From: an uncultured bacterium
GTDB taxonomy: Bacteria > Hinthialibacterota > Hinthialibacteria > Hinthialibacterales > JAKPRU01
Assembly: GCA_964612675.1 (NCBI GenBank)
Contig: CAZTDD010000002.1
Location: 138,461-202,460, forward strand
Length of the DNA stretch: 64,000 nucleotides
Direction: 5' to 3'
Shown here: piece after piece, positions 1 to 64,000 of the stretch
Numbering within the stretch: the stretch's first letter is position 1
How the letters are laid out: each line of letters begins with the position of its first letter
Made by a program: the position numbers and the translations under genes
The notes under the pieces: generated by a model
Database searches by the model: none
What the model was told of the DNA's origin: nothing
Seen by the model: only the letters and a program-made list of their open reading frames with translations

Positions 1-214
1 CCGACAGAATCCCGCCGGTTCGATGGCATACCATAAACTTTCGCATTGTTTTATTCCCCGGTTGAATCGGTAAATCCCTGTGGATCGCAGCCCGGCAGGT
101 ACGAACCTCTGGGAATGAAGGTCTATCTTGTGTAAACACGGGCTTGTATACGATTATACTAACCATCAATAGTCTATCGCGGAGGGGTTCGCGTCTTCCA
201 GTCCGCTTGGTTCG

Positions 215-1084
215 ATGCTCGCAGATTCGTACCTGGAGACTTTGACACAGATTCCGCCGCTGGCTAAGGTGGCATCCATGTCTGTTCTCGACCTAGCTGT
301 TTTTATCTTTGTGATCCTGTGCGGATTGGCCGCCGGAAGCTTCGCAAATGTCTGTATTCTGCGAATTCCGGAAGAGGTATCGATCATCTTCCCCGGCTCA
401 CGCTGCTTTTCATGTGGTACTCCCATTCTCTGGCGAGACAATATTCCTCTCCTTTCTTATGTGCTTCTTGGTGGGAAATGTCGGTCGTGCAACGCCCGGT
501 TTTCGGCTCGATATCCCCTTGTGGAATTCCTCACTTGTCTTGCTTTTACCGTTCTATTTCTGCGTTTCCGCGTCAGCCTACCCACTCTGGTCTACTGTCT
601 GTTGACCCTGGATTTGATCATTCTCTCCGGCATCGATTGGGATCACATGTGGATTCCCCGCTTTTTGACCGCTCCCGGCACCGCGATCGGACTTGTCTTG
701 GCCGTTTGCATTTGGCTCTTTGGCTGGCCGGGAGATTGGTTGGTGGATCATCCACTGGACGCCGTCATCGGGGGGATTGTCGGCGGCGGTTCGATATGGT
801 TGATCCGCATTTTCGGCGGTTGGTATTTCAAACGCGAGGCAATGGGAATGGGCGATGTCGACCTGATGGCATTCCTCGGAATGTTTCTCGGATGGCAGCA
901 GACTCTGCTCGCGATTTTTCTTGGATCGTTGGTCGGTTCCGTGTTCGGGCTCGGGGCGCGTCTCTTCGGTTACGACATAGTGAAGATTCCTTTCGGACCC
1001 TATCTCGCCGTGGGGGCCTATATCTGTATCCTTTGGGGCGAAACAATCCTGTATTGGTATCTGGGAGGACCGTTTCTGGGATGA
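215..1084 (+). CDS. pilD: Prepilin peptidase / type IV leader peptidase (A24 family)
   Basis: N-terminal CxxC...CxxC zinc motif, multi-TM, conserved GMGDVDLMAF Asp-box region; true start may be the internal Met at 278. Confidence 0.8.
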   Translation: MLADSYLETLTQIPPLAKVASMSVLDLAVFIFVILCGLAAGSFANVCILRIPEEVSIIFPGSRCFSCGTPILWRDNIPLLSYVLLGGKCRSCNARFSARYPLVEFLTCLAFTVLFLRFRVSLPTLVYCLLTLDLIILSGIDWDHMWIPRFLTAPGTAIGLVLAVCIWLFGWPGDWLVDHPLDAVIGGIVGGGSIWLIRIFGGWYFKREAMGMGDVDLMAFLGMFLGWQQTLLAIFLGSLVGSVFGLGARLFGYDIVKIPFGPYLAVGAYICILWGETILYWYLGGPFLG

Positions 1085-1788
1085 AAGTACTCGGCATCAT
1101 TCCTGCTCGCGGGGGCTCGAAAGGGCTCCCCCGGAAGAACATCCGCATTTTGGGTGGGAAACCTCTCATCGTTCACACCATCGAAGCCGCTTTACAGAGC
1201 CGGCTCGATCGAGTGGTCCTGTCAACCGATGACGAAGAGATTGCGGAAGCGGGTCGACTGGCCGGTGTCGACGTACCCTTTATTCGACCCGCGGAACTTG
1301 CTGCGGACAATACCTCTTCTCTCGCCGTGCTTCTTCACGCACTCCATTTCATGGAAGACAAACAATCCTATTTCCCGGAGGCTGTAGCCTTCCTGCAGCC
1401 GACCTCACCTTTTCGGAATGCTCACCACATCAATGAGGCCCTCGAACGGCTCGCAGACTCGGAAGCCACATCGGCAATCGGGGTTACTGAGGTGCGGGAT
1501 GTCCATCCCTACTTCATGTTCGAGGTGAATGACGATTTTCACCTCCGTCCCTTCATCCGAATCAAGAGCCGACCGCTCCGTCGACAGGATTTACCTGTCT
1601 ACTATCGCATCAACGGTTCGATGTATATATCTCGCCGCGACTACTTCCGGGATATTTCGCCCGATGCACCCGTTTTTGACTTCGACGCTTCTGTGGCCTG
1701 TATCATGGACAGCGTCAGTTCAGTGGACATTAATGATTATCTCGATTTCCAGAGAGCCGAACTCCTTCTGAGCGAGAAGACTCTATGA
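1081..1788 (+). CDS. neuA: Acylneuraminate (nonulosonic acid) cytidylyltransferase, CMP-NeuAc synthetase family
   Basis: N-terminal IIPARGGSKGLPRKN motif typical of the CMP-sugar cytidylyltransferase fold; ATGA overlap with pilD stop. Confidence 0.7.
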   Translation: MKVLGIIPARGGSKGLPRKNIRILGGKPLIVHTIEAALQSRLDRVVLSTDDEEIAEAGRLAGVDVPFIRPAELAADNTSSLAVLLHALHFMEDKQSYFPEAVAFLQPTSPFRNAHHINEALERLADSEATSAIGVTEVRDVHPYFMFEVNDDFHLRPFIRIKSRPLRRQDLPVYYRINGSMYISRRDYFRDISPDAPVFDFDASVACIMDSVSSVDINDYLDFQRAELLLSEKTL

Positions 1789-2933
1789 AACGAGTTTGTG
1801 TCATAACCGGCAGCCGGGCCGAATACGGGATTCTATTGCCCGTGCTGCACGCTATTCGGGCCTCCTCGTCGCTTGAGTTGCAGCTCATCGCCGCCGGACA
1901 GCATCTCGCGGCCAGTGCGGGGAAAACCGTGGATTTGATTCGGTCGGACGGATTTCCAGTGGATGCGGAAGTTCCCATGGTTCCCGAGGAGGACACGCGC
2001 GGCGCGATGGCGATCGGTCTCGGTCAAGGAATCCAGGGGATGACGCATGCTCTGGAACGATTAGAGCCAGACGTTGTTTTGATTTTAGGCGATCGGGTCG
2101 AACCTTTCGCTGCCGCCATCGCGGCGGTGTTTCTTGGCAAGGTCGTCGGTCATATCCACGGAGGTGACCGAAGCCAGGGCGGCCTGGATGAATACATGCG
2201 GCATGCGATTACGAAACTCTCTCACCTCCATTTCACCGCCACGACGCTGAGCCGCAAGCGGGTTCTCGCCATGGGGGAGAACCCGGAACATGTGTTCTGC
2301 GTAGGGACTCCCGGTTTGGACGTGATCCTGAACGAGTCTTTGCCCCCAGGCGAAGATATCGAACGTGCTCTGGGTGTCCCTGTTCCTACCGAGTTCATTC
2401 TTGCTGTCTATCACCCGGTTTCGACCGAGCCCGAACGAGCGGGGCAGGAGTTCACGGAAGTAATCGACGCGCTTCGATCCTCCGGCAAGCCGGTGCTGCT
2501 TTCATATCCGAACACCGACCCCGGAAGTGAGACTCTCCGCCGGATGATCGAGGAGGTGTCGCAAGAACCTTGGATTCACACCTACCAAAACATTCCTCGT
2601 TCCTGTTATCTGGCTCTCCTGCAGCGTTGTTTGTGTCTTGTCGGCAATTCATCGAGTGGAGTGATCGATTCCCCCGCCTTTGGTATTCCGGTAGTCAATA
2701 TCGGTTCACGCCAACGGGGCCGCGAACGCGGTACCAACGTTCTTGATGTACCGCCGAGCCGCAAAGAGATTGCCTCCGCTATTCACCGCGCCACTACAGA
2801 TCAATCCTTCCGTGCTGCTGCCAAATCCACCCCCAATCCGTACGGTGACGGCCGCGCCTCCGAACGTATCGTGAAGATTCTCGAAGACACCCAGCTCGAT
2901 CCCGCTCTTCTCCGCAAAGAATTCCCGTTCTGA
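1785..2933 (+). CDS. neuC: UDP-N-acetylglucosamine 2-epimerase (hydrolysing), NeuC family
   Basis: HIHGGD...GLDEYMRHAITKLSHLHF motif block characteristic of NeuC/LegG hydrolysing 2-epimerases; overlaps neuA stop. Confidence 0.75.
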   Translation: MKRVCVITGSRAEYGILLPVLHAIRASSSLELQLIAAGQHLAASAGKTVDLIRSDGFPVDAEVPMVPEEDTRGAMAIGLGQGIQGMTHALERLEPDVVLILGDRVEPFAAAIAAVFLGKVVGHIHGGDRSQGGLDEYMRHAITKLSHLHFTATTLSRKRVLAMGENPEHVFCVGTPGLDVILNESLPPGEDIERALGVPVPTEFILAVYHPVSTEPERAGQEFTEVIDALRSSGKPVLLSYPNTDPGSETLRRMIEEVSQEPWIHTYQNIPRSCYLALLQRCLCLVGNSSSGVIDSPAFGIPVVNIGSRQRGRERGTNVLDVPPSRKEIASAIHRATTDQSFRAAAKSTPNPYGDGRASERIVKILEDTQLDPALLRKEFPF

Positions 2934-3036
2934 ATTTGACGCGGTGGCAACAAGTTGGCCGCTGGCATGAGTAGTCCCCTCTCCCTCCGGGAGAGGGTCA
3001 GGGTGAGGGCCGATTATTGGACTTTTTGTCGTTCCT

Positions 3037-3753
3037 TCAATCCTCTCTCGAAAACCGCACCCGCAACAGCATCCAAACAGCAACAAAAAAATCCCGCCAC
3101 CCGATTTTCTTTCCTTCTTCAAACGTGCGCGCCGAAAACGTTACCGGACTCTCGATGATCCGATGGCCCCTCTTCAGCACTTTTGCCGTCACTTCCGGGC
3201 AGAATTCGAATCCTTCGCAGGAGAGAGGAATCGATTTGATTACTTCTTTCCGAAACGCTTTGTAGGCCGTCGCCTCGTCGGTGATACGGTGTCCGAACAA
3301 CAGACTGACCAGCCGAGCCAAAAGCCAGTTCGCGACTCGATTCGGGAACCGCATGTGTCGGACCTCTCCAAGAAAACGCGATCCATAGGCGACGTCCGTT
3401 TCGCCTCGCACGATGGGTTCGATGACCGACGGAATCTCGTCGGGATTGTATTCCATGTCTGCATCCTGAATGATCGCGATGTCGCCCGTGAATCGCTCGA
3501 GTCCGGTTCGAATGGCCGCGCCTTTCCCTCGGTTTCTTTCGTGCCGAAGCACGATGGTGTCCGGCTTGTTCTCTTCCGCTTCGAGTATCTGGACCGTTCC
3601 GTCGCTGGAACAATCGTCGACCAGCACCAACTCCTTCTCGGGCCACGAAATCGCCCGGACCCGGCGCAGGACCTCCGGAAGAAGCCGTTCCTCATTGTAG
3701 ATTGGGATAATGATAGAAAGTTTAGGCACGGGCAGGATTCCTAACGAGACCAA
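3037..3753 (-). CDS. Family 2 glycosyltransferase (DPM1-like)
   Basis: SIIIPIYNEE...DDCSSDGT...DADMEY GT-A/GT2 motifs; start may be the GTG at 3729. Confidence 0.7.
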   Translation of the reverse strand: MVSLGILPVPKLSIIIPIYNEERLLPEVLRRVRAISWPEKELVLVDDCSSDGTVQILEAEENKPDTIVLRHERNRGKGAAIRTGLERFTGDIAIIQDADMEYNPDEIPSVIEPIVRGETDVAYGSRFLGEVRHMRFPNRVANWLLARLVSLLFGHRITDEATAYKAFRKEVIKSIPLSCEGFEFCPEVTAKVLKRGHRIIESPVTFSARTFEEGKKIGWRDFFVAVWMLLRVRFSRED

Positions 3754-3799
3754 ACGAGCCGTCGTGACGAGTACCGCGTGGCTCCGTTATCCGAGGCGA

Positions 3800-4333
3800 T
3801 CATCGGGAGGTCGTCCATTGGCGCTCGAGAAGCTGTGCTTCTCGGTTCTCCGGGGCGATCTTTCGGGCTTCGCCTAATTGACCGCGGGCCTCCTGGCGTT
3901 GATCCAGCATCCACAAGACTCGCGCCAGATCCAGGCGGTATTGTACATCTCCCGGATCGCTTTCAACCAGCTGCTCCATGATCTCCCGCGCTGCAACAAG
4001 CTGGTTCTGTTCCGCAAGGGCAAGCGCGAGGTTGCGCCGGTACACAAGACGAGTCGGAACCAGCTCCATCGCCTTGCGGAAACATCGCTCCGCTTCATTC
4101 CAACGCTTGCTTTGAAACGCAATCAGGCCAAGCTGATTCCAGGCTTCGTGATCATCCGGGTGGTCCTGAAGCAACTGGGTCAGGATGAGCTCAGCCGTGT
4201 CGTACTTCTTCTCCGCGATCAGACGAACGGCGGTGTTGTAATCTCTCACGGTATCGGGCGGACTCGCACACCCGGAGAGAAAAAGACCCACCAAAAACGC
4301 TACAAAGAAAACGTGAACAGACGTACGTGTCAT
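3800..4333 (-). CDS. TPR-repeat lipoprotein
   Basis: Signal peptide with lipobox LSGC followed by TPR-like helical repeats. Confidence 0.55.
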   Translation of the reverse strand: MTRTSVHVFFVAFLVGLFLSGCASPPDTVRDYNTAVRLIAEKKYDTAELILTQLLQDHPDDHEAWNQLGLIAFQSKRWNEAERCFRKAMELVPTRLVYRRNLALALAEQNQLVAAREIMEQLVESDPGDVQYRLDLARVLWMLDQRQEARGQLGEARKIAPENREAQLLERQWTTSR

Positions 4334-4372
4334 CGGCAGTGCTCAATGATCGCCGCAGCGAAACTCGCCGAG

Positions 4373-5230
4373 CTATTTTAATCCAAAAGTCAACACACGT
4401 TCTTTACCCGCAAGATCCGTAGTGACTTCCGGCGTCGTAAAGACTTTTTTTCTTTCGACCAACGTACTCACCGGTTCGACAAGAGTCGGGTCGATCTCCA
4501 TGCATACTCTTCCTTCCGGCGCGAGAAGAGGGGCGATGTTGTCGATAAACGGACGGTAGAAATTCAGGCCTTCCCGGCCGCCGTCGAGACAGACTATCGG
4601 TTCGAAATTCCTGATCTGCGCCGAGAGGCTCGATATGTCGCCGGTCTTTATGTACGGCGGATTCGTTACGATCACATCAAAGTTCTTGATCAGCGATCCA
4701 CGAAGAGCTTGGAACATATTGCCTTCGTATAGCGTCACGAAATTGACCAACTCGTGATCGCGAACGTTCTGCTGAGCGCATTTGATCGCCGTATTGGATA
4801 TATCCGTGCCGTGAAACTCGCCGTCTTCAAGATTATGGGCCATCGCGATCAGGATGTTGCCGCAGCCCGTCCCTACGTCCAAAATCTTGGGAACTTCGAT
4901 TCCCTCCGTTGCTTTCAGTGCTTCCTCGACCAGCGTCTCCGTCTCCGGCCGTGGAATGAACACACCTTTGACGATTTTGAAATCATACGAGAAGAATTCC
5001 GTTTTCCCGGTGATGTAGGGGACCGGTTCGTGTTTCACGCGACGCTGTTTCACGTTTTCCAGCTCGCGTTCCTCTATCGGCGACAAATGATGGTCCAGAT
5101 CGGCTAAAACCTTGGTTCTTTCACAACGGGTGACATGAGCCACCAGTAGCTCCGCGGATAATTCCGGCGATTCCACTTCTTTTTGCTTGAAGAGCTCAGT
5201 GGTGGACGTCAATGCCTGCTGGATGTCCAT
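4373..5230 (-). CDS. prmC: Release factor glutamine N5-methyltransferase PrmC (HemK)
   Basis: DxGTGxG SAM motif and NPPY substrate motif; directly downstream of prfA. Confidence 0.85.
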   Translation of the reverse strand: MDIQQALTSTTELFKQKEVESPELSAELLVAHVTRCERTKVLADLDHHLSPIEERELENVKQRRVKHEPVPYITGKTEFFSYDFKIVKGVFIPRPETETLVEEALKATEGIEVPKILDVGTGCGNILIAMAHNLEDGEFHGTDISNTAIKCAQQNVRDHELVNFVTLYEGNMFQALRGSLIKNFDVIVTNPPYIKTGDISSLSAQIRNFEPIVCLDGGREGLNFYRPFIDNIAPLLAPEGRVCMEIDPTLVEPVSTLVERKKVFTTPEVTTDLAGKERVLTFGLK

Positions 5231-5350
5231 TATCTTCGGGTTCCTCCTTCAGTCTCCGGATCTTCCGTCAAAGAGGCTCACTTTACCGTATGTGAACAAG
5301 TTATCCCACAAAACCCCCGGCCGTTCAACTGCCGTTTGCATCTTTTGTCC

Positions 5351-6439
5351 TCATCCTTCCTTGTCCACTTCAGCCAGACGATCCAGGCGATCCTGGGTCG
5401 CCAGTGCATCAAACAGCGGATCCAGATTGCCGTTCAGAATACTCTCCAGCTGATGGAGGGAGAGCCCGATCCGATGATCCGTCAGACGGTTCTGAGGGAA
5501 ATTGTAGGTTCGTATCTTCTCGCTGCGGTCGCCGGACCGAACCATCAGTCTTCTCTTATCTCGTTGTTCCGTTGCCCGCCGTTGTGCCTCCCGATCCAGA
5601 ATCCGGCTACGAAGGACTTTCATCGCCTTCGCACGGTTTTTGTGCTGGGACTTTTCGTCTTGACACGTCACGACGATTCCCGTTGGGATATGGGTCAGCC
5701 GGACAGCCGAATCCGTGGTGTTGACACTCTGTCCGCCCGGGCCGGAGGAACGAAATACATCCAGCCGAATGTCCTCGGGGGCGATATCGACATCGACATC
5801 CTCTGCCTCCGGGAGCACGGCGACCGTGGCCGCCGACGTGTGGATCCGTCCGCTGGCCTCCGTTTCGGGAATACGCTGAACACGATGAATGCCCGCCTCG
5901 AATTTCAGACGACCGTAGGCACCTTGCCCCTCGATCAGGAAGACAATCTCCTTATACCCCCGCAGCTCGGTGGGACTCGAAGAGAGGATGTCCACACTCC
6001 AGTCTTTTAATTCGGCGTACCGGTGGTACATACGAAACAGATCCGAACAGAAAAGGGCGGCCTCTTCGCCCCCTGTTCCCGCTCGGATCTCGACGATCGC
6101 ATTTCGGATATCTTCCGGATCCTTCGGCACGAGATGATGCCGCAGACGTTCCAGCAGTTCTTCTCGCTTCTCTTGAGCAGTCGGCAGCTCGTCTCTGGCC
6201 AGTTCGCTTAGCTCCTCATCCCCGCTTTCAAGGGCTTCCTGCAAGTCGGAGAGCTCACGGTCGAGCTTCTTCAGATCGCGGTAATCATGGACAATCTCCG
6301 ACAACTCGGCATGTCGGCGGCTCAAGTCTTTGATTCGTCTCGGATTCTGCAACGTCTCGGAGCGTCCCATGTCTTCTTCAACCGCCGAGAGGTCCTCTTC
6401 GAGTCGTTGCAGCCGGGCAACAAGTGAAGTATCAATCAT
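5351..6439 (-). CDS. prfA: Peptide chain release factor 1
   Basis: GGQ motif ([26 protein letters not shown]) and RF1-type layout. Confidence 0.9.
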
Positions 6440-6576
6440 GATCGTATTTGCCTAAAACTTGACAGCTTAAACCCGCTTCGGTATGGTACGACACTCTTGT
6501 TGCCGGGCAAGGCCGGTCGCACTGAATGGGGCGCTTGATTCAGGCCCGATTTCTCTGAGGGAACGAGGAACTCCTA

Positions 6577-6924
6577 GTGGAAAATCGATTGGAAGATCTC
6601 AAATCAAAGTTGCTGCATGAGCGGGAAGTGCTCTTGCAGGATATCGACAAAGAACACAGTGTACCCGAAATCAGCGCTCACGGCGATCTTGTGGATCAGA
6701 GTGCCGATTATAGCCAGCGAGAGTTGCTGCTGGGTCTCGCCGAACATGACCGCGAGCGGCTGATCGCTATTGACGAGGCGCTCAAGCAGATTGAGTCTGG
6801 AACGTACGGAATCTGCAGCGAATGTAGCGCTCAGATTCCTGATGCGCGCTTAATGGCGATGCCGACTGCTCGATACTGTGTCAAATGTCAGGCGAATCAG
6901 GAGCGGTCTCAAGCGGAGTGGTGA
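6577..6924 (+). CDS. dksA: DksA/TraR family C4 zinc-finger transcription factor
   Basis: Coiled-coil N-terminus plus C-terminal CxxC-x17-CxxC; GTG start with GAGGAA RBS. Confidence 0.65.
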   Translation: MENRLEDLKSKLLHEREVLLQDIDKEHSVPEISAHGDLVDQSADYSQRELLLGLAEHDRERLIAIDEALKQIESGTYGICSECSAQIPDARLMAMPTARYCVKCQANQERSQAEW

Positions 6925-7094
6925 ACCTTCTCGGTCCCCTGCGCCATTTCCTGTCTTTTTTCGGCCGTAACTCTGAATCCGTTCGTAGCGCCCGGGTTCA
7001 TCCCGGGCGATCTGGTTCTCGGAGCCAGTATATCTACGTGACTTACCCCACATTCCCTATTCGACTGCGGTGGTGCATACCCATAAAGAAGAAC

Positions 7095-8570
7095 TCAGTT
7101 CGGCTCCGTTTGTTTTGGAACGAGTGTATAGAAATGTAAGGGATTGCCCTCATAGTAGTTGTTCAGGACAGGATACGTCTCGACGAGATCCATCTCGTAA
7201 TACCCCCGCAGAACCGGTAGGCACGCCACCGATGTCTCCCAGCGCACGTAGTAGGAGGGCCTATAGCGCTCGACCTTCCATTCCAGCGTTTGCGTCCCCA
7301 TTTCGTCCGTAATGGGAAACAACCGAGTGGCCAAGGCGATTTGGTCGGCCTGCCGGCCCAGAATCACCTCATTGCTGTTTTCCTGTTTGTCGACGAAAGC
7401 GCGGATGTCCTTCGCCATCTCCATGAATGAGTAGGACGGGCCGGAAAGGTAGCGTACAATCCAAAATGAATTGACTGCGATACAGGCCGCCATGAAAGCA
7501 AGAAACAGGACCGCCGGCGCCCTCCTCGGTGCTTTTTCCAGGAAGTAATCCGCGATCCACGAAAGCAGGATCGTGACGGGAATCATCATGGGCAGATAGT
7601 AGCGGGGAGGAAAATATTGGTTCATCGCGATCATCGCGACCATCACGGCGATCCAGCCGATCATGAGGAGGATTAAGGGATTCCGCCGGAATTGAGGGCT
7701 AAAAAGGAAGAACAAACCCCCGAATGCCATCGCCAACGGATAAAAGATCCACCCCAAGTATTTCCCGAAATAGAGACTCTTTATGAGGCTATCGATGGCC
7801 CTCGAAAAGGAGAATTGAAGACGGGAAACGACGTTCAATTTCATGAAATAATGGAAATCTTCATAGTAAGGTCGTGCAAAAAGAAACCAATATATGAGCC
7901 CGATCGCCCCCAGGACGAACAGGAAAAGCCCCGTGTCCATCAGCCGTTGTTTCCCCCATTCGCCCCTCCCAACGAGTAAGGCCCCAAGCAGCAGAGGGAA
8001 CGCGAAAAGAGCACTGGCCTTCACGAGCAAGGCGGCTGCGAAGGCGATTGCGGAAAGAACGGGCCACAGGGCCGCATGTTTTTGACCGGGGCGTAGGGCG
8101 AAATACACGCCGAGCACGATAAAGAAAATCATCGGGATTTCCAGGATCGCCAGTCTGCTGAACGCGAACCATGTATAGTTCGTTGCCAACAGAAGCAGCG
8201 AAATCAGGGCCGCTCGACGACTGATATGCCGCCGAACAAGGCTATACATGAGCGGGAACATCAAAATGGAAAAGAACACTACCGTTAGTCGCGCAGAGGA
8301 AAGATGAAGGCCGAACAGGGTGAAAGAAACCAGCTGGAAAAGAAAGAACAAAGGCGTATTTATCGCCGGATTGAAGTCGCCGGGCACATACCATTCGCCT
8401 GTCAGCTCGTAGGCGATGGCATTTCGGGCGTACCACCCCTCATCGGTGTACAGAAGTCCCGACCAGGTCAGTTCTGTAGGGAAATCCGCCTCGAGGTGCA
8501 CAAACCGCAAGCCTGCAATCAGGCACAAGAAACATACCCATCCAACATACTGATAACGCTGATATCTCAT
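7095..8570 (-). CDS. GT39/ArnT-like membrane glycosyltransferase (dolichyl-phosphate-mannose-protein mannosyltransferase family)
   Basis: About 12 TM segments, N-terminal DEGWY-containing loop typical of PMT/ArnT family; start placed at the second Met to avoid overlap with the PSP1 gene. Confidence 0.55.
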   Translation of the reverse strand: MRYQRYQYVGWVCFLCLIAGLRFVHLEADFPTELTWSGLLYTDEGWYARNAIAYELTGEWYVPGDFNPAINTPLFFLFQLVSFTLFGLHLSSARLTVVFFSILMFPLMYSLVRRHISRRAALISLLLLATNYTWFAFSRLAILEIPMIFFIVLGVYFALRPGQKHAALWPVLSAIAFAAALLVKASALFAFPLLLGALLVGRGEWGKQRLMDTGLFLFVLGAIGLIYWFLFARPYYEDFHYFMKLNVVSRLQFSFSRAIDSLIKSLYFGKYLGWIFYPLAMAFGGLFFLFSPQFRRNPLILLMIGWIAVMVAMIAMNQYFPPRYYLPMMIPVTILLSWIADYFLEKAPRRAPAVLFLAFMAACIAVNSFWIVRYLSGPSYSFMEMAKDIRAFVDKQENSNEVILGRQADQIALATRLFPITDEMGTQTLEWKVERYRPSYYVRWETSVACLPVLRGYYEMDLVETYPVLNNYYEGNPLHFYTLVPKQTEPN

Positions 8571-8590
8571 TGTGGCGCTGTCGACGCTTT

Positions 8591-9403
8591 TCAGCCCGAG
8601 TCTTCCTGCGCGAATTGCACTTCTTGAAGCGACCACTCGCGCGGTGATTGACCGTCATCATATCGGGTGACGACTGTGCCCTTTATGAAGTTCTGATCGC
8701 AGACAGCGGCCGGTCCGGTTGGAGTTTGAACCCTCTCACCGTTTGCCGGGAAATTCCGCCGATATTTGCGGTAGGTTGAGACTTCGTACGCCAGACAGCA
8801 CTTCAGGCGACCGCACATTCCGGAGAGTTTTGTCGGATTGAGGGCCAGGTTCTGCTCCTTGGCCATCTTGATGGTTATTGGGTCGAACTTCGTGATGAAG
8901 CGATTACAGCAGAGCTGCTCGCCGCACGGGCCGAACCCTCCCGCTTTTCGGGAGCGGTCTCTGACGCCGATTTGTCGCATCTCGATGCGGGTCCGGAACA
9001 CGTGGGCAAGGTCCCGAACCAACTCACGAAAATCAATCCGTCCCTCCGCCGTGAAATAGAACCGAATCTTGCGACCGTCCAGCGTCTGCTCCACAAACGC
9101 CAGAATCATCGGCAGTTCCCGGTCCTTGATCTTCTGGAGGGCAACCGAAAAGGCCTCTTTTTCTCGTTCCCTGTTCTGATAAAACTCTGCTACATCGCCA
9201 TCCTCGGCCGGACGTATGAAAAACGCCTCCGGCTCCGGGGGCAACTCATCCAACCATTCATACTGATTTTGCAGCACGATCCCGAGTTCGCGATCCCCCT
9301 CAACTTCAACGACGCAGTACGACCCAGGTACAACGTCCATGGGATCGTCCTTAAAACGGGCTACCGCCCGGTATTCTCGGATACGCACATCCACTACGTT
9401 CAT
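8591..9403 (-). CDS. PSP1 C-terminal domain protein (RicT/YaaT-like)
   Basis: Cys-rich PSP1 domain (GPCGEQLCC...CGRLKCCLAYE); start chosen at MNVVDVRIREY with GAGG RBS. Confidence 0.7.
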   Translation of the reverse strand: MNVVDVRIREYRAVARFKDDPMDVVPGSYCVVEVEGDRELGIVLQNQYEWLDELPPEPEAFFIRPAEDGDVAEFYQNREREKEAFSVALQKIKDRELPMILAFVEQTLDGRKIRFYFTAEGRIDFRELVRDLAHVFRTRIEMRQIGVRDRSRKAGGFGPCGEQLCCNRFITKFDPITIKMAKEQNLALNPTKLSGMCGRLKCCLAYEVSTYRKYRRNFPANGERVQTPTGPAAVCDQNFIKGTVVTRYDDGQSPREWSLQEVQFAQEDSG

Positions 9404-9438
9404 TCGAACAGCCTCTCTGGAAACGGACCTTCCTACTA

Positions 9439-9780
9439 TCATTCAAAGGAAGACACGGCTTCATCCACGCTCGGATACCATTTGAATACCGTGTCCAACT
9501 TCGTCAATCGCAGAACATCCTCTACAGGAATCGATACATTGGCGAATCTCAAATCTCCGCTGTTTTTCGCCGCCCTCTGATAGTAACTTACCAGAATCGC
9601 GATCACAGTACTATTGAGAAACTGCAGGTGCTCGCAATCCAGGACCACCTTGTAGCGTTCTTCCTCAAGCAAGGCGCTGCAGTTCTGGTCCAGTGCGTCG
9701 CTGAGCAGAGTGTCCAGCCTCTCCGGCACGGACAAAACAGTAACCTCTCCACGGTCGTCTCGACGGATGTCGTCTTTCAT
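9439..9780 (-). CDS. STAS-domain anti-sigma-factor antagonist
   Basis: SpoIIAA-like length and fold signature (LDCEHLQFLNSTVIAILV...LRFANVS). Confidence 0.55.
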   Translation of the reverse strand: MKDDIRRDDRGEVTVLSVPERLDTLLSDALDQNCSALLEEERYKVVLDCEHLQFLNSTVIAILVSYYQRAAKNSGDLRFANVSIPVEDVLRLTKLDTVFKWYPSVDEAVSSFE

Positions 9781-9923
9781 GTTTTCGCCCCGTTCGTTAC
9801 TCTATGATTCTGTTCGCCCCTAAGGTACTGATATCCACGGGTGGACACAAGAGCGAGAATTCTACTCGTCGTTCAAAGCCGCTGCAGGAGCTTTCCACTC
9901 GCACGGCTTCACGAGGATCCTCG

Positions 9924-10271
9924 ATGAAAATAGCAAAAGTTGTCGGTAGTGCGGTATCCACCATTAAGCACGAGTCCTATCTCGGAAAGAAACTATTGAT
10001 CGTTCAGCCTTTGGATCTGAACGGTAACCCCCTGGGAAACTCTACCATCGCCGTTGATTATTCCGGCGCCGGAGAAGGCGACTACGTTCTTGTCGGTTCC
10101 GCTCCGGGAGTCGCCCAGCAGGTCTTCGACATCGAAATCGCACCGATTCGCGAACTGATTATGGGGATCATCGATTATGTCGAGGTAGATGGACGCATCG
10201 TCATAAGTGCTGAACCCGGCCACCTGACCGAGACGTCAGGGCGGACACTTGCCGCAAGTGGAGCGGAATAG
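9924..10271 (+). CDS. EutN/CcmL-family bacterial microcompartment vertex (BMC-P) protein
   Basis: MKIAKVVGSAVSTIKHESYLGKKLLIVQP...AVDYSGAGEGDYVLVGSAPGVAQ matches the EutN/CcmL/PduN pentamer fold signature; upstream in-frame extension to 9804 is probably not translated. Confidence 0.6.
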   Translation: MKIAKVVGSAVSTIKHESYLGKKLLIVQPLDLNGNPLGNSTIAVDYSGAGEGDYVLVGSAPGVAQQVFDIEIAPIRELIMGIIDYVEVDGRIVISAEPGHLTETSGRTLAASGAE

Positions 10272-11144
10272 CGAAGTGCTCAGGTATCTGTCTCCACGGT
10301 CTGGAAATAAGGCCACAACGACCCCGTTCTTCATCTCTCGCGCGATCCGGCGTGCTCCGACATAGGCGGCACCGCTGGACATCCCCACAAAGATCCCTTC
10401 TCGCGTTGCCAGCCAGCGTGCCCCTTCGTACGCCTCCTCGTCGGTTACAATGACTTTGCCATCCAACAGGTCTTCCTCATACACTCGGGGAACAATCGCT
10501 TCAGTCATGTTCTTAAGACCTTGGATCTTGTGATTGACGGTCGGTTCTACAGCGATTGTCTTGGCGGACGGTTTCTTTTCGCGTAAATACCTACTGATGC
10601 CCATCAGCGTTCCTGTGGTCCCCATACCGGCGACAAACACCGTGAGTCCTCCCCCTGTTTGTCGAAGAATCTCCGGTCCGGTTGTTTCATAATGGGCCAG
10701 TGGATTCGCCGGATTGGCGAACTGGTTGGGCATATAATACATGTCCGGCTCTGCGTCGACGATCTCATGCGCTCGCCGTATTGCACCGTCCGTCCCCGCC
10801 AATGGATCGGTGATCTCCAGTTCCGCACCCAGCGCTTCCAAGGTGGCTCGACGCTCCATGCTGACACAACCCGGTAGAACCAGCTTCACTCGGTACCCGC
10901 GTGCGGCACCCACCATGGCCAATCCGATCCCGGTGTTTCCCGACGTCGGCTCGAGGATCGTTTTCTCCGCCGTCAGCAGACCCTCCTTTTCGGCCTGTCG
11001 GATCATGTAATACGCCGGACGATCCTTGACGGATCCGCCCGGATTGTTGCCCTCCAACTTCGCCAACAGATGTACGTCGGAGTCGCCGTCCCAGTTCCTG
11101 AGCTCTACCAACGGCGTTTCGCCGATGGAATCCAACACATTCAT
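10236..11144 (-). CDS. cysK: Cysteine synthase A (O-acetylserine sulfhydrylase)
   Basis: PLP-lysine motif SVKDR, GNTG loop and full-length PALP fold. Confidence 0.85.
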   Translation of the reverse strand: MNVLDSIGETPLVELRNWDGDSDVHLLAKLEGNNPGGSVKDRPAYYMIRQAEKEGLLTAEKTILEPTSGNTGIGLAMVGAARGYRVKLVLPGCVSMERRATLEALGAELEITDPLAGTDGAIRRAHEIVDAEPDMYYMPNQFANPANPLAHYETTGPEILRQTGGGLTVFVAGMGTTGTLMGISRYLREKKPSAKTIAVEPTVNHKIQGLKNMTEAIVPRVYEEDLLDGKVIVTDEEAYEGARWLATREGIFVGMSSGAAYVGARRIAREMKNGVVVALFPDRGDRYLSTSLFRSTCGKCPP

Positions 11145-11187
11145 CGGTCCTGTTCCCTTGAATACTGCCTCAAAATTCTCTCATCAA

Positions 11188-11374
11188 CCTAAATTCGGCA
11201 GTTGAATGGGCACCGCGGTTCCTGAGCCCGTCGAAGGGTCGCGCGGGCGTTGGTGATCGGCCTTTCGACAAGCTCGAGAACCGATCACCATTTGGGTGAA
11301 AACGGACAATGTACGATACTACCAAAAATCAGCGGTTTATCGTCGCAGCCACACCTTCAACTGCCGAATTTAGG
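11188..11374 (+). mobile_element. MITE-like element, copy 1 (187 bp) with perfect 19-bp terminal inverted repeats CCTAAATTCGGCAGTTGAA
   Basis: TIRs at 11188-11206 and 11356-11374; internal GGTGATCGG...CCGATCACC hairpin; second copy in reverse orientation at 14919-15106. Confidence 0.6.
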
Positions 11375-11450
11375 ATCAAAAACAATACAAGTGTCTGCAG
11401 CGTACAACACTCAAATCCGGGATTCCAGAGAATACCAACGGATTTGCGGG

Positions 11451-12737
11451 TTATTTCACGGATACTCCAAGTACGGCCTTGTCCTGTTCCAACACATAGC
11501 GATGGTACTCCTGGTTGCAGGCAGGTGAACCATCGCTCGCTGCATGGGCCACCCAGGCTTCCCCGGTAGAAGGATGAAAGATGGCACAATGCAGATTACT
11601 CTTCATCGAAACCGGCCGCTTGATCATCTCCATCAGGTTGTTCTCATCGACTTCGCCGTAGTGGTTCTCCAGTCTCTTCATGAAATGACCGAACCGGTCA
11701 ATGCCGGAAATCACAACGCAGTCTTCGGGAAGTAAGCCGAAGAATCCCAATTCCCTGTCGCTCGATTTGAAGACGATCTGGTGTTTGGCTTCTTCGACCT
11801 CCATTCCGGTCACCAGCACTTTTCCGCCGCCGGCATCCTTTTCGGGAGCCGCCGGAATGTCGAAGAATCCGAAGTTGGTGCCCGGTTCGATGAAGTGGAT
11901 TTGTTTGGGGGTGGCGTAGACTCCGCGCGCATCGGGGATCTTCGCGTCGGAAATGACGTAATAGTACTCGCACGTGCGTGGGGTATCCGCGAAGATGTCC
12001 ATGGCCTCTTTCAGCGTGGTTGCACGTTCGAGAGCGTCGCGGAGAAGCAGACTCATGGGCATTCCGTCGAAGAAACCTTGTCCCTGTCCACCCATCTCCC
12101 CGATTGCGATCTGCGCGTCGTTCATTCCTGTAATCGAACCGACAAAGCCCGCATAGGAGACATTCATAAAAGTCCTTGCTCCTTTAGGGCTTACGATCAT
12201 AAGAACGGCTCGATCCTGAAAGCCTACTTCGGTCATATAATCCAGTAGCCGGACGTGGTAGAGAGAACCCCCTCGCGTCGCTTTGCCGAACAATGACATA
12301 CCACTGCAATGGAATGCCTCCGGCATAAGATTCCCTGTTAGAACCTGCTCGAACTCTAATCCCGCTCCTTCAGCCAAACCTCGCAGCTCTTCCATGAATT
12401 TCTCGGGAATATGCGGCTTTAGGCGAGCGTGCATCGCACCTCGCAACATCTTGTACAGCTTGTATTCTTTCGATTCCGCGAGTTCCGACTGATTGTCGAC
12501 GATACTGAGCATGTTCTCCTTGACCATCTCACGTAGAAGAACGCCGTGTTGGTACCCCAGATCGTAGTAGTCGCCGGAGAGATGAAGCACCAGGGTTCCA
12601 TCGACTTTCTCGAGATATCCTTCTCCTTCGCGAGCGATGATTTCAGCGTTAACCGATGCGGACAGCAGGACGATCGCTGCCAGCGACCAAGGGATTAGTC
12701 GGAGAGCTGTTTTCATGAGTTTTCCTTTCTTTGACAC
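11451..12737 (-). CDS. Secreted peptidase C45 / acyl-CoA:6-APA acyltransferase-like Ntn-hydrolase
   Basis: Signal peptide; AFHCSGMSLFG block resembles the Gly-Cys autoprocessing/nucleophile site of C45 Ntn-hydrolases. Confidence 0.45.
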   Translation of the reverse strand: MSKKGKLMKTALRLIPWSLAAIVLLSASVNAEIIAREGEGYLEKVDGTLVLHLSGDYYDLGYQHGVLLREMVKENMLSIVDNQSELAESKEYKLYKMLRGAMHARLKPHIPEKFMEELRGLAEGAGLEFEQVLTGNLMPEAFHCSGMSLFGKATRGGSLYHVRLLDYMTEVGFQDRAVLMIVSPKGARTFMNVSYAGFVGSITGMNDAQIAIGEMGGQGQGFFDGMPMSLLLRDALERATTLKEAMDIFADTPRTCEYYYVISDAKIPDARGVYATPKQIHFIEPGTNFGFFDIPAAPEKDAGGGKVLVTGMEVEEAKHQIVFKSSDRELGFFGLLPEDCVVISGIDRFGHFMKRLENHYGEVDENNLMEMIKRPVSMKSNLHCAIFHPSTGEAWVAHAASDGSPACNQEYHRYVLEQDKAVLGVSVK

Positions 12738-12956
12738 TTCCCGGTCTCCCGTGTATTCGTGTTTCGATTGTGTCTGGAAGTCCGCATTTGTGCAAGTCCA
12801 ACGAAACAGGGTGAAATGACTGTGTTTCTCTCGAATCCCAGGACATGGGGGAGATAGGGTTGCGGTGATAGGGGGTTATAGCCTATGATTCTTCACTAAA
12901 CCACGGGTTGTATTTACCGGGTCGGGGCAGTCTGATTCTCAGTTGGAGGCCGTATT

Positions 12957-13295
12957 ATGCCGATCGTGAAATCCTGGATGCCATTATCTCGGATCGAGGT
13001 GAACAAGGTTCCCGAGCGAGGTGGGGTGTACGAACTGGGTGATGCCCGCAAGGAGGTCGTCTTTGTGGGTAAGGCGGAGGCAGGACAACTTCGCAAACAA
13101 CTCGCTTCGCACATCATGGACCGGAAGAACGCAGTGATCAAAGCCAAGGCGAAGCATTTCCGGTATGCCGCCAGCTCAAATGTCGGAAGCGAATACAACG
13201 CACTTCTCGAAGCCTACAAGAAAACGCATGGCGGCCGTCTACCGGAAGCCAATCAATCCGATTCCGGCCGGGAACCTCCGCCTTCCTTCGAGTAA
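12957..13295 (+). CDS. Small GIY-YIG-like domain protein (hypothetical)
   Basis: GVYELGDARKEVVFVGKA...LRKQLASH fits the GIY-x9-YIG-x-R-x3-H pattern; weak call. Confidence 0.3.
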   Translation: MPIVKSWMPLSRIEVNKVPERGGVYELGDARKEVVFVGKAEAGQLRKQLASHIMDRKNAVIKAKAKHFRYAASSNVGSEYNALLEAYKKTHGGRLPEANQSDSGREPPPSFE

Positions 13296-13606
13296 CTCGA
13301 GGTCATAGACTTCCCACCATAGGGATGCTCGGGAGAGTTGAGAGCGACCTCCGGGCTTCTCCGCAGGACCGTGCCAACCGTTTGTGGTCCCCGGCGGGTT
13401 AGGCGAACTCGGTGTCATTATGTTCAGTCCATCCTCCAGCTCATCGCAGCGCTGTGTCCACGACCGGGATCTCCAAGATCTTATACTCCACCGATCTGAC
13501 CCTTCGCCTCTCCACCCATATCGGCACAAGACTCAGCCCAACATTCCAGAACCCCCGGCCGATGAGTAGAATCCTTAGACTAAAGTAGATTCGTAGGGAG
13601 AAACAC

Positions 13607-14080
13607 GTGTCTTTAGCCGGTGAATTGAATCGAAATTGCCCCGTCTGCGGCGGCGAAATGAATGTACGTGGAGCAGATATCTGCTGTGGGGAGGAGGATC
13701 GTTATCTTCTTGGGCAACTCCGTGCCTTTGTGCGCTCGAATCCAAATAAGAACGTCAATCTGGGGCAGGTTCTGGAGCATCTGTACGATCGTCTCGAACC
13801 GTACCTGGAGGAAAAGGGCATCAATCCTGACGATGTTGACCTGGACGAGGCTTTCGTTGAACTGGAGAAAAGGGTCCTGCGCTGGATCAACCGCAAAGAC
13901 ATATCCATCAGCGCGATTTCAGGAATGGCGATCTGTGAATCCTGTGGGGGTATGATCATGCGAGGCCGTACGCTCTGTAACAGCTGCCTTCGCAGCAAAG
14001 AGATCACCCAAGTTCGATCCTCCTGGACACCAGCCGACGGCCGGTATATTCCACGAGGAATGCACGTCAAACTTCGATAA
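13607..14080 (+). CDS. Double zinc-ribbon protein, paralog A (unknown function)
   Basis: N-terminal CPVCGG-x10-CC and C-terminal CESCGG-x9-CNSC; about 45% identical to the downstream neighbour. Confidence 0.45.
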   Translation: MSLAGELNRNCPVCGGEMNVRGADICCGEEDRYLLGQLRAFVRSNPNKNVNLGQVLEHLYDRLEPYLEEKGINPDDVDLDEAFVELEKRVLRWINRKDISISAISGMAICESCGGMIMRGRTLCNSCLRSKEITQVRSSWTPADGRYIPRGMHVKLR

Positions 14081-14204
14081 GCCGACCCCGGAATCGACTT
14101 ATCGTTTTTGTTTCGATTCCGCTATACTGTTCAAGTCTGGCTTGGAAGATCTTTCGTGCGGAGGTCGACGTCATAAACTGGGAAAATTCCCGGGAGGAGC
14201 GCCA

Positions 14205-14675
14205 ATGCCTGCTTTCGAAAAGAGCCTCGGAAATGTCTGCGTGATCTGCGGGGGTGAAATCACCAAGAAAGGCTCCGATATCTGTTGTTTCGATGAGGAC
14301 CAGTTTCTCTTATCGGAGCTGAAGGCCTACATTCGGCGCGATATTGAGCGAAAGGCCGATTTGGGCGAACTTTTGGAACATCTATACGAGCAACTCGGCC
14401 CCTTTCTGTCGGAACGAGGCATCGATCTCGATGAAATCGACCCGGACGAGGTATTCATAGAAATCGAGAAACGAATTCTTCGGTGGATTGCGCGCAAAGA
14501 AGTCACTGTTAGTGCCATCGATGGCCTTGCCATTTGCGAGAAATGTAACGCCATGATCATGCGCGGCCGTACGCTCTGCAATCAATGCCTTCGGGAAAAA
14601 GAGATGTCACAACTTCCCCCTGCATCCATCCAGTCAAATCCTCCCCCGAGAGGCGGAATGCATATTAAACGCTGA
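14205..14675 (+). CDS. Double zinc-ribbon protein, paralog B (unknown function)
   Basis: Same layout as paralog A (CVICGG...CC; CEKCN...CNQC; conserved LEHLY...RWI...SAI block); ATG at 14205 with GGAGG RBS, in-frame upstream extension to 14142. Confidence 0.45.
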   Translation: MPAFEKSLGNVCVICGGEITKKGSDICCFDEDQFLLSELKAYIRRDIERKADLGELLEHLYEQLGPFLSERGIDLDEIDPDEVFIEIEKRILRWIARKEVTVSAIDGLAICEKCNAMIMRGRTLCNQCLREKEMSQLPPASIQSNPPPRGGMHIKR

Positions 14676-14688
14676 ATCTCTCCTCCTT

Positions 14689-14898
14689 TCAGTGAAACGG
14701 CCAAATCCGGCATTGATACAGCATGACAAGTCCTGCAATGAACGAGATGAAACTCGGCAGAATCACAGAGGCTTTGACATAATCATTGATCCAGGGTTTA
14801 TCCACAATCCACAGCGAAACCGCGATCCCCGCTAAGCCTGCCACACTCAAGATAATGCTGAGCCGCCTGGTATGAGGACCTGTTGGTTTCGTGTCCAT
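14689..14898 (-). CDS. Small two-TM membrane protein (hypothetical)
   Basis: 69 aa with two hydrophobic helices; no recognisable family. Confidence 0.25.
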   Translation of the reverse strand: MDTKPTGPHTRRLSIILSVAGLAGIAVSLWIVDKPWINDYVKASVILPSFISFIAGLVMLYQCRIWPFH

Positions 14899-14918
14899 GT
14901 TGTGTCACTTCCCTTGTA

Positions 14919-15106
14919 CCTAAATTCGGCAGTTGAAAACAGTATGGCGGCTGCAAACCGTTCATGTTTCACAAGTAGTGATCATCCTTATCTGTCACCC
15001 ATTTGGTGATCGGTTCTTGAACTTCTCGAAAGGCCGATCACCAATACCCGTGCGGCCCTTCGACGGGCTCAGGAACCGCGCTCGGGTTTCAACTGCCGAT
15101 TTCAGG
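14919..15106 (-). mobile_element. MITE-like element, copy 2 (188 bp), inverted relative to copy 1
   Basis: Reverse complement aligns to 11188-11374 at about 85% over the first ~120 bp; TIRs CCTAAATTCGGCAGTTGAA / TTCAACTGCCGATTTCAGG. Confidence 0.6.
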
Positions 15107-15117
15107 TTGTACGGATA

Positions 15118-17052
15118 TCAGTTCGATCCTATCTCTCTTTCGGTGACTACACGGAATTCCAATGGGGCGAGCTCCACCTCGAACGATTCTTCTCCAAACC
15201 GGACTCCGGTCTTCGTCTCGGTAGGCAAGCTGTTGTACAAAACGACCGACCCGTCGGCCAACTTTGTTGAGTAGACACCGTCTCTCTCCGCCTCCGGTGA
15301 GAGCATTCCCGTCCACGGGAATCCCTCGCCTTCCAGCAGAACAAACAGTCTCTCTGCAAACTCCGCGTAGTCCCGTTCCGAAGGAAGTCCATAAAGCGCC
15401 CTGTACCCCTGCTCGATAGAACGAAAAGCAAGCGTTTTTGTGCGTCCCTGTTCATCTGTCATTTCCGCCGTATCCGCGTCGCTCGCGTGGACGATTTCAA
15501 CACCGCCATTTTTCACAAATCGCCTTACCGACTTTTCCGCACTCTCGTCCATCGGCGACATCGGAAGGCGGATCAGAACGCGGTAGTTTTCGAGCAAGCC
15601 GTCTGCGATCATCGTCTCATCCAGGACATCGAACTCCACCTGGTCCCGCAGTCGTTTGAGCCAAGAGTAGTAGACGGCCTTGCGATCCGAGGAAAGGCGC
15701 AGGATTCTCTCCGGATAAAACACCGCCACCCGTATCATTGGCCTCGAACGCGTCAATAGAGGCGCGTACCGATAATACACTTCCAGTGCATCGCGCCCCG
15801 ATGCCGTCCCGTATTTCGTGATAATGTCGAACAAACCCCGGAACCCCAGACCTTTCGCGCCGCCCGACAGCGTGTTGAAGAACCGGCCGGGGACCCCCTT
15901 TTCGCTGTTTAGGATTCGTTCCTCTGTGCCGTACGGAACCCCATAGCCCCGCGCCGCAGAAGACAGCCGCACGGATCGCACGAATCCATCGAGAAACGCG
16001 TCGCTCATTGCGATACACCAAAGGCCGGCATTAAATTCCCGAGCCGCTTTCGTCAGCGCCGTCGGATTCACCCCGCGTTCACGCTGTTCGTCCCCGGGCA
16101 CCACAATATCCAAACGCGCGCCCGGGAATAACTGGCGGGCTTCTTGCAGCCAAAATCTCACATAATTGGTCACCGAGTCTTCATACCAATGGACAAAATC
16201 GGCAAAGCGAATTTGGTACACTTCGTCCAGTTCCTCGATGTCACCCAACACCTCTCCCGCCAAGGGGTCGCCCGGAAGGCTGATGAGGTTGCCTGTGCAG
16301 GTGGCGATCCGGTCCACGGACGCGTGAGGGATACCCCAGGCTGCCGCAACGTTCTCGGCACTTCCGTGCTTCTGTCTGAGCCAGTTTCGGAAATCGTCGC
16401 GGGCGTACCGATCCCCCGCCCACCATCCCGGATGCGCGTGGGTTGTATCCGGGCACTCGAGCCCCGGTTCTACAGGAAAGCCCGCTTCGCCGCATTTTCC
16501 ACAAAATCCCAGACGGATCGGTCCCAACGACTCTCGGTGTCGATGACAAAACTCGGCGGTTTTTCGCAGAAAGCGTCGGATGTGCGGCCGAAGATGGGGA
16601 TTCCAGATGCTTTGAACCGGCGTTTCCATATCGTGTTCCAAACACCGGAGAAAAACACTGTCCCCGGAATTTCGAAACCAGGCCGGCGTCGAGTACATGG
16701 GATGCGCCATCAATACCGGCGTCCACTTGAGATCGTTCCGCTGAAGAGCGCTTCGCAAACCGATGTACATATCGAATTGGGCATCCCCCGGACCGTCACA
16801 CTCCACCTCGCTCCAATGCACATGCGAGACCAGTCCGGTGATCCCGATGAACTTCATCATCTCGAACCGCTCTTCTTTCAGGAACTGGCTTGGCGGCCAT
16901 CCCATCGTTTGCCACAGATGGGTCACCTGATAGCCCTGCGGTGGTTCGATCCGTCGAAATTCGATATCCAGACCGGGACCTTGAACGGATTGCTGTCCCC
17001 ACACTGGGATTGTCACGCTACACAGTAAGCAGGTAATCCATCTTGTTCGCAC
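15118..17052 (-). CDS. Secreted glycoside-hydrolase-like protein (GH42-like TIM barrel plus trimerisation-type domain)
   Basis: Signal peptide; size and motif distribution reminiscent of GH42/GH35 beta-galactosidases; family not certain. Confidence 0.35.
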   Translation of the reverse strand: MRTRWITCLLCSVTIPVWGQQSVQGPGLDIEFRRIEPPQGYQVTHLWQTMGWPPSQFLKEERFEMMKFIGITGLVSHVHWSEVECDGPGDAQFDMYIGLRSALQRNDLKWTPVLMAHPMYSTPAWFRNSGDSVFLRCLEHDMETPVQSIWNPHLRPHIRRFLRKTAEFCHRHRESLGPIRLGFCGKCGEAGFPVEPGLECPDTTHAHPGWWAGDRYARDDFRNWLRQKHGSAENVAAAWGIPHASVDRIATCTGNLISLPGDPLAGEVLGDIEELDEVYQIRFADFVHWYEDSVTNYVRFWLQEARQLFPGARLDIVVPGDEQRERGVNPTALTKAAREFNAGLWCIAMSDAFLDGFVRSVRLSSAARGYGVPYGTEERILNSEKGVPGRFFNTLSGGAKGLGFRGLFDIITKYGTASGRDALEVYYRYAPLLTRSRPMIRVAVFYPERILRLSSDRKAVYYSWLKRLRDQVEFDVLDETMIADGLLENYRVLIRLPMSPMDESAEKSVRRFVKNGGVEIVHASDADTAEMTDEQGRTKTLAFRSIEQGYRALYGLPSERDYAEFAERLFVLLEGEGFPWTGMLSPEAERDGVYSTKLADGSVVLYNSLPTETKTGVRFGEESFEVELAPLEFRVVTEREIGSN

Positions 17053-17246
17053 GAGTATCGCTCCGTTTTCAAACCGTATAATGATCCTCTCTTATGAAGT
17101 ATAGCCCGTGCCTGACGTGTGTCATGAGAAAGGTGCACGCGAACTCGTGATTGACGGTATCTGGACGCACGCTGCAAGACTGGCATGATGTCGTTGTGTC
17201 CGATCCTCGGGCAAACACCACCGATTCGAAAACGTTGGAGAGGAAG

Positions 17247-18449
17247 ATGCAAGGACAACGGGAATCGATCACTCGACGAGACTTCATTAAGGGCACCACT
17301 GCGGCCACTGCTGTGACCGCCGTTTCCAAGGCACACGCATCGAGACACGGTCCTCCCCGGCTTCGAGCACGCCGACACGTTCGAATGGGCGTCGTCGGGG
17401 GAGGTTTTGGACGCAGCTTCTTCTGGCACATTCATCCTCACTCGAAAGTAACCGCTGTTTGCGACCTCCGGGATGATCGCCTCGAGCTCCTCAAGGCCAA
17501 ATATGAGTGCGATGTCGGGTACAAGGAATTCCATGATTTGATTGAAGATAGAAACGTGGATGCCGTCGCGGTGTTCACACCGGCGCCCCTGCACGCTTAC
17601 ATGGCCATCGAAGCGATGAAAGCCGGAAAGCACGTTATTTCAGCGGTCCCGGCCTGCAACTCGCTGGAGGAATGCCGACAACTCATCGACGCAGTGGAAG
17701 AAACCGGTATGCTCTACATGATGGCCGAAACCAGTTATTACCGGGATGAAATCATCGCGTGTCGCGACTTCGCCCGGGAAGGGAAATTCGGAACTATCAT
17801 GTATTCCGAGGCGGAATATCACCATGAGGGACTCATATCGATCATGTTTGACGAGCGTGGGTTCCCGACGTGGCGGCATGGTTTGCCGCCCATGTTTTAT
17901 CCAACTCACTGCACGGGGATGATCGTCCCCGTCACGGGGGAACGTCTGGTCGAAGTCAGCGCGGTCGGATGGGGAGACGACCATGAGGTTGTTCGTACGA
18001 ATATGTATAACAACCCGTTCTGGAATACGACCGCATTCCTCAAGACATCGGGAGGGCATTCCGCTCGTGTCTCGGTCTTCTGGCATGTTGCGTCGGGTGG
18101 AACGGAGCGCGGACAGTTTTATGGTGACAGAATGTCGTTTTTGATGAGCCGGCCGGGCGGACAACAGGCCATGGTCGGGTATCCCGAGCCTAACCATCGG
18201 TTGGAGCCCTTCGACACCCCAAATTTCTGGGAGCGTCTGCCGGAACCGTTGCGCCGTGGAAGCGGACATGGCGGGTCTCATACCTTTATTACACACGAGT
18301 TCGTCAGCGCGATTGTGGAGGAACGCCAACCGGAAGTCGATGTCTATGAAGCGGTTGCGTATACCGCTCCCGGTTTCTATGCGCACGAATCCGCTCTGCA
18401 GGGTGGGAAAATGTTGAGAATAGAGGATTTTGGAAGGAGAAAGACATGA
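17247..18449 (+). CDS. Gfo/Idh/MocA-family oxidoreductase with Tat signal
   Basis: RRDFIKG twin-arginine motif, GVVGGGFG Rossmann motif, Gfo/Idh/MocA C-terminal fold; ATG 17247 with GGAGAGGAAG RBS. Confidence 0.7.
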   Translation: MQGQRESITRRDFIKGTTAATAVTAVSKAHASRHGPPRLRARRHVRMGVVGGGFGRSFFWHIHPHSKVTAVCDLRDDRLELLKAKYECDVGYKEFHDLIEDRNVDAVAVFTPAPLHAYMAIEAMKAGKHVISAVPACNSLEECRQLIDAVEETGMLYMMAETSYYRDEIIACRDFAREGKFGTIMYSEAEYHHEGLISIMFDERGFPTWRHGLPPMFYPTHCTGMIVPVTGERLVEVSAVGWGDDHEVVRTNMYNNPFWNTTAFLKTSGGHSARVSVFWHVASGGTERGQFYGDRMSFLMSRPGGQQAMVGYPEPNHRLEPFDTPNFWERLPEPLRRGSGHGGSHTFITHEFVSAIVEERQPEVDVYEAVAYTAPGFYAHESALQGGKMLRIEDFGRRKT

Positions 18450-19243
18450 TTGCCACAAAGAAATCATTTCGATTGCTCGGATTGATCGCGGTTTTTGTTT
18501 TATTCACGGGGCTTTCCGCGTTCGGGGAGGATCGCGTGTTGATTATTCAAGATGAACTCCCTCAGATGACAGTTCTCGCGAACTATCTCGAGTCGGAAGG
18601 GCGCCTCGAATGCGAGATCGTAGATCAGCAGCATGTTCCGGACGATTTGTCCGATTATGTGGCTGTCATCGTCTACATTCACAAGGAAGTACTTGAAAGC
18701 GCTGAAGTTGCGTTCATCGACTACACAAAGAATGGGGGCCGTTGCATTTGTCTCCACCACACCATCAGCCGCTCCCACGGCCAAAACAAATACCTCTTCG
18801 ACTTTATGGGCATCCACCTCAACCCCGGGCCGGTAGACGAAGGAGGGTATACGTGGCTCCATGACACAACCCTCACAGTAGTCAATATCAATCCCACGCA
18901 TTACATCACGAGTGTAAAAGTGAACTGGGGAAAAGAAATCCCGTATACACCATCCGATTCTCCCAGTGTCGAGGGCATGTATCCCTCCATAAGCCTACCG
19001 AATTCAGAGGTTTATCTGAACCATTGTTTCAAGGATGGGCGCGAGAAGACCGTCTTGTGCGGGTTCAAGTACAAGGACCCGGAAACGGGCAAAGTGTGGA
19101 TGCAGGATCGGGGTGCTTGGTTCAAGCCGGTCGAAGATGGGATGTTGTTTTACTTCCAGGCGGGCCACGCCGCCTCGGATTATGAGAATCCCAACATATC
19201 CCAGATGATTCTCAATGCGATCCGGTGGGACCCTTATCCCTGA
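18446..19243 (+). CDS. ThuA-like (trehalose-utilisation / class I GATase-like) secreted protein
   Basis: Signal peptide; ThuA-like segments; ATGA overlap with the upstream oxidoreductase (typical ThuA-Gfo pairing). Confidence 0.5.
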   Translation: MIATKKSFRLLGLIAVFVLFTGLSAFGEDRVLIIQDELPQMTVLANYLESEGRLECEIVDQQHVPDDLSDYVAVIVYIHKEVLESAEVAFIDYTKNGGRCICLHHTISRSHGQNKYLFDFMGIHLNPGPVDEGGYTWLHDTTLTVVNINPTHYITSVKVNWGKEIPYTPSDSPSVEGMYPSISLPNSEVYLNHCFKDGREKTVLCGFKYKDPETGKVWMQDRGAWFKPVEDGMLFYFQAGHAASDYENPNISQMILNAIRWDPYP

Positions 19244-19310
19244 ATCCGTCCGATAAACCGACCTTCTCCCGTGAGACAGGAGACAAATACAAAGGCAATA
19301 TCGTTAAGTT

Positions 19311-19382
19311 CGGGAGGGCGAAGCTCCTGCTGAGCCGGATTCTTTTTGACGCACGCGGCTCAGCAGGAGCTTCGCCCTCCCG
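19311..19382. terminator. Perfect 27-bp-stem hairpin (REP-like family GGGAGGGCGAAGCTCCYGCTGAGCCG), probable bidirectional terminator between convergent genes
   Basis: CGGGAGGGCGAAGCTCCTGCTGAGCCG...CGGCTCAGCAGGAGCTTCGCCCTCCCG; related copies at 31651-31720 and a half-copy at 52572-52598. Confidence 0.55.
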
Positions 19383-19453
19383 AGACCACCCGAGAAGTCG
19401 TTCGCTCAATGATATCGGATATAGAATGGCTTGAAAAAAACAGGCTTACCGGA

Positions 19454-19984
19454 TCACAAATCTGCGCTCACCCATTCTTCGGGAGGAGCCACCGGCGATA
19501 ACGGCTGCTTGGGAGCCAATTCCTCAGCCCGTTCGGATACAGTCCGATCGGTGCCGGGAACTCTCAAGTCCGGATCGAGATCCGCCAGCGGCTGAAGAAA
19601 GAACCGGCGATCGTTCAGACCCTTATGCGGCAGTGTAAGCTGGGGTGTTTCGATTATTCGTTCGCCGAAAAACACGATATCGATATCGAGCACGCGCGAT
19701 TCATACGCTGTTCGGTCTCGATCCTGTCGGCCGAGTTGTTTTTCTATCCCTCGTGTTACTTCCAAGAGTTCGTGCGGATCGAGTGTGGTCTCGATCTCGA
19801 CGGCCGCGTTGAGAAAAGCCGGAGCTTCGGGAGCCATGTACATCGCCGCCGACTCATAGGCATTCGACGCCTCTATTACATCGATTTTCGATTCGTTCTC
19901 CAGCGCCTTCACCGCCGCTTGGAGATACCTGAGCCGATCTCCCAGGTTTGAACCAATACACAAAAATGCTCGTTCACGACTCAT
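19454..19984 (-). CDS. folK: 2-amino-4-hydroxy-6-hydroxymethyldihydropteridine pyrophosphokinase (HPPK)
   Basis: IGSNLGDR motif and HPPK length and fold. Confidence 0.8.
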   Translation of the reverse strand: MSRERAFLCIGSNLGDRLRYLQAAVKALENESKIDVIEASNAYESAAMYMAPEAPAFLNAAVEIETTLDPHELLEVTRGIEKQLGRQDRDRTAYESRVLDIDIVFFGERIIETPQLTLPHKGLNDRRFFLQPLADLDPDLRVPGTDRTVSERAEELAPKQPLSPVAPPEEWVSADL

Positions 19985-20202
19985 GGTCTTCTCCTTCTAC
20001 CGTGTAGCTTAACGATAGCCGGCCCGATTTCAAAAGACAGAGAGAATCCGTGTATCCGCATGGATAACGGCGTAGCTTTGCCGATTCAGTTCTCGGAATA
20101 TCGAGCAGATAAAACGAATTCGGACGATTGTGCTTCATGAACTTGGGAAATCCGCTGTTTAACTGTAGAATATTCTTATAAGACCAATCAGGGAACGGAT
20201 TT

Positions 20203-20865
20203 ATGAGCGATCAAACGAGAGGCATCATACCTCCCCGCAGCATGGGTGATTGTAGATGGTGTGGTGCGCAAATGACACGTCTCCAGTATCTCATGTGCTC
20301 GGACTGTAATCGGATCGCAGAGCGCGTCCCGTCGAAAGTCCAGGTGATTCTCCGGAGTGCGGATTTCGCGAAAACTACGGAAGGCAAGGCCACCGTTGAA
20401 AAAGTCGTTCCGGAGCTCACTCGTTTCATTCTGGATTCACAACAGGACTTCCCGGCGAATCCCAGAGACCAAGAGCACTGGGCGAAGATGCTCGATGAGT
20501 GCGAAACAATGGTGTCCCGCTCGGATCTGCTCGAGCGCGCGAAGGAAATGAAAAGCGCTGGAGAGACGGATCTCCCCAGCGAACAGGAATTGCGACGCTT
20601 TTTGGGAGCGGAACGCCTGTTGCGGTATATGATACATGTGGCGGTTCAGCAAGGAGCGCTGAAACTTGAAGGCGGGGGGGATAACGCCAAGTTTTGTGTT
20701 GTGTGCGGCGGTTCTACCTCTGACGAGATTCGTATGCTCTGCTACCGTTGCATGGATGAGTTGGTTATCGAACCGCCGGCTGAAGAGTCGGTTGAAGAAG
20801 AGGAATCCTCCGGTCTGAAAGGAATGGCCACGCGCGATATCGTCCTCGGTGATCGGCGGAAATAG
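20203..20865 (+). CDS. Hypothetical protein with N- and C-terminal CxxC zinc ribbons
   Basis: CRWCGAQM...CSDC and CVVCGGS...CYRC; layout echoes the 13607/14205 paralogs. Confidence 0.4.
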   Translation: MSDQTRGIIPPRSMGDCRWCGAQMTRLQYLMCSDCNRIAERVPSKVQVILRSADFAKTTEGKATVEKVVPELTRFILDSQQDFPANPRDQEHWAKMLDECETMVSRSDLLERAKEMKSAGETDLPSEQELRRFLGAERLLRYMIHVAVQQGALKLEGGGDNAKFCVVCGGSTSDEIRMLCYRCMDELVIEPPAEESVEEEESSGLKGMATRDIVLGDRRK

Positions 20866-20949
20866 GTCCAGGTGAACGACCCTCCGGACTTCCGCCTGCT
20901 ACACCCTACCGAACGCCATACTTCGAACACACCCCATCCCACAAATGTT

Positions 20950-21675
20950 TCAACCTTGTCCCGGTTGGAAGTCCGGCGTTGTGCCGGTTTTGGCGGACCC
21001 GACACGGGATCGTGGATCGCAAGCGTACAGAACGCCGGAAAGACCGTACCCCTGCCGGAGCTTCGTCAGTTGATCCACCCGCTCCGGAGCGAGAATGTTC
21101 ACTTGGCCCAATTGGATCGAGGTCAGCAGAATCTTCGCGAAATGCTCCACTGTCTCTAAACGGTAATAGGCTTCCATGACATCCTTGCCCATGGAGATTA
21201 CACCATGGTTCGCCATCAGAATGACATTGGCGCTCTGAATGTAGGATTCCATTGAATCCGGCAGTTCTTCAGACGAAGGAAGGCCGAACGGAGCCAAAGG
21301 GACACCGCCCAGTGTTACCAATACCTCGGGCAGTACGCATTGATCGAGCGAAAGCCCCGACACTGCGAAACCGGTCGCGGTTGCCGGATGCGCATGGACC
21401 ACCGCGTTGATGTCCTTTCGTTGCTGGTAGACCCGCAGGTGCATCTTGACTTCCGAGGACACCTTCCATTCGCCGCGTATCTGACGCCCTTCGCCGTCCA
21501 CTGTCGCGATCATCGCGGGCTCCATGAATCCCTTGCTCACGCCGGTCGGTGTGCAAAGGACTTCGTCGTCGGCGACTCGCGCTGAGATATTCCCATCGTT
21601 GGCCGCCACGTATCCCCGAACCCAAATCCGGCGACCCGCTTCGATAATATCTTGTTTCGCTTGAAATGCGTTCAC
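20950..21675 (-). CDS. Class II aldolase/adducin family protein (fuculose-phosphate aldolase-like)
   Basis: Conserved GNISAR...HAHP...metal-binding His pattern; start assigned to GTG 21675 with AGGAAG RBS rather than the longer in-frame extension. Confidence 0.6.
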   Translation of the reverse strand: MNAFQAKQDIIEAGRRIWVRGYVAANDGNISARVADDEVLCTPTGVSKGFMEPAMIATVDGEGRQIRGEWKVSSEVKMHLRVYQQRKDINAVVHAHPATATGFAVSGLSLDQCVLPEVLVTLGGVPLAPFGLPSSEELPDSMESYIQSANVILMANHGVISMGKDVMEAYYRLETVEHFAKILLTSIQLGQVNILAPERVDQLTKLRQGYGLSGVLYACDPRSRVGSAKTGTTPDFQPGQG

Positions 21676-21959
21676 GTTTCTTCCTGACTTCCGCGAGGAC
21701 GAGATTTCGGTAGGACAAGAATCCCGGGAGGGCAAGGCTCCCGCCGAGCCGTCTTTCGCTACGGCCTGCAAAACCGTACCAGGATTCTACATCAACCGTC
21801 AACCGAAGCATACTTCTGCCCGCTGGACTGGGCGGCTTTCGGTCTTTTACTGTTTCCTTCTACTTTGTGTATCATTGACATAGGTTATTCGTATGGGATG
21901 ATCTGAGACCATAGACGATTGAGAGAAGTCAGTCGTTTCAAAACCATGAGGATGAGGGC

Positions 21960-22301
21960 ATGCAAGTAACTGCCCAAGACTACGGGCGCGTCAGCGTGAT
22001 ACATGTTGACGCGGAAGAACTGACCGACGAAGTGGTCGAACCAGTGCGCGAAGTTCTCGGCGACCTTATGGATTCCCAGCGCTACTGGATCGTCTTCGAT
22101 TTCAGTAAGGCCCGCTTGATGGATTCCTTCTTTTTGGCTCTATTGGTTTTGGCCTATAAGGAGATTTCCCTGAACAGCGGCGAAATCAAGATCGTCGGTC
22201 TCTCGAAAGACCTGAAGAAGACACTGAGCAACATACGGTTTGAGAAACTGTTTTTGGATTACGAAACACTTGGAGATGCTCTCTTGGCGTTCGGGGAGTA
22301 A
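21960..22301 (+). CDS. STAS-domain anti-sigma-factor antagonist
   Basis: SpoIIAA-like size and fold motifs. Confidence 0.55.
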   Translation: MQVTAQDYGRVSVIHVDAEELTDEVVEPVREVLGDLMDSQRYWIVFDFSKARLMDSFFLALLVLAYKEISLNSGEIKIVGLSKDLKKTLSNIRFEKLFLDYETLGDALLAFGE

Positions 22302-22403
22302 TATTATCCGAACCAGCCGCGTCAAAAAAAGGTATTCCGAAACCAATCGCATTCCCTGCGATAGGTTCCGGGAATTCTATAGTCAAAAGTATGGAGAACA
22401 ATC

Positions 22404-23477
22404 ATGAAAACACACTATCGCGATTTCCTCAGACACCTCTCGTTTTCGTCCGCTATGCTGACTATGGTCCTGTCGATACTAGTTCTAGGGGGATTTCTAA
22501 TGACGGAACGGACTTTTGCAGAGTCATCCGATGCGGTTCTTCGTGCGGAATTCATCTATCGTGAAGCCCCCTTCCGATCCTGCCATGCGTCGACGCTGGA
22601 GGAAGTTTCTCCCGGGACGATTCTCGCGGCCTGGTTTGGAGGGACCGATGAGGGAAATGATGATGTCGCGATTTGGGGTGCGCGTCTGGAAGGCGAAGAG
22701 TGGGGACCGGTCACCGAATTCGCCCGCGAAGAAGGTGTTCCCTGCTGGAATCCGGTTCTTTTTCAGGTGCCGGATGATGAAACACTGTTGTTTTACAAGG
22801 CCGGCGAAAGTCCCCGCAGTTGGTCCGGGCTTGTGAAACGGTCATTCGACGGCGGTGAGACGTGGTCGGATGCCGAACTCCTGCCTGCCGGAATTCTTGG
22901 CCCCATCAAGAATAAGCCGATCCAGTTGGACGATGGCATGTTGGTGTGCGGTTCTTCCGTCGAAAGCTGGCGCGCTTGGGCTTGCTGGGTCGAACTCACC
23001 AAAGACGGCGGAAGGACATGGAGCAAGCACGGTCCTATCGAGGTGCCCGACCATCCCATGGGGATCATCCAGCCGACCATGTTCGAGACCCGCGACGGGA
23101 ACCTTCGTATGCTCTGCCGGGCGACTCGCTCTATTGGCAACGTCTGCCTCGCAGAGTCGCGTGACGGCGGCAAGACATGGTCTGACGCCAGACCGATTGA
23201 TCTGCCGAATCCAAACTCGGGCATTGACGCCGTTCGGATGGACGACGGACGTATCGCGTTGGTGTATAACCATACACCTGTTGGAAGAAGCCCGCTGAAC
23301 CTCGGACTTTCCGACGACGACGGGGAGACCTGGAAGATGGTTCTAACGCTGGAGGACCAACCCGGCGAGTACTCGTATCCTGCGATCATCCAGAGCGAAG
23401 ACGGCAAACTACACATCACGTACACCTGGAAGCGCGAACGAATCAAGTATGTTGTAGTCGATCCGGATAAGCTCTGA
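22404..23477 (+). CDS. BNR/Asp-box repeat exo-alpha-sialidase-like protein (GH33-like), membrane anchored
   Basis: Four Asp-boxes (SFDGGETWS, TKDGGRTWS, SRDGGKTWS, SDDDGETWK) and an N-terminal TM segment. Confidence 0.6.
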   Translation: MKTHYRDFLRHLSFSSAMLTMVLSILVLGGFLMTERTFAESSDAVLRAEFIYREAPFRSCHASTLEEVSPGTILAAWFGGTDEGNDDVAIWGARLEGEEWGPVTEFAREEGVPCWNPVLFQVPDDETLLFYKAGESPRSWSGLVKRSFDGGETWSDAELLPAGILGPIKNKPIQLDDGMLVCGSSVESWRAWACWVELTKDGGRTWSKHGPIEVPDHPMGIIQPTMFETRDGNLRMLCRATRSIGNVCLAESRDGGKTWSDARPIDLPNPNSGIDAVRMDDGRIALVYNHTPVGRSPLNLGLSDDDGETWKMVLTLEDQPGEYSYPAIIQSEDGKLHITYTWKRERIKYVVVDPDKL

Positions 23478-23500
23478 TGTCGAATTCCGTTTGGAGGTCC

Positions 23501-24994
23501 TCATCGCCGCCAGAACGACGGGGCGAACAAAACCAATACGGAGTAAATCTCCAGGCGCCCGAGGACCATAAGCAACATGAGCCACCACTTCGCTATGGGG
23601 CTCATCCAGGCGTAGTTGTCGTGAGGGCCGATGTCACCGAGACCCGGTCCGATGTTGCTCAGACACGCTACCGTGGCGGTGACTGCCGTCACGAAATTCA
23701 TTTCGTACAGCGACAGAAACAAAACGGAAATCGCCGCTATTGCTGCGTACAGTAACAGGAATCCGACAATCCCCGCGATCACTTTCTCCTGCACGGGCCG
23801 CCGGTCCACGCGGATCAGGTAAACCGCTTTCGGACGAGTCAGGCGGAGTAACTCTCGATACCCCGCTTTGAACAACATCATGATCCGAATGACTTTCGCA
23901 CCGCCGCCCGTCGATCCGGCGCAGCCGCCCATGATCATCAACAGGAACAGAAGCATCGTCGCCAGATGAGGCCATTGCTCGAAATTGGTCGAACAGTAAC
24001 CGGTTGTCGTTATAATGGAACCCACCTGAAAGGCCGCGTGCTCCAAACGTGCACCAAAACTCTCTTCCGCACCGTGATAGTGAAGCGATGCTGTGACCGC
24101 GAGGATCCCAACAATGATGATCGAAAAATAGACAAGAAACTCCCGACTCGTGAAATACGCCTTCCGCTCCCCTTTCAGAAATCTGTAGTGCAGAGCGAAA
24201 TTTGCCCCCGCAATGATCATGAAGATGGTTATCACAACATTCACATACGTGCTGTTGTATTCTCCGATACTCGTCCCCTTGGTTGCGAAACCCCCGGTGG
24301 CCATCGTCCCGAAGGTATGGCATAGCGCTTCAAACAAATCCATCGGTCCGAGCCACAATAGCAGGGTCTCGGCAAGCGAAACCAGTACGTACACCATCCA
24401 CAGAGTTTTTGCCGTGTCGGAGATCCGTGGTTTGAGACGATCCTTGACCGGTCCCGGTACCTCCGCCCGAAACATCTGCATGCCCCCCACCCCGATCACC
24501 GGCAGAATCGCCAAAGACAATACGATAATCCCCATTCCGCCGAGCCAGTGAGTTAGACTGCGCCAGAAGAATATCGAGCGGGAAGGAGCATCAAAATCCG
24601 TCAGAACGCTGGCCCCTGTCGTTGTAAAACCGGACACGGTCTCAAAAACTGAATCCGTGAATGATTGAAACGTGATCATCAGCGAGAATGTCTCCGTCGG
24701 CTGTGTCACGAATGTGCGATCCAGGAAGAACGGTATCGCACCGAACAGGCCGGCCAGAATCCATCCTCCCGTTACAATGAGAAATCCCTCCCGTGCGCTC
24801 AGTTCACCGTGTGCCGCCTCACCGGGGCGAAGACGCGTCATCGCCCAGCCAACGATAACCACGAGGACGATGGATAGCGAGAAAGTCCCAATGGGCTCAC
24901 CATAGCACACAGCCACAAGGAGCGGACACAACATTGATACACCCAGGCACAGAAGTATCCAGCCGAGGACATATGTCACAAGGTCATAGCGCAT
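23501..24994 (-). CDS. trkH: TrkH/KtrB-family potassium uptake protein
   Basis: Repeated M1PM2 pore motifs (TTTGAS, ATGGFA, TTTGYC, STGGGAK) over about 10 TM segments. Confidence 0.8.
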   Translation of the reverse strand: MRYDLVTYVLGWILLCLGVSMLCPLLVAVCYGEPIGTFSLSIVLVVIVGWAMTRLRPGEAAHGELSAREGFLIVTGGWILAGLFGAIPFFLDRTFVTQPTETFSLMITFQSFTDSVFETVSGFTTTGASVLTDFDAPSRSIFFWRSLTHWLGGMGIIVLSLAILPVIGVGGMQMFRAEVPGPVKDRLKPRISDTAKTLWMVYVLVSLAETLLLWLGPMDLFEALCHTFGTMATGGFATKGTSIGEYNSTYVNVVITIFMIIAGANFALHYRFLKGERKAYFTSREFLVYFSIIIVGILAVTASLHYHGAEESFGARLEHAAFQVGSIITTTGYCSTNFEQWPHLATMLLFLLMIMGGCAGSTGGGAKVIRIMMLFKAGYRELLRLTRPKAVYLIRVDRRPVQEKVIAGIVGFLLLYAAIAAISVLFLSLYEMNFVTAVTATVACLSNIGPGLGDIGPHDNYAWMSPIAKWWLMLLMVLGRLEIYSVLVLFAPSFWRR

Positions 24995-25051
24995 GAGACT
25001 CAGGATACAGGGTTACAGAAGATGCATAAGCCCGGACCGTAGTTTTCAATC

Positions 25052-25405
25052 TTACATCCGACTGAGAAAGCTGTTCATGGATAACTTATAGGGGCTTTCC
25101 GTAGCGGTAATGTCCATATTGGAGAGCGACACACTGAAACGTAGTTTCTGTATCGCCTCATATGTCATGTTTCCGGGATCGATTTTGCCGCTTCGATCGT
25201 ACACTACCATTCCCAGCAGCGTTTTTGCTTTTTTCTTCAGTTCGTCTGCAGGAACGTAGCTACGTGTATCGTGATCGTATCCGCTGTTGAGCCGTCCGGC
25301 TACCTTTCTGCGGCTTTTGTCGATCTCGATCGTGAAACGGATACACTTGTCCTCCTCATCCCAGTACGATTCAATGACCTCGCCAATCCGCGTCTTCCTT
25401 GCCAT
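25052..25405 (-). CDS. Hypothetical protein
   Basis: 117-aa ORF with coding-like composition; no family recognised. Confidence 0.3.
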   Translation of the reverse strand: MARKTRIGEVIESYWDEEDKCIRFTIEIDKSRRKVAGRLNSGYDHDTRSYVPADELKKKAKTLLGMVVYDRSGKIDPGNMTYEAIQKLRFSVSLSNMDITATESPYKLSMNSFLSRM

Positions 25406-25753
25406 GCTCGTGTCGCTCCATCATCCAAACGCCCCACCCATCCCAAATAAATCTGTCATCTTATATCAACCCCACCCGAACCCTCCCCAGTCTTGGCGAG
25501 GGAATTCACTGACAAGCGCCCGGATGCCACCCCCAACTCCGCTTGGGGGTAGTTGAACCCGTGTGCGGTCCATTCTTCTCCCCCAAGATTGGGGGAGATA
25601 CAGAGGGGGTTGCAAACTTCCCGCTGTCCATACCGCCAGCTTCTGGTGGACGGGTCGCCCCGATTGCTCGAATTCGTCCAATCAAAAACAATCGGAACGA
25701 CGAAGGAGCAAGAGGCGTGTTCCCACTCCCTCCGTCAAACGCTGCTATAGTAC

Positions 25754-26419
25754 TCATTTTCCCTCCTCACAGATAGCTTTGGCGGTAGACAAGATTGTCC
25801 GGAGTACTTTCTCCGCTGCCTCGGGATTGCCCCGGCGAAGAAGAGAAAGAGCCGGGGAATCGGCCGTTTCGGCGTCCAGATCCTTCCGTACATCTTGATC
25901 GGGCACAGTCTGTTCGATCTCGGGTTTTAGTTTTTCGAGCAGGTCCAGGAACTGTGCATACTCTGCGCCGAACGCGTGTGCCAGCTCATTCTGTATCCGA
26001 CCCGCCATGTAGGGGCTCGCCCCGGCGGTGTCGACGGTCAGCGTGAGTTTTCCCTGCTGGAGCAGACCCGGAATCGACACCGTGCCCAGCGACGGATCCG
26101 CCGGTACCGCACAGAGGAGATCCCGCTCTCGCGCGGTCTCGGCAACCTGCCGGTTCATATCCATATCCTCGTCCGCCGCCACCACGAAGAATATCCCGTC
26201 CAGGTCGGACGGTTCAAACGGTCGATTTAGCCATCGGAACGAACCGAGCTCCGCCATCGGCTCCAGTGTCCCCGTGAGATGTTCTGCCACAACCGTGACG
26301 TTCACGCCGCTTCCCACAAGACCGGCTGTCTTCTTCTCGGCTTCCGGGCCGCCTCCCACAACCAGACATGCACGTCCACGGAGATCGATCAACATTGGAT
26401 AATACGGAATAGCGCTCAT
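25754..26419 (-). CDS. Precorrin-2 dehydrogenase / sirohydrochlorin ferrochelatase (siroheme synthase N-terminal domain, SirC/Met8-like)
   Basis: LVVGGGPEAEKKTAGLVGSGVNVTVVAE Rossmann start typical of the CysG N-domain. Confidence 0.6.
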   Translation of the reverse strand: MSAIPYYPMLIDLRGRACLVVGGGPEAEKKTAGLVGSGVNVTVVAEHLTGTLEPMAELGSFRWLNRPFEPSDLDGIFFVVAADEDMDMNRQVAETARERDLLCAVPADPSLGTVSIPGLLQQGKLTLTVDTAGASPYMAGRIQNELAHAFGAEYAQFLDLLEKLKPEIEQTVPDQDVRKDLDAETADSPALSLLRRGNPEAAEKVLRTILSTAKAICEEGK

Positions 26420-26487
26420 TTACCTCTTCCTTCAACTGCTGCACATATTGCTTCTTTCGGCGAAAGCAGGATTCTCTCGGGCTTGGA

Positions 26488-28170
26488 CTACTTTATATAT
26501 CCCAAATCGCGCAGATTCTGCAGTTGATCGGGTGTCAAAGTGACCGGTTCCATTTCCAGTGCTTCCGCCCGCCCCAGCTGCTCCGCGATCGCGTCCGACG
26601 ATTGTGTGAAACGATCCAATTCGGTCAATAAATCTTCGACAACCTCGGGATGAGACGGGGCCAGGTTTATCGATTCGGCCGGATCCTTTGCGAGATCGTA
26701 GAGTTCCATCCCCTTTCGCCACGACGGTGCGATCAACTTCCACCGGCCCTGAACCGCTGCCTCTTTTATTGGCACAAGCGGATCCGATTTTGCTCCTCCA
26801 TAGGTTTGTGCGAATACCGTGCGCTGAATCTCCTGATCTTCCGTTTCCGCCAAATCTTCAAAAAGATACCGGCCCTGGACCGGTGATTGGACCTCAAACT
26901 CAAACAGTTGTGTTAGCGTCGGAAAGACGTCAACGTGGCTTGTGAGATCCGTTGCCGCCTTGCCTGATTCCACCAAAGGCGGATACGCGAGAATCGACAT
27001 GGTTCTCACGCTCTCGTCGTACAGAGTCTCCCCGTGATACCTCACACCGTGTTCGAGAAACTCTTCACCATGATCGGACAGAAACCAAAGCAGGGTTGAA
27101 CCAAGCAAATCTCGTTCAGCCAACCCGAGAAGAAACTGTCCAACTCGTTGGTCGACAAGCGTAATCTCCGCACAATAGCGGTCATGTTCCTCGTCGCCGG
27201 TTTTGCCTATATAGAAGTCATCGAAGTGTTCGGTTGTTTGGTACGGTGCGTGCAAACAGATGAAATGCACATAGAGGAAAAAAGGCGGCGGCGTTCTCGA
27301 AAGCCAGCGGAGCGATTCGCGAATCACGTCCGGGTCCCAGATCGGTCCTTCGTATTTTTCAAAACCCCGGCTGAATCCGAACGGGGAGACAATTTGAGCA
27401 TTCGAGTGAAACGCGCCGGTTCTGTAACCCTGTTCTTGATAAAGTTCCGCGATTGTCTTCGCTTTCGGAAACAGGCTGGCGGCCTCGGTTGTATGGCGGA
27501 TCGCGCCGTGAGCCCGTGGATAAAGGCCGGTGAATATCGAACCAATGGACGGACGCGATGAGGAGGAGGTGCCGTACCACCGCGTGAATTCCGTTCCCAA
27601 CCCACGCATATTTTCCAGATGAGGCGCGACAATGAACGGATATTTTCTCCCGGGAAAGTGATCCGGGCGCATCGCATCCACAAGGACAATTACCGCATTC
27701 AAAGGCCCCGATGAGGCTCCGTAACTCTGGACCTCAACCGACAGGAGTCTGGGGCGGCAGGAATCCAGCGCCTCAATCGATAAATTCAAAGACCCTGTGT
27801 ACTTTAGTCTCGCGTCGATTCGAAATGGTCTCTTCGATTGGAGCGGCTTCGCAGCGGGAGTCGTGGACGAGACGGTTTTCACCGAACCGTCCGAAGTCGC
27901 TATCCACTCACATTCCCAGTTGTCGAAATAGATCTTGTTCGTGTAAATGGATGCAGGTTGGTCTTCGGCCGCCTCAATTGTGTGCGAGCGGTACCTGAAC
28001 TTTCCGTCTTCTTCACCCCGGAAAAACAGCGGCACGATCTGTTTCACGGGCTCGACCGGACTCGAACATCCTATCGCCGAAACAAGTACAACTGTGGCGA
28101 GTAGTATTCTTGGAGTCGAGGAACCCGAAAAACGCGTGAGGATTATGAGGTTCTTTCTTAGCGAAAGCAC
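26488..28170 (-). CDS. Sulfatase-family (alkaline phosphatase superfamily) lipoprotein
   Basis: Lipobox AIGC; VDAMRPDH metal-binding start and sulfatase-domain layout, but no canonical C/S-x-P-x-R FGly motif. Confidence 0.55.
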   Translation of the reverse strand: MLSLRKNLIILTRFSGSSTPRILLATVVLVSAIGCSSPVEPVKQIVPLFFRGEEDGKFRYRSHTIEAAEDQPASIYTNKIYFDNWECEWIATSDGSVKTVSSTTPAAKPLQSKRPFRIDARLKYTGSLNLSIEALDSCRPRLLSVEVQSYGASSGPLNAVIVLVDAMRPDHFPGRKYPFIVAPHLENMRGLGTEFTRWYGTSSSSRPSIGSIFTGLYPRAHGAIRHTTEAASLFPKAKTIAELYQEQGYRTGAFHSNAQIVSPFGFSRGFEKYEGPIWDPDVIRESLRWLSRTPPPFFLYVHFICLHAPYQTTEHFDDFYIGKTGDEEHDRYCAEITLVDQRVGQFLLGLAERDLLGSTLLWFLSDHGEEFLEHGVRYHGETLYDESVRTMSILAYPPLVESGKAATDLTSHVDVFPTLTQLFEFEVQSPVQGRYLFEDLAETEDQEIQRTVFAQTYGGAKSDPLVPIKEAAVQGRWKLIAPSWRKGMELYDLAKDPAESINLAPSHPEVVEDLLTELDRFTQSSDAIAEQLGRAEALEMEPVTLTPDQLQNLRDLGYIK

Positions 28171-28196
28171 AGGGGCGCCTCGTCCATCTCAGCCGC

Positions 28197-30020
28197 TCAT
28201 GTTTTTCGCTCAGGCTGAATGGTATCCATGAATTCCTGCATTCGGTTCTTGGCGAGGTGTTCGGCCAGCGCTTTCTTTTGACCTTGACGCGCGATCTCCT
28301 CGCGCTCTTCGGGGTGCTCCCTATAGTAGGTTACCAATTCCACCAATTCCTCGCGACTCTTGAACCAGCAAAGTTCGACACCGTGCTGGAAATACTTCTC
28401 CAAAGAAGGCCGATGTTCTGTAATTAAAAATCCTCCGCACGCCAACACATCGAATATCCGGGGATTCGGTGAATCGATACATTGAATATGGAAGATATTG
28501 ATATTGATCTTCGTGTCGTAATACACCTGCGGGAGTTCCGTGACATACTCCGGACCGTGGCCCGCATAGCAAGGAACCAGCTCTTTTGCCATCTCCGCAT
28601 CGGCCCATTCCGGTGCACCGTAGGTTTCCAGCCCCAGATCCTTGATGGCTTCCAGGTAGTGGTACCGGCGCAAATAGGTTGTCCGCTCTTCCAGATACAA
28701 AACCGGGAATCCTTCGTAAGGAAGCCGTTGAATGGCCTCGGAGTTTTTGTACCTCTCCTCCAGGCCGGTGGACGGATCCTTGAGGAAATCGTCCACGATT
28801 CCATCCAGGATATGGACATAGTCGGGATCGCGCTGAAGCCAAAACTCTCGGACAGGCTGAAAACGTTGAGCCGCCAGTGCGCCGACAAAACCGACTTCCG
28901 GTCCCTTTCTGGGCGGTGGATTGTCGTCCAGACGGACCGTCGGGAGAAGCCCCGCCGGGTTATGAAGGGTGTGGACGGATTTTGCCCCCATTTCTTTCAG
29001 AAGCGGTATGTAATTCTCATCAAACGTGAAGACCACGTCGGTGGCATCCATCTCTTCCCTGGATACTTTCACGCGTGCCGGATTGTCCAAATACCAAATC
29101 GCTTTTGTGATGGGTACTTTGTCAAGGAATTTCTTGCCAACCGGTGACAGAGAGTTCCGGTTCATCCAAAGCAGAATGTCCGGATAATGCTCTCGCACGT
29201 AAACCAGCCAAAGCCAGGTATTGATAAAATGCAGCATCCGCAAGTTACCGGTGAATTTGTCCGATTCGTGGCCGAGGTCCCTAAGTCCTGCGATCATGTT
29301 TTCAGCAAGATATTCATGCTCGGGTTCAACAAAAAGAACTTTCATCGGTGAACCGGTATTCTCACTCAATTCCTCCCGGCGGTTCTCGTAATGCTGTAAC
29401 GTTTCGCTCAAGAATCCTTCGGTTTGACTCCGGATTTTCTCCCCCATCTCCTGCATTTTCTCATTGAGGACTTCCATGACCTTTTGATCGTTTTCGGTAC
29501 AGTTCGAACCGGGGATGACTTTGATTGGCGGAAGCATTCCGATGGGATTGGTGACGAAAAAGTCCATTATGGACGCGCCGGCGTTCTCGCCGAAAAGAAG
29601 GATCACACGATCCGACCGCAGCACATCCGTCCAATCGAGCAGCCAAAACGACGACGCGAGTATCTCCCAACGATCTTCGGTGATAAGCAGCCTTTGCGCG
29701 TAACGGCCGCCACGTAGCTGGGGATAAATCACGTGCGGCAAATATCCCAATCCGCACCGATAGATGACAAACAATTCTGTTTCCTGCTGAGAAATTCCGG
29801 CTGCCTGTTTTTCAGCGACCGCCCAGGGATCGTCCGGTCCGTGAACGATCTGTTCCCCGGGAGGCAGCGTATTATCTACACATGTCCACCCGCGTTCGCT
29901 ATGCGGTTCAATTGTGTACTGGGGTGACGATCCGTACTCGAACGATTCCAGTTTTTTCGCTATTTCCGGATAGATTTGATGGAGAATATTGAGATTTGCA
30001 CGAAAGATATCGCGATCCAA
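28197..30020 (-). CDS. Maf-like protein: N-terminal DUF115/MptE-like domain plus C-terminal CgeB-family glycosyltransferase
   Basis: C-terminal DSPNPRIFDVLACGGFLITE...EIARQGQKKALAEH matches CgeB-type GT; start proposed at TTG 30020 (AGGAAGGAG RBS), giving MDRDIFRANLNILHQIYPEIA as in motility accessory factors. Confidence 0.45.
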   Translation of the reverse strand: MDRDIFRANLNILHQIYPEIAKKLESFEYGSSPQYTIEPHSERGWTCVDNTLPPGEQIVHGPDDPWAVAEKQAAGISQQETELFVIYRCGLGYLPHVIYPQLRGGRYAQRLLITEDRWEILASSFWLLDWTDVLRSDRVILLFGENAGASIMDFFVTNPIGMLPPIKVIPGSNCTENDQKVMEVLNEKMQEMGEKIRSQTEGFLSETLQHYENRREELSENTGSPMKVLFVEPEHEYLAENMIAGLRDLGHESDKFTGNLRMLHFINTWLWLVYVREHYPDILLWMNRNSLSPVGKKFLDKVPITKAIWYLDNPARVKVSREEMDATDVVFTFDENYIPLLKEMGAKSVHTLHNPAGLLPTVRLDDNPPPRKGPEVGFVGALAAQRFQPVREFWLQRDPDYVHILDGIVDDFLKDPSTGLEERYKNSEAIQRLPYEGFPVLYLEERTTYLRRYHYLEAIKDLGLETYGAPEWADAEMAKELVPCYAGHGPEYVTELPQVYYDTKININIFHIQCIDSPNPRIFDVLACGGFLITEHRPSLEKYFQHGVELCWFKSREELVELVTYYREHPEEREEIARQGQKKALAEHLAKNRMQEFMDTIQPERKT

Positions 30021-30169
30021 AATGAGACGCTCCTTCCTGGCGCGGTGACAGAAGATTATAACAGTTGAGAGTCCGAAACCTCCCCAGCTTGTCTCAACAC
30101 GAAGCCCAGCCCAGCAGCCTCTTGTGGCTTCGCCACCCCGATTGGCGAGCAATCGGGGCTACCCGTGGA

Positions 30170-30267
30170 ATGAATACAACCGGGCGTCACTTACAAAATG
30201 ACGCGAACCGGATGCTGCTTACAAGGTGACCACAACCGGGTGCCACCCCCAATTCCGCTTGGGGGTG
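30170..30267. repeat. Three tandem ~27-bp units (TTACAARRTGACNNNAACCGGNTGC) ending in a CCCCCAATTCCGCTTGGGGG hairpin, upstream of the Maf-like gene
   Basis: Direct reading; related copy CACTGACAAGCGCCCGGATGCCACCCCCAACTCCGCTTGGGGG at 25508-25550. Confidence 0.5.
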
Positions 30268-30282
30268 CGGGAACAGCCAGCC

Positions 30283-31458
30283 TCACTTCTCGTCGTTCCC
30301 CTTCAGCGCTCCAACCACCTTCTCGGCGGCCTCCGCCAACCCCTCGGCAACACGGAACGGGAAATCGGACTCCTCGAGCATTTTCCGTGCCTCCGGTGCG
30401 TTGGTGCCTTGGAGCCGAATAACGATGGGGACCTTCACCTCCACGGTTTTCAGCGCCTCGATGATCCCGCCCGCCACGCGGTCGCACCGCACGATTCCCC
30501 CGAAAATATTCACCAGGACAGCTCGAACGTGGGCGTCGGACATAAGAATCCGGAAGGCAGCCGCGACACGTTCCACACTCGCCGTTCCTCCAACGTCCAG
30601 GAAATTCGCGGGCATCGAGCCGGCCAATTTCACAATGTCCATGGTCGCCATGGCCAGCCCCGCTCCGTTGACCATGCAGCCGACTTCACCATCCAATTTG
30701 ATGTAATTCAGATCGTACTTCGACGCTTCGGTCTCGAGCGGTTCTTCCTCATTGTAATCGCGAAGCTCCTGGTAGTCCGGGTGACGGAACAGTGCGTTGT
30801 CGTCGAAATTGATTTTCGCATCGAGTGCGAGCACCTCGCCGTCTTTCGTTACAACGAGCGGGTTGATCTCGGCCAAAGAGCAGTCCCCGCCGATAAATGA
30901 CGCATAAAGGCCGCGTACGAATTTGGCGCAGGATTTCGCCGCTTTTCCCTGGAGACCGAGGCCGTAAGCGATCTTATTCGCCTGGAACGGCATCAATCCA
31001 ACGGCGGGATCCACGTATTCCTTCAGAATCGCATCCGGGTCTTTTGCCGCTACCTCTTCGATTTCGACTCCGCCCTGGGTGGAAGCCATAATCACGACGC
31101 GGCTGACCGCTCGGTCGATCACGATCCCGAGGTACATTTCCTTCTCAATTTCCAGTCCCTGTTCGATCAAAACCTGAAGGACCTTCTTTCCCTCAGGACC
31201 GGTCTGGTGAGTCACGAGCTGCATTCCAAGCATATTTTGGGCGAGGTCTTTGGCCTCCGACGGGCTCTTGGCGATCTTGACACCGCCGCCTTTCCCACGA
31301 CCCCCCGCATGGATCTGTGCTTTGACTACAACGACATTCGTGCCCAAATCCTTCGTGATTTGTTCGGCTTCTTCCGCGTTGGTGGCCACACGGCCGTCCG
31401 GTACAGGGACACCGTACTTTCTCAGGATCTCTTTGCCTTGATACTCGTGGATCTTCAT
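30283..31458 (-). CDS. sucC: Succinyl-CoA synthetase (ADP-forming) beta subunit
   Basis: ATP-grasp N-domain ([18 protein letters not shown]) and CoA-ligase C-domain; no sucD adjacent. Confidence 0.9.
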
Positions 31459-31650
31459 CGGACCGTCTTATCCTCCACCGTTAAGATGGTCTTTAGCATA
31501 ATGATGCCGGAGCCCGATGTGAACCCTCCGGCGCTTGACAACCGATACCCGTCTTTCTACTGTCCGTTTGGATATCCTTGAAAGGATGCCCCATATTATC
31601 GGGAGGCGAGCCTCCAATGTCATCGAGTTAAGCCCTTTGCTAGGGAACGT

Positions 31651-31720
31651 CGGGAGGGCGAAGCTCCCGCTGAGCCGCATAGAAAAAGAAGAACCTGGCT
31701 CAGTAGGATCTTCGCCCTCC
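31651..31720. repeat. REP-like imperfect hairpin of the GGGAGGGCGAAGCTCC family in the sucC/C25 divergent intergenic region
   Basis: CGGGAGGGCGAAGCTCCCGCTGAGCCG...GGCTCAGTAGGATCTTCGCCCTCCC. Confidence 0.5.
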
Positions 31721-31800
31721 CACGGATAGCCAGTGTATTCTCAACTTGACGACATTCGATGAGCCTCCCGGCGAGCCGAGAACGACTGTCGAATCTTCTT

Positions 31801-34800
31801 ATGGAACCCATTTTCTATCGGATACATAAACATTGTGTGGTTCGGCGTTTTGGCCTACTTCTTCTGCTGTTCTTCTTCGGCGCGTGCAGTTTCGCAGAAG
31901 CCGCGGACTCCTTCGTGAGCCGGAGTTTCTCCGTGGAAGAGGAATCGCGTAACGGAGCGGTCCTCTCATGGTCCTTTCCCCGGGAGGATATTGATTCGCC
32001 TCAACGCATCCTTCTTTCAATCCCTCATGGGGTTCTCGAAGACCCGCAGTTGCTCGATTACGGTACCGAACCGGTTATTGTGAACTCGCCAACGCCCGAG
32101 ATCATATTCCGCGAACTCGGAGTGATGCGTTCGTGTCGTGTCGGTATGGTAAGCGTTCCATCGGTGACTTACGTGGGCGGGGTCACCGCAAGAATCCGCT
32201 ATGTGACGGGACGCATTCGAATCCCGTGGAACGATAAACCTCGTCGGGTCTCTGCGCCCGACCATCCGGTTGAACGGATTTTGGATGCTTACCTGTTGAA
32301 CGAGGGAACCCGTTTTGACCTGCAATCGGATCCTCCGAACGATCTGCCGATACCCGCCTATCGTCGGGGACCCTCGGTACGTTTATTGGCTAAAGGCGAG
32401 CGGGCCGTCGCTGTGGGATCGTTCGCGTGGTCGAAAGTCGCTGGTGAGAATCCGAGCATCGATCAGGTCGCTGTGATCGGGCCGAAAGGACCGGTTCCAT
32501 TCATTGTTTGGACCGCAGACCGGAGCGTACGCACCGAGGGAGAACTGCAACAGGAAGACAGGATTCTCTTTTGGACCGACGAGTCGGATTCGCCCTATTC
32601 CCCCTTTTCCTCCTATTGGCTCTGTGAAGACCCGAAGAGTTCCCGGCTCGCAGCGCCTCCGTCCAGGGAAGAGGATTCCTCAGCTGAGACTTCTGCTCGT
32701 TGTGTTGTCTCACTGGAACAGGACCGCGTTTTCTTCCCGGAAGGACACCGAGATCGGCGACAGCACGCGTACTGGGGCTGGGACGAGATTACGTCCGAAA
32801 CGCCGGTCGCTCTACCCATTCCGGTACTGCCATACCCGGCCGCGGCTACCTTCAGTCTCGAAATCGGGTTGCTCTCGAAGGACGGGTTGCTTTCATCCGA
32901 CATGTTGAGCTTCTCTCTGAACCAAACGCCCATCGAAATGGAAGTGGAGAATCTACCCACCCGTCAATTCGCCACGGCGAAAGCCATTGTATCCACCGAA
33001 ACGTTGCGAGGCACCACCTCCACTCTGCGTATCGCGGCGGCAAACGATATCGGCTCGCCCGTCTACCTCGATACAGTGCGTTTGGACTACCGACGGCAGA
33101 CTGAGTATTCCGGAGGGATGCTCCGGTTCTCACCCGCTCCGGGGTCCTATCGCCTCCATTCGTCTTACTCCTCAAATGCGCTTATCTGGCTTATCGAGCC
33201 GGAGGGCGGAGTTGTTTCTTCGCAGGTCCTTAAGCCTGGAGAAAACCTCTCGCTCGAGGTCCCCGATGACCACAGGATCGTTGTCCTCGATCCCAGCGAT
33301 GTCGGTTATGCCGACCTGCTTTCCCATATGCCGCCGGTCTCGGCAACGGACCCATCATTGGTCCCCCCGGATCAAACCGACATCATCATTGTCGCACCGG
33401 AAGTTTTTCATTCGACGCTCCAGAAACTCATCCGGCATTACCGTTCACGCGGGATGCGATCCCACGTGGTCAGCGTGAAGGATATCTATTCGGTTTTTGG
33501 TGACGGGCGTCTCTCTCCGGAACCTATCAAGGATTACCTTCGATGGCTTTACGAACGGAATCCCGTGCGATGCCCAGCCTATGTTCTCCTTGTGGGCGAC
33601 GCGACATGGGATTATTGGGGGAAATTCCGTAACGGGATCGTCAATCTGGTTCCCGCTTACCGTGGTACGGCGGACTATCCCGACGAAAACTGGTTCGTTT
33701 CCCTCACGCGAAGCGATTCGCTCCCCGAAATGTTGATCGGTCGATTTGCAGTTCGGACGCCGAAAGAACTGGAGGTCATGATTCAGAAGCTGATTGCCTA
33801 CAACGCTGAGAAGCCCGCAGCGTGGATGAACCGCGTCCTTCTGGTAACCGACAACGACTTTGAAAACGAGGTGAATGAGCTCTATACCGAATGGCTGCCG
33901 CCCGGTTACGAAACCAGCGAGGTCCGGTTGGCGGACTATCCTTTCAGAGACAACTACTACCTCCCCGAAGACGCCCGCCGTGCATTGAAGGCTAAGACCA
34001 GTCCACAAGCGACCGATGCCGTGATCGAGCGGCTTAACGAGGGCGTCGTTCTCTGGGAATACTTCGGCCACGGTGCGCCGAACGTTATGGGGCACGAGCG
34101 AATTTTCTTTGCGGGCGGATCGAAGTTCAGCGATGCGAAGCGGTTGTCCAATAAGGACGAATTACCATTGCTTTGGGCATTTACATGCCAAACCGGCAAT
34201 TTTGACTACGCTGAGGAGAAATGGAACATCTCGATCGCCGAAGATCTGCTTACGCGGCCTGAGGGCGGTGTCATTGCCGCGTTGGTTGCCACGGGACGGG
34301 GTTTTCCGCGCGATCATCTTGTTCTCGCTCGCGGTCTGCACGACGCGGTGTTCCGTCGGGGCCTTCGTGGAACAGCGCAGTCTTTCGCAGCTTCGTGTCT
34401 CCTGGCATTGATTGATAACCGGCACTTTGAGCCGCAGGAGCAGTTCTGCATTCTGGGAGACCCGACCTTTGAGCTGCCTGTTCCTAAAGCATGGCCCGAA
34501 ACCGCCGAATCGAAGATCGTCTTCGACTCGGTCGGGACTCTCCAATACAGTTTTGCTTCACCAGGGGAAGACGCCGGAGGCCGAGTGTGGTTACGTGATG
34601 GGAACCACGAGACTCGATGGGAGGATCCCCTGGAGCCGGCTGACTGGCCCACGGAAGGGAATCTTGAATTTTCTGAACTGCTCGGTGCGGATTGGCGTCG
34701 TGAAGAGACCGCTTCATTCGGTCTCGCTGCCCTCCTTCCCTCTGGACTGGTTCATGGCGGAACAGTCATCGTTCTCCCCCCGCCGGCCGCCCCGGAAACG

Positions 34801-35514
34801 ATCGGCTCAGGTTCTCCCAACCTCACCATCCTCGAAAAAGATATTCGTCTCCGTCCCCCATACCCCGAGAACGGAATGACGATCTTCTTCGATGTTCCCG
34901 TTGCGAATACAGGCAGCGAGGTTTCGTCTCGTTCAATCCTTCGCGGCGTCCTCTTCGAGCCTGGTGAGAAAGAACGGGTCTTAGAGAACTTTGTCGGGCG
35001 AAACGAGCCCTTCATTCCAGCTCTCGTCCCTGGAGCCACCCGCGTTATCACGGCCCGTTGGGATCCGATTGAGAACTCCGGCGAGCACACAATTCGGTTT
35101 GAGTGCGATCCTTGGAATCGCATCGACGAACCTGATGAAGCGGACAATGTAGCCGAGATAACCGTCGACGTTCGCAAAAAGGCGGATCTGCTCGTTGAAC
35201 CGTCGGATATTGAATACCGTCACGATTCGGACGAGGATCAGTTTGTCATCGATTTCACCGTCCATAACGTCGGCGAAACCGACGCCCGGCAGGTGCTCAT
35301 TCAAGTTGCGGTTGGCTTTGAGGGACCCACTCCGGAGCAATCGGGTGTTCTCGATGTTTGGGAAGTGCAGGCGGGCAAACTGCGAAAAGGATACAATCTC
35401 CGTGTTACCGACCGGGCTGCGTGGTTCCGTGTGACTGCCGATCCGGATGAAATGATTGATGAAGAAACTCACAAGAACAACAGCGCAAAGGTAGATCTCG
35501 AAATTCCCCAATGA
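31801..35514 (+). CDS. Secreted peptidase C25 (gingipain-like) family protein with C-terminal CARDB-like domains
   Basis: Signal peptide; YVLLVGD...WEYFGHGAP...WAFTCQTGNFD block (C25 His/Cys dyad context); C-terminal beta-rich CARDB-like repeats. Confidence 0.55.
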   Translation: MEPIFYRIHKHCVVRRFGLLLLLFFFGACSFAEAADSFVSRSFSVEEESRNGAVLSWSFPREDIDSPQRILLSIPHGVLEDPQLLDYGTEPVIVNSPTPEIIFRELGVMRSCRVGMVSVPSVTYVGGVTARIRYVTGRIRIPWNDKPRRVSAPDHPVERILDAYLLNEGTRFDLQSDPPNDLPIPAYRRGPSVRLLAKGERAVAVGSFAWSKVAGENPSIDQVAVIGPKGPVPFIVWTADRSVRTEGELQQEDRILFWTDESDSPYSPFSSYWLCEDPKSSRLAAPPSREEDSSAETSARCVVSLEQDRVFFPEGHRDRRQHAYWGWDEITSETPVALPIPVLPYPAAATFSLEIGLLSKDGLLSSDMLSFSLNQTPIEMEVENLPTRQFATAKAIVSTETLRGTTSTLRIAAANDIGSPVYLDTVRLDYRRQTEYSGGMLRFSPAPGSYRLHSSYSSNALIWLIEPEGGVVSSQVLKPGENLSLEVPDDHRIVVLDPSDVGYADLLSHMPPVSATDPSLVPPDQTDIIIVAPEVFHSTLQKLIRHYRSRGMRSHVVSVKDIYSVFGDGRLSPEPIKDYLRWLYERNPVRCPAYVLLVGDATWDYWGKFRNGIVNLVPAYRGTADYPDENWFVSLTRSDSLPEMLIGRFAVRTPKELEVMIQKLIAYNAEKPAAWMNRVLLVTDNDFENEVNELYTEWLPPGYETSEVRLADYPFRDNYYLPEDARRALKAKTSPQATDAVIERLNEGVVLWEYFGHGAPNVMGHERIFFAGGSKFSDAKRLSNKDELPLLWAFTCQTGNFDYAEEKWNISIAEDLLTRPEGGVIAALVATGRGFPRDHLVLARGLHDAVFRRGLRGTAQSFAASCLLALIDNRHFEPQEQFCILGDPTFELPVPKAWPETAESKIVFDSVGTLQYSFASPGEDAGGRVWLRDGNHETRWEDPLEPADWPTEGNLEFSELLGADWRREETASFGLAALLPSGLVHGGTVIVLPPPAAPETIGSGSPNLTILEKDIRLRPPYPENGMTIFFDVPVANTGSEVSSRSILRGVLFEPGEKERVLENFVGRNEPFIPALVPGATRVITARWDPIENSGEHTIRFECDPWNRIDEPDEADNVAEITVDVRKKADLLVEPSDIEYRHDSDEDQFVIDFTVHNVGETDARQVLIQVAVGFEGPTPEQSGVLDVWEVQAGKLRKGYNLRVTDRAAWFRVTADPDEMIDEETHKNNSAKVDLEIPQ

Positions 35515-36704
35515 CGAATCCTGCCGATTCTGCCAACTCCTCCGGTCCACTTCCAGCGCCTTCGAGTCGAGCCGCGTTCGTTTCTTGGGTTGTTTTCTTG
35601 GCTTTCTTGATCCCCCTGTTTGCTGTTCTAGCCCATCACCCTCAATGGTTTCTCCTTGTTGAGAAAGAACAACCAAGCCGTGGGTTGATCCGTGCGCGGG
35701 AACTCGCCGACCAGGGACGTTACGGCGACGCTCTGAGTGTATTGGACCGGACACTAAAGTTCTATAAGGAACAATTGGAAAAGACTGATTCTCCCCGCCA
35801 TCGGATGACCGTGGCTTCGATCCATCACTCGAAGGGGCTGATTCTGCTCAATCGCGATGCGCCCGGAGACCGCTCGTTGGCACGAGAGAACTTCCGGCTC
35901 GGCGTGGAAGTCGATCCCAATGTCCGTCGTGGCGAGGGCAAATTCCTTCTCGCTGAACTTATTGAGGATGACGACCCCGCCGAAGCGGTCCGGTTGTATG
36001 CCGGGGTGGTGGATGCGGTTTCGAGCGGCCTGGCCTTCCGTGCCCGCCGCCGCAACGCTCGCCTTCTTACGGAACTGGAGCGCTGGGAAGAGGCTCGACG
36101 AGCCTACGAAGACGCCGTTCGGTACCAACCCAGCGAGCCCGATAATGAAATGGCCGCGGGCTTCACAGCCGTAGCCGGGCGAGTCGGATATGCTACGGGA
36201 TCCCCTTTGGGAAGAGCGTACTGGGCTCAGGGACGGCGGGACCGGGCGCGAAAAGCGTTTGCGGCCAGCCGCGACGATCCCGTGTCGGACTTCTATCTTT
36301 CGAAAAAACTCGGTGTGACAGAAGCGGACCTGGAGACCGTGGAATTTGCACCGGAACTGGCCTTCGTTGCTTCCGCTGCCGTCGACTCGGTTTCGTTTAC
36401 ATGGCCTGCAGGATGCATCATCGAGTTTGTCGCCACAGAGGAAGCGGAGGGTAAGCCGCTTAGCCTCCGCTTGCAGCCGGATTATCTTCCACCCCAGCGA
36501 ATCGAACTTCCGATCTTTTTGAACGGAGCGGACGCCGGGTCGGTTGCCGTGACTTCGGGAGGGGTGTCGGATTATCCATGTAACGGCGAACTGCGCCCGG
36601 GGCGAAATGTCGTCGAAATCCGGTGCGCCAATCGATGGTTTGCGCCGGACCGCAGACCCGTGATTACCGTGCTTGATTTGAAGCCGTCTGATGATTTCCA
36701 ATGA
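35511..36704 (+). CDS. Membrane-anchored hypothetical protein (TPR-like helical N-region)
   Basis: ATGA-coupled to the C25 gene upstream and miaA downstream; one N-terminal TM segment; antisense 315-aa ORF judged artefactual. Confidence 0.4.
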   Translation: MTNPADSANSSGPLPAPSSRAAFVSWVVFLAFLIPLFAVLAHHPQWFLLVEKEQPSRGLIRARELADQGRYGDALSVLDRTLKFYKEQLEKTDSPRHRMTVASIHHSKGLILLNRDAPGDRSLARENFRLGVEVDPNVRRGEGKFLLAELIEDDDPAEAVRLYAGVVDAVSSGLAFRARRRNARLLTELERWEEARRAYEDAVRYQPSEPDNEMAAGFTAVAGRVGYATGSPLGRAYWAQGRRDRARKAFAASRDDPVSDFYLSKKLGVTEADLETVEFAPELAFVASAAVDSVSFTWPAGCIIEFVATEEAEGKPLSLRLQPDYLPPQRIELPIFLNGADAGSVAVTSGGVSDYPCNGELRPGRNVVEIRCANRWFAPDRRPVITVLDLKPSDDFQ

Positions 36705-37636
36705 GTGATGAGCCCAAGTCTTTTCGCATCCTCGCCATCGTAGGGCCGACTGCGGCCGGCAAAAGCGAGTTAGCTGTTGAACTCGCCGAACGCCTGGACG
36801 GCGAGATCATCAACGTTGATTCGATGCAGGTATATCGCGGGTTGGATGTCGGCACGGCCAAGCCCGGCAAAGACCTCCGCGATCGCGTTCCGCACCACAT
36901 GGTGGACATAGTCGATCCCTGGGAGGATTTTAACGCCGCCCGTTTCGCCGAGCAGGCCGAAGATATCCTTGTCAACATCGTTGAGCGAAGCCGCCTTCCC
37001 GTTCTCTCGGGCGGTACGGGCCTCTATTTTCGAGCGTTGCTCGAAGGTTTCTTCGATGCTCCCGCGCCTCCGAGGCACATTCGTAACCGCCTGGAGGGAG
37101 AATTCCGAGACAAGGGCATCGCTCCGTTGCGTGAGCGTCTGGAAGCAGTTGATCCGGAATGGGCCGAGAGGCTATCGCCACAGGACGCCCGCAGGATCGT
37201 CAGGGCGCTCGAAATCATCGAGACCACCGGCCGTAAACCTAGTGAAATCAAGCGACATCAGAAATTGAAAGAGTGGATTGAGGAGACTGTATTCTTCGGT
37301 ATCCGAATGCCGTGGGCCGACCTGGATCGGCGAATCGAGCAGCGGACGAAGGCAATGTTCGGGCAAGGTCTGCTGCGGGAGGCCGCCTGGCTGCTGGAGC
37401 GCGGTGACGGCAGCCGTACCGTTCGCCAAGCCATCGGATATAAAGAGGTTTTTCCGTTCCTGCGGGGAGCATGTTCTCTCGATACCGCTCAGGAAGACCT
37501 GATTCGAGCCACAAGGCGTTTTGCCAGAAGGCAAATGACCTGGTTTCGCCACCAAATGTCAGTGAACTGGCTGGACGATCATGCTCCGGACGAGGTTGAA
37601 AAAAAGGCACGGAAGTTCCTTGCATTCAAGGGGTAA
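36701..37636 (+). CDS. miaA: tRNA dimethylallyltransferase
   Basis: P-loop GPTAAGKS, DSMQVYRGLDVGTAKP motif; classic position upstream of hfq. Confidence 0.85.
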   Translation: MSDEPKSFRILAIVGPTAAGKSELAVELAERLDGEIINVDSMQVYRGLDVGTAKPGKDLRDRVPHHMVDIVDPWEDFNAARFAEQAEDILVNIVERSRLPVLSGGTGLYFRALLEGFFDAPAPPRHIRNRLEGEFRDKGIAPLRERLEAVDPEWAERLSPQDARRIVRALEIIETTGRKPSEIKRHQKLKEWIEETVFFGIRMPWADLDRRIEQRTKAMFGQGLLREAAWLLERGDGSRTVRQAIGYKEVFPFLRGACSLDTAQEDLIRATRRFARRQMTWFRHQMSVNWLDDHAPDEVEKKARKFLAFKG

Positions 37637-37747
37637 ACATGTTAATAATAAGAGGGTTCTTGTGGACCGGGGCTCAATCATTTCACCCTAGCACAAGGAG
37701 GCGGGTCAACTTTATGGCGAGGTAGGGATGTGGCACCAAAAGGTACG

Positions 37748-37999
37748 ATGAATATCCAAGATAGTTTTTTGAACCAAGCCCGTCGTGAAAGAATGAATCT
37801 CATCATTCATTTACTTGATGGATCTGATTTGCACGGGAAAATATCAGCGTTCGACAACTTCACGATCATACTGCAGAACGACGAACGGGACGAACAGTAT
37901 CTGATTTACAAACACGCGATCGCCACGATCAGCCCCGGGTCCAAGCAGAAGGTTCGGTGGAATCAGGTCGGCGGTCCGAAAGGGAAAGGGCCGGTCTGA
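37748..37999 (+). CDS. hfq: RNA chaperone Hfq
   Basis: Sm1/Sm2 motifs (FLN..RRE...G.I.AFDNFTIILQ...YKHAI.TI); ATG 37748 with AAGG RBS, in-frame GTG at 37730 also possible. Confidence 0.8.
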   Translation: MNIQDSFLNQARRERMNLIIHLLDGSDLHGKISAFDNFTIILQNDERDEQYLIYKHAIATISPGSKQKVRWNQVGGPKGKGPV

Positions 38000-38112
38000 G
38001 AGAAATCGCTGTGAGAAAGAAACACAACGGGGGTAGGTAGAGACTTACCCCCGTTCTCTGTTTAAGCGGGAGAAGGAAAGCAAGTCTGAGCTGTACTCAT
38101 CGATAAAGTCCA

Positions 38113-39276
38113 ATGTCGCAGAAGGACACCAACTCGATAAACTCCGGAAATCAGAGAGAACAAGCGCTTCTGGTAGGCCTTTACCCGCCGGATGTGGCTA
38201 CTGAGACCGCCGATCATCAGATCTCCGAATTGCTCAGTCTTGCCGACACGGCGGGAGCGGATGTAGAAGCGTTTGCTCGACAGCACATTCGACAGATTCA
38301 TCCCGCAACGTACATCGGACGCGGCAAAGTCGCAGAATTGCGCGACCTTGCGCGCGAAACGAGTGTCGAACTGGCGATATTCAGCCGAGATCTTACCCCC
38401 GTTCAACAGCGCAACCTCGAGCGGCAACTCGGTATTCAGGTTGTCGACCGTACGGAGCTGATCCTGGATATTTTCGCTCAGCACGCGGTGACGCGGGACG
38501 GCAAGATTCAGGTGGAACTGGCTCAGCTGCGGTATCTGCGTCCCCGCCTGGCCGGCGGAAGGCGGGATCTCTCTCGCTTGGGCGGTGGAATCGGTACTCG
38601 CGGTCCCGGAGAGACACAGCTCGAAATCGACCGTCGTCGTATCGACAGGCGAATCAGGAAACTGACGAAGGATCTTGAAGGGATTGTCCGGACGCGCCGA
38701 ACCCAGCGGCAGGCCAGGAGGCGTCGCAAAGTCCCAACTGCCGTTCTCGTCGGATATACCAATGCCGGCAAATCAACCATCCTGAACCGGCTGACTTCAG
38801 CCGGAGTCTTTGTCCGGAACCAACTTTTCTCAACTCTGGACACGACGACGAGACGGATTTATCTCGGCGATAATCGCATGGTCCTTGTTTCCGATACTGT
38901 GGGGTTCATTACGGGTCTGCCGGAACCATTGGTGGCTGCGTTCCGTGCGACTTTGGAAGTCGTAGAAGAAGCAGACATTATTCTGCATGTAGTCGACTCC
39001 AGTTCCTCCCATATCGAACAGGAAATCGAGGCTGTCACGTCACTTCTTCAAGATTTACAGGCCGGCGATAAACCAACGATTACGATTTTCAACAAATGGG
39101 ACCGCGTACGGTCTCCGGAGATTGTCCGCGAACTTCAGGAGTCTATGGAGCCGAATGTGGTCGTATCCGCGACAAAAGACGACACTCTTTCACCTCTCTT
39201 GGATTTGCTCACCTCCCTCGTGGATCGGTATGCACCCGAGGGACGGTGGGAGCTCGCCACGCAATGGGCCGGCTGA
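38113..39276 (+). CDS. hflX: GTPase HflX
   Basis: HflX N-domain plus G-domain motifs (GYTNAGKST, DTVGF, NKWD); miaA-hfq-hflX order conserved. Confidence 0.85.
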   Translation: MSQKDTNSINSGNQREQALLVGLYPPDVATETADHQISELLSLADTAGADVEAFARQHIRQIHPATYIGRGKVAELRDLARETSVELAIFSRDLTPVQQRNLERQLGIQVVDRTELILDIFAQHAVTRDGKIQVELAQLRYLRPRLAGGRRDLSRLGGGIGTRGPGETQLEIDRRRIDRRIRKLTKDLEGIVRTRRTQRQARRRRKVPTAVLVGYTNAGKSTILNRLTSAGVFVRNQLFSTLDTTTRRIYLGDNRMVLVSDTVGFITGLPEPLVAAFRATLEVVEEADIILHVVDSSSSHIEQEIEAVTSLLQDLQAGDKPTITIFNKWDRVRSPEIVRELQESMEPNVVVSATKDDTLSPLLDLLTSLVDRYAPEGRWELATQWAG

Positions 39277-39453
39277 CGCCGGTTCTACGCATCTTCTCTA
39301 CTGGTATATTTTCTTCATTTTCTTGAACTTATAGCACTAAGAGAGTGCTGTTTCGGTCATTGACATGCGGCCCCACCTCTGCTACAAAAAGCCAAACTCC
39401 ACAATGGTATTTGGAGTTATTCCAACCCAACACAGGAAAGGGAGGCAGGGCAA

Positions 39454-40896
39454 ATGAAGAGAGTCAGGATTTTTGCGGTCCTGGTCTGTGGGATGTTCGT
39501 GTTCAGCAGTATGGCGTCCGCAGATCTCGTGGGGTACTTCAAGTTCGACGAGTTCGATCGAACGGTATTTGAAGACGACAGTGGACAAGGCATGACGGGC
39601 TTCCTTGGAATGCCGTATAGCGATCCGGAGGTGATTCAAGGTCCGTCCGGCAATGCCGATGATTTCGCGGTCTCTTTCGATGGCGAGGGCGGATTGATTG
39701 TTGACGATTCTGCAGCAGAGGTGCTGAACATTCTTGAGCCGCCAATCACACTGGAATGCTGGGCGCGGTCGTCAACCGATCCAGGCGGTCACATAGGACT
39801 CATCAGCTATGGAATTCCCGGTGGACGAGCAGGTGGTGGCGGTTACAAGCTGGGGATTTCGGATGGCAACATCCTCTTTACGCTTTTTGCGGTAGTGGAC
39901 GTCTGGACGGAAGTACCGTTCCCATTCGATGGGGAATGGCATCACGTCGCCGGCGTCTATAACTGGGATGAAGGTGGAGTGATCATTTATGTGGACGGTG
40001 TCGAAGAACAATTCCTCCCGGGCGATTGGGGATTCACCGAACCCGGCGCAAAAGAGCTGGACATCGGGACCCAGTACACCGCGATCGGTCGATTCATCGG
40101 CGATATCGATCGTGTTCGTATCTCGACTGCGGCGTTGGGACCGGACGAATTGGACACCGACCCGGCATCAATGAAACCGGTACAGGACCACACCGCCGCC
40201 TTCTTCGGTTTTGATGAAGGCGAAATGCCGTTCACAAGCGAAGGCGCCGAGCCGCCATTGGAAACCATCTCACTGCCGCAGTGGGTGATCGAGAATCCGC
40301 CCGCTGAGTCCACGGGAGCGCCTGCTGTGGTCGACGACTCTCCCTCAGGTGAAGCGGGTGATACCTCACTCGAATTCAGCGGCACTCAGATCGCGGTCGT
40401 GGACGATTCCAACGGCGTCCTGAATTTCAGCGATGGCGACTGGACGCTGGAAGCGTGGGCGAAAACCGATTTCAACACGGACGTTATCCGCATGGTTATG
40501 TTCTATTACGGGCATCCGGGACATGGATATTCGTTCTCCATCAATTTGGAGACGGAGACTCTCCAGGTCACGACACTAGGGATTGCCGATATGCCCTCGG
40601 ATTCCGCGTATGTGATCCCCGACTATGAGTGGCATCATCTTGCGGTAGTCCACAAAGCCGGAGATTCAATTACGTATTTCATCGACGGCCAAGAAATCGA
40701 ATCGAACTCGTACACGAATCTCACCATCCCGGCCGACCCCGGAATGACAAAACTGTACATCGGTGCCGAGCCGGACATGGGACTCCCGTACACCGGGTTG
40801 CTCGACCGGATTCGGATCAGCAACAGTGCTTTGACCCCGGATCAGATGGATACCGACGCGGCCCCGGCGGCGGTGTCCGGTTGGATGCTGCGCTAA
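39454..40896 (+). CDS. Secreted protein with two LamG-like (concanavalin-A-like lectin/glucanase) domains
   Basis: Signal peptide; two copies of the WHHVAGVY...IYVDG / WHHLAVVH...YFIDG jelly-roll motif. Confidence 0.55.
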   Translation: MKRVRIFAVLVCGMFVFSSMASADLVGYFKFDEFDRTVFEDDSGQGMTGFLGMPYSDPEVIQGPSGNADDFAVSFDGEGGLIVDDSAAEVLNILEPPITLECWARSSTDPGGHIGLISYGIPGGRAGGGGYKLGISDGNILFTLFAVVDVWTEVPFPFDGEWHHVAGVYNWDEGGVIIYVDGVEEQFLPGDWGFTEPGAKELDIGTQYTAIGRFIGDIDRVRISTAALGPDELDTDPASMKPVQDHTAAFFGFDEGEMPFTSEGAEPPLETISLPQWVIENPPAESTGAPAVVDDSPSGEAGDTSLEFSGTQIAVVDDSNGVLNFSDGDWTLEAWAKTDFNTDVIRMVMFYYGHPGHGYSFSINLETETLQVTTLGIADMPSDSAYVIPDYEWHHLAVVHKAGDSITYFIDGQEIESNSYTNLTIPADPGMTKLYIGAEPDMGLPYTGLLDRIRISNSALTPDQMDTDAAPAAVSGWMLR

Positions 40897-40936
40897 TTCC
40901 CATTGCGCACACCCTTCGACAGATTGACTGAAGACA

Positions 40937-40968
40937 GAAGCGGCTGGTCGCTATCGACCAGCCGCTTC
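40937..40968. terminator. Perfect 14-bp-stem hairpin between the convergent LamG and TIR genes
   Basis: GAAGCGGCTGGTCG-ctat-CGACCAGCCGCTTC. Confidence 0.5.
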
Positions 40969-41020
40969 GATGGTTGTGCATACAATTGTGGTCAGAAGAA
41001 ACTTCTTAGAGGATGGAGAC

Positions 41021-41449
41021 TCATGTCGCGCTAGCCATTTTCTCTTTCGTCGGCAATAGCCGAGTAAGAGCCTCCGGATCTTGGAGATCTTCAAACTTTA
41101 CTACTTGTAGATCTTTGACTTCCACGGGCATGTTGAGAGGCAACGTATCCTCAGTAACAACAGCAATCATCTCTTTGTCCATCGCCCACGCGGCTCCGAG
41201 CTCGTGGAGCACCCATTTTGAGTCAAATGAATCCTCTGACACCAGAAGGATAAAAGTGTCGCAGTTTGAAATCTCTTCTTTGAGTCTTGTTTGCCAGTCC
41301 TCTCCCGCACTAAGCATATTTGTTGTGAAGACAGACGTGTTACGGCGGCGTGACAACAGATGGCGCAATAAGTTTGCACGTTTCGAGTCTGTGTAGGCGT
41401 AACTGAGAAAGACTCGATGCGTTGCTTCTGACTTCTTTGTTCCCGTCAT
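41021..41449 (-). CDS. TIR-domain-only protein (142 aa)
   Basis: VFLSYAYTDS...FILLVSEDSFDSKWVLHELGAAW matches the bacterial TIR_2 signature, including the conserved Glu; GC about 47% versus about 57% genome. Confidence 0.65.
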   Translation of the reverse strand: MTGTKKSEATHRVFLSYAYTDSKRANLLRHLLSRRRNTSVFTTNMLSAGEDWQTRLKEEISNCDTFILLVSEDSFDSKWVLHELGAAWAMDKEMIAVVTEDTLPLNMPVEVKDLQVVKFEDLQDPEALTRLLPTKEKMASAT

Positions 41450-41883
41450 TTTCCACCTTTTGCCTTCTTCGCCCTGGCAGTGAGTTGTTTCATATATTCG
41501 TCAAACTCGTTAAGGTCGATTGCCTTATAAGGAATTATAACATCCGGCATCTCGTCGGGCGAAATCTTGTCAATGATTGCTGTGATTCGTTTGCCGAGTA
41601 TCCAGGCTGCCCCGATTTCCGTCAAAACCCAAGGTCGCTGGATGGAGCAAGGGGTCAATAATACAAGAAACTCATCGCAGCCGCGGATACTTTTCCGTAT
41701 CGATTCTGGTATCGAGTCTCCTCCTTCTATGTCTTTCTCATCGAGGAAAGTCTTCGCCCCGTATCTTCGGATTTTTCTTTCTATCTCACCGGCAATTTGT
41801 TTAGCGATCCAGCGGTCGGCTGTGGAGTGGCTGATGAAAACCGTGTATCTGCGTGCGGTTGCTTTATTGGTAGTCCTTGCCAT
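41446..41883 (-). CDS. TIR-domain-only protein (145 aa)
   Basis: VFISHSTADRWIAKQI...FLVLLTPCSIQRPWVLTEIGAAW TIR_2 signature; ATGA overlap with the downstream TIR gene; low GC. Confidence 0.7.
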   Translation of the reverse strand: MARTTNKATARRYTVFISHSTADRWIAKQIAGEIERKIRRYGAKTFLDEKDIEGGDSIPESIRKSIRGCDEFLVLLTPCSIQRPWVLTEIGAAWILGKRITAIIDKISPDEMPDVIIPYKAIDLNEFDEYMKQLTARAKKAKGGK

Positions 41884-42100
41884 CGCTGTCAGATCTCCGA
41901 GGATCTACTGTGCAAACGACTAGTATTTCATTTTAGAACAGATCACAAGGTCGTCAAGTTGAAGGACTATTTCAGAGAGGCAATTCCACCCACTCGTCAT
42001 CGCAACAGGTCTCGACTGGTTGACATGCCTTCTCCAGCGCATGCAGATCTCCTATCCTCTTTTCATCGTGTAAAATAGTCGGACATAAGGGAGTTTTTCC

Positions 42101-43105
42101 ATGATTGAGACATATGCATACGCTCGCGCAGGCCTTATCGGGAATCCATCGGACGGTTACTACGGAAAGACGATCTCCATTATCGTTGGCAATTTTCGGG
42201 CACGTGTGTTGTGCTATCCGTCCGCAAACCTCGAAATCAAGCCCAGTGCGATTGATATCCCCGTATTTCGTTCGTTGGATTCGCTGCGTAGACGTGTGAC
42301 TCAATACGGCTATTACGGCGGTGTCCGTTTGTTAATGGCCACGATCAAGAAATTCACGGATTACTGCGAAAACGAAGGCATCGAACTGCCGAATCGGAAC
42401 TTCACTCTGGAGTATGAATCGAACATCCCAGCCCGGGTCGGCCTCGCCGGTTCCAGTGCGATTATCACCGCGACCATGCGTGCCCTGCGTGCCTTCTACA
42501 ACGTCGATATCCCGAAACATATCCAACCGAACTATGTGCTGAGTGCTGAAATCGATGAATTGGGGATTGCGGCGGGGTTGCAAGACCGCGTCATCCAGAC
42601 CTACGAAGGCATGGTCTTCATGAATTTCGCGCGAGAGATCATGGAAAAGCAGGGCCACGGCGACTACGAGGAGCTGGATCCGACAAATCTTCCGCCGTTG
42701 TTTGTAGCCTATCAAGCCGATTTATCAGAAGGATCCGAGATAGTCCACAGCAACCTGCGTGAGCGATTCCAGCGCGGCGACAAGGATGTCGTGGACGCGA
42801 TGAAACGGTTTGGTGAGATCACCGAAGAAGCGAAAATCGCGATCACGGAGGCCGATCACAAACGTCTCAGTGGGTTGATCAACGAGAACTTCGATCTACG
42901 TGCGTCGATTGTCAAATTGAAGCAAGAGGACAAAGAACTCGTGGAGCGGGCTCGGCGAATCGGCGCCAGCTCGAAATTCGCCGGTTCCGGCGGAGCGGTG
43001 ATCGGGACCTTCGATGGAACCGATGAGATGCTGCAGAAACTTGTCGACACGTACAAGGAAATCGGCGCCGAGGTGGTTGTCCCAAAAGTACTGAAGACAA
43101 ATTGA
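42101..43105 (+). CDS. GHMP-family sugar kinase (glucuronokinase-like)
   Basis: N-terminal AYARAGLIGNPSDGYYGKTIS and GHMP motif PARVGLAGSSAIITA. Confidence 0.6.
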   Translation: MIETYAYARAGLIGNPSDGYYGKTISIIVGNFRARVLCYPSANLEIKPSAIDIPVFRSLDSLRRRVTQYGYYGGVRLLMATIKKFTDYCENEGIELPNRNFTLEYESNIPARVGLAGSSAIITATMRALRAFYNVDIPKHIQPNYVLSAEIDELGIAAGLQDRVIQTYEGMVFMNFAREIMEKQGHGDYEELDPTNLPPLFVAYQADLSEGSEIVHSNLRERFQRGDKDVVDAMKRFGEITEEAKIAITEADHKRLSGLINENFDLRASIVKLKQEDKELVERARRIGASSKFAGSGGAVIGTFDGTDEMLQKLVDTYKEIGAEVVVPKVLKTN

Positions 43106-43210
43106 AAAGGACTGAAGACAAATTAGAAGGTTCTGAAGACGAACTGCAAAGTGCTGAAGATGAACTGAGAGGTTCTGAAGACGAACTGAAAAGTGCTGAA
43201 GACAAACTGA
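43085..43210. repeat. Six tandem 21-bp units (ARGTNCTGAAGACRAANTGNA) starting in the last codons of the GHMP kinase gene
   Basis: Direct reading; units 2-6 lie beyond the stop and four carry an in-frame TGA/TAG. Confidence 0.7.
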
Positions 43211-43303
43211 GTTGTGTTTATTCTTTTCCTCCCCCGAGATCGGGGGAGGTGTAGGAGGGGGTTGTTCAAACGGTCAGAGACGTTGAATGTCACTTCTGCG
43301 AAG

Positions 43304-44482
43304 CTAGTTGCTGCTGTTCGCCTTCTCTCGCGCAGTCTGCAGATTCCTCAAAAACTGTTCGTTCCCCGGATCCAACTGAAGCGCTTTCGAGAAAGCTCCG
43401 TGCGCCTCTTCGTACTTATCTGTGAACATGTAGCAAACCCCCAAGTTGTTCCAATCTCGCGGTGAGTCGGAATCCGCCTCCAACGCCGCACGAACGTGTC
43501 CAAGCGCCGCCCTTGGTTTTTTCGCCCTTAGCAGCAATCCCGCGAGAACGCTGTGCGCAGGACCGAACGTCGGATCGACGGATACGCACTCGGTAAACTG
43601 ACGTATCGCCGACTTCTCGTCTTTCTGTTTCAGGTACGCGATCCCCAATCGATACCAGGCCGCCGGGTTGTCCGGATCCCTGTGTGTCAGAGTCTTAAGG
43701 TCTTTGATGTCGGTGGATTGCTCCTCGATCTCCTTGAATCGCGTGATATGTTCACGGCCTTTATCGCGTTCCCCAAGACGGATTAAAACTTGTCCGAGTG
43801 AGTAATGTGTGGAGGCGTTATCCGAATCGACTTTTAACGCTTTCTGGAGCACATCTCTCGCGTCTTCAAGCTCGTTCATTCTCATCAACGTGCGTCCCAA
43901 GCCTTGATACGCCGGAACTCGGCCCGGTGAACACTCGATCGCTTTCTCGTACGCGTCCCGGGACGCCTCCAGCTCGCCTCGTTCATATTCGACTGTTCCC
44001 AGAAGGTCGAGGGCGGGAGCATGGCGCGGTTCGTATTCGAGCGCCTTGAGCAATATCGTGCGGCATTTGTCTAGATCTTTTGTCTCGTGACGGTGGTACT
44101 TCGCCAGGTATACCGCCGCTTTCACATTCGACGGCTGCAGATCGAGAACGCGTTGAAAACACTTCCCGATGTCGACCCATGTATTTGTCCAGATTGCACA
44201 CTCGCCAAGTCGGAAATGGAGTTCCGGGTTGTCCGGAGCGAGCTGTATTCCCTCTTTGTAAAGCTCCGCCGCTTCGTCGAATCGGTTGCGCGATTCCAGG
44301 CGCTTCCCTTTACTCAGAATGGTATGTACCCGTTCGTACCGTTTTGCTTGTGCGTGATGAAGGTACCCGGCCGCCCCGATTAGGCCGACTACCAGGAGCG
44401 CGACTCCATAATAAAGAAATGTGCGTCGAGATGTTTGCCTGATTGCTTTTGCGGCCTCGCGGATGATGAAGCGTTCGAACAT
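43304..44482 (-). CDS. TPR-repeat protein with N-terminal membrane anchor
   Basis: One TM segment followed by about 8 TPR units. Confidence 0.6.
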   Translation of the reverse strand: MFERFIIREAAKAIRQTSRRTFLYYGVALLVVGLIGAAGYLHHAQAKRYERVHTILSKGKRLESRNRFDEAAELYKEGIQLAPDNPELHFRLGECAIWTNTWVDIGKCFQRVLDLQPSNVKAAVYLAKYHRHETKDLDKCRTILLKALEYEPRHAPALDLLGTVEYERGELEASRDAYEKAIECSPGRVPAYQGLGRTLMRMNELEDARDVLQKALKVDSDNASTHYSLGQVLIRLGERDKGREHITRFKEIEEQSTDIKDLKTLTHRDPDNPAAWYRLGIAYLKQKDEKSAIRQFTECVSVDPTFGPAHSVLAGLLLRAKKPRAALGHVRAALEADSDSPRDWNNLGVCYMFTDKYEEAHGAFSKALQLDPGNEQFLRNLQTAREKANSSN

Positions 44483-44680
44483 GTCGGATGGCTCCCGGTA
44501 TGGGGATAGCGCTCCGGTTTCTAATTGCCGGAATGTGGTTTTCTTTTTGAAGTTAGCACGCCCAGCGCCGGACGGGAACCGGAAGAGCGAGGATGTCCTC
44601 TAACGCTTAGGTTCTCCCTTGAGCGGGGTCAGAGTATGATGTTGCAATTCCGCCGAAGAACCGGCGTGGGAGGTTGTGCA

Positions 44681-45967
44681 ATGGCTCGGTTTGTGGTCGA
44701 AGGTGGCAATCCATTGGGCGGGGAGTTTGTCCCCTCGGGAAATAAGAACGAGGCGCTGCCCGTGCTCAGTGCGTGCCTGATGACGCGTGAAGAAGTTCGT
44801 CTTCAAAATGTCCCGGATATCGGCGATGTCCGGAGTATGTTGATACTCCTGGAGGAGCTTGGTGCCGAGGTCGAGCGGATCAGTCCGCATGAACTCAAAA
44901 TCCGTGCCCGGCATATCGCTGCGACCAGTCTGCCGAAAGATCTGGCGCGTGGTATTCGGGGCTCGATCACGCTTGCCGCACCGCTGCTCTCGCGGTGCGG
45001 TCGTTCACAATTCCCGCAACCTGGAGGAGACCGGATCGGTCGACGGCGTCTGGACACACACCTTTTTGGTTTTCAGGAAATGGGGGTCCACTGTTCCGTT
45101 TCCGCTCATTCTTTTCATCTGTGGTGCGGCCATCGCCTGAAAGGGACCGACATTCTTCTGGACGAGGCCAGCGTTACCGCAACGGAGAACCTGGTCATGG
45201 CCGCCGCCCTGGCGGAAGGAACGACCGTTCTGCGAAATGCCGCGTGTGAACCGAGTGTTCAGCAGCTCTGTCGGTTCTTGAATGCTCTCGGGGCGCAGAT
45301 CTCAGGGATCGGATCCAACGTGCTCACTATTCACGGCGTTGAGGAATTGGGCGGGACTTCTCATCGAATCGGAGCCGACTACATCGAAGTCGGCAGCATG
45401 ATCGGTCTCGCGGCCGTGACCGGCAGCAACATCCTGATCCAAGATACAACATACGACGATCTCCGCATGATTCTCCATCATTTCAATCGCATGGGCATCA
45501 ATGTCGAATTTGAGGGAACCGCGTTACGGGTACCTCCCAACCAGGATCTTGAGGTGCGTCCGGATGTGATGAACGGATTGGCCAAAATCGACGATGCGCC
45601 TTGGCCGGGTTTTCCCGCCGACCTGACGAGCATTGCCGTTGTCGTTGCAACCCAGGCCAAAGGAACCGTCATGGTTTTCGAGAAGATGTATGAGAGCCGT
45701 CTCTTCTTTGTGGACCGTCTCATTGGGATGGGGGCCAATATTATTCTGTGCGATCCACACCGCGCGGTCATCGTGGGGCAGACACAACTGCGGGGCAGCT
45801 CGATCTCCAGTCCCGATATTCGCGCGGGAATGGCGTTGTTAATCGCTTCCCTTTGCGCCGAGGGACAAAGCGTGATTCAAAACATCGAGCAGATCGACCG
45901 TGGCTATGAGTCTCTCGACCAACGCCTCAAAGCCCTCGGTGCCAATATTGAGAGAGAAGAAGACTGA
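44681..45967 (+). CDS. murA: UDP-N-acetylglucosamine 1-carboxyvinyltransferase
   Basis: Full-length MurA fold; active-site loop [14 protein letters not shown] carries Asp in place of the fosfomycin-target Cys; ATG 44681 with GGAGG RBS. Confidence 0.8.
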
Positions 45968-46054
45968 AAGGCCGTCACTTATCACTCATGCCTCGCCACC
46001 GTGCGGCTCGATATGTTATGCTTGTGTGTCCATCACCGCTGCATGGAGGCTTCT

Positions 46055-48907
46055 ATGAGGTGGATTGGCTTTCTGCTGGCATTTTTGCTGGTGGTTAGTG
46101 GGGTGTCTGCAGTAGATCAGGCGGAAATCCTCTATCTGTACGAACGCATGCCGGAGCCGGTTCGATTTGCGGCACTCGAACTGGAGGAGATTTTACGGAA
46201 CAAGGGCTTCATCGTTACCCTGCGCGATGTCCACGGTCCGAGTCCCGCCGACGAGGTATTCCGAGTGACCGTCGGAGACCTGATGGGGAGCCCGCAGCTG
46301 CCGCAACATCCTCTCGCGGCCGACCCGAGAGTACGTTCCGCTTCCCAGGGGAGTTTCGAAATCCGTGTCCGCAAATCCGGGGCGAGCGCAGAAGTCGTGG
46401 TGATCGGTACCGACGCAGCCGGGGCCATGTACGGGCTGCTTGACGTGGCGGAGAAGATCGACGATCAGGGAACGGCGGACGCTCCCCATCGCGCGATCCG
46501 GGACGGTGTTCACCAACCGTTTCTCAGCGTTCGCGGCGCCCAGGTTCTGATTCGCCGTCATGCTCTGCTGGATCCCTGGTCTTGGTTTTACTCGGAGGAG
46601 TTCTGGCAAGGTTTCCTCGATCGACTGGCCCGCGCGCGATTCAACCTGCTTGATCTTCACGGCGTTTACGACATTGTCACCACCCGAACGTACAATATTC
46701 TGCCTTATTTCACTTTTGTGCCTTCCTTCCCGGACGTAGGCCTTGGCGAATTGCAGGCGGAACAGAACGCTCTCATGCTTGAGAGGATTGCAGAGCTTGC
46801 GAGGAGGAGGGGAATCCGTGTTTTCGTTGTCTCTTACCAAGCTTCCTGGTCCATACCGGACCGGCCTCCACCGAACAGAGAAGAGACCGAACAGAATTTG
46901 GGCGAATATACAACTCTCGCATGGGAGCAATTGCTCGAACGCTGCCCCGACGTAAACGGTTTCGGTGTGCGTGTCGGCGAATCGGGGCGCGGCGTGTTGT
47001 TCTATAAACGATATGTCGTCCCCGTGCTCAACCGCAGCGAGTCAAATCACCCGCTTGTTTTGCGAAGTTGGCTTTTGTCCAAAGAAGACATTCATACCAT
47101 CGGCGAAGACCACAAAGGGGCCTTCGCCGTCGAGGTGAAATTCAACGGCGACTTTCTCGGTCTACCGTATCAGGTCACCGGCGGCCGAGTTTCTGAATGG
47201 CCGGAATACACGTATCGGGACCTACTCTCTTACCCAAGAGAATACGATGTGATTTTCGACGTACGCGCCGGCGGCGATCACCGGGTTTTCCCATGGGTGG
47301 ACATTGACTCGGTTCGGCGTACTGTTGAAATGTGCCGATTGGGCGGCGCTTTCGGGATGTCGCTACAACCCATTGGCGCTTACGGCGCGGTATCGGACAC
47401 GTTTTCCAACACGGTATACGAGAACCTCGCGTATTGGACATGGACCTACGAGCGAGATTGGTTCTGGTGGACGGTTTGGGGACGTCTGGCTTACCAGCCG
47501 GACTTGCCGCGAGAGATATTCGAGTACCATTTTCAGCGGCACTTTCCTTTCCTACCTCCGACTTACGTACGTTCGACTTTGCAGGCGCTCGAAGGGGCTT
47601 CGAAGGTTGTCCCCGCGATTTACGCTACCAGCTGTCTCGGTCCGGACCGTCGCAACATGGCTCCGGAACTTGAAACGGCGGCAACCGTGGCGGACCTCTA
47701 CGAAGCCGTCACCCCGTTCGATAACACCATCACGCAAAGCATCTACGAGTTATCGACGCACGAGGCGGAGGGGACGCCGTCCGGCAAACAGTCCCCCATT
47801 CGTATCTTGGAACGAGCGGTTAACGCGGCGGAGCGCGCGGTGGGCTCGTTTATCGAGGTAATGGAACTTCGTCCGCCGCCCACGATCGGTAGCGCGGATG
47901 TTCGGGTTACACCGCTTGAGAGGAGGCGTTGGAAAGAACTCGCCGCGCGACAGCTGGACGTCGAGGCGCTTCAATACCTTGGCCGGTATCATCTGGCGAA
48001 AAACCGCAGCGCCCATAATCTGGGGCTGTATCGTTTGACAGGGAGTTATCGCCATCTGTTGACCGCAGATGAACTTGTCCGCTCATCAAGCCATGAATGG
48101 ATGGCCCTGACGGGAGTGAGCGAGCGAAGATACCGGCCTTTCCCGGACACGCTCCGGATGCGGACGACTCAATTTCATTGGCTTGATCAGATTCCCGAGT
48201 TGGATGAAGACCGCCGTGGCATCGATCAGGATCTGGCTGACTGGAAAAAACTGGCGAGAAGCCTGGAATGGCGTCCGTCCTTCGGCCATGTGCCGCCCGG
48301 CAAATCGCCTCCCGGTGAGCCACTGACTCTCTATTTGAGCATTCCCAGCACCGTTCCCGTAAAGGGCCTCAGAATGAGATATCGAAACAGCGTCGGACAG
48401 GGCGGGCTTATTGACGCGCAGAAATCGGATATCCCCGACACCTATCGTGTCGATATCCCCGGCGAAGCCCTAACCGAAGGACTTTTCGAGTATTTCTTCT
48501 CAGGAGAGATCGGGGGACATCTTCTCGATTCGAAGTCTTTGATGAGTGGCCGATACTATCGATTGTATGTTACCCGCGATGAAGAACCGCCGCGAATTAT
48601 CCGGCTGCAGGAACAGATAACGGAAGAGCACGACAACTTGGTGGTGGTATTCGATATCTCCGACTCTTCAGGAATCGGCAAAGTCCGCCTCTGGTGGAAG
48701 CCGTTTCCGGCAAGTGCGACCTGGGAGACAGTCGTCCTATCGGGTAAAGCGACGACATTCGCGGGCAACGTTCCTCTTACGCCGGAAGGAGCGATGTATT
48801 TTGTCGAGGCGATCGACACGGTTGGAAACGCCACGACTCTCCCCAATCCGGATTTTGAGACGCCCTTCTGGATCATCGAGCCGTGGCAGGCTGCGAAACA
48901 AGAGTGA
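46055..48907 (+). CDS. Large secreted hypothetical protein (possible glycosidase-like TIM-barrel region)
   Basis: Signal peptide MRWIGFLLAFLLVVSGVSA; 950 aa; no confident family assignment; antisense 245-aa ORF judged artefactual. Confidence 0.35.
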   Translation: MRWIGFLLAFLLVVSGVSAVDQAEILYLYERMPEPVRFAALELEEILRNKGFIVTLRDVHGPSPADEVFRVTVGDLMGSPQLPQHPLAADPRVRSASQGSFEIRVRKSGASAEVVVIGTDAAGAMYGLLDVAEKIDDQGTADAPHRAIRDGVHQPFLSVRGAQVLIRRHALLDPWSWFYSEEFWQGFLDRLARARFNLLDLHGVYDIVTTRTYNILPYFTFVPSFPDVGLGELQAEQNALMLERIAELARRRGIRVFVVSYQASWSIPDRPPPNREETEQNLGEYTTLAWEQLLERCPDVNGFGVRVGESGRGVLFYKRYVVPVLNRSESNHPLVLRSWLLSKEDIHTIGEDHKGAFAVEVKFNGDFLGLPYQVTGGRVSEWPEYTYRDLLSYPREYDVIFDVRAGGDHRVFPWVDIDSVRRTVEMCRLGGAFGMSLQPIGAYGAVSDTFSNTVYENLAYWTWTYERDWFWWTVWGRLAYQPDLPREIFEYHFQRHFPFLPPTYVRSTLQALEGASKVVPAIYATSCLGPDRRNMAPELETAATVADLYEAVTPFDNTITQSIYELSTHEAEGTPSGKQSPIRILERAVNAAERAVGSFIEVMELRPPPTIGSADVRVTPLERRRWKELAARQLDVEALQYLGRYHLAKNRSAHNLGLYRLTGSYRHLLTADELVRSSSHEWMALTGVSERRYRPFPDTLRMRTTQFHWLDQIPELDEDRRGIDQDLADWKKLARSLEWRPSFGHVPPGKSPPGEPLTLYLSIPSTVPVKGLRMRYRNSVGQGGLIDAQKSDIPDTYRVDIPGEALTEGLFEYFFSGEIGGHLLDSKSLMSGRYYRLYVTRDEEPPRIIRLQEQITEEHDNLVVVFDISDSSGIGKVRLWWKPFPASATWETVVLSGKATTFAGNVPLTPEGAMYFVEAIDTVGNATTLPNPDFETPFWIIEPWQAAKQE

Positions 48908-48938
48908 ATACCGCCGGATCGGCTAACTGAGATACCTC

Positions 48939-49997
48939 TCAGAACTTCCCGTCGCGGGCCTCAAAATGAGTCGGTTTGTTTAACGTTGCACCGTCTGTCA
49001 GCACCCAATAGGCCGCCCATTCCACTACCTGTTCCAGCGGCACGGTCGGGTAGCCAAACAATTTGTGCGATTCCGCCGCATTGCTCAACAGCGCGGTGTC
49101 GGATTCCGTTCCTTCAAAAACAGGCTCACGGTCCATTAATTCGCCGAGCCGAGTTGCCAGCCACCGGATGGACATCGTCTCCGGGCCGGTAATGTTCAAC
49201 ACTCGCGGGGGCGATTGGCACAGACCGAATGACCGGATGACACGGGCGTTTGCGTCACCCTGCCAGATAACATTTGCATTTCCCATGGCTAGATCGATCG
49301 GGATCCCGGCATGAACCTTCTGCGCGATGTCAATCACGATGCCGTACCGGAGCTCAATCGCGTAGTTCAACCGGAATATCAGAGCTTTCGTTCCGTACTG
49401 ACGGGAATAATGCTCGAACATCCGTTCACGTCCGAGGCAGGATTGAGCGTATTCGCCTACAGGCGCCGGTGTCGTTTGTTCCGTCGGGCCGCCGGATTCG
49501 ACCGGGGTGAATGGATAGATATTTCCGGACGAGAAAGCAACGATTCGGGAATCGCGAAACCGCTCGGCTACCAATCCGGGAAGAAAAGTATTGATCGTCC
49601 AGGTGAGATACTCCGCCCCGGTCGACCCGAATTTTCGCCCCACCATGAATACGACGTTCTGTACATCGGGAAGGCCGTCCAGCGCGTTCCGATCCAGGAG
49701 ATCGCATGGGATCGTCTCGATTCCTGCTGATTCCAGTCGCTGTCGTGCTTCCGTGTCGGGAAAGACATCAACGCCGATAACCCGCTTCTTGACACCGGCT
49801 TCCTCGCAGGCGCGTCTGGCAAGCCCGGCCAATGTCGGTCCCATTTTCCCGCCGACGCCCAGGATGAGCAGGTCGCCTTCCAGCCTGGAAACAGCCTGCG
49901 TTACCGACGGCTCAGGCCGGGTAAGTCTTTCTTCCAGTTCTTCGACGGAGTGAATGGGCGGACCCGAGAATCTCGACAAATTGACTTGCACGCTCAT
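48939..49997 (-). CDS. NAD(P)-binding Rossmann-fold epimerase/dehydratase-family protein
   Basis: LILGVGGKMGPTLAG dinucleotide-binding motif and SDR-extended-like length. Confidence 0.5.
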   Translation of the reverse strand: MSVQVNLSRFSGPPIHSVEELEERLTRPEPSVTQAVSRLEGDLLILGVGGKMGPTLAGLARRACEEAGVKKRVIGVDVFPDTEARQRLESAGIETIPCDLLDRNALDGLPDVQNVVFMVGRKFGSTGAEYLTWTINTFLPGLVAERFRDSRIVAFSSGNIYPFTPVESGGPTEQTTPAPVGEYAQSCLGRERMFEHYSRQYGTKALIFRLNYAIELRYGIVIDIAQKVHAGIPIDLAMGNANVIWQGDANARVIRSFGLCQSPPRVLNITGPETMSIRWLATRLGELMDREPVFEGTESDTALLSNAAESHKLFGYPTVPLEQVVEWAAYWVLTDGATLNKPTHFEARDGKF

Positions 49998-50190
49998 GGG
50001 TTCCTCCTGTACGGTACCGGTTCCGGGTCACCCACCAACTCTACGACATTCGGATGCGTGGCATCAAGAACAAGCTGCCCTTTTCGGTGTTTTTTTCGCC
50101 TGATTCGTCGAGTTTCCAGACATTGGGCCGATAGATGCTGCGCCCAGCCTTGAATAAGGGGGGTAAGCCGCGCTATTCTTTAAGTTTGTC

Positions 50191-50278
50191 GCCGTCATCG
50201 CGAGCGAATCCTGGCGATCTCTTTTGGTGCTCTTCGCCCCTGAGATTCCCACGTCGCTTCGTTCCTCGGAATGACGGG
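50191..50278. repeat. About 88-bp structured repeat (CCGTCATCGCGAGCGAA...GAGATTCCCACGTCGCT...CCTCGGAATGACGG), copy 1
   Basis: Near-identical copy at 59912-59998; internal and terminal inverted complementarity. Confidence 0.55.
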
Positions 50279-50416
50279 GATAGTGTGGTTGCCAAGTAGA
50301 GTGTAGGGTGGGTTAGCGGAGCATAGTAGACAAAACAGTCTCAGCAGCACTGCCTCCGCCGGCGACACGTAACCCACCAACCCGGCTGAACCGTATCTTG
50401 AAAGTGTGGAAGTATT

Positions 50417-50863
50417 ATGAAGCAGAAGACGTTTGTACCCAAAGAGCAGGATATACGACAACCCCGCGATTGGCACCTTGTCGACGCAGACGGTGAGGTT
50501 CTCGGTCGGCTGGCGAGTCAGGTCGCCACCCTTTTGCGGGGCAAGCATAAACCGACGTTCTGTCCGTTCCTGGACTGTGGCGATCAGGTTGTTGTCGTGA
50601 ATGCCGAGAAGATCGTTCTCTCAGGTCGAAAACCCGACCAAAAAGTCTATTATCGCCACAGCGGTTATCCCGGTGGATTGAAACAGATTACTTTTCGTCA
50701 GCTCATGGAAAAGCATCCGGAACGTGCGGTTATGCACGCGGTACAGGGGATGCTTCCCAGAAATCGCCTGGGCCGGAAAATGTTGAAGAAACTGCGGGTT
50801 TACGCAGGGGCCGATCACCCGCACACCGCCCAGAGCCCCAAACCATTCAAATTGTCCCGTTAG
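50417..50863 (+). CDS. rplM: 50S ribosomal protein L13
   Basis: Canonical L13 sequence. Confidence 0.9.
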
Positions 50864-50881
50864 TAGGAGGAGAATCCGGTC

Positions 50882-51283
50882 ATGGAATTGCTTGGACCAT
50901 ATGTTGCACAGGGAATAGGACGTCGCAAGACCTCGATTGCCAGGGTGTATTTGAAGCCTGGAACCGGCGAAGTTACATGCAATGGGCGATCGGTCGCAGA
51001 TTACTTCAGTCGACCGATACTCGAGGAAGTGGCTGTACAAGCGCTGGATCTAGTTCAGCTCAAAGGGAAATATGACGTTGTTGCGCGCCTCTCCGGTGGA
51101 GGACTCACCGGCCAGGCGGGCGCACTGCGTCTGGGGCTCGCACGAGCCCTCATCGAGGTCGATCCCAAATTGAGACGTCCCCTCAAAAAAGCCGGATATC
51201 TCACCCGCGATCCACGCATGGTCGAGCGAAAGAAATACGGTCGTCCCGGTGCTCGCAAACGTTTCCAGTTCTCCAAACGTTGA
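50882..51283 (+). CDS. rpsI: 30S ribosomal protein S9
   Basis: Canonical S9 including C-terminal [11 protein letters not shown]. Confidence 0.9.
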
Positions 51284-51451
51284 CGGTATTTTCTCCAACA
51301 AGACTACTTTATCCAGGCCGGCTCCACGCCGGCCTGTTTTGTTTAATCTCTTCATTGTCCTTTCGAGCCTGCCTTCTCATGGTTTAGAATCCTTGTAGAG
51401 ATAATGGTTTGAATAGACCCGCCATTCATGTGGCATATCCGGAGGTGTTCC

Positions 51452-52534
51452 ATGGAATCGGTCCGAGTCGGTTTGGTCGGTTCGGGATTTGTCTCTGAAA
51501 TTCATGCTCAAGCACTCTCTGGCGTGAAGGGCGCTACCCTTCTCGCTGCGGCGTCTCCGACGAAGAGTCATATCGAGGCATTCGCAGCAAGGCACCGGAT
51601 CCCTCATTACTTCACCGACTATCGGCAGATGCTCGAACTGCGTGAGCTGGACCTGATTGTCCTCGGCCTTCCGAACGATTTGCATTGTCAAGTCGTTCTC
51701 GATGCCGCCTCTGCCGGTAAACACATCGTTTGCGAAAAGCCTCTCTGTCTCAACCTTCGGGAAGCGGACCGGATGATCGATGCCTGCAAAGACGCAAATG
51801 TCAAATTGATGTATGCCGAAGAGCTGTGTTTCGCCCCGAAATACGTGCGGCTCAAGCAGCTGATCAAGGAAGGGGCGCTCGGGGAAATCTATCTGGTGAA
51901 ACAGAGCGAAAAACATGATGGGCCCCACACGCCCTGGTTTTGGGACGTCAATCGTTCAGGCGGTGGCGTAACGATGGATATGGGATGTCATGCCTTCGAA
52001 TTCTTTCGTTGGCTACTCGGCAAACCGAACGTCGTTGATATTTACGCCGACATGAAGCAGGTGGCCCACGGTGGGAGAACAGAAGGGGACGACAACAGTC
52101 TGTTGGTGGTTACTTTTGAAAACGGAGCGACCGGAATCGCCGAAGAGAGCTGGGCCAAGAAGGGCGGCATGGACGATTGCGCCGAACTGCACGGCACCGA
52201 CGGCGTGGCATATGCCGACCTGCTTCGAGGAAATTCCATTTTGACATACAGCGACACGGGATATGGCTACGCCGTGGAAAAGGCGAGTTCAACCAGAGGT
52301 TGGTCGTTCACGATATACGAAGAGGTCTGGAACTACGGGTTCCCGCAAGAAATGCAGCACTTTGTCGATTGCGTACGTGAAGACAATGAACCGCTCGAAA
52401 CCGGTGAGGATGGACGCGCTGTACTGGAGATGGTTTTCGCTGCATATCGCTCGGCTGCGGAGGGAAGAAAAATATCGCTCCCGTATACCTCGGATGACGA
52501 CCGCCCAATCGATTCCTGGTTGGCCGCACGTTGA
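51452..52534 (+). CDS. Gfo/Idh/MocA-family oxidoreductase
   Basis: VGLVGSGFVSEIHAQAL Rossmann start and EKPL motif; ATG 51452 with GGAGG RBS. Confidence 0.7.
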   Translation: MESVRVGLVGSGFVSEIHAQALSGVKGATLLAAASPTKSHIEAFAARHRIPHYFTDYRQMLELRELDLIVLGLPNDLHCQVVLDAASAGKHIVCEKPLCLNLREADRMIDACKDANVKLMYAEELCFAPKYVRLKQLIKEGALGEIYLVKQSEKHDGPHTPWFWDVNRSGGGVTMDMGCHAFEFFRWLLGKPNVVDIYADMKQVAHGGRTEGDDNSLLVVTFENGATGIAEESWAKKGGMDDCAELHGTDGVAYADLLRGNSILTYSDTGYGYAVEKASSTRGWSFTIYEEVWNYGFPQEMQHFVDCVREDNEPLETGEDGRAVLEMVFAAYRSAAEGRKISLPYTSDDDRPIDSWLAAR

Positions 52535-52639
52535 CATTATGTCACCGAGTTCAGGACAAACGAGCTTTTCACGGGAGGGCGAAGCTCCCGCTGAGCCGCT
52601 GACACTTCCATTCGTAGTGAAGAAACACCGGAGCACGAA

Positions 52640-53329
52640 ATGTCGCCGATTGACACAAAACCGCTCGCCGCTGAGCAGAAGCGTCTCGCCTCGCGAGTCA
52701 GTTTGCAGAACGACCTGCCGCCTTGGAAAGAAATTCGAACGGTGGCCGGCTGTGACGTTTCCTGCCGAATGCACGGGAAGGTCGGCTTTGGGGCGGTTGT
52801 TGTACTTTCGTATCCTACGATGGAGGTGATTGAGGAGCAGACGCATATCGATGGACTGGATTTTCCGTACATCCCCGGATTTCTGTCGTTTCGGGAACTG
52901 CCGCTTATTATGGAATGTTGGCGTAAACTTGTAGTAAAGCCGGATGTGGTCATTTGCGATGCCCAGGGAATCGCGCATCCGCGTCGGATCGGTCTCGCTG
53001 CTCATTTCGGGGTTGAAAGCGGCGCTGTGACCGTCGGTTGCGCTAAATCACTGCTTGTGGGGCAGTATCGTGAGCCCGGCTACCGTCGAGGCTGCCGGAC
53101 GGCGTTGCGTCTAAACGGAGAGAAGATCGGTGAGGTTGTCCGGACACGGGACGGGGTTAAACCTCTGTTTGTCAGTCCGGGGCATCGGATCGATTTCGAT
53201 CATGCGTCAAAACTCGTGCTTCGTTTGGCGTCACGGTTCCGTCAATCCGAGCCGATTCGTGCAGCCCATAGGCTGGTCAATGAGCTGCGCGAACAGTGTG
53301 ACCCTATCGGCGGTCGAGGAGAATCATGA
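52640..53329 (+). CDS. nfi: Endonuclease V
   Basis: GCDVS...YIPGFLSFRE...DAQGIAHPRRIGLAAHFGV motifs. Confidence 0.75.
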   Translation: MSPIDTKPLAAEQKRLASRVSLQNDLPPWKEIRTVAGCDVSCRMHGKVGFGAVVVLSYPTMEVIEEQTHIDGLDFPYIPGFLSFRELPLIMECWRKLVVKPDVVICDAQGIAHPRRIGLAAHFGVESGAVTVGCAKSLLVGQYREPGYRRGCRTALRLNGEKIGEVVRTRDGVKPLFVSPGHRIDFDHASKLVLRLASRFRQSEPIRAAHRLVNELREQCDPIGGRGES

Positions 53330-54699
53330 AACCGAAGGAATGGACTCGCATACTGAAGCAGCGATGGCGGCAGCTGGAATCGTTTCTCCGCAGGGATCTG
53401 TGGGTGGAACGTCCGAGCGATCATGTCAGACCGTGGCTGCAAGGGTCGTTGCGTTTCTTTATTCTTGTTGCGCGCGAATTCCGGCGGGACGATCTGTTGA
53501 CACGCGCCTCCGCATTGACCTACATCGCTCTGCTCGCGCTGGTTCCGATTTTGACCGTGATGTTTGTCGCATTTCGCGGACTCGAACTCGACAGAATTGA
53601 AGACGATCTGATCGAAAAAGTCTTTGTCAATCTGCAATTGGATACGGTCGTCACAAGCGAGGCGGTCAAATCGGTGGGCACCTTTATTCGTGAAACGGTG
53701 AACGAGATCAACTTCAAAGCCTTGGGAGTGGCGGGTTTGCTGGGACTGATTTTTACCTCCGTGATGGCCATCGGAAGCGTCGAGGAGTCATTCAACCGTA
53801 TATGGAGCGTAACGAAGGGAAGAAGTATTTGGCGGCGATTCAGCGACTATCTCAGCGTGTTGATCGTTGGTCCGCTGCTTGTCTTTTTTACATTGACTCA
53901 GAGTGTGCAGCTGGTAAAGCGCGTGGTCGGTGACACGTTCGGGTTCGTCGGTTTTGCATTGAGTGTTGGCAACATCATTGTGTCCCACCTCGGGCCGCTG
54001 CTGATTTCGACCTTGGCATTCACTTTTGTGTACATTTTCCTGCCGTATACACGGGTCAAATTGACTTCGGCGCTGTTCGGCGGTTTTCTCGCCGGGCTTC
54101 TGTGGCACATTTCCCAGTGGGCGTATGTTGAGTTTCAGATCGGCGTTGCGCGATACAGCGCCCTGTATGGAACCCTTTCCGCATTGCCCATATTCCTCGT
54201 CTGGCTTTTCTTGAGTTGGGTGATCCTGCTGCTGGGAGCGGAGGCGACCTATTGTTTTCAGCACTATCGTCGGCTATCGAGAGAGTTCTTGGACGTCGAA
54301 CTGTCCGAGCAGGATCGGGAATCGGTAGCAATGTGGATTACCGCCCGTGTGATTGAATCGTTTGTTTTGAACAAGCCGCGATGGACCGTCACGCGACTGA
54401 GCGACGCCCTTCATTTGCGAGATAGTGTCACAGCAGAGATTGTTGAACCTTTAATCGAGCGAAACATACTGGCTTTCTTGTCGGGCGAGCAAGGAGAACT
54501 TGTTCCCGGACACGATCCTTCCGCCATTCGCTTATCCGACGTGGTCCAAGCGATGCGAACAAAAGGCGACCGAATCTCCGATCAGATGCCCGATGAACTG
54601 TACCAACGCGTCGTTCATATCGAGGATCGGCTTACACGACTGGGAACGGAGGAGGCGGATCGATCATTTTTGGATTTGATACAGGATTCGGCGAAGTGA
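53326..54699 (+). CDS. YihY/BrkB-family inner-membrane protein
   Basis: About 6 TM segments plus C-terminal cytoplasmic domain; ALTYIALLALVP signature; ATGA overlap with nfi. Confidence 0.65.
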   Translation: MKPKEWTRILKQRWRQLESFLRRDLWVERPSDHVRPWLQGSLRFFILVAREFRRDDLLTRASALTYIALLALVPILTVMFVAFRGLELDRIEDDLIEKVFVNLQLDTVVTSEAVKSVGTFIRETVNEINFKALGVAGLLGLIFTSVMAIGSVEESFNRIWSVTKGRSIWRRFSDYLSVLIVGPLLVFFTLTQSVQLVKRVVGDTFGFVGFALSVGNIIVSHLGPLLISTLAFTFVYIFLPYTRVKLTSALFGGFLAGLLWHISQWAYVEFQIGVARYSALYGTLSALPIFLVWLFLSWVILLLGAEATYCFQHYRRLSREFLDVELSEQDRESVAMWITARVIESFVLNKPRWTVTRLSDALHLRDSVTAEIVEPLIERNILAFLSGEQGELVPGHDPSAIRLSDVVQAMRTKGDRISDQMPDELYQRVVHIEDRLTRLGTEEADRSFLDLIQDSAK

Positions 54700-54705
54700 G
54701 ACACC

Positions 54706-55674
54706 GTGATCGAGTGGATTCAAGATCAATTTGGAGTATTCCAGGGGACCTATACGTACAGAATTGTACTGACCGCGTGGGACCTTTTCGTTACGCTTTG
54801 GCTTCCCTTGCTGATCGGGCTCGCGTTGACCGCAACCATCATGGTCTCCGTTTCCGCGGAGACCGTCCGGAAGTTGCTTTCAGGTAACCGTTGGTGGGCC
54901 ATCATAACGGCAACCTTACTTGGCACTGTGTCGCCCTTGTGTACTTATCTTGCGATTCCACTGGTTGCGATTCTACTCCGTGCCGGTTTACCTCCGGGAC
55001 CGCTTACCGCCTTTCTCTTTTCATCGCCGCTAATGAACCCGACGTTGTTTTCATTGACCTGGGGCGCTCTCGGGCTGCCGATGGCGATGGCGCGGCTGGT
55101 GGCCGCTGTTTTGATCGGTCTCTGCGCGGGGATTGTGGTTGAGGAACTCTTGCGCCGCGGCTGGTTTTCGTTTGCGTCGATTGGCGACACACAGCTCGAA
55201 CGCCGTCTCGAAAGGCATCGAACACCCGGCGGACCTTACTGGAAACGCTGGCTCGGGTCGTTTTTTCATCTTGGATGGTTTACCGGGAAGTATTTCTTCT
55301 TGGCATTGATTTTAGCCGCTGCTGTAAAAGAACTGATTCCAATTGAGTGGGTGATGAGCGTTCTTGGACGGCAGCATTCTTACTCCATCGTTCTGGGCAT
55401 GGCGATGGGCGTTCCTCTTTATGCCTGTGGCGGCGGGACAATCCCATTTATCAAGGTCCTGAGCGATATGGGCATGGATCCGGGCGCTTGCCTGGCGTTT
55501 TTCGTCTCCGGCCCCGCCACCAAAGTGCCGACTCTGGCGGCAATGTCGGCCACATTGAAAGGTCGATTCTTGACCTTCTATCTTATCCTCATGCTGGGAG
55601 CCGCCTTGGTGTTCGGCTTCATCTACAGTCCGCTGGCCTGGGCGTGTGGCTGGGGCTCGACGATTGGCTATTAG
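54706..55674 (+). CDS. Putative permease (DUF318/YraQ-like)
   Basis: Two-repeat polytopic layout with conserved CxC...GG loops; GTG start. Confidence 0.5.
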   Translation: MIEWIQDQFGVFQGTYTYRIVLTAWDLFVTLWLPLLIGLALTATIMVSVSAETVRKLLSGNRWWAIITATLLGTVSPLCTYLAIPLVAILLRAGLPPGPLTAFLFSSPLMNPTLFSLTWGALGLPMAMARLVAAVLIGLCAGIVVEELLRRGWFSFASIGDTQLERRLERHRTPGGPYWKRWLGSFFHLGWFTGKYFFLALILAAAVKELIPIEWVMSVLGRQHSYSIVLGMAMGVPLYACGGGTIPFIKVLSDMGMDPGACLAFFVSGPATKVPTLAAMSATLKGRFLTFYLILMLGAALVFGFIYSPLAWACGWGSTIGY

Positions 55675-55718
55675 TTGGGAATCTCTCGATGATGGGGTTT
55701 CGGGGAGAAGCAAGGCTA

Positions 55719-55765
55719 CTGAATCACGAAAACACGAAGGAGCACGAAGGCACGAAAAAGAAAAC
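55719..55765. repeat. 47-bp direct repeat rich in CACGAA (copy 1; copy 2 at 59035-59081, 44/47 identical)
   Basis: CTGAATCACGAAAACACGAAGGAGCACGAAGGCACGAAAAAGAAAAC; the two copies flank the FGE-domain gene. Confidence 0.6.
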
Positions 55766-55946
55766 AAAACCGGGAAAAGAACCAATATACAACAGAGACG
55801 TATGTTTTTTTGTGCTTTTTCAGTTCTTCCGGCTTGTTTCCCCCACCATGACTCGGCTAGACACCCTTAAGCTTCTGCACGATGATTTCCGATTAGTCAT
55901 CGTGCGGTCTTAGCTCCGCCCATCCACCATGAGAAAGTGAGACATC

Positions 55947-58900
55947 GTGAAGCACACCATTCCGTTTGCATTTCTTTTTCTTCTTGCGCTGCCATCCTCA
56001 AGTCAAAACACCGGAATCCTCTTGACTCCCGAACGTGTATTCACCTTCGACTCTGCGAACGAATTCACCGAGTATCCCGGCGGATTCGACGGGGCGGAAG
56101 CCGGGTCTGTAGAGGTAGGCGAGATTCCGGCAGATCCGAATGCTCTGAGTGACGGGCAGGGAGCCACGATCACTGTTGCCCCAGGCCAAGTTGAGCTGTT
56201 GATGTTTCCGTCGCTGGAGGTCAGAGACCATGTGGCGCTTTTCCGCGTGTCCGTTCAATCAAACGGGCCGGGAGCGGCGGTGGCGTTGGCGGCGTTGGAT
56301 GGGTCAATGGACGGCTCCATTGGCACAAATATCCCTGCCAACAGCAGCATCTTCCAAGGCAATTACCAGCGCTTGGTTCTCCTGTATGAGCCACCGGGCA
56401 CAAACATCATTCCGGTGATTCAAGTCGCGAACATGGCCGGTGAGCAGCCGGTTTCCATTTATGTCGACAATCTGGAGGTTCTGTTGATCCCCAGAGGTGA
56501 GACTATCCCAACGGACCTATTGTACGGGAGCAGAGCCGAGGAACCGATACCCGGCGAAACCATCACCATCCCCCTCGATCTCCCTGAAGATGCGAAACCG
56601 CTGGAAATGGTCTTGATCCCGGCGGGGACGTTCACCATGGGCTCGCCGGAGGATGAGCAGGGTCGCTTTGACGAGACACAGCATGAGGTGACGATCAGCC
56701 GGGATTTCTATATCGGGAAGTATGAGGTGACGAACGCGCAGTTCCGCGCTTTCCGGCCGGACCATGACAGCATGGATTACGATGGCCTTAGCCTCAATGG
56801 AAACGATCAACCGGTTGTGTACGTGAGTTGGCATGATGCGGTAGCGTTCTGTGAATGGCTGTCGGCGGAAACGGGGACTGAATTTCGGTTGCCTACCGAA
56901 TCGGAATGGGAATATGCATGCCGTGCAGGGACGACAACGCGGCGGTACTGGGGCGATGACCTCAATGAAGACCAGGCGTGCGGGTATGCGAATGTGGCTG
57001 ACCAGACGGCCAAGAGCAGATGGTCGAATGGGACGGTGTTTAATTGTGATGATGGTCATCCCGTCACGGCTCCGGTTGGCCGGTTCCGACCGAATGATTT
57101 CGGTCTGTACGATATGCTCGGTAACGTTGGGGAATGGTGTCAGGACTGGAACGGCACTTATCCATCAGGTCCAATAGTTGATCCAGTTGGTCAACCAAGT
57201 GGCTTTCACCGCGTCCTCCGCGGGGGGAGTTGGCTCAGCCCGGGGGGCGTACGATCGGCGAACCGGGCCGGCGCGTTGCCTGGCGCCAAGGACGCCATCC
57301 TCGGGTTTCGGTTAGTGTTAGTTTCTTCTCAGACTCCGTCTTCCAAGCCGACGCCGACAGCGACCCCGACCAACACGCCGACCCCCACGGCAACCCCACT
57401 ACCCGATGATTCGAGTAGGGAGTCGATAACGATTCCCCTCGATATCCCTGAAGATGCGAAGCCGCTGGAAATGGTCTTGATCCCGGCGGGGACATTCATG
57501 ATGGGATCACCTGAGGATGAGAGGGGAAGGTATGACGTTTATGACTGGCCGCCGCATAAAGTGACCATTAGCCAGGATTTCTATATAGGCAAATATGAGG
57601 TGACGCAGGCCCAATGGGAAGCACTGATGAGCGACAATCCAGCTACCGGCATGAGCGACAATCCGGCTACCGGCAGGGGGGAAGGAGATGATTATCCCGT
57701 TTATAAGGTGAGCTGGATTGATTGCCAGACGTTTATTGAGGAGTTGAATGAACTAGGCCACGGAACATTTCGTTTGCCGACGGAAGCAGAATGGGAGTAC
57801 GCATGCCGCGCGGGAACAACCACGAGATTTTCGTTTGGGGATGCACTGGAGTGCCCCGACTACACAACTTCCTACGATCCGCCGACTCCGTTGTACTGCG
57901 AGTTGGCCGACCAGTACATGTGGTGGAGTGGCAATAATAGTCCGTACGGGGCAAACGTGGTCGGGCTCAAGTCACCGAATCCCTGGGGACTCTATGACAT
58001 GCACGGCAATATCAGCGAGTGGTGTTCGGACTGGTGGGAGGAATCGTACAGCAAAGCGGACCAAGTCGACCCGGCCGGTCCGGAGTCGGGCTCGTACCGC
58101 GTAATTCGCAGTGGTTCCTGGCTCGGTGATGCCGGGGGGTGTCGATCCGCGAGCCGCAACTACGCGTGGCCTGATCGGGGAGCGGGGGTATCAACATCGG
58201 TTTGCGTGTTATCCTTTCCCGGGCTCCTTCGTCGGCTCCGAACCCGACACCAACCCTTACGCCCACTCCCGGCGACTTCACAGGCGAAACCGTCACCGTC
58301 CCCCTCGATCTTCCCGAAGACGTCAAGCCGCTGGAGATGGTTTTAATCTCGGCTGGGACATTCATGATGGGCTCGCCGGAGGATGAGCACGGTCGACATG
58401 ATGATGAAATCCGGCATGAGGTGACAATCAGCCGAGATTTCTATATGGGCAAGTACGAGGTGACACAAGCGCAATGGGAAGTGGTCATGTGGAACAATCC
58501 CTCTGATTACCAGGATATGCCGAACCACCCCGTGGAGCCACTCTCATGGCATGATTGCCGGGACTTTATCGAGAAATTGAACGAAATGAGTTTGGTGTCT
58601 GGGGAATTCCGGTTGCCGACGGAGGCGGAGTGGGAGTACGCATGCCGCGCAGGAACGACGACACGATACTACTGGGGCGACGATCCGGAATACACAGAGG
58701 CTGAGGGGTATGCGTCGTATCTTCCAGATGACAGCGGCCAGCGTACAAAGGAAGTCGGTCAGAAACTGCCGAACGCGTGGGGCCTATACGACATGAGCGG
58801 GAATGTGTGGGAGTGGTGCCAAGATTGGCGCGGAGAATATCCAACCGGTCCTGTAGTCGATCCGATCGGTCCACAAAGCGGCACGCACCGCATCATGCGC

Positions 58901-59017
58901 GGCGGCTCTCCGACGTTTCACCCGTGGCCGATTCGCTCGGCGAACCGGGTTGGGGGCGGACCCAATAACGCATACGAGCGCACCGGATTGCGATTGGTGC
59001 TTTCCCGGGTTCCATGA
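55947..59017 (+). pseudogene. Secreted protein with three tandem FGE-sulfatase (SUMF1-like) domains joined by Pro/Thr-rich linkers; frame broken by a -1 shift at a GGGG run (58177-58180)
   Basis: ORFs 55947..58346 and 58202..59017 encode domains 1-2 and domain 3; adding one G to the run gives ...WPDRGSGGINIGLRVILSRAPSS, matching the linkers after domains 1 and 3; each domain has RLPTEAEWEYACRAGTTTR. Confidence 0.6.
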
Positions 59018-59111
59018 TGCACCGTTGAATCACGAAAACACGAAGAAGCACGAAGGCACGAAGAAGAAAACGCCACCTTTTGGAGTGCGGTGGCTCCGAC
59101 ACCGCTTTGTC

Positions 59112-59810
59112 TCAGTACGGCGACGCGGCCTCGAGTAGGAATTGATTATCGGGGTTTCGGGACTCGCCGCCGCTGGTCACACGAATCGCGGCGGGGTCGT
59201 TGATCGGACAAACCGACTCGCATATACCGCATCCTACGCACAGATCCGGATCGACATACGGCCGTTTAAAGATTTTCGTTGTCCCATCGCGCAGGACAAC
59301 CTCTTCTTCTTTGGCGAAAATCGCCTTCTCCGGAGTCGGACAGTGCTCCTCACAAACAATGCAGTCGGTATCGTACGCCCACGGAAGACAGCGAGTGGTG
59401 ACGAAATGGGCTGTGCCCATCTTGACCTCGTGCTTCTCCTCCATGGTCAGTTCTTCGATTGCGCCTGTCGGACAGACCTGGCCGCAAAGTGTGCAGTTGT
59501 ACTCGCAATACCCGATACGCGGGATCAGAACAGGTGTCCATAGCTCCGCCACGCCGCCCTGCAAAGTCGCCGGATGAAGCGCATTCTCCGGACAGACCCT
59601 CATACATTCGCCGCACCGGATGCATTTCCGCAGAAACTCGTCCTCCGGCAGCGCTCCCGGCGGGCGGATCAGCTCAGGACTGAAGGTCTTCCCCTGTGTC
59701 ACAGGAGACACCTTCAGGAGAAGCGCTGTTGCCGCTCCCGCCGCGCCGGCGGTCAGAATCGACCTGCGGCTGAGCTTTGTTTTGGGTCTACGTTTTGCTT
59801 TTTTCGCCAT
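59112..59810 (-). CDS. Tat-exported 4Fe-4S dicluster ferredoxin (NapG/MauM-like)
   Basis: RRSILTAGAAGAA Tat motif; four CxxCxxCxxxCP clusters. Confidence 0.65.
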   Translation of the reverse strand: MAKKAKRRPKTKLSRRSILTAGAAGAATALLLKVSPVTQGKTFSPELIRPPGALPEDEFLRKCIRCGECMRVCPENALHPATLQGGVAELWTPVLIPRIGYCEYNCTLCGQVCPTGAIEELTMEEKHEVKMGTAHFVTTRCLPWAYDTDCIVCEEHCPTPEKAIFAKEEEVVLRDGTTKIFKRPYVDPDLCVGCGICESVCPINDPAAIRVTSGGESRNPDNQFLLEAASPY

Positions 59811-59911
59811 CGTTCTCTACAACAGAGTCCATTTTCGTTATGGCGAGCCTCGAACCGGCGGTACCAGAGATTTGAGAAAGAAAATCCGACTGTTCACAGC
59901 TCGTTAGTTCA

Positions 59912-59998
59912 CCGTCATCGCGAGCGAAGCGTGGCGATCTCTTCGTTGCGTGCCCCAACGGCGAGATTCCCACGTCGCTCCGCTCCTCGGAATGACGG
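59912..59998. repeat. About 88-bp structured repeat, copy 2
   Basis: Aligns to 50191-50278. Confidence 0.55.
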
Positions 59999-60016
59999 AT
60001 TCGGTCGCAATGACGG

Positions 60017-60985
60017 TCATGGCTCTCTCTTCTTCCGTGGTTTGATCGGTGGAACGATCTGCCAGGACCGTCTAAACAATCTCCACCGGAAACTGATTGC
60101 TCCCTCAGGACACCGCTCCCGACAATTAAAACATACGAAACATTCCTGTTTCTTCCAGTCGTTTTGCAGGTGCGGATCGCAGGCCCCGTGACAGTACGGG
60201 ACACACAAATTGCAGTTCACACACTTCTCAGGATCGTTGTACAACTCAACGCGAGACGTCTTCGAACAGAGTCCCAGCAGTGCGCCCAGCGGGCAGATAT
60301 ACCGGCACCAAAAACGAAACCGGACCAGCGCCAAAACCATCAGCAGGATGAACAGTATCCCGATGAGAACCCCGCCGTCGCTTGCGATCGGGTCAAATGA
60401 CAATACGTGATCGTCCAAGAATGAGTAGACCGGTTCGGAGACTTTGGTGACTTTGACCGGGCCGATACCCGGGTCGGTGTGATAGAGCCACGTGAAAAAC
60501 TCTTTGGCACTCCAATCGAACGCCGGATAGATGCTGGTCGCCATTGTTCGATAAAACAGCGGCAGCGGATCGAATATCCCGACGAGATGCAGGCCGCACA
60601 ACGCCGCGATCAGGAGCCCGATCAGCAGCAGATACTTTGATTTCTGCCACTGAGTCCACGTTCCCGTTCGAATGAGCCTGGCGACCGGCCCGCCGCGGCA
60701 CCAGCTCACGAAATTGAACACCGTCCCCAGCGGACACACCCATCCGCAAAACAATCGTCCCAAGAGCAGCGTCAGCGCCACCACAATCAGCGCCAGCAGC
60801 ATGTTCTGCAGGACGCTGCCCGACGCGATATAGGTGGACATCAACACCAGCGGATCGATGTCAAAAAAGAAAGTTGCCCATGCCTCAGTGTCATTTTCGC
60901 CGACCAGCGTAGTCCGTACAAAAATAACGATGAACAGGGCAAGAAAGAAAACTTGAACGAAACGTCGTACATTGACGATACTCAT
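60017..60985 (-). CDS. NapH/MauN-family membrane polyferredoxin
   Basis: TM helices with CGWVCPLG and CRYICPLGA motifs plus C-terminal CxxCxxCxxxCP ferredoxin motifs. Confidence 0.65.
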   Translation of the reverse strand: MSIVNVRRFVQVFFLALFIVIFVRTTLVGENDTEAWATFFFDIDPLVLMSTYIASGSVLQNMLLALIVVALTLLLGRLFCGWVCPLGTVFNFVSWCRGGPVARLIRTGTWTQWQKSKYLLLIGLLIAALCGLHLVGIFDPLPLFYRTMATSIYPAFDWSAKEFFTWLYHTDPGIGPVKVTKVSEPVYSFLDDHVLSFDPIASDGGVLIGILFILLMVLALVRFRFWCRYICPLGALLGLCSKTSRVELYNDPEKCVNCNLCVPYCHGACDPHLQNDWKKQECFVCFNCRERCPEGAISFRWRLFRRSWQIVPPIKPRKKREP

Positions 60986-61045
60986 GTCGAGTAGGGGTAT
61001 CGCCTTTCTGTCTTTTCTTGGTGCGGGCTTTTCACTTAGCCGTTC

Positions 61046-61978
61046 TTATACTTTCAAACGGACCGGATTGAGGGTCTCGAAGTCTGCAGTCCCGATTCCC
61101 AGTTTGACCGCGGATTTCGTTGTGCCCAAGTAATCTTTTGGATGCCCGAACAAGGTGCTCGCGAAGGCATCCATAGCAACCGGATCGATACCGGCGGCGA
61201 CGGTGTCTCTGCGTTCAACGTCTTTGAGGTTTCCACCGACCGGACCGTTTCTCAAGAGAACACGGACGGTGTCCACGATGATCAGGTCGCCCGGTTGATG
61301 GAGGAACTTCGTGACATCGGCCATTGCCGGACCGAGATTCTGGTGCAGCCGGTTGCGCGGATCGCCTGTAATGCCCATCAGGTTCTTGATGGCGACCGTC
61401 ATCTCCGCGAGGCGGTGATGCTTGGCAATTGGCACGTTAATGCGTCGATCGCACTCGACATACTCCGTATAGATCGGCCATTTTTTGAGATTTTCGCCAC
61501 CGAGATCCATTTCCTTGAACTTTCGGTCGTCGAAGAAGAACACTTCCGCTCCGGCTTTCTCTGCCGCTTCCTGGATCCCGCTGCGAACATAAGCGCGTCG
61601 TGCGTCATGGCACGTATAATCGCCGACTCGGACCTTATCCGCGCCTGCTTCGTAGCACAGCTTAACAATCGTGGCGACTACGTCGGGATTCGTATCGGCT
61701 GCGTGCTCGGGTTTCCGGTCCCAACCGATGTTTGGCTTTACGAGAACAACGTCCCCCTTCGACACAAATCGGCCCATTCCCCCTACAGCCTTGGCTGCCG
61801 CCTCAGTCAGTTTGATGGCTTCTTCCTTGATGGCGTCGGCATCTTCTTGGGGATTCTTGTATTCCGCGATAGCCATCTTTGCATCGTCCGCTGCGAAGCT
61901 CTGAGGTGTGACGGTGGCAGCAACAGCGCCGAGAGCCGCAGCTTCGATGAACGAGCGTCGGGTCAAATGGTCTGACAT
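61046..61978 (-). CDS. DUF362-domain protein with Tat signal
   Basis: RRSFIEAAALGAVAA twin-arginine leader; DUF362-like core; co-oriented with the NapH/NapG-like genes. Confidence 0.5.
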   Translation of the reverse strand: MSDHLTRRSFIEAAALGAVAATVTPQSFAADDAKMAIAEYKNPQEDADAIKEEAIKLTEAAAKAVGGMGRFVSKGDVVLVKPNIGWDRKPEHAADTNPDVVATIVKLCYEAGADKVRVGDYTCHDARRAYVRSGIQEAAEKAGAEVFFFDDRKFKEMDLGGENLKKWPIYTEYVECDRRINVPIAKHHRLAEMTVAIKNLMGITGDPRNRLHQNLGPAMADVTKFLHQPGDLIIVDTVRVLLRNGPVGGNLKDVERRDTVAAGIDPVAMDAFASTLFGHPKDYLGTTKSAVKLGIGTADFETLNPVRLKV

Positions 61979-62194
61979 AAGTTACATCCTCCAACTGGGT
62001 TTGATGTTTTGTGCTTGCCTGGGTCATAGGCACAATTTGTCATAAAGTATAACTTTGCGTATTGTCGACGCAACGGCAGGAACGGCTCTTGCATGTCTCC
62101 GGACTCTAGTGCGAGACAGATGCGGCGGAGAGAATACAAACAGGATTTTTGTTGCTATTCTCTCCCGGGGAGGTCAACAAAGGGCACCGGAAAT

Positions 62195-62536
62195 ATGGAA
62201 CTGACACCTGCACAAAAAGCCGCCGGTTTGTTACTTCTTGTGGACCCGAATGTCCGCTCGGCAATCATTGAGTCCTTCAATGAGGTGGAGCGGGTACGCG
62301 TCGAGAAGGCGCTGCTGTGGATACACGAGCTATCGCCCGATGAACTGCGCCAGGTCGTCGTGAAAGTCTGCGAGGACCCAATGCTTAAAGTCCCCATCGC
62401 CGAGCGCGAGCTGGACGAGTGGTTTACAGCGCATCAGAAAAAAGAAAAACGATCGCTACTCGACTCCGCTACCGTGACCCGGTTTCTACGAAAACTCGAT
62501 CCCAGAACCCTCTTCTACCGTCCCCCAGACGAATAG
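62195..62536 (+). CDS. Hypothetical protein
   Basis: ORF with coding-like composition; start chosen at ATG 62195; no family recognised. Confidence 0.3.
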   Translation: MELTPAQKAAGLLLLVDPNVRSAIIESFNEVERVRVEKALLWIHELSPDELRQVVVKVCEDPMLKVPIAERELDEWFTAHQKKEKRSLLDSATVTRFLRKLDPRTLFYRPPDE

Positions 62537-62556
62537 AACTTCCTCAGAATTCCCGG

Positions 62557-64000
62557 TTACAGATCCAGCTTCTCAAGTCGCGAGGGTGGAAGAATTGCTT
62601 TGATCAATTCCGCAGGACTCGCCGAGGAGCGCCGGATTTCGGCCAAATCGGCGGCAAACCGCTCTACAGCCGCGTTGTCGATGCGGAGAGGATATTGCCG
62701 CGTGATCTCGTCCTGGAGAGACCGAAGCAGTTCTTCTTTCCTTTTCTCGGCCAGCATTTGGCCGACCTTCGAAACGGCTTCTTCAAATCGGAGTTGATGC
62801 GCCGGAGTGATTTGCGGACAGAAATAAATGTCGTATCCGAGGTGGTCTTTGTCGTAGTTCGCCAGGCGGGGTTCAGTCACTACGCCCTCTTCCAGCCGGG
62901 GCGCTATCTCGGTGAACGTCAGAAACTCCGTTCCCAGCTGATTCAATGTTACCTCGCCCACGAATCCTCCCTGGGCGGCGGTTACTCTATCGGATGAGTA
63001 GGCTCTCGCCGCCTGCTCGAAGGTGAGGTCCCCGGATGTGATTTGATTATAGATTTGCTGTGCCTGCGCCCTCGCCGTATCGAAGGCCACGTTTTGTTCG
63101 AAGGTGCTCATATCTTCCCGAATGTTCGCTTCGATAAAGATCTGATACAGGCGGTACCGTGGTTTGCTCACGAACTCCTGGCGATTCTGCTCATAGTAAT
63201 CGCGCAACTGTTGGACGGTGATCTCGTCTTTCCCCAACAAATGTCGCACATAGCGGTCCTGCAGTTCGTGCGTCGCGTAATACTCGACTCGAGCCGCAAC
63301 ATCGGCCTCTTCATAGCCGCGACGGCGTGCTTCGGTGAGCAGCAAGAGGGACGCCGCATATCCGTCGAACGCGTTTCGCCGTTCGGTGGTGGTCATTTCA
63401 TCGGTCAGATTTCCTTTTTCGCGGAGATCCTCCAGTGTGACGGGCGGGAGGCCTCTCACTTCGAGGACCACAGAGGCACTGGACACCTCCGGATCAACAA
63501 GCAACTCCGGTTTGTAGACCACAGCATTCTGCTGGACAAGACGCTCAACGAGGATTTGCTCCTCGCGCTCACTGCGCTCGCGGAAAATCTCCGAACGAAT
63601 CTGCATCCGAAGGACCGGCGTGAGTGGGACCTTTTCTTCCTTGGTTCGGTCGATTAGCTGATATACTGCAAGCCCTTTCGGTCGCTCTATGATGGGTGTG
63701 TATTCACCCACTTCCAGAGACAAGAGCGCCTCTTCAATCTCCGGAGGCATCCCAGCCTCTCCCTGTGTACGTTTCTGGGGACGTCCACGGACACGGGGCG
63801 CAGAGTCCGAATACTCTTCTGCCACCTCCTCGAAATCCTTGCCCTCTTTGAGTTCAGACACAGCTTTCTCCATGCGTTCCCGGGCTTTTTCTCGGCCCCA
63901 TTTCTCATCGAGGCTGATCATCCCGCGGAACGTGTAGGTTGCCGGTTCCGTGTAGCGTGATGGGTTGTTTCGGTAATAGTTCTCAACGTCTTCCTCTGTT
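62557..64000 (-). CDS. Parvulin-type peptidyl-prolyl cis-trans isomerase (SurA/PpiD-like), N-terminus beyond window end
   Basis: PPIase-domain C-terminal motifs near the listed Met (LKEGKDFEEVAEEYSD...GG) followed by a long chaperone-like domain; the frame stays open to 64000. Confidence 0.5.
   Translation of the reverse strand, partial: TEEDVENYYRNNPSRYTEPATYTFRGMISLDEKWGREKARERMEKAVSELKEGKDFEEVAEEYSDSAPRVRGRPQKRTQGEAGMPPEIEEALLSLEVGEYTPIIERPKGLAVYQLIDRTKEEKVPLTPVLRMQIRSEIFRERSEREEQILVERLVQQNAVVYKPELLVDPEVSSASVVLEVRGLPPVTLEDLREKGNLTDEMTTTERRNAFDGYAASLLLLTEARRRGYEEADVAARVEYYATHELQDRYVRHLLGKDEITVQQLRDYYEQNRQEFVSKPRYRLYQIFIEANIREDMSTFEQNVAFDTARAQAQQIYNQITSGDLTFEQAARAYSSDRVTAAQGGFVGEVTLNQLGTEFLTFTEIAPRLEEGVVTEPRLANYDKDHLGYDIYFCPQITPAHQLRFEEAVSKVGQMLAEKRKEELLRSLQDEITRQYPLRIDNAAVERFAADLAEIRRSSASPAELIKAILPPSRLEKLDL

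Follow-up and report, generated by a model that had tools for sequence, protein, structure and literature searches.

The window (the whole stretch of DNA analysed, 64 kb) carries two short elements in opposite orientation, MITE A and MITE B, with five genes between them. A sequence-only reading of this DNA had described two inverted copies of about 188 bp, and their coordinates were borne out, with lengths of 187 bp for MITE A and 188 bp for MITE B. The features of the locus are given below in order of position.

11183..11187, no strand: MITE A left target-site duplication, ATCAA; fits W-T-N-A-W; present as a single copy in the empty allele L103
11188..11374, plus strand: MITE A, 187 bp, non-autonomous element assigned to the IS1380 family, with 19-bp terminal inverted repeats (TIRs); absent from L103, present in L105
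11188..11206, plus strand: MITE A left terminal inverted repeat, CCTAAATTCGGCAGTTGAA
11217..11237, plus strand: 21-nt core of MITE A, GGTTCCTGAGCCCGTCGAAGG, with an exact match in MITE B
11252..11289, plus strand: MITE A internal hairpin, stems GGTGATCGG (11252-11260) and CCGATCACC (11281-11289), loop of 20 nt
11356..11374, minus strand: MITE A right terminal inverted repeat, 19/19 match
11375..11379, no strand: MITE A right target-site duplication, ATCAA
11451..14898, no strand: bracketed block of five genes, read as not part of the mobile unit; order and orientation as in the MITE-free L230
11451-12716, minus strand: C45 hydrolase, PF03417 (C45/AAT)
12957-13295, plus strand: DUF7508 miniprotein
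13607-14080, plus strand: Zn-ribbon paralogue 1 (paralogue of 14205-14675)
14205-14675, plus strand: Zn-ribbon paralogue 2 (paralogue of 13607-14080)
14689-14898, minus strand: 69-aa membrane ORF
14914..14918, no strand: MITE B left target-site duplication, TTGTA; perfect, off W-T-N-A-W at position 4
14919..15106, minus strand: MITE B, 188 bp, inverted relative to MITE A; TIRs 19/19 and 17/19
15005..15042, minus strand: MITE B internal hairpin, stems at 15005-15013 and 15034-15042, GGTGATCGG/CCGATCACC as in MITE A
15107..15111, no strand: MITE B right target-site duplication, TTGTA

The C45 Ntn-hydrolase proposed earlier matches PF03417, and its orthologues are named C45. The two tandem zinc-ribbon proteins are indeed paralogues, with 50% identity to each other (E 8e-61), and the ORF of the tiny protein is present with its 69 aa. 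The miniprotein had been called GIY-YIG-like, a description that we do not retain: it belongs to Pfam DUF7508 (E 6e-15), and its sole link to GIY-YIG is a non-significant match to the UvrC N-domain (E 0.48). MITE A lies 76 nt from the stop codon of the C45 gene and 43 nt from the start codon of cysK. MITE B occupies a short spacer, 11 nt from the stop codon of a GH-like gene and 20 nt from the start codon of the 69-aa ORF. The transcription units whose intergenic spacers hold the elements are on the minus strand, and the two elements face opposite ways with respect to the genes around them. The GC content of the block (0.49-0.58) shows no compositional break from that of its flanks (0.51-0.60).

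Anatomy and target-site duplications of the two elements

Both ends of MITE A and one end of MITE B carry the terminus CCTAAATTCGGCAGTTGAA without a mismatch; the other end of MITE B matches it at 17/19 positions, so the 19-bp repeats described previously are exact at all ends except this one. Beyond these four termini, the 64-kb window has no match to CCTAAATTCGGCAGTTGAA even when 3 mismatches are allowed; the expectation from 100 shuffles is 0 matches. The identity of about 85% given for the two copies holds over their first 115 nt only, the full-length figure being 77% (150/195), and the longest perfectly identical run between them is only ~25 nt. Their interiors have ~150 nt in common and the same hairpin architecture, confirming the shared internal hairpin: the GGTGATCGG/CCGATCACC stems are identical in both copies and the loops differ at 3 positions. 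Within the loop of MITE A, TTCGACAAGCTC (11264-11275) is a variant form of the core motif in inverted orientation. The core GGTTCCTGAGCCCGTCGAAGG itself is not specific to the elements, many unrelated metagenome contigs carrying the same short motif.

As single-stranded DNA, MITE A folds with -49.3 kcal/mol (z = -6.9 against shuffled sequence) and MITE B with -42.8 kcal/mol (z = -6.5). Their open frames are short pseudo-ORFs without a family hit. In agreement with the earlier statement that no transposase gene is present, tblastn with transposases of the family found no IS1380-type transposase in the 64-kb window (best E 0.5); the elements are therefore taken to be non-autonomous and mobilised in trans. 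This exact subfamily is known from only three copies: MITE A, MITE B and P0001 (MPARPFDGLRNRASHSTAEFR|IKVDKK...), a pseudo-ORF on a different NCBI contig that runs out of another copy into a different flank.

Both elements are bordered by perfect direct repeats of 5 bp, each by a different one, ATCAA for MITE A and TTGTA for MITE B, as found by a check for target-site duplications (TSDs) that had been proposed on the basis of the letters. The chance of such a match between 5-bp flanks is ~1/1024 per copy. The direct repeats themselves had not been mentioned in the sequence-only reading.

A terminus common to transposase-bearing elements

A genome scan with the exact 19-mer CCTAAATTCGGCAGTTGAA returned more than 102 genome loci in at least 10 phyla, with elements bearing this terminus in Legionella, Verrucomicrobiota, Bacteroidota, Bacillota and others. 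The termini are paired in at least 44 loci: two of these hold full-length elements, and in the other 42 the paired termini are separated by 43-411 bp, as expected of MITEs. Perfect 5-bp duplications flank 28 of the 44 paired loci listed, all fitting W-T-N-A-W with T2 and A4 invariant (28/28); the TTGTA of MITE B breaks the A4 rule kept in all of these other duplications. In different lineages, at least 16 interiors without relation to one another are enclosed by these termini, and short derivatives stand to autonomous copies at ~7 to 1 among the loci listed.

Full-length elements with the same 19-mer were recovered at three loci outside the window: L101 (1835 bp), L020 (1819 bp) and L069 (1661 bp). 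Each encodes a single ORF, a DDE transposase of 515-539 aa, and three further loci with the 19-mer carry transposase fragments, giving at least 6 transposase loci in all. The three full-length transposases score 73-104 bits against PF13701 (DDE_Tnp_1_4; Pfam cut-off 34.7). Among the NCBIfam models, NF033539 (IS1380 family transposase) matches them best by a wide margin, over the full length and with E 1e-43 to 1e-47; the scores of 148-161 bits are under the equivalog cut-off of 180. In tblastn searches ~80-86% of their length aligns with transposases annotated as ISEcp1 or IS1380. They are only 40-46% identical to one another and 21-23% identical to ISEcp1; the distance from ISEcp1, together with the scores below the NCBIfam cut-off, would place them in a distant subgroup of IS1380. 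The interiors of MITE A and MITE B have nothing in common with the three full-length elements beyond ~21 nt.

Elements of the IS1380 family are about 1.5-2 kb long with one transposase ORF, have inverted repeats that begin 5'-CC, and duplicate 4-5 bp of target. ISEcp1 is an insertion sequence of this family with a DDE transposase, and it mobilises blaCTX-M. The MITE termini likewise start 5'-CC, the target duplication of 5 bp is common to ISEcp1/IS1380 and to MITE A and MITE B, and the full-length relatives of the MITEs fall in the same pattern with 1.66-1.84 kb and a single transposase ORF. The right end of ISEcp1 (...GAATTTAGG) is identical to the MITE terminus in its outer 9 nt, CCTAAATTC (ISEcp1 in L229); a comparison of CCTAAATTCGGCAG... 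with CCTAAATTCCACGT, the right end of the ISEcp1 that lies upstream of blaCTX-M-15 in NZ_OW970534.1, likewise gives 9/9 identical outer nt. Unlike ISEcp1 and other IS1380 elements, those of the window are only 187 and 188 bp long and lack a transposase. The MITE terminus is kept over 19 nt across phyla, whereas only 9 nt are common to it and ISEcp1, and the window locus bears no sign of one-ended mobilisation of neighbouring genes as by ISEcp1.

The description of the elements as MITE-like and non-autonomous is thus supported, and a family, IS1380, can now be assigned. Judging by the termini that it has in common with transposase-bearing elements, we regard the MITE family as a non-autonomous derivative of an IS1380 subgroup. 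Similar to MITE A and MITE B, the bacterial MITEs described so far (the MaeMITEs of Microcystis, PMC2779907; the Tn3-derived TIMEs, PMC4133298) are short (<600 bp), bounded by TIRs and flanked by TSDs; they are also non-coding, intergenic, strongly self-folding and multi-copy, with the transposase in trans. The termini of MITE A and MITE B, in contrast to those of MaeMITEs and TIMEs, belong to IS1380, and the open-access literature searched yielded no account of MITEs derived from IS1380.

Filled and empty sites in sister samples and a relative

Sister samples contain both alleles of the MITE A site. Contig L103 (SRR7048224) corresponds to window positions 8118-11187 joined to 11375-12954; both BLAST segments are 100% identical to the window, and they overlap by 5 bp. 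What the contig is missing is exactly MITE A and one copy of ATCAA; it is otherwise identical over 4.6 kb and has the C45 gene adjoining cysK. MITE A is present in SRR7048220 and precisely absent from SRR7048224, with flanks that are 100% identical. Filled alleles were seen in SRR7048220 and SRR7048218, and no state was seen between an exactly empty site and one filled with exactly 187 bp + 5 bp. The MITE B site is filled in two sister samples, since contigs L104 and L106 (from two samples) terminate within MITE B. An empty MITE B allele was sought and none was found, MITE B being present in every sample that covers the site.

The wider comparison drew on a relative with ~74% nucleotide identity, L230, in which the genes run PSP1-STAS-EutN-C45-DUF7508-ZnR-ZnR-69aa-GH in the same order and orientation. 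No terminus was found in L230 at up to 5 mismatches, and both MITE sites are empty. The core of ZnR-DUF7508/C45 is kept in the more distant L231-L233. From this conservation we take the five-gene block to be old, conserved and vertically inherited chromosome, and it predates the arrival of MITE A, since L103 has the C45 gene beside cysK without that element. The block was not found to be present or absent as a unit with its arms, L103 lacking MITE A and L230 either MITE; nor was there a single TSD at the outer ends of the whole unit, where the flanks are ATCAA and TTGTA.

Its perfect termini, canonical target and polymorphic site are good evidence that MITE A is a very recent insertion, still segregating in the population. 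MITE B is probably the older of the two, having two mismatches in one terminus, a non-canonical target and no sample that covers its site without it. The empty MITE A allele could in principle be the product of precise excision instead of the ancestral state. At 23% divergence neither element was copied from the other, and other master copies must therefore exist in the genome.

Origin and significance of the elements

We consider it highly probable that MITE A and MITE B are separate insertions of non-autonomous IS1380-family MITEs, which would have been mobilised in trans, on either side of an old block. This explanation draws on the observed anatomy of the elements, their duplications, the empty site, the MITE-free synteny, and the termini common to transposase-bearing elements with IS1380 affinity. 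A DDE transposase encoded outside the window would bind the 19-bp termini CCTAAATTCGGCAGTTGAA and insert the element into a 5-bp A/T-rich W-T-N-A-W target, which would be duplicated on insertion; the two copies would have landed independently in intergenic spacers flanking the vertically inherited block. We infer that an IS1380-type transposase does so in trans in this host, as we would any effect of the insertions on cysK or the 69-aa gene.

Four other explanations were weighed. The elements might be a non-mobile host feature conserved at two positions, namely a structured-RNA gene or a regulatory palindrome (REP-like, terminator or sRNA), as their folding far beyond shuffled sequence (z -6.9 and -6.5), their location in intergenic spacers beside gene ends, and the short motif inside both copies that is widespread in metagenomes would suggest. 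However, Rfam returned nothing for either element at E <= 1, nothing resembling the consensus of a terminator or a promoter was found inside them, and their opposite orientations relative to the surrounding minus-strand genes are ill-suited to a strand-specific RNA role. Their termini are those of transposase-bearing elements, and TSDs flank copies of which MITE A is precisely missing from an otherwise identical allele and both from a syntenic relative, making a host feature improbable.

Still less probable are deletion remnants formed in situ, at each site, from a full-length IS. Full-length elements with identical termini do exist, but none of those recovered has ends that resemble the interior of the MITEs. 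The ~150 nt of common interior and the same hairpin architecture mark the two as copies of a single short element, P0001 is evidence of a third sibling, and the MITE A site has only the two exact states.

The arrangement had been likened to a composite non-autonomous transposon, in which the inverted MITEs would be the arms that carried in the five-gene block. The copies are indeed inverted and bracket 3.5 kb of unknown-function or accessory genes, as two related elements flank a gene set in composite transposons and in the 'transposable modules' (TMos) of ISPme1 and ISEcp1; transposases of the IS1380 family capture and mobilise adjacent DNA in this way (PMC9330008). A composite insertion would be expected to leave a single duplication at the two outer ends, and here, in contrast, the outer flanks mismatch and each element's own flanks match. 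The left edge of the block is in place without MITE A in the 100% identical L103, and the whole block is in place without either element in L230, which is the outcome of the comparison with related genomes that the sequence-only reading had named as counting against its own proposal. With no compositional break in GC either, we give this origin scarcely any credence. The same applies to a MITE-mediated insertion or inversion of the block: homologous recombination could act on inverted repeats that have 77-85% identity and are separated by 3.5 kb, but a flip would have exchanged the inner flanks and left non-matching 5-bp flanks where both pairs are perfect, the gene order and strand are those of the MITE-free L230, and the longest perfect run is only ~25 nt.

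A more ambitious joint reading, which we regard as unlikely, would combine an uncharacterised IS1380 subgroup whose 19-bp end is invariant in at least 10 phyla, MITEs arising repeatedly from it in a system that spans phyla (at least 16 lineage-specific families with unrelated interiors), a window subfamily built around a motif common in metagenomes, and a still-segregating insertion 43 nt upstream of cysK that alters cysK expression and is under selection.

For annotation, the 3.5-kb block is best handled as ordinary chromosome, not as a mobile islet, and MITE A and MITE B should be masked as repeats, since short-read contigs break in them (L104, L105 and L106 end inside) and spurious ORFs such as P0001 arise. 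The 19-bp terminus with the 5-bp W-T-N-A-W duplication offers a usable definition of a MITE family of the IS1380 subgroup. The occurrence of one invariant terminus in many phyla is of importance since members of the IS1380 kinship, ISEcp1 among them, play a major part in mobilising genes. Apart from the recent movement of one copy, the elements of the window are ordinary biology, and how MITEs work is unchanged. What the clean natural filled/empty pair shows is a MITE family that is currently active in an uncultivated lineage.

Structure of the two elements

The sequence-only reading had placed two inverted-repeat elements in the window, and both were recovered exactly where it put them. The features concerned are as follows.

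11188-11374, MITE A (element A), 187 bp, with the 19-nt terminus perfect at both ends
14919-15106, MITE B (element B), 188 bp, the reverse complement of A, with one end perfect and the other matching at 17/19
11170-11325, minus strand, frame open through MITE A
14933-15274, plus strand, frame open through MITE B
11217-11237 and 15057-15077 (also 11264-11275 / 15019-15030), 21-nt core GGTTCCTGAGCCCGTCGAAGG inside both MITEs
10236-11144, gene for a cysK-like PLP enzyme, adjoining MITE A

The terminus of A and B (CCTAAATTCGGCAGTTGAA) was found in the 64-kb window only at these four sites when up to 3 mismatches were allowed, where chance would give none. The identity of about 85% first reported for the pair holds over the first 115 nt, and the value over the full length is 77% (150/195). 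The internal hairpin said to be shared (GGTGATCGG...CCGATCACC) is indeed inside both copies, and folding gave -49.3 kcal/mol for A and -42.8 kcal/mol for B, with z about -6.9 and -6.5 against shuffled controls. Target-site duplications, which the sequence-only reading had proposed looking for and had itself overlooked, are present at both elements as perfect 5-bp direct repeats, ATCAA on either side of A and TTGTA on either side of B. Since each element has its own 5-bp repeat, A and B are two separate transposition events. A and B have diverged too far for either one to have given rise to its partner.

The frame open through both copies encodes …HPxGDRF…SKGRSPxPxRPFDGLRNR…STAxFRL. A search for sibling copies with this frame returned one match, P0001 (MPARPFDGLRNRASHSTAEFR continuing as IKVDKK...), which lies on another NCBI contig, reads outward through a terminus into a flank unlike those of A and B, and represents a third member of the subfamily. 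Gene callers annotated such a pseudo-ORF at the sibling copy, and the elements thus seed spurious 'hypothetical proteins' in databases.

The 21-nt core translates as V-P-E-P-V-E-G, and as P-F-D-G-L-R-N on the other strand. A metagenome scan found it exactly in more than 120 unrelated contigs (777 kb), in which no IS1380-type terminus was present and only the core matched the MITE. It was therefore rejected as a MITE marker, being a widespread short motif without such termini nearby. The core lay in long stop-free stretches at 108 of 129 occurrences; a second direct copy was found within 120 nt at 26 occurrences and an inverted partner at 6, and some loci (L180, L192) carry 24-bp tandem arrays. 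It matched no Rfam family and nothing in the literature.

The window is part of the ordinary chromosome of an uncultivated bacterium and includes prfA, sucC, trkH, sulfatase and PorU-like genes; the nearest named relatives of its prfA (Omnitrophota, Hinthialibacter, Sumerlaeaceae) are only about 60-62% identical. A second repeat family, whose members are nearly perfect palindromic hairpins (arm consensus GGGAGGGCGAAGCTCCYGCTGAGCC), was seen at 19310-19383 and 31652-31721 (28-nt arms at 100%; 25-nt arms at 88%). L104, a short-read contig from a sister sample, stops within the loop of the hairpin at 19310-19383.

The gene block and the empty site of MITE A

The genes between A and B had been proposed as an islet or composite unit. 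The relative L230 (GCA_964416475.1), whose C45 protein is 81% identical to that of the window, is collinear with it (nucleotide identity about 74%), and both share the order PSP1, STAS, EutN, C45, DUF7508, ZnR, ZnR (the two Zn-ribbon genes), 69-aa ORF and GH-like in unchanged orientation. No terminus-like sequence was found in L230 at up to 5 mismatches. L230 thus carries the block without either element, the very arrangement that had been named beforehand as refuting the proposal, and the GC content of the block is unremarkable.

The presence/absence polymorphism of MITE A was observed directly. Look-up of the cysK-like protein recovered a Logan contig (L103, run SRR7048224) made of window positions 8118-11187 and 11375-12954 at 100% identity. 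With its segments overlapping by 5 bases, this contig lacks exactly MITE A and one copy of ATCAA, leaving 114 nt between the C45 hydrolase gene and cysK. Filled sites were represented by sister-run contigs that end within the elements, L105 in A and L104 and L106 in B. MITE A is therefore polymorphic within one population, which shows that it moved recently. L103 ends at window position 12954, 2 nt ahead of the DUF7508 start codon, and L105, from another run, continues past this point. No empty allele was recovered for B, as look-ups with the GH-like, Zn-ribbon and 69-aa proteins gave filled junctions only. From its perfect ends, its canonical target and its continued polymorphism we infer that MITE A is young, and MITE B is probably older, since one of its ends has decayed and it was found in every sample covering the site.

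From the empty site of L103 and the synteny of L230 without the elements it follows that the block is ancestral and that the elements came later, each on its own. An inversion between the copies would leave mismatched flanks at each element, and both pairs are perfect; the matched 5-bp flanks of each element likewise refute the proposed MITE-mediated insertion or inversion of the block. A composite transposon would show one duplication at its outer ends, where the flanks here are ATCAA and TTGTA, and the readings as a composite transposon, transposable module or islet are refuted.

The ZnR-DUF7508/C45 core is retained in a more distant relative with a different neighbourhood. The cluster at 11451-14675, a divergent C45/DUF7508 pair followed across the genomes by one or two proteins of about 157 aa with two CxxC zinc ribbons, is kept in L230 and the other relatives (L231-L233) down to 71% C45 identity, despite differing surroundings. 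Its conservation even where the neighbours differ suggests a functional gene cluster. The 112-aa protein earlier called GIY-YIG-like has as its sole link a non-significant UvrC match (E 0.48), and the Pfam name DUF7508 was kept. L230 has an extra 102-aa ORF (3057-3365) between the DUF7508 and Zn-ribbon genes; the matching interval of the window (13296-13606), a gap of 310 bp, shows no nucleotide similarity and has no gene called in it. L230 lacks the cysK-like gene and has 5 bp between C45 and EutN. The gene does occur in L103, the allele without MITE A, and so represents a separate gain or loss at this junction. It converges on the EutN ORF, and the two overlap by 36 bp at their 3' ends.

Distribution of the terminus and relation to IS1380

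A scan for the exact 19-mer, with one genome per species, gave at least 102 loci. Among the matches listed were Pseudomonadota (Legionella, Oceanospirillaceae and others), Verrucomicrobiota including Kiritimatiellia, Hydrogenedentota, Nitrospirota, Bdellovibrionota, Acidobacteriota, Chlamydiota, Bacteroidota, Bacillota and Melainabacteria. In viral contigs the terminus was absent, as was the subfamily hairpin. Also among the matches listed, at least 44 loci had a second, inverted terminus nearby, spaced 43-411 bp apart in 42/44, the other two being full-length elements. Perfect 5-bp duplications flanked 28 of these 44 listed pairs, and in all 28 the second base was T and the fourth was A, which gives the strict target rule W-T-N-A-W. 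The ATCAA of MITE A obeys this rule; the TTGTA of MITE B, a perfect duplication, departs from it at position 4. The interiors of the listed short elements fell into at least 16 mutually unrelated clusters, and only 6 of the 102 listed loci carried transposase homology, which makes autonomous copies far rarer than short derivatives. The internal sequence of the MITEs matched none of these 102 loci past about 21 nt, which gave neither a sibling nor a parent.

Three of the listed loci, in Bacteroidota (Alistipes), Melainabacteria (Gastranaerophilaceae) and Verrucomicrobiota (Terrimicrobiaceae), are full-length elements in which termini spaced 1661-1835 bp apart enclose one ORF of 515-539 aa. The encoded proteins score above the threshold of Pfam PF13701. 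In NCBIfam they match the model for the IS1380 family transposase best, over the full length (E 1e-43 to 1e-47), which links the terminus to an IS1380-type transposase; at 148-161 bits these matches lie below the equivalog cut-off of 180. In tblastn against plasmids they were 21-23% identical to annotated ISEcp1 and IS1380 transposases. The right end of ISEcp1, in the annotated copy upstream of blaCTX-M-15, is ...ACGTGGAATTTAGG, and the outer nine bases of the A/B terminus (CCTAAATTC) are identical to it. The parent elements agree with IS1380 in length, ends and duplication, and their borderline transposase profile appears to mark a distant IS1380 subgroup. The three transposases are mutually 40-46% identical, yet share an identical 19-nt end; the end is unusually conserved relative to the enzyme, in a scan that selected for one exact end.

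The window itself, as the sequence-only reading had noted, has no transposase of this kind (best tblastn E 0.5). A and B have every structural feature of MITEs. Given the termini shared with IS1380-type elements and the lack of a window transposase, they are best classed as non-autonomous MITEs belonging to a distant IS1380 subgroup, which bears out their description as MITE-like and non-autonomous and refines the family to IS1380. We found no open-access paper with this terminus, the motif peptides or the SRR run numbers, nor one describing IS1380-derived MITEs, and the subgroup may already be named in ISfinder.

Mobilisation and neighbouring genes

Both elements lie in spacers of minus-strand transcription units and are oppositely oriented relative to the genes. 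MITE A follows the stop codon of C45 by 76 nt and precedes the start codon of cysK by 43 nt, and MITE B interrupts the 26-nt spacer that would otherwise separate the GH-like gene from the 69-aa ORF. If read-through occurs, A and B would be transcribed as large hairpins. A scan for sigma-70 promoter and terminator consensus found nothing inside A or B, which gave no support to a promoter-delivery or terminator role, and Rfam gave no match at E <= 1. With these results and the opposite orientations, we saw no evidence for a domesticated role.

A and B were presumably mobilised in trans: a transposase of this IS1380 subgroup, whose gene would lie outside the window, in the host or in its community, would bind the 19-bp ends, and the element would be inserted at staggered cuts 5 bp apart. 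The termini and duplication length of A and B are those of IS1380/ISEcp1, and the two work like any other bacterial MITEs. The main points of note are the clean filled/empty pair and a terminus that is invariant across phyla.

Follow-up and report, generated by a model that had tools for sequence, protein, structure and literature searches.

TIR domains form the enzymatic core of an innate immunity that is common to bacteria, plants, and animals. To our knowledge, all well-described bacterial systems have their TIR domain attached to, or encoded beside, a sensor or an effector. The locus described in this article lies in a 64-kb stretch of DNA from an uncultured bacterium that was analyzed as a whole (the window), and it raises the question of what two adjacent TIR-only proteins, termed TIR-A and TIR-B, may do with only each other at hand. 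Our preferred answer, to which we give a probability of about one half, comes from sequence comparison and structure prediction: the pair would be a self-contained two-subunit NAD-cleaving TIR enzyme that is its own effector, probably in an abortive-infection–type defense.

Among known multi-subunit TIR systems, a conserved module of two bare TIR paralogs would be the simplest. With about 290 residues in total, it would be a tractable model for how TIR–TIR contacts alone switch NAD+ cleavage on and off—a question at the heart of work on SARM1, plant TNLs, and Thoeris too. The pair would also be a further candidate for defense or addiction: it escapes current annotation tools, PADLOC and NCBIfam giving only generic sub-threshold TIR matches, and is common in the poorly studied Acidobacteriota, Planctomycetota, Verrucomicrobiota, and Chloroflexota.

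Gene layout and expression signals

Both open reading frames lie on the minus strand where the earlier note on this DNA had placed them, and they share the 4-nt ATGA overlap that it had described (Table 1). The overlap indicates translational coupling, and a Shine–Dalgarno–like GGTGG is located inside TIR-B just 5′ of the TIR-A start. Judged from the sequence, TIR-B and TIR-A are one transcript-like unit with coupled translation. The promoter of the pair is a candidate predicted by consensus match only, about 47 nt 5′ of the TIR-B ATG. In the related genome L087, all of its second hexamer and all but one base of its first hexamer are kept, and the adjacent spacer diverges. The GGAG of TIR-B sits within a short imperfect palindrome (41891–41906). 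A search for riboswitches and other RNA motifs around the cassette returned only a chance sub-threshold match to mir-133, which falls on the hairpin.

Table 1 Features of the TIR cassette and its flank, with positions in the window
Feature	Position	Strand	Description and basis
Candidate sigma-70-like promoter of the pair	41930..41957	minus	TTGACG, 16 nt, TAAAAT; consensus scan, 10/12
TIR-B Shine–Dalgarno GGAG	41895..41898	minus	11 nt 5′ of the ATG; read from sequence; kept in L087
TIR-B	41446..41883	minus	145 aa, TIR only, first gene of the pair; ORF and Pfam TIR_2
ATGA start/stop overlap	41446..41449	minus	4 nt, TIR-A ATG over TIR-B stop; read from sequence
TIR-A	41021..41449	minus	142 aa, TIR only, second gene of the pair; ORF and Pfam TIR_2
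Hairpin	40937..40968		Perfect 14-bp stem, 4-nt loop, between the convergent LamG gene and TIR-A

Local neighbors, base composition, and hairpin

The cassette is neighbored by a convergent gene for a secreted-type LamG protein upstream and by a divergent GHMP kinase gene; profile search bore out this part of the earlier description. A related genome carries the same TIR cassette at the equivalent site, and in the close relative L139 the two flanking genes enclose an empty site. Gain or loss of the module is therefore possible. The intergenic DNA of the empty site is too diverged to align and gives no exact insertion boundaries, and no flanking repeats were found around the cassette.

With a GC content of 47.7% against a window mean of 54.7%, the cassette ranks in the lowest 0.6 percentile among stretches of equal size, and the GC minimum of the window falls within it. 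Its GC3 is 0.51, compared with 0.59 to 0.65 in neighboring genes. The cassette is therefore the lowest-GC stretch of the window, and its overall deficit is roughly 7 points (12 or so for GC3) instead of the 10 that had been estimated. Horizontal acquisition had been read from this deficit. The gain/loss polymorphism is real, as the empty site demonstrates, but the GC content of the cassette is below that of the flanks at 40 of 42 loci, whatever the GC content of the host, and the cassette is syntenic in the related genome. Because the deficit is family-wide and the site identical, low GC is weak evidence of recent acquisition, and we rejected it as proof.

The hairpin had been taken to bound the cassette. 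The structure is real (fold z-score −4.95, a stability reached by 0 of 200 shuffles) and has no T-run. Its stem is conserved in L087 (11 of 12 pairs kept), and L139 has its own, different strong hairpin directly after LamG, at the equivalent position of the empty site. For these two reasons, the hairpin is probably a T-tract–less terminator common to LamG and TIR-A and not a cassette boundary. A role as boundary or attC-like site was rejected given the lack of flanking repeats, the conservation along with LamG, and the analogous hairpin at the empty site.

Fold and active-site residues

Both proteins proved to be bare TIR domains, as the earlier note had proposed. Against the Pfam model TIR_2 (PF13676; gathering cutoff 28 bits), TIR-A scores 69.6 bits (E 4e-19, profile positions 1–122 of 122) and TIR-B 63.3 bits (E 4e-17, positions 1–121 of 122); both also pass the cutoff of the Pfam TIR model. 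No domain beyond TIR—no HTH, RHH, or other—was found in either protein by profile search. The PADLOC spbK model matches weakly (E 1e-7), to the TIR core alone.

The AlphaFold2 models are confident (mean pLDDT 83.7 for TIR-B and 80.4 for TIR-A) and consist of five strands alternating with helices, that is, of the flavodoxin-like β/α TIR fold. For both models, Foldseek assigns a probability of 1.00 to many solved TIR domains at TM scores of about 0.6 to 0.7. The top matches of TIR-B are the SPARTA TIR-APAZ, AbTir, BtTir, and PdTIR, with structure 4c6t also among its matches; those of TIR-A are SARM1/TIR-1 and SPARTA TIRs.

By alignment, both proteins carry the residue set of enzymatic TIR domains, a strand-A Phe and the W-x-x-x-E motif. 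These are F14, W79, and E83 (αC, in WVLHELGAAW) in TIR-A, and F16, W85, and E89 (αC, in WVLTEIGAAW) in TIR-B. The catalytic role of the Glu is known from work on AbTir and BtTir, and the Glu faces the strand-A Phe, as described for Sau-Thoeris (PMC12578639). In alignments with solved chains, the Glu of W-x-x-E-L falls on E83 of TIR-A for RPP1, and on E89 of TIR-B for BtTir (7uxr), BtpA/TcpB, and PdTIR. Among 30 paired homologs per family, Phe and Glu are kept in at least 95%, and the Trp in at least 95% of TIR-B and at least 90% of TIR-A. The catalytic Glu that had been claimed for both proteins thus holds. Invariant in the TIR-B family are F16, W85, E89, and the BB-loop motif FLDEKDIEGGxSI; in the TIR-A family, they are F14, E83, and the BB-loop LSAGEDW, and the C-terminal half is variable.

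Genomic context

No SIR2, SLOG, Macro, or CBASS-type partner occurs among the 54 other proteins of the window, in agreement with the earlier note, and no recurrent SIR2, SLOG, Macro, or transmembrane partner among 117 flanking proteins at 37 paired loci. Clustering of these neighbors revealed nothing in common beyond lineage-specific synteny and no shared third gene. At the 37 loci, the neighbors are mostly housekeeping genes; SspH-, MkoA-, and transposase-like genes occur once each, and defense or mobility genes are not enriched nearby. The pair has no match in IMG/VR and no close relatives in phage, viral, and plasmid records, where only distant TIRs with less than 40% identity are found on plasmids and phages. 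The antiphage role that the earlier note had suggested therefore gains no guilt-by-association support from these mostly non-defense contexts; we infer it from the TIR fold and motifs.

Conservation and co-evolution of the pair

The order TIR-B then TIR-A recurs at about 75 loci in at least eight phyla, comprising uncultured Acidobacteriota, Planctomycetota, Verrucomicrobiota, Chloroflexota, and others, and also occurs in the complete genomes OZ243953.1 (Rubrobacteraceae) and OY969780.1 (Acidobacteriaceae). TIR-B has 308 homologs, with identities of 60–70% across phyla. In a genome scan seeded with TIR-B, a second TIR follows directly at 45 of 79 loci, and the loci with at least 50% identity nearly all belong to these. 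In metagenomes seeded with TIR-A, TIR-B is located directly upstream at about 30 of 41 informative loci. Among the 45 paired loci, the assigned overlap is 4 nt in 22, and only six have a gap or overlap of more than 14 nt. At one syntenic site with Pyrinomonadaceae-type flanks, the pair persists through family-level divergence in six species, which is less typical of fast-turnover defense genes.

Across 30 paired homologs, the pairwise-identity matrices of the two proteins correlate with r = 0.80, and mean identity is 52% for TIR-B and 37% for TIR-A. TIR-B is the more conserved subunit and TIR-A the faster-evolving one; the two co-evolve and stay together in both inheritance and transfer. Against L087, dN/dS is 0.15 for TIR-B and 0.25 for TIR-A, values that are 3 to 10 times those of the flanking genes and place both genes under purifying selection. 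TIR-A and TIR-B are only 25% identical to each other, which points to an old, maintained partnership instead of a recent duplication. Taken together with the coupling across many phyla and the lack of a common third gene, this conservation strengthens the earlier view of an unusual minimal two-TIR system.

The two genes are not equivalent in their losses. About 8 to 12 TIR-A genes occur without TIR-B, while close TIR-B homologs almost never lack TIR-A (L021 only); frameshifted or fragmentary TIR-B lies beside intact TIR-A at about 5 to 9 loci, and the reverse at one. As these counts come from metagenome-assembled genomes and two differently seeded scans, the asymmetry is weak evidence. The intact TIR-A homologs without TIR-B imply that TIR-A does not strictly depend on TIR-B.

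Two further candidates were rejected. An alternative conserved partner for unpaired relatives did not emerge, some "solos" proving to have a divergent TIR of 200 aa as their partner and others being 210-aa TIR-plus-extension proteins. Giant multi-TIR proteins (700–2300 aa, with three to seven TIR_2 units and WD40 propellers), which ranked high in an exhaustive profile search, were considered as Rosetta-stone fusions and discarded because their scores sum ordinary units of about 35 bits with no close kinship to TIR-B.

A proposed heteromeric TIR enzyme that is its own effector

The active site of TIR enzymes is a composite one that two TIR domains form across the BE interface, as seen in structures of AbTir and SARM1. 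On this ground, TIR-A and TIR-B are proposed to form a mixed oligomer that would cleave the nicotinamide–ribose bond of NAD+. Herein, the highly conserved TIR-B would be the core catalytic subunit, and TIR-A—faster-evolving and with a variable C-terminal half—the regulatory or sensing subunit that restrains TIR-B until a trigger, most likely a phage protein, releases it. The output would be NAD+ consumption itself, leading to growth arrest or abortive infection; hence, a ThsA-like effector would not be needed. Because both subunits keep the catalytic Glu, the sequences give no sign of the proposed split between enzyme and regulator.

A more specific form of this mechanism is tentative and rather doubtful. 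In a minimal immune or addiction module whose regulator and effector are both enzymatic-TIR paralogs, TIR-A would occupy the BE interface of TIR-B. The composite NADase site would be unproductive as long as TIR-A sits there, and displacement or remodeling of TIR-A by a phage protein or by stress would end this state. If true, such a TIR-on-TIR switch would need no sensor domain, second messenger, or separate effector, and it would be widespread in uncultured soil and sediment phyla.

Alternative explanations

It is unlikely, though worth weighing, that the pair generates a signal as in Thoeris. TIR-A and TIR-B would then correspond to ThsB1 and ThsB2, a sensor and a cyclase TIR, and an unlinked receptor-effector would read the signal that they make from NAD, whether of cADPR type or another. 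Such co-operation of two TIRs is established in Sau-Thoeris (PMC12578639). Both proteins exceed the cutoff of the Pfam model ThsB_TIR (41.5 bits for TIR-A and 27.2 bits for TIR-B against 21.2), and their best PADLOC matches are mostly ThsB models, weak and partial at E 3e-9 or worse. The aromatic W of W-x-x-x-E, present in all cyclase TIRs according to the AbTir work, is kept in both subunits, and it fits signaling and the self-contained enzyme equally well. However, the score against the NCBIfam model for the Thoeris type III protein ThcB4 is 44 bits, far under its cutoff of 220. Thoeris types I, II, and IV and Shaseng encode their effector within the operon, whereas no linked effector (an adjacent SIR2/SLOG ThsA, Macro-TM, or caspase-like protein) was found in the window or at the 37 sampled loci, which span at least eight phyla and many independent insertions. 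A two-gene module that moves horizontally would arrive without its effector.

No more probable than signaling is an addiction or stress module akin to toxin–antitoxin (TA) systems. TIR-B would be a constitutively competent NADase toxin that the paralog TIR-A neutralizes in a non-productive heteromer; loss or degradation of TIR-A would free TIR-B, and any antiphage effect would be secondary. Two small coupled genes, patchy and horizontally spread, present as single copies scattered among housekeeping genes and inside operons, resemble type II TA modules, and the cassette is low in GC relative to every host. One TIR-A homolog (L092, TIR-B not seen there) shares an operon with a ParE-type TA pair. 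The abundance of solo TIR-A and of TIR-B remnants beside intact TIR-A is as expected if TIR-B is harmful without TIR-A, but this asymmetry weighs little for the reasons given above. In plants, the RRS1 TIR restrains the RPS4 TIR as a heterodimer, a precedent whose structure, 4c6t, is among the fold matches. Against a TA module, Phe, Trp, and Glu are conserved in at least 90 to 95% of TIR-A members, which a pure inhibitor would not need, and the gene of the presumed toxin comes first in the pair. TIR is the only domain of both proteins, neither of which has a DNA-binding or distinct neutralizing antitoxin domain, and the cassette has no obvious autoregulatory operator.

Somewhat less probable still is an enzyme outside biological conflict, namely a heteromeric nucleotide N-glycosidase or NAD-turnover enzyme related to the nucleoside 2-deoxyribosyltransferase (NDT)/DNPH1/CMP-hydrolase branch of this fold, with a role in nucleotide or NAD homeostasis. 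The mostly housekeeping contexts—one locus lies directly after nadA–nadE—the stable vertical inheritance within families, and the lack of phage or plasmid carriage are in line with it. DNPH1, BcmB, and NDT structures are among the Foldseek matches, and the E-[LI]-G-A-A-x(4)-K motif of the pair resembles what we take to be an NDT-type motif. However, the Pfam Nuc_deoxyrib_tr match is weak (19.5 bits, under its cutoff, against 69.6 bits for TIR_2), the best fold matches are NAD-consuming TIRs, and the dN/dS values are raised over those of the flanks. The patchy presence and absence between close relatives, the pseudogenes, the high cross-phylum identity, and the low GC relative to hosts argue for an accessory, horizontally moving module and not for core metabolism.

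Two independent single-gene defense proteins in tandem, each with its own trigger and no physical co-operation, are improbable: single short TIR-only proteins can defend alone (PMC11350192), intact solo TIR-A homologs and distant solo TIR-B–like TIRs exist, and both catalytic motifs are complete, but the order, strand, and start/stop coupling conserved across the paired loci, together with the correlated divergence, would not be expected of independent genes, and the low identity between the two speaks for their long partnership.

Comparison with known systems

Full-text literature searches found no published stand-alone TIR–TIR system. The pair is compared here with its nearest relatives in architecture and logic. 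Two TIRs co-operate as sensor and enzyme in Sau-Thoeris (Roberts et al. 2025, PMC12578639), and two TIRs also co-operate in Shaseng (SLATT + SasA + SasB). Like the pair, staphylococcal type I Thoeris (ThsA–ThsB1–ThsB2) and Shaseng encode two divergent adjacent TIR proteins, of which one senses or recruits and the other catalyzes. They share the catalytic Glu opposite the strand-A Phe and act on NAD+, the presumed substrate here. In contrast, their operons always encode a separate effector, which is a STALD-domain ThsA in the former and a SLATT membrane protein in the latter, and which the pair lacks. They need the Glu in one TIR only, whereas it is kept in both TIR-A and TIR-B. Moreover, ThsB1 of Sau-Thoeris is a large multi-domain protein of 41.8 kDa, and the pair consists of bare TIRs of about 140 aa.

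[quoted passage not shown] 2024, PMC11350192), and by SpbK of Bacillus subtilis, which is reported to be a one-protein NADase Abi system. In these proteins as in the pair, TIR is the only recognizable domain and there is no separate effector; they defend by killing the cell or arresting its growth, for which conserved TIR NADase active-site residues are needed. [quoted passage not shown] SpbK has an extra N-terminal region that TIR-A and TIR-B lack.

The best structural matches, SPARTA TIR-APAZ, SARM1, AbTir, and TIR-STING, share the W-x-x-x-E motif with the pair, have composite two-TIR active sites, and are activated by oligomerization. Their TIR domains have a dedicated sensor, either by fusion or as a partner (Argonaute/APAZ, ARM–SAM, STING, or a coiled coil), whereas the sole possible partner of either TIR in the pair is the other TIR.

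Plant RPS4/RRS1 likewise comprises two adjacent divergent TIR paralogs of which one restrains or regulates the other by heterodimerization. This is a likeness of logic with no specific homology; the plant system is eukaryotic, and its TIRs are the N-terminal domains of large NLR receptors.

Type II TA modules with NAD-targeting toxins include RES–Xre and MbcT–MbcA. With these, the pair shares the small coupled two-gene cassette among housekeeping genes, the horizontal spread, and, presumably, the target NAD+. Their antitoxins are of unrelated folds and often bind DNA, whereas the two partners described here are TIR paralogs that have both kept their catalytic motifs.

Architecture of the two TIR proteins

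The two minus-strand genes, TIR-B and the subsequent TIR-A, lie exactly where the earlier note had placed them and are joined by an ATGA stop/start overlap. Both products are members of the TIR_2 superfamily and display every feature tested. Their description as bare TIR domains holds: the Pfam TIR_2 profile matches over the full length with 69.6 bits for TIR-A and 63.3 bits for TIR-B (cutoff 28 bits), and the Pfam scan detected no further domain in either. AlphaFold2 models, built from family alignments, are confident TIR folds (pLDDT of 83.7 for TIR-B and 80.4 for TIR-A) with NAD-consuming TIR domains as best matches among solved structures, namely SPARTA TIR-APAZ, AbTir, BtTir, PdTIR, and BtpA for TIR-B, and SARM1/TIR-1 and SPARTA for TIR-A. 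The glutamate of the motif W-V-L-x-E-[LI]-G-A-A-W, noticed earlier as conserved in both, aligns with the W-x-x-E-L glutamate of RPP1 (TIR-A) and of BtTir, BtpA, and PdTIR (TIR-B), which is the catalytic position according to the work on AbTir and BtTir. In both proteins, it is part of a W-x-x-x-E motif, and the strand-A Phe is conserved as well; Trp and Glu of this motif and the strand-A Phe have been tied to TIR catalysis and ADPR cyclization (PMC12578639; AbTir work). Because their mutual identity is only 25%, TIR-A and TIR-B are old paralogs and not a recent duplication.

Features of the TIR cassette
Feature	Position	Strand	Description
TIR-A	41021-41449	minus	ORF, 142 aa
TIR-B	41446-41883	minus	ORF, 145 aa
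Hairpin	40937-40968		between convergent LamG and TIR-A; perfect 14-bp stem, z = -4.95

Pairing and coevolution

In sequence terms, the pair is established as cotranslated, coinherited, and coevolving TIR paralogs with full catalytic motifs and no linked effector. TIR-B belongs to a tight family of TIR-only proteins of ~141 aa, with 60 to 70% identity across KSB1, Thermodesulfovibrionia, Acidobacteriota, Poribacteria, and others. A scan that used the TIR-B alignment as query and a single genome for each species yielded 79 loci, in 45 of which the B homolog is directly followed by a second TIR gene on the same strand, as is the case in nearly all loci with at least 50% identity to TIR-B. Of the 45 pairs, 22 were assigned a 4-nt overlap, and the gap or overlap is at most 14 nt in all but six. 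An independent metagenome scan, with the TIR-A alignment as query, located B immediately upstream in about 30 of the 41 informative loci. Among the hosts are many Acidobacteriota, together with Verrucomicrobiota, Planctomycetota (Brocadiia among them), Chloroflexota, Actinomycetota, Bacteroidota, Alphaproteobacteria, and KSB1. The pairwise-identity matrices of A and B correlate with r = 0.80, with B being more conserved (mean identity 52% versus 37% for A). Between the window and its closest relative, L087, dN/dS amounts to 0.15 for TIR-B and 0.25 for TIR-A (flanks 0.02-0.08); both genes are under purifying selection.

In the same comparison (window 41021-41883 versus 38113-44482, simple Nei-Gojobori estimate), the TIR genes show a dS of about 0.5 versus 1.2 to 2.6 in the flanks, yet a higher amino-acid divergence. 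Either the cassette was exchanged between lineages later than the flanks split, or the low dS is a codon-composition or saturation artifact of the Nei-Gojobori estimate.

The TIR-B family has two sister architectures (L041, L043, L044, L048, L049, L063, and L074; and L053-L069). The first, mostly from Planctomycetota, couples B to a second TIR protein of ~200 aa with a C-terminal extension; the other, mostly in Bacteroidota, is a partnerless single protein of ~210 aa comprising a TIR domain and a C-terminal extension of ~80 aa. In L037, L061, L073, L077, and L091 (and L135), TIR-B is split across reading frames or fragmentary directly upstream of an intact TIR-A, and the reverse was seen once among the MAG loci; these TIR-B remnants could be real pseudogenes or assembly errors. 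Outside the window, giant proteins (P0168-P0218) of 700 to 2300 aa carry three to seven tandem TIR_2 domains of three alternating types, followed in most by a WD40 propeller and in one by a different C-terminal region. Although not closely related to TIR-B, they show heterotypic TIR arrays to be common.

Genomic neighborhoods

As the earlier note had it, the window holds no partner: none of its 54 other proteins is ThsA-like or another recognizable TIR partner. Its reading as an antiphage module fares less well, since the homologs reside mostly in housekeeping and not in defense contexts. A Pfam and PADLOC scan of 117 flanking proteins from 37 loci mainly returned housekeeping functions, such as Trp synthase, SRP54, Hsp70, aconitase, SHMT, NadA, and TonB-type barrels; known defense and mobility families account for one flanking protein each, PIN domains for two. 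A recurrent SIR2, SLOG, or Macro effector did not turn up. Clustering of all ORFs up to 5 kb from the 45 pairs revealed no common family beyond lineage-specific synteny (eight loci, six of them labeled Pyrinomonadaceae, and four Bryobacterales). No close relatives were found in IMG/VR, plasmid, or phage collections.

One pair is located after nadA-nadE. In a Verrucomicrobiota MAG (L003-L008), the E1-alpha and E1-beta genes of a 2-oxoacid dehydrogenase operon enclose the full pair, which adjoins a radical-SAM gene. In L092 (4001-4438), a TIR-A homolog overlaps the E1-beta stop of an operon that also carries a ParE-type toxin-antitoxin pair. These two independent occurrences may mark an insertion hotspot for small modules or be coincidence. 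A solo intact TIR-A homolog (L088 4001-4447; also L089, L090, and L101), 49% identical, retaining WVLHELG and present on 21 contigs, sits in the ribosomal spc operon between L15 and SecY, upstream of a DUF5678 gene and a 134-aa gene of unknown product; this is an odd and presumably highly expressed place for a potential NADase. Among other window proteins, PADLOC gave single matches to mad2 (E 5e-24), LeoA and LeoBC (E 1e-9), PDC-M71B, and type II methyltransferase models; a GTPase, for instance HflX, could plausibly account for the LeoA/LeoBC matches, and a housekeeping methyltransferase for those to methyltransferase models.

History and composition of the locus

L087 shares the gene order GHMP sugar kinase, pair, LamG (secreted type), HflX, and Hfq, with TIR-B 85% and the kinase 95% identical. 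The more distant L139 (kinase 80% identical) keeps miaA-hfq-hflX...LamG-GHMP, and there LamG is directly followed by GHMP across a 330-nt spacer without TIR genes; hence, the cassette is a gain or loss of roughly 1.1 kb at this syntenic site. The spacers diverge too strongly for exact insertion boundaries to be placed, and no flanking repeats surround the cassette. In six species that share flanks of the Pyrinomonadaceae type, the pair has kept a single position although these hosts diverge at the family level. In a more distant relative, L140 (8309-10515; kinase 68% identical), the same kinase gene has, at a distance of about 2 kb, a gene for a 437-aa TIR protein that adjoins one for an LD_cluster2/3 protein. 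LD_cluster families are members of the SLOG/LOG group, so that this would be a conventional arrangement of TIR plus effector, unlike the bare pair.

The cassette has the lowest GC content in the window, but the deficit is about 7 points (47.7% versus 54.7%; GC3 0.51 versus about 0.62) and not the ~10 first estimated. Nor does the low GC, from which horizontal acquisition had been suggested, mark a recent arrival, because in 40 of 42 loci, with hosts ranging from 44% to 72% GC, the cassette is poorer in GC than its flanks (mean difference -7.7 points). The hairpin, formerly taken as a cassette boundary, is best read as a terminator common to the convergent LamG and TIR-A genes, as the empty site L139 has its own hairpin immediately after LamG; L087 keeps 11 of 12 stem pairs. 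A sigma-70-like promoter candidate upstream of TIR-B is likewise kept in L087.

An imperfect 19-nt direct repeat, the two copies of which have CAGATCTCC in common and are largely conserved in L087, may represent an operator or be fortuitous. One copy (41880-41898) covers the ribosome-binding site and start of TIR-B; the other (42034-42052), 154 nt upstream, sits in the spacer that separates the pair from the divergent GHMP kinase gene. A 93-aa plus-strand ORF (41797-42078) overlapping the TIR-B start and upstream spacer is most likely not a gene because its GC3 of 0.41 is far under the coding norm of the genome.

Proposed mechanism

TIR active sites are composite: two TIR domains that meet at the BE interface, with the BB loop intact, build them jointly (AbTir work). 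Short TIR-only proteins can protect Escherichia coli without any other component (PMC11350192). In Sau-Thoeris, two TIR proteins cooperate, one sensing and one catalyzing (PMC12578639), and likewise in Shaseng. The favored reading, with a probability of roughly one half overall, is that A and B would assemble into a mixed, NAD+-cleaving oligomer. In it, TIR-B, which is strongly conserved, including its FLDEKDIEGGxSI BB loop and a conserved C-terminal helix, would be the catalytic core; TIR-A, which evolves faster and varies in its C-terminal half, would regulate or sense; and NAD+ consumption itself would be the output. Against this stand the missing defense-island association, the conservation of both glutamates, which leaves no evident division of labor, and the existence of intact solo TIR-A genes.

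It is unlikely that A and B instead produce a signal for an unlinked effector: their ThsB-like matches and the cyclase-type Trp would fit, but Thoeris types I, II, and IV and Shaseng all encode the effector in the operon, and the pair moves as two genes. A toxin-antitoxin-like switch, in which A neutralizes B, is equally unlikely; it would suit the behavior of the module. Close B homologs almost never occur without A, as opposed to eight to 12 A genes without B (a weak asymmetry from noisy, MAG-based counts), and B remnants lie beside intact A in about five to nine loci versus one reverse case (equally noisy); the intact catalytic motif of TIR-A speaks against a pure inhibitor. A housekeeping NDT/DNPH1-like N-glycosidase, to which the housekeeping contexts and a weak NDT similarity point, is quite improbable: the pair is patchily distributed, includes pseudogenes, is under relaxed selection, and resembles TIR domains far more strongly. 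Two independent single-TIR defense genes are very improbable in view of conserved order, coupling, and coevolution.

Comparison with known systems

The pair is no Thoeris system, since a search for the adjacent effector that defines such systems found none; for TIR-A and TIR-B, PADLOC v2 and NCBIfam gave no more than generic, subthreshold matches. No stand-alone TIR-TIR system came up in searches of full-text literature. The pair is a real and widespread candidate, the biological role of which we infer, and extends a crowded field. It differs from the one-gene TIR-only systems. By analogy, it would work most like an effector-type, oligomerization-activated TIR NADase, and its paired-TIR logic would resemble that of ThsB1/ThsB2 and of RPS4/RRS1.

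Follow-up and report, generated by a model that had tools for sequence, protein, structure and literature searches.

The two open reading frames between positions 55947 and 59017 of the 64-kb window (the whole stretch of DNA analysed here) are a single frameshifted gene. ORF1 (55947-58346, + strand, GTG start codon) encodes 799 aa, and the -1 frame is open from 58175, just after a TGA at 58172-58174, to a stop at 59015-59017. The two parts are assigned to one gene because a second Pro/Thr-rich linker and a full-length third domain directly continue in the -1 frame and because a single added G completes domain 2; the repaired protein is 1023 aa long. Until very recently, this would have been an intact accessory gene for a secreted, modular, and probably non-catalytic binding protein in which a Sec-type signal peptide and a CBM-like beta-sandwich domain precede three FGE-fold domains on Pro/Thr linkers. 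Our preferred but tentative reading, to which we assign a probability of approximately 0.45, is that the loss of one G was a genuine, recent, and ordinary slippage mutation and that the gene is now a young pseudogene or a truncated allele.

ORF1 comprises the signal peptide, the N-domain, FGE-fold domain 1, a linker, and domain 2 minus its last ~15 profile positions, and it ends in an out-of-frame tail of 56 codons. The signal-peptide-like N-terminus (MKHTIPFAFLFLLALPSSSQ; 55947-56006) was judged by inspection, and equivalent hydrophobic N-termini are found in three homologues (P0091, P0123, and P0130). It is followed by the N-domain (56016-56546), which belongs to an unnamed family with a predicted CBM-like beta-sandwich fold, and then by domain 1 (56604-57317; 194.4 bits, profile 4-254 of 255), Pro/Thr-rich linker 1 (57324-57419), and domain 2 (57468-58213), which is complete only with the repaired frame. 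The -1 frame contributes Pro/Thr-rich linker 2 (58217-58285) and an intact domain 3 (58334-58999; 163.2 bits, profile 4-254 of 255); all of these features lie on the + strand. In searches with Pfam PF03781 (gathering score, 23.3 bits), ORF1 matched in two stretches (341.7 bits), and the downstream frame matched in one full-length stretch (162 bits, profile 4-254 of 255). As encoded, domain 2 scores 160.1 bits and covers profile positions 4-239 of 255, and with one G added, it scores 168.0 bits and extends to position 254. All three domains are thus members of PF03781 (160-194 bits, over most of the profile), and the HMM annotation suggested in an earlier note on this DNA bears out its description of a split triple-domain gene with Pro/Thr-rich linkers. 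Domain 1, in which that note had read a motif containing TEAEW, actually reads RLPTESEWEYACRAGTTTR. Pairwise identity among the three domains is 54-61% (65-78% in places at the nucleotide level), and a PLEMVLI motif with a conserved Met is common to all of them. Domain 2 also holds an in-frame tandem duplication of 24 nt (57627-57674, + strand; MSDNPATG twice, 2.0 copies, 96% match).

The frame shift can be bounded to 58175-58192 (+ strand; sequence TCGGGGAGCGGGGGT). The left bound is set by the TGA at 58172-58174 in the -1 frame, and the right bound is set by the homologous INIGLRV/NIGLRV motif, which is read in the -1 frame from 58193. It had been proposed that the break lies at the GGGG run at 58177-58180; a single added G there does restore the frame, but the interval also contains a G5 run (58184-58188), and one more G in either run has the same effect. 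The break sits in the last loop of domain 2, ~73% into the gene. A hidden, compensated frameshift was also considered at the odd GGSPTFHPWP loop of domain 3 and was rejected, as inspection of the alternative frames gave no GGSW-like sequence. In other proteins, the inter-domain junctions are encoded in a single frame (P0008, P0010, and ~114 multi-domain homologues, with no true orthologue among them). Neither the protein search nor the GTDB genome scan yielded a homologue of more than ~60% identity spanning the junction, and the best match to a junction-proximal 82-aa query among 1.84 billion representatives was 61% identical. The junction DNA pattern had no matches in JGI metagenomes when variant lengths (G3-5/G4-6) were allowed; as not a single copy was found, this result says nothing about length variants.

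Two conserved, convergent genes flank the gene, which synteny identifies as an accessory insertion. In three relatives (L086, L087, and L088), the ArsP and Fer4 genes lie tail to tail, 6 nt apart, and the FGE-like gene is absent, whereas it is present in a closer relative (L085, a contig from Logan sample SRR28370465 that includes the 5' end of the gene); DNA identity of the neighbouring genes is ~70% in the relatives without the FGE-like gene and 89% in the relative with it. Named relatives of the neighbouring genes share at most ~46% identity (Calditrichales, Omnitrophota, and Latescibacterota). The gene is also fast evolving, as dN/dS over its first 66 codons is 0.30 compared with 0.023 for the adjacent permease, and its module number varies as well. 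It is flanked by two direct copies of a CACGAA-rich 46-nt repeat, one upstream (55720-55765) and one 8 nt past the stop (59026-59071). These are the only copies in the window; they are 96% identical, with none expected by chance. The repeat is missing from the equivalent junction in L085, and no copy was found in any retrieved locus. Beyond the second copy lies a 32-nt segment (59078-59109, + strand) with a terminator-like hairpin (59087-59105, followed by TTTG); in L085, the same segment separates the permease gene from the FGE-like gene. The insert exhibits no compositional anomaly, and no Rfam RNA family was found in the window.

Within this context, we infer that the frame break is present in the cell and not only in the consensus sequence. 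A dispensable, fast-evolving gene would have lost one base by slippage in a short G run (G4 or G5) within the last loop of domain 2, so that linker 2 and domain 3 would now fall in the -1 frame. The loss appears recent because domain 3 is still an open frame of 281 codons with a PF03781 score on par with that of domain 2. However, it is also quite possible, at somewhat less than even odds, that the break is a sequencing or assembly consensus error and that the true genome carries one more G (G5 or G6) and an intact 1023-aa ORF. The break lies in a homopolymer pair, linker 2 and domain 3 are perfectly preserved, and the many G runs and internal repeats of the gene complicate polishing. A residual sequencing error would also take exactly this form of a single, undecayed homopolymer lesion, which counts against a real deletion. 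Such artefacts do occur in the sequence context of this family: in the long-read-style contigs L082 and L090, the homologous genes show many frame changes. These broken homologues were rejected as cases of recurrent pseudogenisation because neighbouring genes are split there too (e.g., ADH_N and ADH_zinc_N). Against a consensus error, no second split gene was found among the ~60 ORFs of the window, 50 of which were run against Pfam or NCBIfam; a systematically indel-prone assembly was rejected on the same ground. Moreover, the four longer G6 runs of the same gene are all in frame. The gene holds four of the 11 runs of at least 6 nt in the window, compared with 0.53 expected, and this enrichment in G runs raises the chance of both mutation and sequencing error. 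An assembly error or a genuine pseudogene, as the earlier note put it, is therefore still the right pair of alternatives.

The break is unlikely to be a regulatory device. Exported proteins that face the surface or a ligand are a class that is often phase variable, and known contingency loci have tracts of roughly at least 7 G/C. The product encoded here is predicted to be exported and surface- or ligand-facing, the break falls in a G run, and the frame beyond it is undamaged, all of which would fit slipped-strand phase variation in which changes in tract length turn the third domain on or off. The suggestion of such a switch nonetheless fares poorly, and we regard it as very unlikely. The tracts comprise only 4-5 nt, well below the length of known contingency loci, in a window with 374 G/C runs of at least 4 nt and 84 of at least 5 nt; the longer G6 runs of the gene stay in frame; the break, at 73% of the gene length, is far from the 5' end; and the OFF state would also remove the last strand of domain 2. 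Still harder to credit is a wider proposal in which a real, reversible break, caused by slippage in the G4/G5 pair or by ribosomal slippage at a low level on G GGG G, toggles a secreted lectin-like protein between two and three domains and in which the gene, with the 46-nt CACGAA-rich repeats on either side, could be a mobile cassette at a hot spot of insertion between convergent genes. If such toggling were true, it would tune binding valency rather than turn the whole gene on or off.

Three further explanations appear extremely improbable. In the first, two- and three-domain products both arise, through programmed -1 ribosomal frameshifting or through transcriptional slippage. It is conceivable that a P-site tRNA-Gly re-pairs on G GGG G (58184-58188), and the product would be that of +1 G repair variant B, but the site has no X XXY YYZ heptamer (the 0-frame codons are CGG GGA GCG GGG GTA), the predicted folding of the 102 nt downstream is no more stable than that of shuffled sequence (MFE -21.4 vs. 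-22.0 kcal/mol on average for the shuffles, z = +0.22), and homologues encode the junction in one frame. It is equally hard to accept that there are two genes by design, with ORF2 translated alone from TTG 58202 or ATG 58337. The latter codon lies 5 nt before the ORF1 stop (ATGGTTTTAA), a geometry that fits termination-reinitiation; however, ORF2 would then start in the inter-domain linker or in the first strand of domain 3 and would have no signal peptide, and ATG 58337 is the conserved Met of the PLEMVLI motif found in all three domains.

The third of these explanations holds that the domains are targets of a diversity-generating retroelement (DGR) and that mutagenic retrohoming into the C-terminal loop of domain 2 caused the frameshift as a side effect. 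[quoted passage not shown] Nonetheless, no template-repeat copy of the C-terminus of any of the domains was found in the window, and no reverse transcriptase was detected in Pfam and NCBIfam runs on 50 of its larger ORFs.

The least probable of all the alternatives is a true formylglycine-generating enzyme that matures sulfatases: in the PDB, the protein matches human and bacterial FGEs best by sequence (E = 1e-32 to 1e-25), but the catalytic Cys pair is missing from the three domains, the protein is predicted to be exported, and the sole sulfatase-superfamily ORF of the window (26488-28170) has no C/S-x-P-x-R motif. In the alignment to human FGE, all three domains carry Ser or Gly at Cys336 and a 4-residue deletion over Cys341, and the single Cys of domain 2 is located elsewhere than at the catalytic positions. 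Both cysteines, which bind Cu(I) (human Cys336 and Cys341), are required for FGE activity (bioRxiv 10.1101/2021.05.21.445229). Of the 335 homologue domains in which a GGSW motif can be recognised, only one has a Cx4C arrangement at this site. Thus, FGE/SUMF1, which the earlier note took as the function, describes the fold only. No named FGE-fold equivalog was recovered at its curated NCBIfam cut-off (score/cut-off: PvdO, 226/500; GldK/PorK, 197/350; EgtB, 103/360; SenA, 95/420; GldJ, 82/458; and OvoA, 58/400).

The loss of the catalytic Cys pair of true FGEs from all three domains suggests that these are probably non-catalytic, C-type-lectin-like binding modules, and, judging from the fold and from relatives, the protein may bind an extracellular ligand such as a glycan. 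Human and bacterial FGEs (SUMF1; PDB 1y1e, 2q17, and 6s07) have the same fold and include the best PDB sequence match (E = 1e-32), but they possess the two Cu-binding catalytic cysteines that are missing here and a loop that is 4 residues longer. TvpA from Treponema denticola (PDB 2y3c) is a surface protein with the FGE/C-type-lectin fold that shows no FGE activity and is regarded as a binding module (PMC5758913). TvpA consists of one domain and is diversified by a DGR, unlike the three-domain protein described here, for which the search of the window revealed neither RT nor TR. PorK/GldK and GldJ, lipoproteins of T9SS and gliding (PDB 9mzu, 9ots, and 9p6h), are also non-catalytic FGE-fold proteins of the cell envelope; however, the present protein has no lipobox Cys and no adjoining ring-complex partners, and it scores below the GldK and GldJ model cut-offs.

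Three tandem FGE-like domains had been considered unusual, yet a tandem FGE-fold layout is common. Among the 120 best homologues, PF03781 occurs three times in 36, four times in 67, five times in 7, and six times in 4 (i.e., three to six domains in 114), and a published DGR target carries three tandem FGE-sulfatase domains (PMC5758913). The multi-domain proteins, named 'formylglycine-generating enzyme family' or 'SUMF1/EgtB/PvdO family' (e.g., P0004, P0010, P0019, and P0055), come from MAGs of Planctomycetota, Verrucomicrobiota, Hydrogenedentota, and Omnitrophota. Like the present protein, they have 3-6 tandem PF03781 domains with Pro/Thr linkers and no catalytic Cys pair, and they are often exported via the N-terminus or attached to Ser/Thr kinases on their extracytoplasmic side. 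They differ in that they are only 35-52% identical and that the N-domain is absent from those inspected; moreover, the copy described here is frameshifted. The closest homologue found, P0091 (591 aa; NCBI, uncultured bacterium), has the same type of signal peptide, an N-domain that is ~78% identical, and an FGE-fold domain that is 64% identical to domain 2, but it ends with an authentic stop after this one FGE-fold domain. Module number is thus plastic in this subfamily.

The N-domain (~180 aa) has no match in Pfam or NCBIfam, and its family comprises a few dozen members at most (47-81% identity). The best metagenome locus in a scan with an N-domain profile (L091, 1.4 kb long) is 81% identical in its best segment and 75% identical over residues 1-199. 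An AF2 model of the domain (pLDDT 84, pTM 0.82) gave CBM4/61/22/16/11 and MAM domains as its best Foldseek matches (E ~1e-7, TM 0.55-0.65). The modelled beta-sandwich jelly-roll fold is that of CBM4, CBM22, and CBM61, whereas sequence identity to them is only 13-16% and sequence membership of a described CBM family is not supported. According to this model, the N-domain is an undescribed CBM-like beta-sandwich family, which would support an extracellular binding role for the protein.

The main value of these findings lies in annotation: the two ORFs should be called one frameshifted gene, and, given that it lacks the catalytic cysteines, the name 'formylglycine-generating enzyme' is unsuitable for it. 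Only if reads revealed heterogeneity in tract length would the frameshift itself take on any special significance. Planctomycetota, Verrucomicrobiota, and allied uncultured phyla contain very many tandem FGE-fold proteins without the cysteines, and each one that is well described adds a little to the knowledge of this group.

The gene at 55947-59017 on the forward strand is divided between two reading frames. ORF1, which begins with a GTG and spans 55947-58346 (799 aa), encodes the N-domain, the first FGE-fold domain (D1) and most of the second (D2), while a second open frame on the same strand, -1 relative to ORF1 (ORF2), opens at 58175, directly behind the TGA of 58172-74, and extends to a stop at 59015-17, encoding the second linker and D3. 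Pfam PF03781 (FGE-sulfatase) has two matches in ORF1 and one full-profile match in the downstream frame. Scored singly, D1 reaches 194.4 bits (profile positions 4-254 of 255), D2 as encoded 160.1 bits (4-239 of 255) and D3 163.2 bits (4-254 of 255), and with one G added D2 rises to 168.0 bits (4-254 of 255). The annotation with PF03781 suggested in the earlier note thus recovers three domains at 160.1-194.4 bits and, together with the frame analysis, confirms a single frameshifted gene whose continuity is restored by one G; the note's domain description is also accurate, except that the motif in D1 is TESEWEY rather than TEAEWEY. The break is confined to 58175-58192 (TCGGGGAGCGGGGGT...), limited on the left by the TGA and on the right by the motif NIGLRV, the counterpart of Y-I-G-[VF]-R in homologues, which needs the -1 frame from 58193. 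The GGGG run at 58177-80, where the break had been placed, lies inside this interval; however, so does a G5 run at 58184-88 that is equally able to restore the frame. One G added to either yields a continuous 1023-aa protein (junction ...WPDRG(S/A)GGINIGLRVILSRAPSS...), in which the last loop of D2 has 14 residues vs. the usual 12 in paralogous and homologous domains. The base may have gone from either run, and a more complex indel is also possible.

Pairwise identity among the three domains is 54-61%. In the alignment with human FGE, Cys336 is substituted and the position of Cys341 is gone by a 4-residue deletion (GGSWLSPGG----VRSANR vs. GGSYM-C-HRSY-C-YRYRC), and the sole nearby cysteine of D2 occupies a different position from the catalytic ones. 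FGE copper binding and catalysis need both cysteines (bioRxiv 10.1101/2021.05.21.445229). None of the NCBIfam equivalogs PvdO, GldK, GldJ, EgtB, SenA and OvoA is matched at its cut-off, and the only sulfatase-superfamily ORF in the window (26488-28170), 28 kb away, is without the C/S-x-P-x-R motif. Judged by sequence, D1-D3 have the FGE fold but are predicted not to be formylglycine-generating enzymes. Non-catalytic FGE-fold proteins (PorK/GldK, TvpA and PvdO) are among their PDB relatives, and Cys-less FGE-fold (C-type-lectin-like) domains are regarded as binding modules (PMC5758913; PMC7159879). A 1251-aa protein at 31759-35514 partially matches the T9SS sortase PorU (218 bits vs. a cut-off of 420); no link between it and the FGE-like gene was found, though the T9SS protein PorK/GldK is itself FGE-fold. 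D2 contains a near-perfect, in-frame 24-nt tandem duplication (57627-57674, forward strand; MSDNPATG twice), which arose recently by slippage or duplication. Elsewhere, at 43085-43210, a 21-nt unit (AAAGTACTGAAGACAAATTGA-like) is repeated in tandem about six times at the 3' end of a GHMP-kinase ORF and just beyond.

The earlier note regarded three such domains in one polypeptide as unusual, but at least 114 distinct clusters of homologues have three or more. A protein search gave 7550 matches at E<=1e-20, and in the best 120 of these, a ranking biased toward multi-domain proteins, an HMM built from D1-D3 counted one domain in 1 protein, two in 5, three in 36, four in 67, five in 7 and six in 4. 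Among the domains of these best 120, 335 have a recognisable GGSW motif, and Cx4C follows it in only 1 of them. Many homologues are fusions with Ser/Thr kinases, as would suit a part in sensing or binding. The closest homologue found (P0091, 591 aa, NCBI, uncultured bacterium) shares this N-domain (~78% identity) but carries a single FGE-fold domain followed by a stop, whereas the window gene has three; module number is therefore plastic in this subfamily. Coverage by the word-indexed protein search is incomplete: with the N-domain as query, it missed P0091. The N-domain itself (residues ~24-200) has no match in Pfam or NCBIfam and belongs to a small family, confined to uncultured bacteria, whose members stand by themselves, form tandem arrays or are joined to FGE-fold domains. 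Its AlphaFold model is a beta-sandwich (pLDDT 84, pTM 0.82) whose best structural matches are CBM4, CBM61, CBM22, CBM16 and CBM11 modules and MAM domains, suggesting a previously undescribed CBM-like domain. Because the N-terminus is signal-peptide-like (judged by inspection), the linkers are Pro/Thr-rich, the FGE-fold domains lack the cysteines and the N-domain is probably CBM-like, the most economical reading would be a secreted, multivalent ligand-binding protein, possibly one that binds glycans.

The gene lies among unrelated housekeeping-type genes: a GFO/IDH/MocA oxidoreductase, endonuclease V, BrkB/YihY and an ArsP-type permease upstream, and, further along and read in the opposite direction, two Fer4 proteins and one DUF362 protein downstream. 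In three more distant relatives (L086, L087 and L088), ArsP and Fer4 stand tail to tail with no FGE-like gene (in L086 and L087 they are 6 nt apart), and the permease is 75% identical to that of the window in protein and about 68-73% in DNA. The closest relative, L085, has the 5' end of the FGE-like gene and a permease 98% identical in protein and 88.6% in DNA. It follows that the gene is an accessory one, inserted between two conserved genes that converge. It is exactly flanked by two copies (55720-55765 and 59026-59071, 96% identical) of a 46-nt CACGAA-rich direct repeat (TGAATCACGAAAACACGAAGRAGCACGAAGGCACGAARAAGAAAAC), with no further copy in the window and none among 99 fetched loci; this could be a REP-/MITE-like element or the recombination footprint of the insertion. 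A 32-nt terminator-like segment lies between permease and FGE-like gene in L085 (junction region 1211-1263) and downstream of the gene in the window (59078-59109), where the upstream junction (55675-55823) holds a degenerate remnant of it and an extra ~126 nt with the first repeat copy; the insertion junctions thus differ between the window and L085. Between the window and L085, dN/dS is 0.30 over the gene's first 66 codons, compared with 0.13 over the BrkB C-terminus and 0.023 over the permease: the gene is less constrained, yet its evolution was non-neutral through most of this divergence. For the same 66 codons (window 55947-56144, L085 1389-1586), a small sample, dS is 0.16 vs. 0.57 for the permease and 0.47 for BrkB, which hints at a more recent cassette exchange.

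A second interspersed repeat (~90 nt, 91-94% identical; 50189-50277 and 59909-59998) contains a widespread 'CGTCATTCCGAGGA...' REP-like motif; just downstream of the locus, one of its copies sits between the Fer4 and Fer4_5 genes. The other falls in ~1.4 kb (50027-51413) of short ORFs without a Pfam match, which may be degraded or non-coding. The window also includes two adjoining reverse-strand ORFs (41021-41904), each with a complete TIR domain (PF13676; weaker ThsB_TIR matches), which may be defence-related, and a EutN/CcmL-family ORF (9744-10271; bacterial-microcompartment vertex protein).

As to the nature of the break, the earlier note's "assembly error or genuine pseudogene" holds up, as two ordinary readings are left. 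The first, a real recent one-base deletion (probability roughly 0.45), is favoured by the finding of no other split gene among about 60 ORFs of the window, by the longer G6 runs of the gene being correct and in frame, and by the gene being accessory and fast-evolving. The second, a consensus error over an intact gene, is also quite credible: the lesion is a lone one in a homopolymer, the gene is internally repetitive and rich in G runs, and D3 is without decay. Both predict an identical sequence. Of the 11 G/C runs in the window that reach 6 or more, 4 fall in this intrinsically indel-prone gene (0.53 expected); they are G6 runs on the coding strand at 57222-57227, 57242-57247, 57676-57681 and 58134-58139, and three of them encode Gly-Gly. 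No orthologue spanning the junction was found in the protein collections, GTDB genomes and JGI metagenomes searched. In two long-read-style contigs (L082 6400-10700 and L090 4600-8250), homologues with the N-domain and FGE-fold domains switch frame several times; they are uninformative because neighbouring genes on the same contigs are also split, a sign of assembly errors in the two records.

All readings other than deletion or consensus error are, even jointly, improbable. The phase-variable switch of the third domain raised in the earlier note, whose interpretation is thus supported only in part, fares badly: the tract is only 4-5 nt in a window where G/C runs of at least 4 number 374 and those of at least 5 number 84, the gene's four G6 runs are in frame, and the break lies 73% into the gene. 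Programmed -1 frameshifting was rejected, as the site lacks a heptamer of the X XXY YYZ type, the 102 nt that follow are no more stably folded than their shuffled versions (z = +0.22) and the junction is in a single frame in homologues. Independent translation of ORF2 would start in a linker or beta-strand without a signal peptide. As for a DGR, the window showed no template repeat, and Pfam/NCBIfam runs on 50 of its larger ORFs gave no reverse transcriptase. Reversible G-tract control of domain number, very improbable in itself, would if true be the only reading to raise the interest of the gene; the frameshift is otherwise ordinary, and the gene adds one more to the secreted tandem Cys-less FGE-fold proteins, a class that is very common and uncharacterised.
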